DNA from: Thiotrichaceae bacterium
GTDB lineage: Bacteria > Pseudomonadota > Gammaproteobacteria > Thiotrichales > Thiotrichaceae
Length of the DNA: 31,877 bases
Reading direction: 5' to 3'
Assembly (NCBI GenBank): GCA_027008665.1
Contig: JALVEA010000180.1
Coordinates: 1-31,877, forward strand
The translations under genes and the position numbers were made by a program. Shown piece by piece: positions 1 to 31,877 of this stretch. The notes below the pieces were generated by a model that saw only the letters and a program-made list of their open reading frames with translations, did not search any database and was not told the origin of the DNA. Positions within the stretch are counted from its first letter, which is position 1; every line of letters starts with the position of its first letter.

Positions 1-322
1 GTGTTTTTTTACCATTAGTATCGAGCAAGGTAAATTTTCGTTTAGGTTGCATAATCGCCAAAGGTATACCGGGCAAACCGCCCCCACTTCCCACATCTAA
101 ACAGCTTTCACCTTCAATATAAGGCGCAACAGCAAGGCTATCAAAAATATGCAGGGGAATCATTTGTTGTGGATCACGTATTGCAGTGAGATTATAGGTC
201 TTATTCCAACAATGCAATAAGCTAACATATTGTTTTAATTGATGCCGTTGTTTATCACTCGCCTTACAATTTAGCTTTGCTAAACCCTGTTCCCAAAGAC
301 TATCTATTTTATTTGTATTCAT
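1..322 (-). CDS. rsmG: 16S rRNA m7G527 methyltransferase RsmG (GidB), 5' part; runs off window start
   Basis: Manual translation from ATG at 322: MNTNKIDSLWEQGLAKL...LLHCWNKTYNLTAIRDPQQMIPLHIFDSLAVAPYIEGESCLDVGSGGGLPGIPLAIMQPKRKFTLLDTNGKKT. Contains the WNKxYNLTA and DVGSGxGLPG motifs of RsmG. Not in the ORF track because it is truncated. Confidence 0.95.
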   Translation of the reverse strand, partial: MNTNKIDSLWEQGLAKLNCKASDKQRHQLKQYVSLLHCWNKTYNLTAIRDPQQMIPLHIFDSLAVAPYIEGESCLDVGSGGGLPGIPLAIMQPKRKFTLLDTNGKKT

Positions 323-362
323 TTGCCATACCCGCTACTCCTCGCCTTGCTACTACCCTTGC

Positions 363-388
363 TAGACGGGTTTTATAAACCCGTCTAC
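363..388 (-). repeat. REP-like palindrome, copy 1 (11-bp stem TAGACGGGTTT/AAACCCGTCTA, 3-nt loop; GTAG at its 5' end on the minus strand)
   Basis: Perfect inverted repeat 363-373/377-387 read directly; 368-386 matches 756-774 at 18/19 nt. Confidence 0.6.
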
Positions 389-414
389 ACCGTTTTACTC
401 TAAGTTTGTATTAA

Positions 415-714
415 TCAATTTAGTTTAGAAACGACCGAATAATGCTCAACCTCTGGAAAAGGTTCATAAAAATGATGCAATAAAGCTTTCCACTGCTGAT
501 ATTGTTCAGACTCTCTAAAACCTTCGGTATGATCCTCAAGCGTTTTCCAATTTACTAATAAAATATACTGATTTGGCTTCTCAATGCATTTTTGCAGTTG
601 ATGAGAAACATAACCTTCTATACTCGCAATAATCGACTGTGCCTCAGCAAAAGCCCTCTCAAACTGAACGTTCTGATTTTCTTTTATCTGCAAAATAGCC
701 ACTTCTAATATCAT
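415..714 (-). CDS. Antibiotic biosynthesis monooxygenase (ABM) family protein
   Basis: 99 aa, MILEVAILQI...YILLVNWKTLEDHTEGFRESEQYQQWKALLHHFY; typical ABM dimeric alpha/beta-barrel pattern. Confidence 0.85.
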   Translation of the reverse strand: MILEVAILQIKENQNVQFERAFAEAQSIIASIEGYVSHQLQKCIEKPNQYILLVNWKTLEDHTEGFRESEQYQQWKALLHHFYEPFPEVEHYSVVSKLN

Positions 715-755
715 TTTTTACCTCTATTTGAAGAAGCACTAAGCTTCCGCTGAAT

Positions 756-774
756 GGGTTTTGTAAACCCGTCT
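756..774. repeat. REP-like palindrome, degenerate copy 2
   Basis: GGGTTTTGTAAACCCGTCT versus GGGTTTTATAAACCCGTCT at 368-386. Confidence 0.55.
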
Positions 775-775
775 C

Positions 776-803
776 TTGCAACTTCTTAACTATACTATAG
801 AAT
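776..803 (+). promoter_or_regulatory. Candidate sigma70 promoter for argS
   Basis: TTGCAA (776-781), 16-nt spacer, TAGAAT (798-803), about 40 nt upstream of the argS ATG. Confidence 0.45.
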
Positions 804-842
804 TCTCTTTGATTTTTTTCAGCCATATTTAGGACATTTTAC

Positions 843-2570
843 ATGAACATCCGTCAACTTCTCGACCAACGCGTTTCAAACGCCCTTATTAGTGCAGGCG
901 CATCAAAGGACGTATCTGCTGTTATTAAGCAGTCTAATAAAGCACAATTTGGACAGTATCAGGCGAATGGCGTGATGGGGGCTGCAAAGAAATTAAAAAT
1001 GAATCCACGTCAACTTGCCACGCAGGTAGTCGATGCGCTTGATTTATCCGATATTGCTGACAAAGTAGAGGTTGCTGGACCTGGTTTTTTAAATATCCAC
1101 CTAAAGCCCGAATGGTTAAGTCAGCAACTTGAGTTGGCTTTGAATAGCGATAAATTAAATATTGAGCAAATAAAGCAACCACAAACAGTCGTAATTGATT
1201 ATTCAGGGCCTAATCTTGCTAAAGAAATGCATGTTGGACATTTGCGTTCAACCATTATTGGCGATGCCATTGTGCGAGTTTTACGCTTTATTGGGCATAG
1301 GGTAATCCCACAGAATCATGTCGGTGATTGGGGGACGCAATTTGGTATGTTATTAGCACATATGAATGACCTGCAAAGTGTTGATAATGAACTTTCTATG
1401 CAATTATCAGATTTAGAAGCTTTTTATCGTGATGCAAAAAAGCGTTTCGATGCTGAGCCTGATTTTGCTAAAACTGCCCGTGCTTATGTGGTAAAACTTC
1501 AAGCGGGTGATCCAAATTGTTTGCTTTTATGGCAACAGTTTATTGATATTTCATTACAGCATTGTGAAGATGTTTATCAGCGTCTCAATGTTTTATTAAC
1601 TCGTAATGATGTGATGCCAGAGAGTGCTTATAATGATGATCTTCCACAGGTTATTGCTGATCTTCGTGATGCAGGTTTGCTAACGGAAGATCAAGGCGCA
1701 CAATGTGTCTTTCTTGAAGAGTTCAAAGGCAAAGATAATAAAATTCTCCCTGCCATTGTGCAAAAATCAAATGGTGGCTATCTTTACGCAACCACTGACC
1801 TTGCCGCTTTGCGTTATCGTTATAATAAACTACATGCTGATCGTATTTTATATTTTGTCGATGCACGTCAAAGTTTGCACCTCAATCAAGTATTTGCAAT
1901 TGCCAAAAAAGCCCATTTTGTAGCCCCAGAAACACAGCTAGAACATATGGCATTTGGTACTATGATGGGCAAAAACGGTAAACCCTTTGCAACCCGTGAT
2001 GGGGGAACAGTTAAGCTGATTGACCTGCTTAAAGAAGCCGAACAACGCGCGTTTGATTTAGTCAATGAAAAAAATCCTGACCTTGATGAAGCAGAACGCA
2101 AAGCTGTTGCACAAACCGTTGGCATTGCCGCAGTTAAATATGCAGATTTGAGTAAAAACCGCAGCTCAGATTATATTTTCAATTGGGATACCATGCTCAG
2201 CTTTGAAGGTAATACAGCCCCTTATTTACAATATGCCTATGCACGTATTCAAAGTATTTTCCGCAAAGCAGGAGAATTTGATCATAATGCAATCTTAAAT
2301 TTAATTGAAACGCCCGAAAAACAATTAGCAATTAAATTATTACAACTGCCAGAGGCGATTGAAATCGTGTCTAAAGATGGAACGCCCAATATTTTATGCA
2401 ATTATCTCTTTGAATTAGCGGGGAATTTCATGACATTCTACGAAGCCTGCCCCATTTTAAAAGCAGATAAAGAAATTAAAAATAGTCGTTTAAAACTCGC
2501 TAAATTAACTGCTAAAACATTAAAAACAGGATTAGATTTATTAGGCATTAAAACATTAGAGCGTATGTAA
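843..2570 (+). CDS. argS: Arginine--tRNA ligase
   Basis: 575 aa; IDYSGPNLAKEMHVGHLRSTIIGD (HIGH motif), GDWGTQFG, KPFxTRxG, FEGNTAPYLQYAYARI and the C-terminal LERM. Confidence 0.98.
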   Translation: MNIRQLLDQRVSNALISAGASKDVSAVIKQSNKAQFGQYQANGVMGAAKKLKMNPRQLATQVVDALDLSDIADKVEVAGPGFLNIHLKPEWLSQQLELALNSDKLNIEQIKQPQTVVIDYSGPNLAKEMHVGHLRSTIIGDAIVRVLRFIGHRVIPQNHVGDWGTQFGMLLAHMNDLQSVDNELSMQLSDLEAFYRDAKKRFDAEPDFAKTARAYVVKLQAGDPNCLLLWQQFIDISLQHCEDVYQRLNVLLTRNDVMPESAYNDDLPQVIADLRDAGLLTEDQGAQCVFLEEFKGKDNKILPAIVQKSNGGYLYATTDLAALRYRYNKLHADRILYFVDARQSLHLNQVFAIAKKAHFVAPETQLEHMAFGTMMGKNGKPFATRDGGTVKLIDLLKEAEQRAFDLVNEKNPDLDEAERKAVAQTVGIAAVKYADLSKNRSSDYIFNWDTMLSFEGNTAPYLQYAYARIQSIFRKAGEFDHNAILNLIETPEKQLAIKLLQLPEAIEIVSKDGTPNILCNYLFELAGNFMTFYEACPILKADKEIKNSRLKLAKLTAKTLKTGLDLLGIKTLERM

Positions 2571-2582
2571 GGAATATCACTT

Positions 2583-2626
2583 GTTCCTAAATTTATTTGG
2601 GAACGCAGAATGGGGAATTTATTCCC
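2583..2626. repeat. Tandem pair of hairpins between convergent argS and queC (GTTCCTAAA-ttta-TTTGGGAAC; GGGAA-ttta-TTCCC); likely bidirectional terminator or REP-like element
   Basis: Inverted repeats 2583-2591/2596-2604 (one G-T pair) and 2613-2617/2622-2626; both are centred on AATTTATT. Confidence 0.55.
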
Positions 2627-2634
2627 GTATTGAA

Positions 2635-3309
2635 TCAGCTATCACTGTATCGAGTTGTATCCTCACATCCAGCATTTTCAAAGCCTTTTTTTCTTAACAG
2701 ACAGGCATCACAAACTCCACAGGCTTTTCCTTTATGATCGGCTTGATAGCAGGTGACTGTTTGCGAGTAATCAACACCGAGTTCATTCCCTGTGAGAATA
2801 ATATCAGCTTTAGTCATATTGATAAGTGGGGTGTGGATTTTAAATTGATCGCCTTCAATACCTGCTTTAGTGGCTAAATTTGCTGTTTTTTCAAATGCTT
2901 GAATAAATTCTGGACGACAATCAGGATAACCAGAATAATCAACGGCATTGACACCAATGAAGATAGCACGCGCTTCTAACACTTCTGCCCATGCTAAGGC
3001 AATGGAAAGAAAAACCGTATTACGTGCAGGTACATAGGTCAGTGGAATACCGTCGCTTGGCGTGGTTGGGACATCAATATGAGTATCGGTTAAGGCAGAG
3101 CCTCCAAAACGGGATAGATCTAAATCTATTATTTTGTGATCAATTTTTTTTGAGCTTGTAATACGTTCTGCTGCAGTTAATTCTACACTATGTCGTTGTC
3201 CGTAACGAAAACTGAGCGCATGGCATTCATACCCTTGCTTTATTGCTAATGCCAATAAGGTAACGGAGTCCATTCCGCCTGATAATAGAATCACTGCTTT
3301 TTTTTTCAC
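2635..3309 (-). CDS. queC: 7-cyano-7-deazaguanine (preQ0) synthase
   Basis: [32 protein letters not shown] and the Zn-binding CY...CGVCDAC motif; GTG start. Confidence 0.98.
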
Positions 3310-3500
3310 TAATTTAACCTCATCATTTTATAAATATTTAGTGCTTTGTTCTGGCTAATGTACTAAATAGCACTGTCACCCACTTATTTCAACTGACATT
3401 CTAGGCTATGAAAATTGCATAACTTCCTTCCTTAGCACTGCAAAATTTGCTTATTCGGTCTAAAATTAGGGGAAAGATATTCTTTGTAACTAAAAGAGAC

Positions 3501-3523
3501 TGGAGCGGAATGAGAGATTCGAA
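3501..3523 (-). other. Isolated 3' fragment of tRNA-Gly (T-loop to CCA), att-site-like scar
   Basis: Minus strand reads TTCGAAT-CTCTC-ATTCCGC-T-CCA, i.e. T-loop, T-stem 3' strand, acceptor 3' strand ending CGC, U73 and CCA (Gly identity). The 5' T-stem strand, anticodon arm and D arm are absent. Confidence 0.7.
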
Positions 3524-3705
3524 ATAGATTTTCGGACTGACAAGCTTTTACAATATTGACGATGGGAATCTACCAGTTTGAGTATTCTGGAGTGGTTTTT
3601 TATTATTTGTTGAAAAAATACTCGCTAATTTAAGTGTGGCAATTCATGTTCTCAGCTAAAGAGATTTGCCACTATTTTATAAAAGTTGAGAGAGAGAAAA
3701 TTAGC

Positions 3706-4314
3706 ATGCTTAAAAAGATAGTTATTAGCTTAGTTTTGTTTGCCATAGTCATCGCTACAGCGATGTATTTTATGAATAAGACAGAATCTTCTGCGAAAGA
3801 ATCAATAGAAGAAATTGAGCTAAGCGAGGAAGAGGCTCGAGCGATTGAGATTTTAAATGAGGAAATGATACAAGATCAATGTGTTGTTTATGCAGATGAG
3901 GATAATGTTAAAGATGAGGAGTTGAAAGCTTATCTAAGCTCTTGTGTTGAACAATTAAAAGCTGAAGCAACAATGATTGAGCCAGCAGATGAAGATAGCC
4001 CTAAAACTAAGGAGGAAATCCGCAAACAATGTGCTGTTTATGCAAAAGAAGATAAAGTAGAAAAAGAAAAATTAGAGGATTATATGGATTTATGTATAGA
4101 ACAATTAGAAACCGAAGTTGTTGTTATTGATCCAGAAAATAAAGAGACAACAGAGAAGGTTGTGAGAGAAGAAAAGCAGATTAAGGAGAATACTGAGGTA
4201 GTGAATAAAGAGACAACAAAGCAGGTTGTGACAGAAGAAGAGCAGATTAAAGATAATACTAAGGTAGTAAATAAAAAATCAGATGATAGAAAACCGTCAG
4301 AAACTTTAAAATAA
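3706..4314 (+). CDS. Membrane-anchored or exported acidic protein with two PsiF-like C-x20-C repeats and a 22-aa tandem repeat
   Basis: The ORF track starts at 3634, but ATG 3706 gives MLKKIVISLVLFAIVIATAMYF (basic N-terminus plus hydrophobic helix). Repeats: CVVYADEDNVKDEELKAYLSSCVEQL and CAVYAKEDKVEKEKLEDYMDLCIEQL. Confidence 0.75.
   Translation: MLKKIVISLVLFAIVIATAMYFMNKTESSAKESIEEIELSEEEARAIEILNEEMIQDQCVVYADEDNVKDEELKAYLSSCVEQLKAEATMIEPADEDSPKTKEEIRKQCAVYAKEDKVEKEKLEDYMDLCIEQLETEVVVIDPENKETTEKVVREEKQIKENTEVVNKETTKQVVTEEEQIKDNTKVVNKKSDDRKPSETLK
4138..4269 (+). repeat. 66-bp (22-aa) intragenic tandem duplication
   Basis: NKETTEKVVREEKQIKENTEVV / NKETTKQVVTEEEQIKDNTKVV; 58/66 nt identical by manual count. 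Confidence 0.9.
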
Positions 4315-4332
4315 TCTATTTTAAAAATTCTA

Positions 4333-4357
4333 AAGCCTCTTTTTTAAAAAGAGGCTT
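4333..4357. terminator. Bidirectional intrinsic terminator between convergent genes
   Basis: AAGCCTC-TTTTTT-AAAAA-GAGGCTT palindrome between the stops of 3706-4314 and rluE. Confidence 0.7.
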
Positions 4358-4371
4358 CAATACTATTATTA

Positions 4372-4923
4372 TTAAATACCTTTTATCTCTCTATATTGTC
4401 CGTTTTTTAATCCATCAAGTGTCCAAGATCCAATACGATAACGAATTAAACGTAAAGTAGGGTAGCCAATAGCTGCTGTCATGCGACGTATTTGACGATT
4501 GCGACCTTCATAAATAGTCATTTCTAACCAAGTCTCAGGAATGTGTTTTCGATAACGTACAGGAGGGATTCTCTCCCAGAGTAAATAAGGACTAGCAATG
4601 CGTTTGATTTTTGCAGGTAGGGTTATGCCATCTTTAAGTTCGACCCCTTCACGTAAACACTGTAATTTCTTGTCAGTTACCTCACCTTCAACCAGTACCC
4701 AATAGGTTTTACTCATTTTATGATCAGGGTGTGCAATTTTATGTTGTAATTTGCCATTATCGGTTAACAATAAAAGTCCCTCGCTATCTTTATCTAGCCG
4801 ACCCGCAGGGTAAAAGCCCTTTTGTTGAATATAATCGGCAAGTGTTTCGCCTTGGTAATCATCTGTGCGACTAAACTGGCACAGCACAGCGTAGGGTTTA
4901 TTAAAAAGTATTAGTTTAGACAT
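4372..4923 (-). CDS. rluE: 23S rRNA pseudouridine synthase, RsuA family (RluE-like)
   Basis: No S4 domain; LFNKPY.VLCQF, YPAGRLDKDSEGLLLLT (catalytic Asp), RIPPVRYRKHIP, EGRNRQIRRMTAAIGYPTLRLIR. Confidence 0.9.
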   Translation of the reverse strand: MSKLILFNKPYAVLCQFSRTDDYQGETLADYIQQKGFYPAGRLDKDSEGLLLLTDNGKLQHKIAHPDHKMSKTYWVLVEGEVTDKKLQCLREGVELKDGITLPAKIKRIASPYLLWERIPPVRYRKHIPETWLEMTIYEGRNRQIRRMTAAIGYPTLRLIRYRIGSWTLDGLKNGQYREIKGI

Positions 4924-4980
4924 AGTAATATGTATTTTAAGTTATTTAATTAGGAAGTTTTATATAGGGCATCTGTATTA

Positions 4981-5382
4981 ATGAGAGCATCCAAAAATAT
5001 TGTTATCAAGCACATTACGGAACATTTAGATCAGTTGAATTCTCTATCGGATAGTGTTGCAGATTTCTTACGAATTAATAGAAAAATTCATCATTTATGG
5101 GTCAGTATAGAGAAAAATAAATTGCTTCTAATGACAGATGATAGTTCTTTTGCGACACAATTACGTTTTCAGCAACAGAGGGTACGTCAGCATGTGAATC
5201 AATTATTTTTGATAAAATTGAAAAGTGTCAAAATTAAAATTATTGTTATAAAACATCAAGCGAAAGAAGCAGCAAAAGAAAAACCTTTTCAGATATTACC
5301 GCAAACAGCAGATATCCTTTCCTCTATTGCCGATGGTATTGAAGATGAAGAGATAAGAGAAACTTTGCGAAGACTGCTTTAG
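4981..5382 (+). CDS. dciA: DciA (DUF721) family replicative helicase loading factor
   Basis: SSFATQLRFQ resembles the A.WATRLRY motif, and the C-terminal TADILSSIADGIEDEEIRETLRRL matches gammaproteobacterial DciA tails (by eye). Confidence 0.75.
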   Translation: MRASKNIVIKHITEHLDQLNSLSDSVADFLRINRKIHHLWVSIEKNKLLLMTDDSSFATQLRFQQQRVRQHVNQLFLIKLKSVKIKIIVIKHQAKEAAKEKPFQILPQTADILSSIADGIEDEEIRETLRRLL

Positions 5383-5462
5383 AAAAACCTAAATTTATAA
5401 GACAACGACGGCATGAGAGACTAAGGAAAAATTTTTCAGATATAGAAAGAGGATAAACTCAA

Positions 5463-5861
5463 ATGAGAACAATAAATCAAGCTATTGCACATTCTTGTAA
5501 AGAATATTTTTTAGACAGTAAAAAGTCTGAAAAAGAGATATTGAATAATTTAGAACAAATTAGCATCAATTTAGGTGAAGAAAAAACAGCTGTTTTTGTG
5601 TCAAAAGCTTATCGGGTACTGAAACAAGATACAGAAAAGTTGTATCTTAGTATTAAAAATCGTGATTTATCTTTATGTTCACAATACGCGCATAAATTAC
5701 GTGGCTCTTCTAATTTATATGCTAGCACAATTCTAGCGACTCTACTGCTTGAGCTAGTCGAAAATACGGAATCAATAATTGATGATGATGATCAATGCAA
5801 ATTATTATTTTGTGAGTTTGAGTTAGTCCTGAAAACATTGAAATTTAAGAGGTTATTGTAA
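5463..5861 (+). CDS. Stand-alone histidine phosphotransfer (Hpt) domain protein
   Basis: Helical protein with AHKLRGSS (H-x-L-K/R-G-S-S); the phospho-accepting His codon is at 5691; GAGGA RBS. Confidence 0.75.
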   Translation: MRTINQAIAHSCKEYFLDSKKSEKEILNNLEQISINLGEEKTAVFVSKAYRVLKQDTEKLYLSIKNRDLSLCSQYAHKLRGSSNLYASTILATLLLELVENTESIIDDDDQCKLLFCEFELVLKTLKFKRLL

Positions 5862-5946
5862 TAATTCTTACTAAAAATTAGCTTTATCTTTCTGTATAAA
5901 AAACATACATTTCTTGTTTCATTAATGCTATGTTCAGGAGAGAAGC

Positions 5947-6294
5947 ATGACAAAATTTGTAATTTCTTTATTATTATGGGGAATGATTTCGCTACAAAGT
6001 TCTGCGATGATGTTGTCACCTATTGTAGAAAAGAAAGAAGGCGGGCAACCCTATAGAATAGAGCTTAAATCCATTAGCTATTTTTACCGTTTGAATATCT
6101 ACGATGAAAATCATATTTTATTAGACAGCACCATTCAGTTTACACGTGGACATGATCTAGATGCTTTTATCGTTGAAAGTGAAAGTAACGATGGTGATTT
6201 AAAAGTATTAGTGGTCATGAGTTTAGATGAGGATACGGATGCCTATGATTTCTTTAGTTTTAACGGCATCTCTTTATCAAAAGAATCCGTTTAA
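5947..6294 (+). CDS. Hypothetical exported protein
   Basis: AGGAG RBS; signal-peptide-like N-terminus MTKFVISLLLWGMISLQSSA; no family recognised. Confidence 0.6.
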   Translation: MTKFVISLLLWGMISLQSSAMMLSPIVEKKEGGQPYRIELKSISYFYRLNIYDENHILLDSTIQFTRGHDLDAFIVESESNDGDLKVLVVMSLDEDTDAYDFFSFNGISLSKESV

Positions 6295-6306
6295 AACTTA
6301 AAATTG

Positions 6307-9300
6307 TTAGCGTATTGTTGCAAATAAACGTTTAATCCACTGTACTCGGTGCTCAACAGTTTCAAGTTCGACTTCAAAATAGAGCTTGTCTGAGCCAACA
6401 ATTTTATATTCCCATGGACGTTTTTGTACGAGTTGCATAATTTTCATTGGATCAATGGCAGGTTTTTGGTTAAAAACAATTCCTCCTCCTTCTTCGTTGA
6501 CATCGAGTTTTAATACCCCTAGTTTTTGTGCGATCTGTCTTAAACGAGTGACTTCAAAGAGTGTATTCACTGCATCAGGGAATAAACCAAAGCGGTCGAT
6601 CATTTCGATACGTAACTCACGCAATTGCTCTTTATTTTTTGCGTTGGCAATACGCTTATAGAGGATTAAACGATTATGCACATCAGGCAGATAATCATCA
6701 GGAATTAAGGCAGGCGTTCCAAGATCAACGGTGGTGCGTGTTTCACTGCCATCTTCTTCAGGAATATCACCACGTTTAAGGGCTTTCACAGCGCGTTCTA
6801 GTAAGTCATTATAGAGTGAAAAGCCAATTTCTTGAATCTGTCCACTTTGTTCATCGCCTAAAAGCTCGCCTGCACCGCGTATTTCTAAATCATGTGATGC
6901 CAGTGTAAAGCCGACTCCTAACTCTTCTAAGGATTCGATTGCTTCTAAACGTTTTTTAGCATCAGCACTAATCGCTTTTTCATGTGGGATAATAAGGTAA
7001 GCATAGGCTTTGTGGTGTGAGCGTCCTACTCGTCCACGTAATTGATGCAATTGTGCTAAACCTAATTTATCCGCACGATTAATAATAATGGTATTTGCGG
7101 TTGGGATGTCAATGCCACTTTCTATAATGGTAGTGGCAACTAAGACATGAAAGCGTTGATGATAGAAGTCTTTCATAATGCTTTCGAGTTCTTTTTCTGA
7201 CATTTGACCGTGGGCAAAGCGAACTTCTACTTGGGGGAGGTAATCCTTTAATTGATCCGTCATTTTTTGGATCGTTTTAACTTCATTGTGTAACACATAA
7301 ACTTGCCCACCACGTGATAACTCTCGCCCACAGGCTTCTTGAATCAGTATTTTGTCCCATTGTTTGACAAAGGTTTTAATCGCATGACGTTGTGCAGGGG
7401 CAGTGGCGATAATACTAAGATCGCGTAGACCTGAGAGTGACATATTCAAGGTGCGTGGAATAGGGGTGGCGGTCATGGTGAGCATATCGACATTGGCACG
7501 TAGCTTTTTAAGTTGCTCTTTATGGCGCACTCCAAAGCGGTGTTCTTCATCAATAATCACCAGACCTAAATCTTTAAATTGAATATCTTTTGAGAGTAGT
7601 TTATGCGTTCCAATTACAATGTCGATACGCCCTGTTTTCAGCCCAACTAATACTTCACGGGTTTGTTTGGGGGTACGAAAGCGTGACAGGGTTTCTATTT
7701 TAAATGGCCAATCTGCAAAACGATCCAGAAAGTTTTGTGTATGTTGTTGTACCAATAAAGTGGTTGGGGCAATCATAGCGACCTGTTTGCCAGCATTGGC
7801 GGCAAGAAAAGCGGCACGCATGGCCACCTCTGTTTTACCAAATCCAACATCACCACAAACAACACGATCCATTGGACGAATAGAACGCATATCCTCCTTA
7901 ACCGCTTCAATTGCCTGCGCCTGATCAGGGGTTTCTTCAAAAGGAAAGGCTTCACAGAAGGTTAAATACTCTATTTCATTCACCTCATAAGCATGACCTT
8001 GTAAGGCAGCGCGGCGGGCATTAATCTCCAATAATTCGGCTGCAATATCATGGGCGCGTTTAGCTGCTTTTTTACGAATTTTATCCCATTGATCTGTCCC
8101 TAATTTATGCAGTGGTGCTTTTTCAGGACTTGCTCCGCTATAACGACTAATAAGATGCAAAGAAGACACGGGTACATAGAGCTTATCGCCTTTAGCATAT
8201 TCTAGAGTAATAAATTCTTGCTCAATACCGCCTACTTCGAGTTTTTTCATTCCTTTATAGCGGCCAATACCATGTTCTTCATGCACTACAGGAGAGCCTT
8301 GATGTAGATCGGTCAAATTGCTAATAATAGCCTCTGCATCCCGAGTCGCTTTGCGTTTACGACGGCGTTGTTGTTGAACTTTTTGTCCAAAAATCAAGCC
8401 TTCAGGAATAATGGCTAACTCGCCTTGCTGTGCTTCGTTTTTAAGCCATAAACCCTCTTCTAAAGGGGCAACGGTGACGCTTAAACGACTACTGCCTTGT
8501 AAAAAGTTTTGCCAGTTATTGCTGGTACTAGCAAGGTATTGATGATCACGCAAAAGACCGAGTAGATTTTCGCGTCGTCCTGCGGACTGGGCGGTAAATA
8601 AGATTCGCCCTGAATGAATTGCCATGAATTGCCGTAATAATAATAGAGGCGATTCAGCACGAGGCTGTAACAATAAAGAAGGTAAGATGTAAGTTGGGTA
8701 ATTATAGCTATTCTCAAGATTTTCTTGTTCGTAATGATGGGTGGTTATACGACGCAGTTTGGATAATTCAGTTTGCAGTTGTTCGCTATTTAAAAAAAGT
8801 GCTTCTGGTTTGAGCAATGGACGTTCAATATCATGGCGACGTTGCTCATAACGCTCTGCAACCTGATGACTAAAGGTCTTTGCGGCAACCTCTATTTCTT
8901 GGCTATAAATCAATAAGGTTTTTTCTGGCAGATAATCAAATAAGGTCGCAGTTTGTTGAAAAAATAAAGGTAAATAATACTCAATACCTGCGGGGGGATT
9001 GTTATTACTGACATTATCATAAATTTGACTACGGGCTAAATCACCGCCTAATTGTTCTGCATAATGGGTGCGAAAGGTTTGGATACCTTCTGCATTTAAC
9101 GGGAATTCTTGTGCGGGTAGTAACTCAATTTTATCGAGTTGTTTAATGGTGAGCTGATTTTCAGGACTAAAACTGCGAATGGAGTCCACTTCATCATCGA
9201 ATAAATCAATACGAATAGGGTAGTTACTACCCATAGGAAATAGGTCAATCAATGAACCGCGTGTCGTATATTCACCATGCTCCATCACTTGGCTGACATG

Positions 9301-9759
9301 ACGATAACCCGTTTCTTCAAGCTGGTCTCGCATTAGTTCAATATCGAGTGTATCGCCTTTTTCCAATAAAAAAGTATTGCCACGAATGTAATTGGTCGGT
9401 GCTAAACGGTGCATTAGAGTAGCAACAGGAACAATGAGTACACCTTGTTGAGTTGTAGATAACTGATACAATGTTTTTAGGCGTTCAGAAATCAAATCTT
9501 CATGCGGCGAAAAGACATCATAGGGCAGTGTTTCCCAGTCTGGGAAGATATGAATATTATCAATAGCCGAAAAAAACTGGAGATTTTCTTTGGCTTGATA
9601 GGCGCTTTGGCTATCAGGAGTGATTAATAAAATCAATCCTTTATATTCTTGTGCCACATTGGCCATGAGTAGATCTTTTGCACAACCGTGCAATTGCCCC
9701 CAGTTTATTTTGTTCTTTTGCTTTTCGGGATAAAGGGGGGTAAGGCTTGTCTGAGGCAT
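6307..9759 (-). CDS. mfd: Transcription-repair coupling factor
   Basis: 1150 aa; FPDWETLPYD, CarD-like VHEEHGIGRY, GDVGFGKT (Walker A), DEEH, QLHQLRGRVGRS and the TRCF C-terminal domain. Confidence 0.99.
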   Translation of the reverse strand: MPQTSLTPLYPEKQKNKINWGQLHGCAKDLLMANVAQEYKGLILLITPDSQSAYQAKENLQFFSAIDNIHIFPDWETLPYDVFSPHEDLISERLKTLYQLSTTQQGVLIVPVATLMHRLAPTNYIRGNTFLLEKGDTLDIELMRDQLEETGYRHVSQVMEHGEYTTRGSLIDLFPMGSNYPIRIDLFDDEVDSIRSFSPENQLTIKQLDKIELLPAQEFPLNAEGIQTFRTHYAEQLGGDLARSQIYDNVSNNNPPAGIEYYLPLFFQQTATLFDYLPEKTLLIYSQEIEVAAKTFSHQVAERYEQRRHDIERPLLKPEALFLNSEQLQTELSKLRRITTHHYEQENLENSYNYPTYILPSLLLQPRAESPLLLLRQFMAIHSGRILFTAQSAGRRENLLGLLRDHQYLASTSNNWQNFLQGSSRLSVTVAPLEEGLWLKNEAQQGELAIIPEGLIFGQKVQQQRRRKRKATRDAEAIISNLTDLHQGSPVVHEEHGIGRYKGMKKLEVGGIEQEFITLEYAKGDKLYVPVSSLHLISRYSGASPEKAPLHKLGTDQWDKIRKKAAKRAHDIAAELLEINARRAALQGHAYEVNEIEYLTFCEAFPFEETPDQAQAIEAVKEDMRSIRPMDRVVCGDVGFGKTEVAMRAAFLAANAGKQVAMIAPTTLLVQQHTQNFLDRFADWPFKIETLSRFRTPKQTREVLVGLKTGRIDIVIGTHKLLSKDIQFKDLGLVIIDEEHRFGVRHKEQLKKLRANVDMLTMTATPIPRTLNMSLSGLRDLSIIATAPAQRHAIKTFVKQWDKILIQEACGRELSRGGQVYVLHNEVKTIQKMTDQLKDYLPQVEVRFAHGQMSEKELESIMKDFYHQRFHVLVATTIIESGIDIPTANTIIINRADKLGLAQLHQLRGRVGRSHHKAYAYLIIPHEKAISADAKKRLEAIESLEELGVGFTLASHDLEIRGAGELLGDEQSGQIQEIGFSLYNDLLERAVKALKRGDIPEEDGSETRTTVDLGTPALIPDDYLPDVHNRLILYKRIANAKNKEQLRELRIEMIDRFGLFPDAVNTLFEVTRLRQIAQKLGVLKLDVNEEGGGIVFNQKPAIDPMKIMQLVQKRPWEYKIVGSDKLYFEVELETVEHRVQWIKRLFATIR

Positions 9760-9941
9760 AGCATTGTATCTTGAGTAAATGATTGAAAATTAAACGTCGC
9801 ACTAAGAGAAAGGAGAAAACTATACAATTCTTATAAATTTCTTGCGATGATATTTATATCTAAATAGTTTATTATGCAAGAAAAATTATTAAGGTTTCGT
9901 TCATATATTATTTAATATCAGAGATTGATAAGGACTTTTTT

Positions 9942-10730
9942 GTGACGGTTACACCCTCTGTTTTAGAATTAAAAGGTGAGATGTTGATGTTAAATGTGTT
10001 GCGTTTGCAAGACGTTAATGTCGATAATATCGAAGCTGCATTGCAGAAAAAACGTGATGAAGCACCGATGTTTTTTATTCAAAGCCCCATTGTAGTCGAT
10101 TGTTCTGATCTAAGCGCAGAACAAGGTAACTTACTTGATCTACGTGCTTTGCGACGCATTTTAGTGAAAATGGATTTTGTCCCTGTGGGTTTGCGGGGTA
10201 TTTCTAACTCTATGTTAGCGGCATCCATGTCGGCAGGTTGGAATGTATTACGTTCAGCAACAAAAAGACCAGCAAAATTAAAAAAGGCAACGGAGACAGT
10301 AGTAAATAATAAGAATTGGTTAAATGAAAATAATCAAGATAAAGAGGCGTTTACTCAGCCTGAAAAAGATGTAACAAAAATAGAAGAAATAGCTGAAATA
10401 AGAGCAGGCATGACAATAGAGCGCCCTGTGCGTTCTGGGCAACAAATTTATGCTAAAAATGCAGATTTAGTCGTACTATCACAAACCAGTGCAGGCTCCG
10501 AAGTGATGGCAGATGGCTCTATTCATGTTTACGGTCCATTGCGTGGACGTGTGTTAGCAGGTGTTAAAGGGGATAAAACAGCGCGAATTTTCTGTCGGTC
10601 ATTAGAGGCAGAGTTAATCGTTATTGCAGGTTGTTATCAATTGTTGGATGAAAGTAATACAGACCTAAAAGGTCAGCCAGCAATGATCCGCTTAGAGGAT
10701 GAAAAATTAATTATAGAACCACTAGATTAA
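9942..10730 (+). CDS. minC: Septum site-determining protein MinC
   Basis: PVRSGQQIYA, GSEVMADGSIHVYGPLRGRVLAG, IFCRSLEAELI.IAG; GTG start. Confidence 0.97.
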   Translation: MTVTPSVLELKGEMLMLNVLRLQDVNVDNIEAALQKKRDEAPMFFIQSPIVVDCSDLSAEQGNLLDLRALRRILVKMDFVPVGLRGISNSMLAASMSAGWNVLRSATKRPAKLKKATETVVNNKNWLNENNQDKEAFTQPEKDVTKIEEIAEIRAGMTIERPVRSGQQIYAKNADLVVLSQTSAGSEVMADGSIHVYGPLRGRVLAGVKGDKTARIFCRSLEAELIVIAGCYQLLDESNTDLKGQPAMIRLEDEKLIIEPLD

Positions 10731-10757
10731 CTTCTTTTATGTTTTTGGAGAATACAA

Positions 10758-11564
10758 TTGAGTAAAGTAATTGTCGTGACATCAGGAAAAGGTGGTGTTG
10801 GTAAAACAACCACCAGCGCCGCATTTGCAGCAGGATTAGCCAGCAAAGGCTATCGGACAGCCGTTATTGATTTTGATGTGGGTTTGCGTAATCTTGATTT
10901 AATTATGGGGGTTGAGCGACGAGTAGTTTATGACTTTGTTAATGTGATTAATGGTGAGGCCACCTTACGCCAAGCACTAATAAAGGATAAAAGGGTTGAT
11001 AATCTGTTTATTTTACCTGCATCCCAGACGCGTGATAAAGAAGCATTGACTAAAGAGGGGGTGGAGAGTGTTATCAATGAGCTGAAGGAAGATGGCTTTG
11101 AATACATTGTTTGCGATTCTCCCGCAGGAATAGAAAAAGGCGCTTTTATGGCGCTTTATTTTGCTGATGAAGCCATTATTGTCACCAATCCTGAGGTCTC
11201 TTCTGTGCGAGATTCTGACCGTATCTTAGGAATCTTGCAAAGTAAATCACAGGCGGCTATTAATGGTGAGACAGTAAAAGAACATCTCATTATCACACGC
11301 TATTCCCCAGAACGGGTTAATAATGGCGATATGATCAGCCTTGAAGATATTGTTAATATTTTATCTGTCCCCTTATTAGGTGTTATTCCTGAGTCTAAAG
11401 CCGTTTTACAGGCATCTAATAGTGGTGTTCCTGTGATTATGGATGTGAAAAGTAAAGCAGGCCAAGCTTATATGGATATGGTTGAACGTTATCTCGGCGA
11501 GGATGTGCCGCATCGTTTTTTGGATGTTAAAAAGAAAGGCTTTTTTAAGAAGTTATTCGGATAG
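10758..11564 (+). CDS. minD: Septum site-determining ATPase MinD
   Basis: SGKGGVGKTT deviant Walker A, DFDVGLRNLD, DSPAGIE and the C-terminal amphipathic KKGFFKKLFG; TTG start. Confidence 0.99.
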   Translation: MSKVIVVTSGKGGVGKTTTSAAFAAGLASKGYRTAVIDFDVGLRNLDLIMGVERRVVYDFVNVINGEATLRQALIKDKRVDNLFILPASQTRDKEALTKEGVESVINELKEDGFEYIVCDSPAGIEKGAFMALYFADEAIIVTNPEVSSVRDSDRILGILQSKSQAAINGETVKEHLIITRYSPERVNNGDMISLEDIVNILSVPLLGVIPESKAVLQASNSGVPVIMDVKSKAGQAYMDMVERYLGEDVPHRFLDVKKKGFFKKLFG

Positions 11565-11570
11565 GGGTTC

Positions 11571-11834
11571 ATGATGGGATTTTTTGATTTCTTTAGACGA
11601 AACAGAAAGAAGAATACCGCTAATCTTGCAAGGGATCGTTTGCAGATTTTGATCGCACACGAACATGCAAGACGTAGGGGGGCGCCAGACTACCTCCCTC
11701 GAATGCGAGATGAGATTATAGAAGTCATTCGAAAATATGTCTCTGTCGATGATAACGGTGTCAATGTCAATCTTGAGAAAGGTGATGATTATGATGTTTT
11801 GGAATTAAATATAGCCTTGCCTGATCGGAAATAG
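11571..11834 (+). CDS. minE: Cell division topological specificity factor MinE
   Basis: N-terminal FFDFF membrane helix, A..ARDRLQILIAHE, DYLPRMRDEIIEVIRKYV, VLELNI.LP. Confidence 0.98.
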   Translation: MMGFFDFFRRNRKKNTANLARDRLQILIAHEHARRRGAPDYLPRMRDEIIEVIRKYVSVDDNGVNVNLEKGDDYDVLELNIALPDRK

Positions 11835-11888
11835 TCTTTATGCAAAAGAATCTTAATACCTAAATGTCATGTTATTAGGAGTAATGAT

Positions 11889-13085
11889 ATGTACAAAAAA
11901 ATCCTCGTCATACTTTATTTATCTGCTTCATTAACAAGTGCAGGACAAGCCAGAGAAGTCTCTATAGAAACACAGATACAAGGTCTCTATATTGCTTATT
12001 TTAATCGGGCAGCAGATAAAAATGGCTTGGATTTTTGGCGAAGTCGAGCGGCACAATCTAATGATAATAAAGCTATCTTAAAGGAGCTTTCAGCAGGTTT
12101 TTCTAAGCATCCTACTTTTTCTGCAACCTATGCACATTTGTCAAATCGAGCGTTTGTTGAGGCCATTTACCGCAATGTCTTGGGTAAGGACGGGGATAGT
12201 AGCGGAATCGATTTTTGGACTCAAACACTTGATCGGGGGGTAAGTCGTTCAGATATAGTGTCGGATTTTGTCGAAGCTTCTTTAACAAGCGAATTAACTC
12301 CTGCAAATTTTCCTCATTTAAGTACTTCAGACTTAGCAATAGCACAACAGCGACAAGATTTAATCACTAATAAAACCTTGGTTGCAGAAAGTTTTACCAC
12401 TTCATTAGGGCTATATAGCAATATAGAAAATACATCCCACCCAGAAAATGATCCTGCCTATTTAGCTTCAATTGCTATTCTTGCTGATATTAATGAAGAA
12501 ATTTCTAGCGTCTCTGAAAAGATAAATTATTTATCAAGTATTATAAATACCAGCAACCCAATTGCTGAAATTAATGGTACAGCTAATCAAGGTGGTAATG
12601 ATAATTCCATTCCTGTTCTTTCTAGTGAAGAAATATCAGACTATTTAAATGCCATTAATCAAGCCAGAGCGGTACAACAAAATTGCCACTCAAAAGGTAT
12701 ATTTCCTGCCGTTGCTCCTCTATCATGGAATAATAAGCTTTATCAAGCCGCTTATGAACACAGCTATGACTTAGCCACCAGCAATACCTTCTCACATACA
12801 GGATCAGGCACAGCCACTGATTGGACAGGGGTTGCATTAGGCAAGCCAAGCTCTCCAGGGGATCGGATTGAACATTATCATTATAATTGGAGAGGATATG
12901 GGGAAAATATTGCAGCAGGAACTTTCACTAATACAGCCACTATTGCTGTTCAGCAATGGCTAGATAGTGATGGTCATTGTGCCAATTTGATGAGTAGCAA
13001 TCATACCGAGGTAGGGATGGCAATGGTATACAATGCCAGCTCCACTTATACACATTACTGGACACAGAATTTTGGTACACAATAA
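11889..13085 (+). CDS. Secreted protein with an N-terminal DUF4214 (S-layer-anchor-like) region and a C-terminal CAP/SCP domain
   Basis: Signal peptide; QIQGLYIAYFNRAAD..GLDFW and FVEAIYRNVLGKDGD..GIDFW (DUF4214-type); INQARA...W...L..AA.EHS.D...FSH...GENIA...W..S.GH (CAP). Confidence 0.8.
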   Translation: MYKKILVILYLSASLTSAGQAREVSIETQIQGLYIAYFNRAADKNGLDFWRSRAAQSNDNKAILKELSAGFSKHPTFSATYAHLSNRAFVEAIYRNVLGKDGDSSGIDFWTQTLDRGVSRSDIVSDFVEASLTSELTPANFPHLSTSDLAIAQQRQDLITNKTLVAESFTTSLGLYSNIENTSHPENDPAYLASIAILADINEEISSVSEKINYLSSIINTSNPIAEINGTANQGGNDNSIPVLSSEEISDYLNAINQARAVQQNCHSKGIFPAVAPLSWNNKLYQAAYEHSYDLATSNTFSHTGSGTATDWTGVALGKPSSPGDRIEHYHYNWRGYGENIAAGTFTNTATIAVQQWLDSDGHCANLMSSNHTEVGMAMVYNASSTYTHYWTQNFGTQ

Positions 13086-13155
13086 AAAACTTCTAAGTTA
13101 TTTTAGAGGCAGATGTTTTTTAATTATATTTCCCCTATGCAATAGGTAATGGCTT

Positions 13156-13164
13156 TGCTAGGAT
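13156..13164 (+). promoter_or_regulatory. Extended -10 promoter element for rnpB
   Basis: TG-c-TAGGAT located 7 nt upstream of the RNase P RNA 5' end. Confidence 0.45.
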
Positions 13165-13171
13165 AGCGTCC

Positions 13172-13554
<383 letters not shown>

Positions 13555-13849
13555 TTTTTTATATTTCAATTCAGGAGTGTATACGCTCTTGAATCTTGGC
13601 TCCTAATCGCTTTTATTTACGTGTTCATTTCCTTGGAGTAGCTTAAAATAATATTGCCAACCTCCTCACTATGATTATTCTCCTATCTCTTCCTTTGGTT
13701 GTTTACTATTCATTCAAAAACTTAAAGTAATTTATGAAGTTTTATTTTTAGTTGTATGTAACAAAAACAAGTTCTTCTTTTTTTCAGTTTGGCTGTTAAT
13801 ACCTTTGGTCTAAGTAATTGTCTTGTATAGAAATTCAACGCCATTAGGG

Positions 13850-13879
13850 ATAGACCTATAGGGAGTTGAGGTCTATAAT
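13850..13879 (+). promoter_or_regulatory. Candidate dcw promoter (TAGACC-N17-TATAAT) overlapped by a perfect inverted repeat ATAGACCT-N11-AGGTCTAT
   Basis: -35 at 13851-13856, -10 at 13874-13879; repeat arms at 13850-13857 and 13869-13876. Confidence 0.6.
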
Positions 13880-13887
13880 TAGCCACA

Positions 13888-14064
13888 GTGGATAGAGAGG
13901 GTGTTGATTTCTCTATTTTATATCGAACAGAGCATGTAGGAATACCTGAAAGTTACTGAGAGTCGATTCTTAAAATTCAATCTATCAGAAGTAAATGGTG
14001 ATTACAGTTAATCATACGAATAGTTGTTTATTACTATCTCCAAAGGGATGAATGGTTGAGTTAG
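13888..14064 (+). pseudogene. mraZ: Decayed mraZ remnant (first SpoVT/AbrB-like domain only)
   Basis: Frame A: GVDFSILYRTEHVGIPESY*E; then a -1 shift (AAATG at 13993-13997) to MVITVNHTNSCLLLSPK; then a +1 shift to DEW. Colinear with MraZ GxxxxxLDxKGRxxxPxRYRE...MVxTxDxxxxCLLLYPxxEW, and it sits in the canonical mraZ position. Confidence 0.7.
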
Positions 14065-14132
14065 TTAGACTCAGAGTAATTTGGAAACTGATAATATGTT
14101 AAGTCAGATTTCTTTGTAAGAGTGTAAAGAAT

Positions 14133-15104
14133 ATGAGTGGTGCATTGTTGTCAGAATTTGAACATACAACTGTTTTGTTACATGAGGCCGTAGAAGCACT
14201 AGCCATTAAAAGTGATGGTTTTTATATTGATGCTACCTTTGGTCGCGGTGGTCATTCAAGATTAATTATTAATCGATTAAATCGCAATGGGTGTTTGTTA
14301 CTAATCGATAAAGACCCTCAAGCAATTGCTTATGCGAATGAAAAATATGCAGATGATCCTCGTATATTAGTTTGGCAAGGTTCGTTTAAAGATTTCCCTA
14401 TCGCATTAGAACAATTGCAAATTAACAGAAAACCTGATGGTTTATTGCTTGATTTGGGGGTTTCATCGCCACAGTTAGATGATGCCTCGCGTGGTTTTAG
14501 TTTTCAGCGTGATGGCGCATTAGATATGCGTATGAACCCAGAGACGGGTGAAAGTGCTGCTAAATGGTTGAGTTATGCAGAAGAAAAAGAAATTGCAGAT
14601 GTATTGTGGCAATTTGGAGAAGAACCTTTTTCTCGAAGGATAGCTCGGATGATTATAAAAGAGCGTGAGTTTGAGCCAATAGAGACAACCTTGCGTTTAG
14701 CAACAATTGTGTCAAATGCGGTGCCTAAATCGAAACAAAAGAAAGGAAAAAATCCAGCAACACGTAGTTTTCAGGCAATTCGTATTTTTATTAATCAAGA
14801 ATTGGATGATTTAGACGCTTGTTTGAAATATTCAATGCAATGGTTAGCAAAACACGGACGGATTGTTGTGATTAGTTTTCATTCATTAGAAGATAGAAGG
14901 GTTAAACGTTTTTTAAAAGGCAAATCTTCCCTGCCTAAATTACCACGAGGATTGCCTGTAATGAATGCTCAGATGGAGCAACTAATGGGTGAAACAGTTG
15001 TTTGTAAGCTGATTGGTAAGCCGATAAGGGCATCTCAACAGGAGCTAGAAAATAACGCCCGCTCACGTAGTGCCATTATGCGAATTGGAGAAAAAATAAG
15101 GTGA
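14133..15104 (+). CDS. rsmH: 16S rRNA m4C1402 methyltransferase RsmH (MraW)
   Basis: HTTVLL.E, DATFGRGGHS, LDLGVSSPQLD..RGFSF, PATRSFQAIRI, SFHSLEDR, N.RSRSA. Confidence 0.99.
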   Translation: MSGALLSEFEHTTVLLHEAVEALAIKSDGFYIDATFGRGGHSRLIINRLNRNGCLLLIDKDPQAIAYANEKYADDPRILVWQGSFKDFPIALEQLQINRKPDGLLLDLGVSSPQLDDASRGFSFQRDGALDMRMNPETGESAAKWLSYAEEKEIADVLWQFGEEPFSRRIARMIIKEREFEPIETTLRLATIVSNAVPKSKQKKGKNPATRSFQAIRIFINQELDDLDACLKYSMQWLAKHGRIVVISFHSLEDRRVKRFLKGKSSLPKLPRGLPVMNAQMEQLMGETVVCKLIGKPIRASQQELENNARSRSAIMRIGEKIR

Positions 15105-15397
15105 TAGCAACACAGGACAAGGATGAGTCTGGATGGCAACTTGGATTACTAATATGCTTGTTTGTGTCAGTTATTGTTGTCTCTATTATGGTTGTAATGC
15201 ACCGTCATCAATCAAGAGGACTCTTTGTTCAATCTCAAAAATTGGCTAAACAGCATAATATTTTAATTGCTCAATGGAGTCGTTTGAAATTAGAACAGGG
15301 TGTGGTACTCAATGATATTTATGTTGAGCGCAAAGCGCGTGAAGATTTGGGGATGAGAATACCGAAAGCTAAAAATATCAAAATGGTGAAAGAGTGA
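15101..15397 (+). CDS. ftsL: Cell division protein FtsL
   Basis: Single TM helix followed by a coiled coil (QWSRLKLEQG...VERKAREDLGM.IP); located between rsmH and ftsI with 4-bp overlaps. Confidence 0.9.
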   Translation: MIATQDKDESGWQLGLLICLFVSVIVVSIMVVMHRHQSRGLFVQSQKLAKQHNILIAQWSRLKLEQGVVLNDIYVERKAREDLGMRIPKAKNIKMVKE

Positions 15398-17205
15398 CAA
15401 GAAAGGCAAAAGTATTGAGCACACTGCCCCCTGTTTACAGAGGGCGGCGTTTTGCGTTGCTCGTTATTTTATTGTCACTTCTTTGCGTGTTGTTATTACG
15501 TGCGGGATATTTAGAAATTTTTCAGCAACAATGGTTGCAAAAACAGGCGGATAAACGACAAATGAGAGTTGTTTCTGTGCCTCCATACCGAGGAATGATT
15601 GTTGATCGTAATGAAGAATCTTTAGCAATCAGTTCACCCGTTGTTTCTGTTTGGTGTAATCCTAAAAAGCTATTTCGTATTCGTGATGGTTTGTTAAAAG
15701 GAACAGAAAGTAGTGATGAAAAAGATGTCTTGCTGGCGAAAGCGCGTTTAGATGAAATGGATGTAGGATTACAAAAGGTAGCGGAATATTTAAAAATAGA
15801 TGCGCCTAAATTACAACAAAAATTACGAAAAAATAAAAGAAAGCAATTTTTATATTTAGCGCGGCAGATTCCTCCTGAAATTTCAGAAGATATTGCAAAT
15901 TTAAACTTACCTGCGATCAGCAGTACCTCTGAATATCGACGTTTTTATCCGATGGGAGAAGCCTTATCGCATGTGATAGGTTTCACGAATATCGATGATA
16001 AAGGTGTCGAAGGTATAGAACGCTCTAAAAATCAGGTCTTAGCTGGTGAATCTGGAAAAAAACGAGTGGTGCGTGATGGACGTGGTCGCTTGATTGAGAA
16101 TATTGAACAGATTAAAGAAATGAAGCCCGGTCGGCAGGTGAAGTTAAGCATTGATAAACGAATACAATTCCAAACCTATAAGGAACTAAAAGGGACGGTC
16201 TATAAACTGAATGCGAAAGCAGGTTCGGTGGTCGTGCTTGATGCACATACTGGCGAAATTTTAGCAATGGCAAATATGCCCGGTTTTAATCCTAATGTTC
16301 GCGCAGAATTAAAACCTTATCGCTATCGTAACCGCGCAATAATGGATACTTTTGAGCCAGGTTCAACGATTAAACCATTTACTATTGCGGCAGCATTAGA
16401 AGAACGAGTGATTGGTGCAGAGGTACAAATAGACACAGCCCCTGGATATTTGAGAATTGGCAAAACAACGATTCGTGACCATAAAAATTATGGATCAATG
16501 ACATTGGATAAAATATTAGCTAAATCAAGCAATGTTGGTGCGAGTAAAGTAGCGCTACTGATGAAAGCTAGTGGACATTGGAAATTTCTTAGCCGAATTG
16601 GTTTTGGACTACGGCCTGATGCAGGGTTTCCAAATGAGTCCGAAGGGAAGTTATCCTATTACGATACTTGGGGGGCTGTTGATCGTACTTCTCTTGCTTA
16701 TGGTTATGGTATTTCTGCTAGTTTATTGCAACTTGCTCATGCCTATACCGTATTTGCAACAGGCGGAGTTCTTTATCCTGTCACCATTTTTAAAAGGAGT
16801 GATAAAGCATTAGCAGGGCAACGCATTATGAAAGAGGCTAATGCAAAGGCAGTGTTAAGAATGTTGCTCTCAGTTGTGAGTAAAAATGGGACAGGAAACA
16901 ATGCCAAAGTTGATGGTTATTATGTGGCAGGAAAAACAGGAACTGCTTATAAATTTATGAATAAGCGTTATCGTAAAGATAAAAAGATAGTCAGTTTTAT
17001 TGGTATTGCCCCTGCTTCAAATCCGCGTATTGTGGTTGCCGTAATGATCAATGAGCCTAAAGTAAAAAGAGCAACAGGTGGTCGTTTAGCAGCGCCTGTT
17101 TTTTCTAAAATTATGGCAAGTACTTTGAGAATATTGGATATTCCCCCTGATAATTTACCTGATTTAAAGCAAGCAAGCACTAATAATGCAGAGGGAGCTT
17201 CATGA
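15394..17205 (+). CDS. ftsI: Peptidoglycan D,D-transpeptidase FtsI (PBP3)
   Basis: RGMIVDRN, EYRRFYP, SxxK (STIK), SxN (SSN) and KTG motifs intact. Confidence 0.98.
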   Translation: MTRKAKVLSTLPPVYRGRRFALLVILLSLLCVLLLRAGYLEIFQQQWLQKQADKRQMRVVSVPPYRGMIVDRNEESLAISSPVVSVWCNPKKLFRIRDGLLKGTESSDEKDVLLAKARLDEMDVGLQKVAEYLKIDAPKLQQKLRKNKRKQFLYLARQIPPEISEDIANLNLPAISSTSEYRRFYPMGEALSHVIGFTNIDDKGVEGIERSKNQVLAGESGKKRVVRDGRGRLIENIEQIKEMKPGRQVKLSIDKRIQFQTYKELKGTVYKLNAKAGSVVVLDAHTGEILAMANMPGFNPNVRAELKPYRYRNRAIMDTFEPGSTIKPFTIAAALEERVIGAEVQIDTAPGYLRIGKTTIRDHKNYGSMTLDKILAKSSNVGASKVALLMKASGHWKFLSRIGFGLRPDAGFPNESEGKLSYYDTWGAVDRTSLAYGYGISASLLQLAHAYTVFATGGVLYPVTIFKRSDKALAGQRIMKEANAKAVLRMLLSVVSKNGTGNNAKVDGYYVAGKTGTAYKFMNKRYRKDKKIVSFIGIAPASNPRIVVAVMINEPKVKRATGGRLAAPVFSKIMASTLRILDIPPDNLPDLKQASTNNAEGAS

Positions 17206-18773
17206 ACAAACAGCCCTTAGCCTCTTTATTATCAGTTCTTGATGGTTTTGTTGATAGCGCTCAAATAGACAGTTTGGTAGATCTACAGATAAAGGGGATG
17301 ACACTAGATAGTCGTTCTGTGAAAAAAGGTATGCTTTTTGTTGCCTTAAAAGGGACGCAAACGCATGGTTTACACTATGCGCTAAATGCACAGCAACAAG
17401 GTGCGATTGCTGTGATATGGGAATCTGATACTAGCTTAGAGAAAAACGAGCAGGAAAAAGCCCAATTATTAAACAATCTCTTCATTCCTAATATAGAAAT
17501 AAAAAATTTGTCAACTCACTTGGGTGAAATTGCAACGCGTTACTATCAAATACGAGATCATAAAGGGCAGATAAAACCAAACTATGGCTTAAAGATTATT
17601 GGTGTGACAGGGACGGATGGTAAAACAAGCGTATCTCATTTTATTGCTCAAGCCATGAATGCTTTAGCTCCCAATAAAACTGCGATTATTGGAACATTAG
17701 GAATTGGTTTAATCGATAATTTAAAAAAATCCACACAAACAACACCTGATCTTTTAACAGTTCATAAAACATTGCATCAATTAGCGAATGACGGTATTGA
17801 AGTCGTTGCAATGGAGGTATCCTCTCATGCTTTAGACCAAGGGCGCGTTGATGGGGTTGAGTTTGATACGGCAATCTTAACAAACTTAACTCGTGATCAT
17901 CTTGATTATCATGGTACTGTTAAAAAGTATGCTAAGGCAAAGGAAAAGCTGTTTTTGCGCCCCGAATTGAACAGTATAGTATTAAATCAAAATGATACTT
18001 TTAGCCAGCATATTATTAATAAACTTAAGCAGAGTGATAGCGATAAAGAGTGTTTACGTTATTTAGTCAAGTCTGCTGCTTTAGATAATGAGCAAAGTGC
18101 TGAGTTAATTGCTGAAAATGCCCGTTTCACCCATCAAGGAATTGAAGCGCAGGTGTCCTTTTCTGGTCAGAAAGGTGTGCTAAAAGTAGGTGTTATAGGC
18201 TGGTTTAATCTCAGTAATTTACTGGCAACCTTGGCAACAATGCTTGGTTTAAAGATAAAATTTTCTGATGCACTTGAAGCATTAAATAAGGTAAAAACCG
18301 TGTCAGGTCGTATGGAGCCTATTGCTTCAAAGGATAGATTGGTTGTGGTTGATTATGCGCATACTCCTGCTGCATTAGAATCGGTTTTAAAAGCTTTGCG
18401 TCATCATACGGAACAACGTCTTATTTGTGTGTTTGGTTGTGGTGGTGATCGTGATAAAGGCAAACGTCCTTTAATGGCTAAAATAGCAGAACAAAATGCA
18501 GATAGTGTTATTGTTACCGATGATAACCCCCGTACTGAAGATCCCAAAGGAATTATGAGTGATATTACAGCAGGATTTACACAACCAGAAAATATATTGA
18601 TTGAGCATAATCGTGCTAAAGCGATTCGCAATGCAATATCACAAGCCAAAGCGGGTGATGTGGTATTGATTGCAGGAAAAGGGCATGAGCAAGTACAGAT
18701 TTTTGCTCATAAAAGCGAACTTTTTGATGATCGACAGCAGGTGGTAGAAGCATTGCAGGAGTTGACACTATGA
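17202..18773 (+). CDS. murE: UDP-MurNAc-L-Ala-D-Glu--meso-DAP ligase
   Basis: GVTGTDGKT, MEVSSHAL.Q.R, TNLTRDHLDYHG, DYAHTP, and the DNPR motif that indicates meso-DAP specificity. Confidence 0.98.
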   Translation: MNKQPLASLLSVLDGFVDSAQIDSLVDLQIKGMTLDSRSVKKGMLFVALKGTQTHGLHYALNAQQQGAIAVIWESDTSLEKNEQEKAQLLNNLFIPNIEIKNLSTHLGEIATRYYQIRDHKGQIKPNYGLKIIGVTGTDGKTSVSHFIAQAMNALAPNKTAIIGTLGIGLIDNLKKSTQTTPDLLTVHKTLHQLANDGIEVVAMEVSSHALDQGRVDGVEFDTAILTNLTRDHLDYHGTVKKYAKAKEKLFLRPELNSIVLNQNDTFSQHIINKLKQSDSDKECLRYLVKSAALDNEQSAELIAENARFTHQGIEAQVSFSGQKGVLKVGVIGWFNLSNLLATLATMLGLKIKFSDALEALNKVKTVSGRMEPIASKDRLVVVDYAHTPAALESVLKALRHHTEQRLICVFGCGGDRDKGKRPLMAKIAEQNADSVIVTDDNPRTEDPKGIMSDITAGFTQPENILIEHNRAKAIRNAISQAKAGDVVLIAGKGHEQVQIFAHKSELFDDRQQVVEALQELTL

Positions 18774-20191
18774 CGTGGCTAGGGCTTGAGGAAATAGCGA
18801 AGATGTCGGAGGGGGTGTTGCACGGCGAAAACCGATCTATAAATTCAGTCTCTACTGATTCTAGAACAGTGCAAAAAGATCAATTGTTTATTGCCTTAGT
18901 GGGTGAAAACTTTGATGCTCATGATTTTATTGCTTCAATAACAAATAAAGCGGCAGCCGTTTTTGTGCATAAAAAAATGGACTGCGACATTCCACAAATT
19001 ATTGTAGAAGACACTTTGAAAGGTCTTGGTCTGTTCGCGGCTGCTTGGCGTAAGCAATTTAAAAAACCTCTGATTGGCTTAACAGGTAGCAATGGAAAAA
19101 CGACAGTAAAAGAAATGCTCGCTGCTATTTTTTCGACTAAGGGCAATGTAATGGCGACTTTTGGTAATCTCAATAATGATATTGGTATGCCTCTGACGCT
19201 TTTAAGATTACGCGATAATATGGATTATGCCGTTATCGAAATGGGAGCCAATCATTTTAATGAAATTGATTATTTAACTCATATTGCTAAGCCTGATGTG
19301 GCACTTTTAAATAATGCAGGAACCGCACATTTAGAAGGTTTTGGTGATGTAAAAGGTGTTTCGCGTGCTAAAGCAGAGATTTTTAAGGGTTTAAGTAAAA
19401 AAGGTATCGCAATTATCAATAGAGATGATCAATACGCTGATTATTGGTTGTCTTGTAATAAAGATAGAAAAAGCATTACCTTTGGTTTTAGTGATCAAGC
19501 CAATCTAAAAGGTGAATTGAACTGTGATGGTTTATTAGTTCAAGTTGGAGATCAACAAAAACTAATTAAATTAGCATTGCTTGGGCATCACAATGCAATG
19601 AATGCATTAGCGGCAAGTGCAGCCGCAATTGCTGTAGGGCTAGATTTGAGTGCTATTAAGCAAGGATTGGAAAGTTTGCAGGCGGTGAGAGGGCGACTTG
19701 CGCCTGTGAAAGGCATCGATGGGGTTCGGATTATTGACGATACTTATAATGCTAATCCTAGTTCAACTCGTGCTGCTATCGATGTTTTAGCAGATCAAAA
19801 AAAGAGCAAACGCATCTTAGTGCTCGGTGATATGGGGGAATTAGGTGACAACACCGCTCAGTTACATGCTGATATTGGTCTATACGCAAAGGCAAAAGGA
19901 ATTGAAGCACTTTATTGTCTTGGTAATAACAGCAAACAAGCCTGTGAAAAATTTGCTGAAAATGGGTTTGCTTTTGATGCCATTGAGCCGTTATTAGTTG
20001 CTTTACAGCAGAGAATAAAGCAAATACAAAAACAGCAACAACAAACAAAGGATAAGCAAAGCGTGACAGTATTGGTTAAAGGGTCTAGATCAATGAGAAT
20101 GGAACGTGTGGTAGAGGCATTAAGTCAGCCACAAGAAGGAGTAAATTATACTCATAATGGGGAAAATGTTGTGGAGACTGGACTATGTTAG
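18770..20191 (+). CDS. murF: UDP-MurNAc-tripeptide--D-Ala-D-Ala ligase
   Basis: [51 protein letters not shown]. Confidence 0.98.
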
Positions 20192-21267
20192 TAGCACTTG
20201 CGGAATGGTTATCAGAATCTTATAGCTTTTTTAATGTTTTTCAGTATATTACTCTGCGTTCAATTATGGCTGTGCTAACGGCATTAGGAATTTCCTTGGT
20301 GTTAGCCCCTTTAATGATACGTCGTTTGACAGAATTAAAGATTGGACAAAGTATTCGTGACGATGGACCGCAATCTCACTTAGTGAAGGCAGGGACTCCA
20401 ACAATGGGAGGAGCATTAATTTTACTCGCTATTGCAGTGTCCACTTTACTCTGGGGAGATTTAAGCAATCATTATATATGGATTGTTTTATTTGTGACCC
20501 TAGGTTCAGGTTTAGTGGGTGGAATTGATGATTATATAAAATTGAAATATGGTAATAGCAAAGGACTATCAGCCAAAATAAAATATTTGAGCTTGTCACT
20601 GATTGCATTTATTGCAGCAACGATATTGTTTATTACCGCCAATAGCAATATAGAAACAACACTTTACTTCCCCGTCTTTAAAGATTGGTTTTGGGATATG
20701 GGATGGCTATTTATTCCATGGACTTATTTGGTCATTGTTGGGAGTAGTAATGCGGTCAATTTGACAGATGGGCTTGATGGTTTAGCGATTATGCCAACTA
20801 TTATGGTAGCGGCAGCTCTTGGTGTTTTTGCCTATTTAACAGGTAATATAGTTTTTGCGGGTTATTTAGGGATTCCCTATGTGCATAATGTGGGTGAAAT
20901 TACCATCTTTTGTGGCACTATTTTTGGTGCAGGATTAGGCTTTTTATGGTTTAACAGTTATCCCGCACAGGTTTTTATGGGTGATGTTGGCGCATTGGCA
21001 TTAGGTGCGGCATTAGGTGTTATTGCGGTTGTGGTGCGTCAAGAAATTGTATTAGCGGTTATGGGCGGTGTTTTTGTAATGGAGGCAGTGTCGGTTATTT
21101 TACAGGTAGCTTCTTTCAAAGTGACAGGGCGACGTATTTTTAGAATGGCTCCCATACATCACCACTTTGAATTAAAAGGTTGGGCAGAGCCAAAAGTGAT
21201 TGTTCGTTTTTGGATAATTACCATTGTATTAGTCTTGATTGGCTTGGCAACTTTGAAAGTACGTTAA
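20185..21267 (+). CDS. mraY: Phospho-MurNAc-pentapeptide transferase
   Basis: [46 protein letters not shown]. Confidence 0.99.
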
Positions 21268-21303
21268 ATTTTATTATATTTAGAATTGCAATATAGACTA
21301 TAA

Positions 21304-22689
21304 ATGAATGAGGTAACTAAAAAGCAAATAACAACATGGGATACTTTGGTTGTTGGTTTAGGGGCAACTGGGTTATCTGTAGTACGTTATTTAGCGGATC
21401 AACAACAGAATTTTGCAGTGACGGATAGTCGAACCTCGCCACCTAAAAAAGAGGTGTTGATTAATGATTACCCTCATATACCTTATTATTTTGGTTGTTT
21501 TGATGCGAGCGTATTTTTACAAGCGAAGCAATTGATTGTAAACCCTGGTATTGCTGTTGCCACGAAAGAAATTCAGCGGGCAAAAGAAAAGGGTGCTGAA
21601 ATAATTGGTGATATAGAATTATTTATACATGAAGCAAAAGAACCTGTGATCGCAATAACAGGTTCTAATGGTAAAACAACCGTTACCACATTATTGCAAT
21701 TGATGGCAAAAAAATCACAGATTGTAGCACAAACAGGTGGCAATATTGGCATACCCGCGCTGGATTTATTGATTGCGGACAATGCAAAAGAAACAGAGTT
21801 GTATATTTTAGAGCTATCTAGTTTTCAATTAGAAACAACTCCTTCGCTAAAGGCAAAAGTAGCGGTTGTTCTTAATATTAGTGAAGACCATTTAGATCGC
21901 TACGAGGATATGGAGCATTACATAGCAACAAAAGGGTTGATTTATAATAACTGCGAATATTGCGTCGTTAATCGTGATGACCCTGTTGCACAGGCGTTAG
22001 CAAAAGGCAAAGAAAGTCTATCCTTTGGTTTGGATGAGCCAAGCGAAGGTCATTATGGTTTACGTCAAAAAGAGAATAAAACATGGCTGGTCAAAGGTGA
22101 TCAGTATTTATTACCCATTGATAGGATGAAATTGGCAGGAAAGCACAATCAGGCAAATGCATTAGCAGCCCTAGCAATGGGTGAGATTGCAGGTTTAAAG
22201 CAATCCGCTATGCTGGAGGTATTGACAGAATATGCAGGCATGGAGCACCGTACCCAGTGGATCGCCAAAATAGCGGGTGTAGATTGGTATAATGATTCAA
22301 AAGGAACTAATGTGGGGGCAACCTTAGCTGCACTTGAGGGGCTAGATGGATTCATAGTATTAATTTTAGGAGGTCAAGGAAAAGATGCCGATTTTTCACC
22401 ATTAAAGGAGGTTATAAAGAATAATGCGCGAGCGGTGGTATTAATAGGTCAAGATGCTGATTTAATTTCCGCTGTCTTAGAAGGTGTTGTACCTGAGCTC
22501 AATGCAACCAGTATGGCAGATGCTGTAGAACTAGCTGCAACATTGGCAAAAAAAGGTGATAAGGTTTTGTTATCTCCTGCTTGTGCAAGCTTTGATATGT
22601 TTGCTAACTATCAAGCGCGTGGTAATGAGTTTATTGATTGTGTTAATCGCTATCAACAGCAACAGCAACAGGAGGAGTTATGTCAATAA
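21304..22689 (+). CDS. murD: UDP-MurNAc-L-Ala--D-glutamate ligase
   Basis: [44 protein letters not shown]. Confidence 0.98.
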   Translation: MNEVTKKQITTWDTLVVGLGATGLSVVRYLADQQQNFAVTDSRTSPPKKEVLINDYPHIPYYFGCFDASVFLQAKQLIVNPGIAVATKEIQRAKEKGAEIIGDIELFIHEAKEPVIAITGSNGKTTVTTLLQLMAKKSQIVAQTGGNIGIPALDLLIADNAKETELYILELSSFQLETTPSLKAKVAVVLNISEDHLDRYEDMEHYIATKGLIYNNCEYCVVNRDDPVAQALAKGKESLSFGLDEPSEGHYGLRQKENKTWLVKGDQYLLPIDRMKLAGKHNQANALAALAMGEIAGLKQSAMLEVLTEYAGMEHRTQWIAKIAGVDWYNDSKGTNVGATLAALEGLDGFIVLILGGQGKDADFSPLKEVIKNNARAVVLIGQDADLISAVLEGVVPELNATSMADAVELAATLAKKGDKVLLSPACASFDMFANYQARGNEFIDCVNRYQQQQQQEELCQ

Positions 22690-23978
22690 TGCAACAGTTA
22701 TCAAAATGTAATCCTCTAATGAGTTTCCAGCCGAGTTGGGAGCGTTATGTTGACCGTGAACTTTTAATAGCATTATTTGTACTGATTGGATTGGGCTTTG
22801 TCGTGATGGTGTCAGCCTCTGTTGCTGTGGCTGAAAAAAATTATGGTGATGCCTATTATTTTTTAAATAGGCAATCTGTTTTTTTGCTATTAGGAAGTGT
22901 TGCTGGGTTTGCTATTTATCAAGTGAAAATTTTATTTTGGCAAAATTTAGGTGCTAGATTATTACCGATTATTGTCTTTTTACTTATTCTAGTATTAATT
23001 CCAGGCATTGGCAAAGAAGTCAATGGTAGTTATCGATGGTTTAGTTTTGCAGGTTTTAGTTTTCAAATTTCAGAATTTGCCAAACTAGGGATAATTGTCT
23101 ATATGTCAGGTTATTTACTACGACATGGAAAAAATCTAGCGCAATCAGTTTCTTGGTTGCCATTGATCGTACCATTGGTGGTGTTAGCGTTAGTCGATGT
23201 TTTGTTAATGCTGGAGCCTGATTTTGGTAGTACCGTTGTGGTGACAACAACCGTTATTGCCATGTTATTTTTAGGCGGAGTGAAATTCTCACGCATAGCA
23301 GTGTTAATGGCTGTCATGGTTGTTATGGCAATACCTTTAGTCATGATGGGTTATCGTGGTGCGAGAATTGCTGCTTATTTTGATCCTTGGGCAAATGCTT
23401 CAGGGAAGGCCTATCAAACGGTTCATGCACTGATGGCAGTGGGTGATGGCGGTTGGTTTGGTGCAGGTTTAGGTGGAGGAGTACAAAAATTATTTTATTT
23501 ACCCGAAGCACATAATGATTTTGTTTTTGCTGTGTTGGCAGAAGAATTTGGTTTTGTAGGTATTATTTTTACATTATTTCTGTTTGCTTGGGTAGTACAA
23601 CGCGCCTTTGTGATTGGATTTAATGCCGATAAAGTTAAATTGCATTTTGCAGCCTATATTGCTTATGGAATTGGTTTTTGGATTGGTTTTCAGTCCTTAT
23701 TCCATATGGGGGTGAATTTAGCCTTATTACCACCAAAAGGATTGACTCTACCGCTAATTAGTTATGGTGGTAGTAGTATTCTTGTCACCTTGATTGCGAT
23801 GGCATTTTTAATGCGTGTGCATCGTGATACACAAATAGCATTATTTGGCTTATCAGCAAGAGAACTTGTGAAGCAGAAAAAGCGCAAAGTCTCCGTAAAA
23901 AGAAAAGTGAGCAAACGTACTCCTGTAAAAAAGACGGTAAAAAAACGTCGTAGTGCAGTAACACGGAAGAAAAAATAA
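22680..23978 (+). CDS. ftsW: Septal peptidoglycan glycosyltransferase FtsW with a long K/R-rich C-terminal tail
   Basis: SEDS motifs NGSYRW, QISEFAK, EPDFG, LPEAHNDF, PPKGLTLPLISYGGSS; GGAGG RBS. Confidence 0.97.
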   Translation: MSIMQQLSKCNPLMSFQPSWERYVDRELLIALFVLIGLGFVVMVSASVAVAEKNYGDAYYFLNRQSVFLLLGSVAGFAIYQVKILFWQNLGARLLPIIVFLLILVLIPGIGKEVNGSYRWFSFAGFSFQISEFAKLGIIVYMSGYLLRHGKNLAQSVSWLPLIVPLVVLALVDVLLMLEPDFGSTVVVTTTVIAMLFLGGVKFSRIAVLMAVMVVMAIPLVMMGYRGARIAAYFDPWANASGKAYQTVHALMAVGDGGWFGAGLGGGVQKLFYLPEAHNDFVFAVLAEEFGFVGIIFTLFLFAWVVQRAFVIGFNADKVKLHFAAYIAYGIGFWIGFQSLFHMGVNLALLPPKGLTLPLISYGGSSILVTLIAMAFLMRVHRDTQIALFGLSARELVKQKKRKVSVKRKVSKRTPVKKTVKKRRSAVTRKKK

Positions 23979-24025
23979 TTAACCCTTTCTAAAGAATGTA
24001 GTAAATAAATTGGAAAAGAGAAAAT

Positions 24026-25177
24026 ATGTTAGATAAGCGACCTATATTAGTGACGGCAGGAGGAACCGGTGGACATGTCTATCCCGGTCTAGCTGTGGCG
24101 CGCGCGCTTATTGAGCAAAATATTCCTGTTATTTGGATGGGAACGCATAAAGGTCTAGAAGCACGAGTGATTCCTGCAGCGGGGATTGAAATGGCATGGT
24201 TGGATGTCAACGGTCTGCGTGGCAAAGGACTGACAGCTTTGTTGGTTGCACCTATAAATCTAGTCAGAGCATTATTTCAATCGATAAAAATTATGCGTCG
24301 GTATCGTCCTGTCGCGGTATTAGGAATGGGGGGCTTTGTTGCAGGCCCAGGTGGTTTAGTGGCTTCTCTAATGGGAATACCCGTTGTCATTCATGAGCAA
24401 AATGCAGTCGCAGGTTTAACTAATAAACTATTGAGTCGTTTTAGTAAAAAAATATTAGAAGGCTTTCCACAAACCTTTAGCAATTATTTTGGATCAGCAA
24501 AGCAAAGCAAAATCATTGCAGTGGGTAATCCAGTCAGAAAAGATATTAGCGCAATAGTCTCCCCTGAAAAACGGCTAACAGGGCGAAAAGGTACAAGCAG
24601 ATTATTAATTATTGGTGGAAGCCTTGGAGCGCAGGCGCTGAATGAAACAGTACCACAAGCCTTAGCAGTATTGGATAAAAAGAGTCGCCCTATCGTGCGT
24701 CATCAAGCAGGAAAAGGGAAAGATGAAACAACACATGCAGATTATAAAGCAATGGGTGTTGATGCCACTGTTACCCCCTTTATTGAAGATATGGCCGAGG
24801 CGTATGAATGGGCTGATTTGATTATCTGTCGTGCAGGAGCATTAACCATTGCTGAAGTCGCGGCAGCAGGTTTGGCTTCTATTTTAGTGCCTTACCCTTA
24901 TGCAGTGGACGACCATCAAAGTGCAAATGCTGCTTATTTAGCAGATAACGATGCTGCTATTTTAATGTCGCAAACAGAATTTACTAAGCAGTCAGCAAGC
25001 GAAATATTACAGTCTTTGCTAAACGATAGAGAAAAACTATTAACTATGAGTATGAAAGCCAGAGCATTAGCAAAACCAACCGCTACCGCCGAAGTTGCTG
25101 CCATTTGTGCACAATTGGCAACTTATGCGTTTGATAAAGATTTTGCTACCCAAAAGAGCGGGGAGAAAAAGACATGA
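24026..25177 (+). CDS. murG: Undecaprenyl-PP-MurNAc-pentapeptide GlcNAc transferase
   Basis: [36 protein letters not shown]. Confidence 0.99.
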
Positions 25178-26598
25178 GGGCAAAAACAGATCTAGCCCGA
25201 CAACGCATTAAACATGTCCATTTTGTTGGTATTGGTGGTGCAGGTATGGGGGGAATTGCTGAGGTTATTGCTAATATTGGTTTTTCTGTGAGTGGTTCAG
25301 ATATTGCCGAAAATTCAATGACCCAACGTCTGTCGAGTATTGGTATTAGCGTTTACAAAGGGCATCAGGAAAAAAACATTCAAGGTGCGAATGTGGTTGT
25401 TGTATCTTCTGCGATTGATGAGATTAATCCTGAGATTATAGCAGCACGCGAAAATAATATTCCCGTTGTGCCACGTGCAGAAATGTTAGCTGAAATCATG
25501 CGTTTTAGTAATGGCATTGCTGTTGCAGGGACGCATGGCAAAACAACCACAACCAGTTTAGTGACCAGTCTACTCGCTGAGGCGGGTTTAGATCCTACCT
25601 TTGTAATAGGGGGGAAACTCAATAGTAGTGCCTGTAATTCAAAATTAGGCACAGGTGAGTATCTCGTTGCAGAGGCCGATGAAAGTGATGCTTCTTTTTT
25701 ATTGCTAAAGCCGATGATTTCCATTGTGACTAATATCGATGCAGATCATTTATCAACCTATGAGGGTGATTTTGAAAAACTAAAAACCACCTTTGTTGAG
25801 TTTCTACATCATCTACCCTTTTATGGTTTGGCTATTTTATGCGTTGATGATGAGCATGTCTGTGATATTTTACCAAAAGTAACACGCACTATTGTTAGTT
25901 ATGGGATTCATTATCCAGCTGATATTAGAGCAATGGATCTTCAGTATGATGCAACTCGAAGTTATTTTACCGTATTGCGTGAAGGCAAAAATAGCTTAGA
26001 TATTACCTTAAATATGCCGGGTGAGCATAATGTGCAAAATGCACTCGCTGCCATTGCAGTGGCAACAGAAATAGGTTTGACTGATGAAGCAATTGTCAAT
26101 GGCTTAAAGAAATTTCAAGGTGTAGGGCGACGTTTTGAATTTCATGGTGATATACAAACCTCACAAGGCTTGGTGACTTTGGTGGATGATTATGGTCATC
26201 ATCCAACCGAAATGAAAGCGACTATGCAAGCAGTACGAACCGCATGGCCAGAACGTCGTCTGGTGGTTTTGTTCCAGCCACATCGTTTTACTCGCACACG
26301 AGATTTATTTGAAGATTTTTCAATGGTTTTATCAGAGCCTGATGTATTGTTATTAATGGATGTCTATGCCGCATCAGAGCAACCTATAGCAGGTGCAGAT
26401 GGACGATCATTAGCACGTTCTATTCGCAATCGAGGGCAAGTGAGTCCCGTTTTTATTAAAACGGAAGAGGATGTTGATGCTATGTTATTGAGTCAGTTAA
26501 AAGATGGAGACATCTTATTAACTTTGGGAGCAGGAAATATTGGAACTATTTCTGCTAGTCTTCCTAAGCGATTATCAGCACAGCGGGGATTATTATGA
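25174..26598 (+). CDS. murC: UDP-MurNAc--L-alanine ligase
   Basis: [43 protein letters not shown]. Confidence 0.99.
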
Positions 26599-27506
26599 TA
26601 GAGCAACATTTTGGAAAAGTGGCGGTTTTAATGGGGGGCTGGGCTGCTGAAAGAGAAGTATCTCTTGATAGTGGGACTGCGGTCCTTGAGGCATTACAAG
26701 TGCAAGATATTGACGCACATGCCGTTGATGCTGATCGAAATATGCTCGAAACGTTAAAAAAAGGGAAATTTGATCGCGTTTTCAATATGATGCATGGTCG
26801 TGGTGGTGAAGATGGAGATATTCAAGGTGCATTGAATATTTTGCAAATCCCTTATACTGGCTGTGGTGTTATGGCATCCGCTATTAGCATGAATAAGCTA
26901 ATGACAAAGCGAGTTTGGTTAGGTGCTAACTTGCCAACGCCTGCTTATGAGGTGTTGACAGCAGATACCGATTTTATAGCCGTTGCTAATGAACTGGGTT
27001 TGCCGATTATAGTTAAACCTGCCAATGAAGGTTCTAGTATTGGCATGACAAAGGTGGAACGAGTAGATGAATTAAAAACAGCCTATGAATATGCCGCTAA
27101 ATATGATTTATTAGTCCTTGCCGAACAATGGGTAAATGGTGATGAGTACACGATTGCCTTATTAGGTGAAGACATATTGCCAGTGATTCGATTAGAGGTA
27201 CAAAGTGATTTTTATGATTATGAAGCGAAATATAAGTCTGATCAGACAAAATATTATTGTCCCTGTGGTTTGGAAGACAAAGAGGAAAAAGAATTACAAG
27301 CATTAGCAAAACTTGCTTTTCAAGCAGTGGCAGTCAATGGCTGGGGGCGTGTTGATGTAATACGTGATCAAAAAGGCAAGTTTTGTTTAATTGAAGTTAA
27401 TGCAGTACCTGGAATGACCGATCATTCTTTAGTGCCAATGGCTGCTAAGGCAGCAGGGATTAGTTTTGAGCAGTTAGTCTTGCGTATTTTAGAGACTTCT
27501 CTTTGA
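26595..27506 (+). CDS. ddl: D-alanine--D-alanine ligase
   Basis: [31 protein letters not shown] (Tyr indicates D-Ala-D-Ala type), EVNAVPGMT. Confidence 0.98.
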
Positions 27507-27537
27507 TTTTTAAGTTTGTTAATAATAAGGAGGGCTG

Positions 27538-28356
27538 GTGAAAAAAAAGAAAGCACAAGTGACAAGAAGAGGCTTGACTAAAAAGAAAGCACAAGTAACA
27601 AGAAGAGGTTCGGCTAAAAAAAAGATAGTTAAAGGGGGATCTTTAGCTAAAAAGCTCAATCTTCCCAATATAAATTGGAAAGTCATTAGCTTATTATCTT
27701 TGCTTGTTTTTCCCTTTTTAATGGTGACAATGGTACGTCATTGGATAGAAAAACCAGAAAATTTAATGATTAAGTCAGTAGAAATAAAAGGAAATTTAAA
27801 GTATTTAGATAGATTAGAGTTACAACCCATTATTGAACCTTTTGTGAAAACAAATTTGTATTTACTGGATAAAGAAAATTTAGAAAATGAAATAGAGTTT
27901 AATCATTGGGTGTATTCTGCTTCATTGACCAGTATGTGGCCTGATAAGTTAGTGATCAAAATACATGAGCAACAACCCATTGCTTTTTGGGGTAATGAAG
28001 GCATGATTAATGAGTTTGGTGAGGTGATTGATGTGGATTTACCTCAGCAGAGAAATAAATTACCGATGCTATACAGCCCTTTTGATAAAGGACGTGAAAT
28101 GGTAGAAAGTTATGTAAAAATTCGTCAATGGATGAAAAATTTTCCTGTTGATATTGTAAAGTTTACAGAGGATAAACGGGGTTCTTGGTTGTTGACATTA
28201 GCCAATGGCATTAAAGTAAAGGTAGGCCGACAAGAACATGAGCGTCGTTTACGACGTTTTATTGTTGGCTATAGTAATAGATTAGTTGGACAGGTGAAAA
28301 AAATAGATACCGTGGATCTACGGTATACCAATGGTTTTGCTGTAAAATGGATATAG
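27538..28356 (+). CDS. ftsQ: Cell division protein FtsQ with a repeated basic N-terminal tail
   Basis: TM helix, POTRA-like region (WV..A...WPDKL.I...EQ.PIA.W) and DLRY.NGFAV.W; AAGGAGG RBS; GTG start. Confidence 0.95.
   Translation: MKKKKAQVTRRGLTKKKAQVTRRGSAKKKIVKGGSLAKKLNLPNINWKVISLLSLLVFPFLMVTMVRHWIEKPENLMIKSVEIKGNLKYLDRLELQPIIEPFVKTNLYLLDKENLENEIEFNHWVYSASLTSMWPDKLVIKIHEQQPIAFWGNEGMINEFGEVIDVDLPQQRNKLPMLYSPFDKGREMVESYVKIRQWMKNFPVDIVKFTEDKRGSWLLTLANGIKVKVGRQEHERRLRRFIVGYSNRLVGQVKKIDTVDLRYTNGFAVKWI
27544..27615 (+). repeat. 36-bp (12-aa) tandem duplication in the ftsQ 5' end
   Basis: KKKAQVTRRGLT / KKKAQVTRRGSA; 32/36 nt identical. Confidence 0.9.
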
Positions 28357-28411
28357 TTGACGTTGTTTTATAGATATTATTAGCGCTAAAAAAATTAAAG
28401 GAAAGGAAAAA

Positions 28412-29653
28412 ATGTCAGAGAATGAAGATACAGACATGATTGTTGCCCTTGATATTGGAACATCAAAGGTAGTGGCGCTGATTGGAGAAATATCCAGCGA
28501 GGGTCGTTTGGATATTGTTGGGATTGGTAAATACCCTGCGCGAGGAATGAAAAAGGGAGTAGTGGTTAATATCGAGTCAACTATTGAGTCAATCCAACAT
28601 GCGGTAGAAGAAGCTGAATTAATGGCAGGAGTCAATATCAACTCGGTTTATGCTGGTATTGCAGGGAGTCATATTCATAGCCTCAATTCGCACGGTATTG
28701 TAGCGATTAAAGATCGTGAAGTGAGCGAAGCGGATATGGATCGAGTCTTAGATGCAGCAAGAGCAGTAGCAATTCCTGCAGATCAGCGTATTCTACACGT
28801 ATTACCACAAGATTTTGTGATTGATAATCAAGAAGGTATACGTGATCCTGTGGGTATGGCGGGCGTTCGCTTAGAAGCGAGAGTACATCTAGTGACAGGC
28901 GCCCAAAGTGCAGCCCAAAATATCGTTAAATGTGTAGAGCGTTGCGGTCTGGATGTTGATGATATTATTTTAGAACAAGTCGCTTCAAGTTTTGCTGTTT
29001 TGCAAGATGATGAAAAAGAGTTAGGGGTCTGTATGGTCGATATTGGTGGTGGAACCAGCGATATTGCTATCTACCTTAATGGAGCAATTCAGCATACGGC
29101 TGTGATTCCAATAGCAGGTGATCAAGTAACCAATGATATTGCGGTTGCTGTTCGTACTCCCACCCCCTTTGCGGAGAAATTAAAAATAAATCATGGTTAT
29201 GCATTGCGACAATTAGCACCAGAGGATGAAGTGATAGAAGTGCCAGGAGTGGGTGAACGAGAGCCTCGTGGTTTGTCAGCACAGACATTGGCATCTGTTA
29301 TTGAACCACGTTATGAAGAATTGTTTTCACTCATTTTAGCCGAAATCAGACGTAGTGGATTTGAAGATAGAATTGGTGCAGGTATTGTATTAACAGGAGG
29401 CTCCTCAAAAATAAAAGGAGCGGTTGATTTAGCAGAAGAAATATTTCATATGCCCGTGCGGATAGGCATGCCTTGTAATATTGGTGGTTTAAAAGGTGAA
29501 GTGACTAATCCATTGCATTCAACAGGTGTTGGTTTGTTGATATACGGTGTAGGACAACAAGCTCAAGGAGGGCGACGTAGCGCTTATGAATCACGGGTCA
29601 GCAACGAGAATTTATGGGAAAGGTTGAAAAATTGGTTTAATGGAAACTTATAG
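28412..29653 (+). CDS. ftsA: Cell division protein FtsA
   Basis: LDIGTSKV, VDIGGGTSD, GIVLTGG and the C-terminal amphipathic LKNWF. Confidence 0.99.
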   Translation: MSENEDTDMIVALDIGTSKVVALIGEISSEGRLDIVGIGKYPARGMKKGVVVNIESTIESIQHAVEEAELMAGVNINSVYAGIAGSHIHSLNSHGIVAIKDREVSEADMDRVLDAARAVAIPADQRILHVLPQDFVIDNQEGIRDPVGMAGVRLEARVHLVTGAQSAAQNIVKCVERCGLDVDDIILEQVASSFAVLQDDEKELGVCMVDIGGGTSDIAIYLNGAIQHTAVIPIAGDQVTNDIAVAVRTPTPFAEKLKINHGYALRQLAPEDEVIEVPGVGEREPRGLSAQTLASVIEPRYEELFSLILAEIRRSGFEDRIGAGIVLTGGSSKIKGAVDLAEEIFHMPVRIGMPCNIGGLKGEVTNPLHSTGVGLLIYGVGQQAQGGRRSAYESRVSNENLWERLKNWFNGNL

Positions 29654-30032
29654 AAATAAATGATGTGATAAGGATTATAAGGTTTTTTGAATAATCAGAT
29701 AATAGCTTAATAATTAATCTTTAATGCTTTTTGGTATAAAAAACAACCAATATATGAATTTTGCTTAAAAATAGTACAATTGTTTGAAAACATTTCACTA
29801 TTATTAGTTAGTTTTATTTGGTAAATTAATAAAATAAATTTGTGCGTAATTTATCTTTACTATAATTGATATTTTTTCTCAAAAAACCATTAAGAGTAGC
29901 TTGATTATTCACCTTAAAAAAGACCGTTAGTTTTCCCCCTGAAACTAATAGGTAGTAAGAATGCGTGGGTTGATTGTATCGATCATATATTCATGGGATC
30001 GAAAACGTAGAATAATATTTAGGAGAAAAGGC

Positions 30033-31205
30033 ATGTTTGAATTGATAGATACGGAGTCTAAAAACGCCATAATTAAGGTGATAGGCGTCGGTGGTGGTGG
30101 TGGAAATGCAGTACAGAATATGGTTGATTGCGGCATTGAAGGTGTTGAATTTATTTGTGCAAATACAGATGCACAGGCATTAGAAGGTTCTGGTGTCAGC
30201 ACACTATTACAACTCGGTAATTCACTAACAAAAGGATTAGGTGCAGGTGCAGACCCTGGTATTGGTCGTGAAGCGGCATTAGAAGATAGAGAGCGGATTA
30301 AGGAATTAATTACTGGTACTGATATGTTATTTATCACAGCTGGTATGGGTGGTGGCACAGGAACAGGTGCAGCCCCAGTCGTTGCTGAAATGGCAAAGGA
30401 ATTAGGTATTCTTACCGTTGCGGTAGTGACTAAACCATTCCTATTTGAAGGTCCAAAACGGATGTCGGTAGCTGATGCTGGTATTCGTGAATTAGGACAA
30501 TATGTTGATTCCTTAATTACCATTCCGAATGCGAAGTTATTAACTGCACTTGGTAAAAGCGTCACCTTACTCGATGCTTTTAAAGCAGCTAATGATGTTT
30601 TATTAGGTGCTGTACAAGGTATTTCAGAATTAATTACTCGTCCTGGTTTAATTAATGTTGACTTTGCAGATGTACGCACGGTTATGAACGGAATGGGTGT
30701 CTCAATGATGGGACAAGGTTCAGCCTCAGGCGAAGAACGAGCAACCAAGGCAGCACAAGATGCTATTGCTAGCCCACTATTAGATGATGTTAATTTAAAA
30801 GGTGCTCAAGGTATTTTGGTTAATATCACTGCTGGATTGGATATGGGCATTATGGAATTTGAAGAGGTTGGTGCGGCTATTCGTGACTTTGCTTCAGATG
30901 AAGCGATTGTGGTGGTTGGAACGGTTATTGATCCAGAAATGAGTGATGAAATTCGTGTCACCTTAGTGGCTACAGGACTTGATCGTTTAACTGAATTAAA
31001 AGCAGTCCCAACACCACCAGAGGAAAAGAAAAAAGCATCTGTTAGCACTTTACGCCCCGTTGAGCTAGAAAAAGTAGCGGTAGGAGATGGTCGTACACCT
31101 GGTTATAATGATCGCAGTTCTTCAAATACAAGTAGCACGAGTAGTAGTAATGCTGGCGAAAATTATCTTGATATACCTGCTTTTTTGAGAAATCAGGCGG
31201 ATTAA
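30033..31205 (+). CDS. ftsZ: Cell division protein FtsZ
   Basis: The start is best placed at ATG 30033 (AGGAG RBS at 30021; MFELIDTE...), not 29961. [16 protein letters not shown] tubulin signature, INVDFADV and the C-terminal [12 protein letters not shown]. Confidence 0.99.
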
Positions 31206-31239
31206 AAAACGCTAAAAAAGTTTAAAATCAAACATGCCA

Positions 31240-31279
31240 AGCCATAACGGGCTAAGACTTAACCCGTTGTGGCTTTTTT
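31240..31279 (+). terminator. Intrinsic terminator ending the dcw operon
   Basis: 12-bp stem AGCCATAACGGG/CCCGTTGTGGCT (one G-T pair), 11-nt loop, followed by a T run. Confidence 0.8.
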
Positions 31280-31320
31280 ATATTTAAAAAATAATAAGGC
31301 TACTTTAAGGAATAAAAGGG

Positions 31321-31877
31321 ATGAAAATTGCAATAGCTGGAACGGGTTATGTAGGTCTTTCAAATGCAGTTTTATTAGCGCAGCATAATGAAGTCATTGC
31401 GTTGGATATTATTGAAGAAAAAATAGCAATGCTAAATGATAAGCAATCACCGATTGTTGATGCTGAAATTGAAGATTTTCTGCAAAATAAAGTACTCGAT
31501 TTTAAAGCAACCTTAAACAAAGAAGAAGCGTATCAAGGGGCTGACTTTATTATTATTGCAACACCTACTGACTATGATACAGAAACTAATTATTTCAATA
31601 CCCGATCAGTCGAATCCGTTATTGATGATGTACTACAAATCAATCCTAATGCTGTCATGATTTTGAAGTCAACCGTTCCTGTAGGTTATACAAAACGTCT
31701 TAAAGAACAACGAGGTATTGATAATATTATTTTCTCACCCGAGTTTTTAAGAGAAGGAAAAGCACTTTATGATAATCTTTATCCATCGCGCATTATTGTG
31801 GGCGAGCAATCAGAGCGAGCGAAACAGTTTGCCCATTTGCTTGAGCAAGGTGCTAATAAAAAAAATATAGATATACT
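31321..31877 (+). CDS. ugd: UDP-glucose 6-dehydrogenase, 5' part; runs off window end
   Basis: Manual translation: [25 protein letters not shown]...IIATPTDYD...KSTVPVGYT...[24 protein letters not shown]. Not in the ORF track because it is truncated. Confidence 0.95.

Follow-up and report, generated by a model that had tools for sequence, protein, structure and literature searches.

A probable mraZ pseudogene between a conserved promoter and an intact rsmH at the head of the dcw operon in a hydrothermal-vent Thiotrichaceae bacterium

The stretch of DNA analysed here (the window, 31,877 nucleotides in all) is contig C180 of a 2.58-Mb MAG, assembled in 497 contigs and 95.5% complete, from an uncultured hydrothermal-vent Thiotrichaceae bacterium of a Cocleimonas-like genus. 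The nearest named relatives of this organism are vent MAGs labelled Thiotrichaceae or Cocleimonas, and the sequencing runs that carry window DNA are mostly vent metagenomes. The window contains a dcw operon in which rsmH is followed by ftsL, ftsI, murE, murF, mraY, murD, ftsW, murG, murC, ddl, ftsQ, ftsA and ftsZ. Judged by their Pfam matches rsmH, ftsL, ftsI, ftsW, ddl, ftsQ, ftsA and ftsZ are intact, murE, murF, mraY and murD are full-length when compared with relatives, and the open ORFs taken as murG and murC are so named from their positions only; the preliminary description of this DNA, made from the sequence by itself, had called the operon otherwise intact, and the Pfam matches and full-length ORFs agree. 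The gene murB lies outside the cluster, where a 303-aa ORF is ddl, and the ORF 3′ of ftsZ (31321 onwards) encodes a UDP-glucose/GDP-mannose dehydrogenase, not lpxC. On the other side, 5′ of rnpB, an ORF at 11889–13085 (orf398) specifies a protein of 398 aa that combines DUF4214 and CAP (cysteine-rich secretory protein) domains. Between rnpB and rsmH lies a gap of 574 bp (13559–14132) with no ORF of 60 aa or longer, as the preliminary description had also found. In what follows, G000 is the species of the window, G005 its sister species and G009 a third species of the same clade. The features at this locus are:

13172–13558, + strand: rnpB, the class A bacterial RNase P RNA, next gene upstream; Rfam RF00010 (330 bits, E 9.5e-108)
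13701–13886, + strand: conserved dcw (Pmra-like) promoter region, alignable in each of the eight same-genus genomes compared, whether or not they have mraZ
13888–13916, + strand: decayed MraZ operator and 5′UTR remnant, from the alignment and a map of the boxes; the stretch earlier translated as VDREGVDFS
13917–14043, + strand: 5′ piece of the probable mraZ fossil, nt ~23–148 (codons ~8–49); nhmmer, tblastn (MVITVNHTNSCLLLSP) and MAFFT alignment
14041–14046, + strand: junction of a ~236-bp internal deletion (mraZ nt ~149–384, codons 50–128); overlapping nhmmer matches, same junction in G005
14044–14119, + strand: 3′ piece of the probable mraZ fossil, codons 129–151 and the original TAA stop (14117–14119); nhmmer, tblastn (QSNLETDNMLSQISL)
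14133–15104, + strand: rsmH (mraW), intact and now first in the dcw operon; PF01795 over its full length, E 6.9e-107; 91% amino-acid identity to G005

The segment 13917–14119 is very probably a non-coding pseudogene, the remnant of the mraZ gene that stands first in the dcw operon and acts as its autoregulator. An intact 151-aa mraZ stands between rnpB and rsmH in seven of ten genomes of the genus, and the references for comparison were such intact genes, fetched from relatives (G001–G004, G006 and G008; 151 aa, PF02381 twice), in place of the E. coli sequence used in the preliminary description. A DNA HMM built from six intact same-genus mraZ genes was run with nhmmer against the whole 2.58-Mb genome, and just two matches had an E-value below 1, both of them in the rnpB–rsmH gap: 13917–14060 matches mraZ nt 23–164 with an E-value of 8.7e-11, and 14037–14119 matches nt 378–456 with an E-value of 1.5e-8, while the runner-up stands at 1.3. 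The 151-aa MraZ proteins of relatives were also aligned to the window with tblastn, a comparison proposed in the preliminary description, and three colinear pieces in three frames were found: 13995–14042 (MVITVNHTNSCLLLSP, MraZ residues 34–49), 14038–14061 (LQRDEWLS, residues 127–134) and 14060–14116 (VS, a stop and TQSNLETDNMLSQISL, residues 133–151), the last of them followed by the stop at 14117–14119. Within that last piece, QSNLETDNMLSQISL is 80% identical to MraZ residues 137–151. Since the tblastn pieces and the nhmmer matches fall in the syntenic slot, between rnpB and rsmH as in every intact congener whose contig reaches rnpB, the homology of the remnant is real and its position orthologous. 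The locus order rnpB–promoter–mraZ–rsmH, the strand, the upstream promoter and the position of the stop codon are all common to the remnant and the intact genes, and compared with the closest of these (G004 and G006) the DNA is 66–70% identical in the 5′ piece and 76–77% in the 3′ piece.

A search of the organism's own genome with PF02381 in six frames gave no match at the remnant or anywhere else, even at E<=10, and a family-wide protein HMM found only weak matches in six-frame translations of the gap (E-value 1.2e-4 for residues 31–56). The generic Pfam model is too insensitive for this remnant. Its silence could also be read as a sign that the likeness to MraZ arose by chance in AT-rich DNA between genes, and one earlier match was indeed chance: the N-terminal G-x5-L of the preliminary description, which had taken 13888–13926, VDREGVDFS(ILY), for codons 1–12, rests on 11 of 36 identical nucleotides, and the stretch aligns instead to the GTGG-box operator and 5′UTR of relatives. 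Against chance stand the nhmmer E-values and their distance from the runner-up, the colinearity of the pieces on the correct strand, and the exact syntenic slot, in which the remnant stops at the ancestral stop codon, 13 nt 5′ of rsmH; coincidence on this scale is extremely improbable.

The anatomy of the remnant agrees in part with the first reading of it. The translations quoted earlier are present, in that the frame 13888+3n reads VDREGVDFSILYRTEHVGIPESY, a stop and ESILKIQSIRSK, the frame 13995+3n reads MVITVNHTNSCLLLSPKG and a stop, and the frame 14041+3n reads QRDEWLS and a stop. DNA alignment bears out the I-P-x-x-Y match (13942–13956), the MVITV-H---CLLL-P match (13995–14042) and the single-base readings at K13, G14 and R15 (ACA GAG CAT vs AAA GGG CGT), at R23, which became TGA, and at Y48, which became S. 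R15, which belongs to the first DXXXR DNA-binding motif, reads H, and the second such motif is inside the deleted part. At the 5′ end the start codon and the first ~7–12 codons are gone, and there is a 4-nt gap at codons 11–12; the boundary falls at 13917 or 13927, with the first ~10 nt (13917–13926) aligned at low confidence and ~30 nt around it resembling the G009 5′UTR too. Codon 23 is the in-frame TGA (13957–13959), and relative to the intact genes there are insertions of 4 nt (13973–13976) and 1 nt (13992). These two insertions are what had been described as a lost A at 13993–13995, a reading in which the net effect on the frame was right and the event was not.

The extra G placed near 14046 is in fact the junction of a deletion of ~236 bp, at 14043/14044 (CCAA|AGG), where a CAA microhomology lies beside the D-E-W-L motifs of the two repeat domains of MraZ. 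The two nhmmer matches overlap at 14037–14060, a segment that fits both nt 146–164 and nt 381–400, because the breakpoints adjoin the homologous P-M-D-E-W-L and Q-R-D-E-W-L motifs. For the same stretch DEW (14047–14055), read earlier as the first-domain M-D-E-W, fits the C-terminal Q-R-D-E-W-L (codons 128–133) at least as well. A deletion that joined the two GATGAATGG (D-E-W) repeats in frame is the alternative to the junction at the CAA microhomology, which needs fewer extra changes; the two are not strictly separable. The second domain had been thought essentially deleted, and this is roughly right, with nt ~149–384 missing. The fossil does not end at 14064, as first supposed, and runs on to the original stop at 14117–14119 (SNLETDNMLSQISL and the stop), so that the last 24 codons had been missed, although these and the TAA are well preserved. 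They are interrupted by a 4-bp tandem duplication, AGTT/AGTT at 14059–14066, which is specific to G000, and by TAG stops at 14062–14064 and 14066–14068.

Compared with intact same-genus mraZ, then, the window lacks the start codon and codons 50–128, and carries TGA and TAG stops and frameshifts. About half of the gene is gone, and between the lost start, the TGA, the +4, +1 and +4 insertions and the ~236-bp deletion no usable ORF is left, the longest in the remnant having 18 codons. A functional MraZ, a SpoVT/AbrB-like protein, is one ORF of ~150 aa with two tandem PF02381 domains, each with a DXXXR motif, and the window encodes no such protein. The central proposal of the preliminary description, that mraZ has decayed in place, is thus upheld by the missing start codon, the in-frame stops, the frameshifts and the loss of roughly half the gene.

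Frameshifts are a common type of error, and the genome is a MAG in 497 contigs, so the lesions might be artefacts of assembly or binning in an organism that truly has an intact mraZ. Several observations make this exceedingly unlikely. Logan contigs from runs of three studies, assembled independently, cover 13514/13607–14400 and are identical across the entire remnant, with 0 differences and 0 gaps, and the Logan contig of a fourth run covers 13922–14152 with zero differences. The separately assembled genome of the sister species G005, whose RsmH is 91% identical, has the same start loss, the same 236-bp internal deletion and the same loss of operator boxes, and the third species G009 has a different deletion of ~340 bp at the same locus; deletions this large are not sequencing errors. 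The identical contigs and the deletions common to G005 thus exclude sequencing error, for which the preliminary description had advised a check. G005 has lesions of its own, namely insertions of +13 and +12, and has no AGTT duplication; because the small lesions of the sister species are different, no ORF is conserved. Nor does a second copy appear in the 95.5%-complete, 497-contig assembly when it is searched with PF02381 (six frames, E<=10) and with the genus DNA HMM, and within that assembly the loss of the regulator, which an intact mraZ elsewhere would have contradicted, stands.

When the loss is mapped on a tree inferred by maximum likelihood from six dcw proteins in concatenation (2840 columns), the topology is ((G000,G005)100,G009)100, and this clade is sister to the mraZ-keeping group (G001,(G004,G006)), with G007 as a separate deep branch. 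The start region and the ~236 bp were evidently lost in the common ancestor of G000 and G005, and each of the two species evidently added its own small indels and stop codons later. In G009 the ATG and nine codons are kept (21 of 28 nt identical), after which the sequence jumps to nt ~365–370 across the ~340-bp deletion, and the tail has in-frame stops. Since its deletion differs from that of G000 and G005, the large deletions are independent. Nothing recognisable as mraZ is present in the 663-bp gap of G007, which indicates a probable independent and older loss. A scan of metagenome contigs for the exact pattern of the deletion junction found no match and no extra members of the clade.

In the family as a whole, a MraZ match is present in 60 of 71 good-quality genomes and missing from 11; half of the 14 control genomes also lack one, and the phrase near-universal regulator, used earlier, is therefore an overstatement. 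Two of the 11, G051 and G053, are not scored as losses because their rsmH lies at a contig end. The Thiofilum genomes G013 and G020, as well as G016, are without mraZ, and in G013 and G016 rnpB adjoins rsmH. In another genus G085 (L124, 1260–1492) has a frameshift and an internal deletion, with residues 11–55 and 52–89 in two frames and then the C-terminal LNQVS, and G088 (L125, 1268–1492) keeps only residues 75–151, a degraded second half; both have the rnpB–[remnant]–rsmH arrangement and fragmented mraZ of the window, with lesions that are different and independent. The closed genome G073 has a 330-bp gap (L123, 1168–1494) with nothing recognisable in it. In genus g7, G023 has a single MraZ-domain match (C266, 1793–1966), in a reading frame open for only 67 aa, and the congener G016 lacks any; the short MraZ of G023 could be another truncated mraZ or the effect of a contig end.

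In model bacteria mraZ is non-essential. Natural loss of the gene has been published for multicellular, longitudinally dividing Neisseriaceae (Nyongesa et al. 2022, PMC9395523), and the two cases are alike in being lineage-specific, in the conservation of the dcw cluster, in their detection by comparative genomics and in occurring in families with multicellular or filamentous forms. They differ in that the gene is reported to be absent from those Neisseriaceae and its loss was tied experimentally to dcw down-regulation and morphology, whereas in the window part of the gene can still be recognised, its lesions are mapped and the operator has decayed with it. Loss of mraZ is known and fairly common, and the window holds one instance of its recurrent loss in Thiotrichaceae. 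With mraZ dispensable and its loss in nature already described in print, the finding adds to what is known and does not alter it. What the locus offers is a clean, phylogeny-dated case of a dispensable autoregulator vanishing, in which gene, operator boxes and start region decay together, the promoter that serves the essential division genes downstream is preserved, and sister lineages differ in what they have deleted at this locus. It also bears on annotation: the remnant is invisible to the generic Pfam model and is detected only by a DNA profile at the level of the genus, so such losses will usually be scored as absent rather than decaying.

The promoter upstream of the remnant is of the sigma-70 type, with a −35 TAGACC (13851–13856), a spacer of 17 nt and a −10 TATAAT (13874–13879), and this site is the best promoter-like one in the gap (10/12). 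The promoter region is 89% identical to that of G005, against ~75% expected from four-fold sites. In intact relatives, GTGG boxes lie directly 3′ of the −10, at +37, +47 and +57 from the start of the −35 and therefore with a period of 10 bp, and three of four have an extra GTGG box in the promoter spacer. Three GTGG at a 10-nt period make up the published MraZ binding repeat, or MraZ boxes, of the mra promoter (bioRxiv 10.1101/2022.02.09.479790; Eraso 2014, as cited in PMC8475190 and PMC9395523), a repeat described in B. subtilis, in E. coli and in Mollicutes (bioRxiv 10.1101/2022.02.09.479790; PMC8475190). The intact relatives have the same layout as this known repeat, and in the window its first box alone remains. 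Only the +37 box is kept in the window (13888–13891) and in G005; a 10-bp deletion took out box 2, and mutations have altered box 3 (GAGGG), where G000, G005 and G009 have substitutions in common. A MraZ operator of at least three GTGG boxes at a 10-nt period is accordingly absent from the mra promoter of the window.

Two further observations concern the same promoter region. An 8-bp inverted repeat, ATAGACCT...AGGTCTAT at 13850–13877, spans the −35 and the −10 in the mraZ-less G000, G005 and G009, and has one mismatch in G007; the four aligned congeners with an intact mraZ read GGGGGTAT, GGGGCTAT or AAGACTAT before the −10 instead (loci compared: L019, L020, L021, L014 and L016–L018). Any association of this repeat with the absence of mraZ would be weak, as seen in one clade and one lineage. 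Further upstream, at 13701–13850, two blocks 5′ of the −35 are strongly conserved throughout the genus, in genomes with and without mraZ, one of them a near-palindrome (ACTTAAAGTAAyTTATkAAGTT) and the other TCTAAGTAATTGTCTTGTATAGAAA; a further regulator of the dcw promoter may bind there.

While the gene and two of the three GTGG boxes have decayed, the promoter TAGACC-N17-TATAAT is conserved, and we infer that the dcw operon is still transcribed from its old promoter without MraZ control, with the ~245-nt mraZ-derived remnant as the 5′ leader of an rsmH-ftsL-ftsI... transcript. The place of the MraZ boxes over the presumed transcription start suggests that what was lost is repression. MraZ is a repressor in E. 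coli, B. subtilis and Mycoplasma, and its loss in E. coli has no obvious phenotype (PMC8475190; bioRxiv 10.1101/2022.02.09.479790), while in Neisseria elongata MraZ activates and its deletion lowers dcw expression (PMC9395523).

The remnant has diverged more slowly than neutral sequence would. From 13887 to 14119, operator, UTR and remnant together, G000 and G005 are identical at 204 of 227 positions (90%; 88% by MAFFT), whereas the base-matched four-fold expectation is 74.8% identity (binomial p 8e-9). Four-fold sites of the dcw genes and orf398 are 75–77% identical between the two species, and the adjacent spacer 13559–13700 is 71.8% identical, as expected for neutral sequence. Between G000 and G005 the remnant has thus gathered indels but few substitutions. 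Divergence slower than synonymous would follow if the remnant served as a leader, and it would fit residual constraint on a transcribed leader, hinting that the dead first genes of operons can persist in this way. A recent recombination tract could also lower the divergence, and the third positions of the flanking orf398 and rsmH, where identity shows no tract-like elevation, argue against one, if not decisively.

One could go further and propose that the remnant has been co-opted into a working part of the dcw transcript, a cis-acting leader or small RNA kept by selection, which would act on the stability or processing of the transcript or the translation of rsmH. The divergence between G000 and G005, 10% in the remnant where four-fold sites show 25% and the adjacent spacer 28%, speaks for this, as do the 3′ tail, which is 71–77% identical to intact relatives and G009 where four-fold identity between G000 and G009 is merely 45%, the conservation of the promoter that would transcribe the remnant, and a precedent in the long dcw leader with an sRNA, UpsM, of Rhodobacter sphaeroides (PMC5089854). 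Yet G000 and G005 differ by five or six indel events in ~230 bp, the fold of the leader is not significant (MFE z −1.4), it has no match to Rfam at E<=1, and no covariation is seen in the two sequences (G000 and G005). Most of the part kept in these two species is moreover deleted in G009, so that an element needed by all three species could lie only within the last ~80 nt. Co-option is accordingly a possibility that we hold to be doubtful, and a decayed mraZ remnant that would serve as the 5′ leader is the reading we prefer. Broader still, and more speculative, is a scenario in which mraZ was lost repeatedly in Thiotrichaceae (the genomes compared carry at least five sets of lesions of independent origin), the G000/G005 remnant was kept by purifying selection as a cis-acting dcw leader, and regulator, operator and leader were rewired together, possibly in connection with a filamentous multicellular habit and in parallel with the mraZ-less multicellular Neisseriaceae; we regard it as unlikely in this full form.

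Two other elements of the gap were seen. Inside the 3′ remnant, at 14066–14095, lies a second promoter-like site, TAGACT-N18-GATAAT, which is conserved in G005 and which G009 and the intact relatives lack; it amounts to no more than a match to the consensus, in a region with 4 such sites vs 2.4 expected. In the neutral spacer 3′ of rnpB, at 13609–13647, there is a short dispersed repeat of ~30–39 nt, TTATTT[AG]CGTGTT[CT]ATTTCCTTGGAGTAGC, with two more copies in the organism's own genome (C198 and C356), several in G009 and two in G005.
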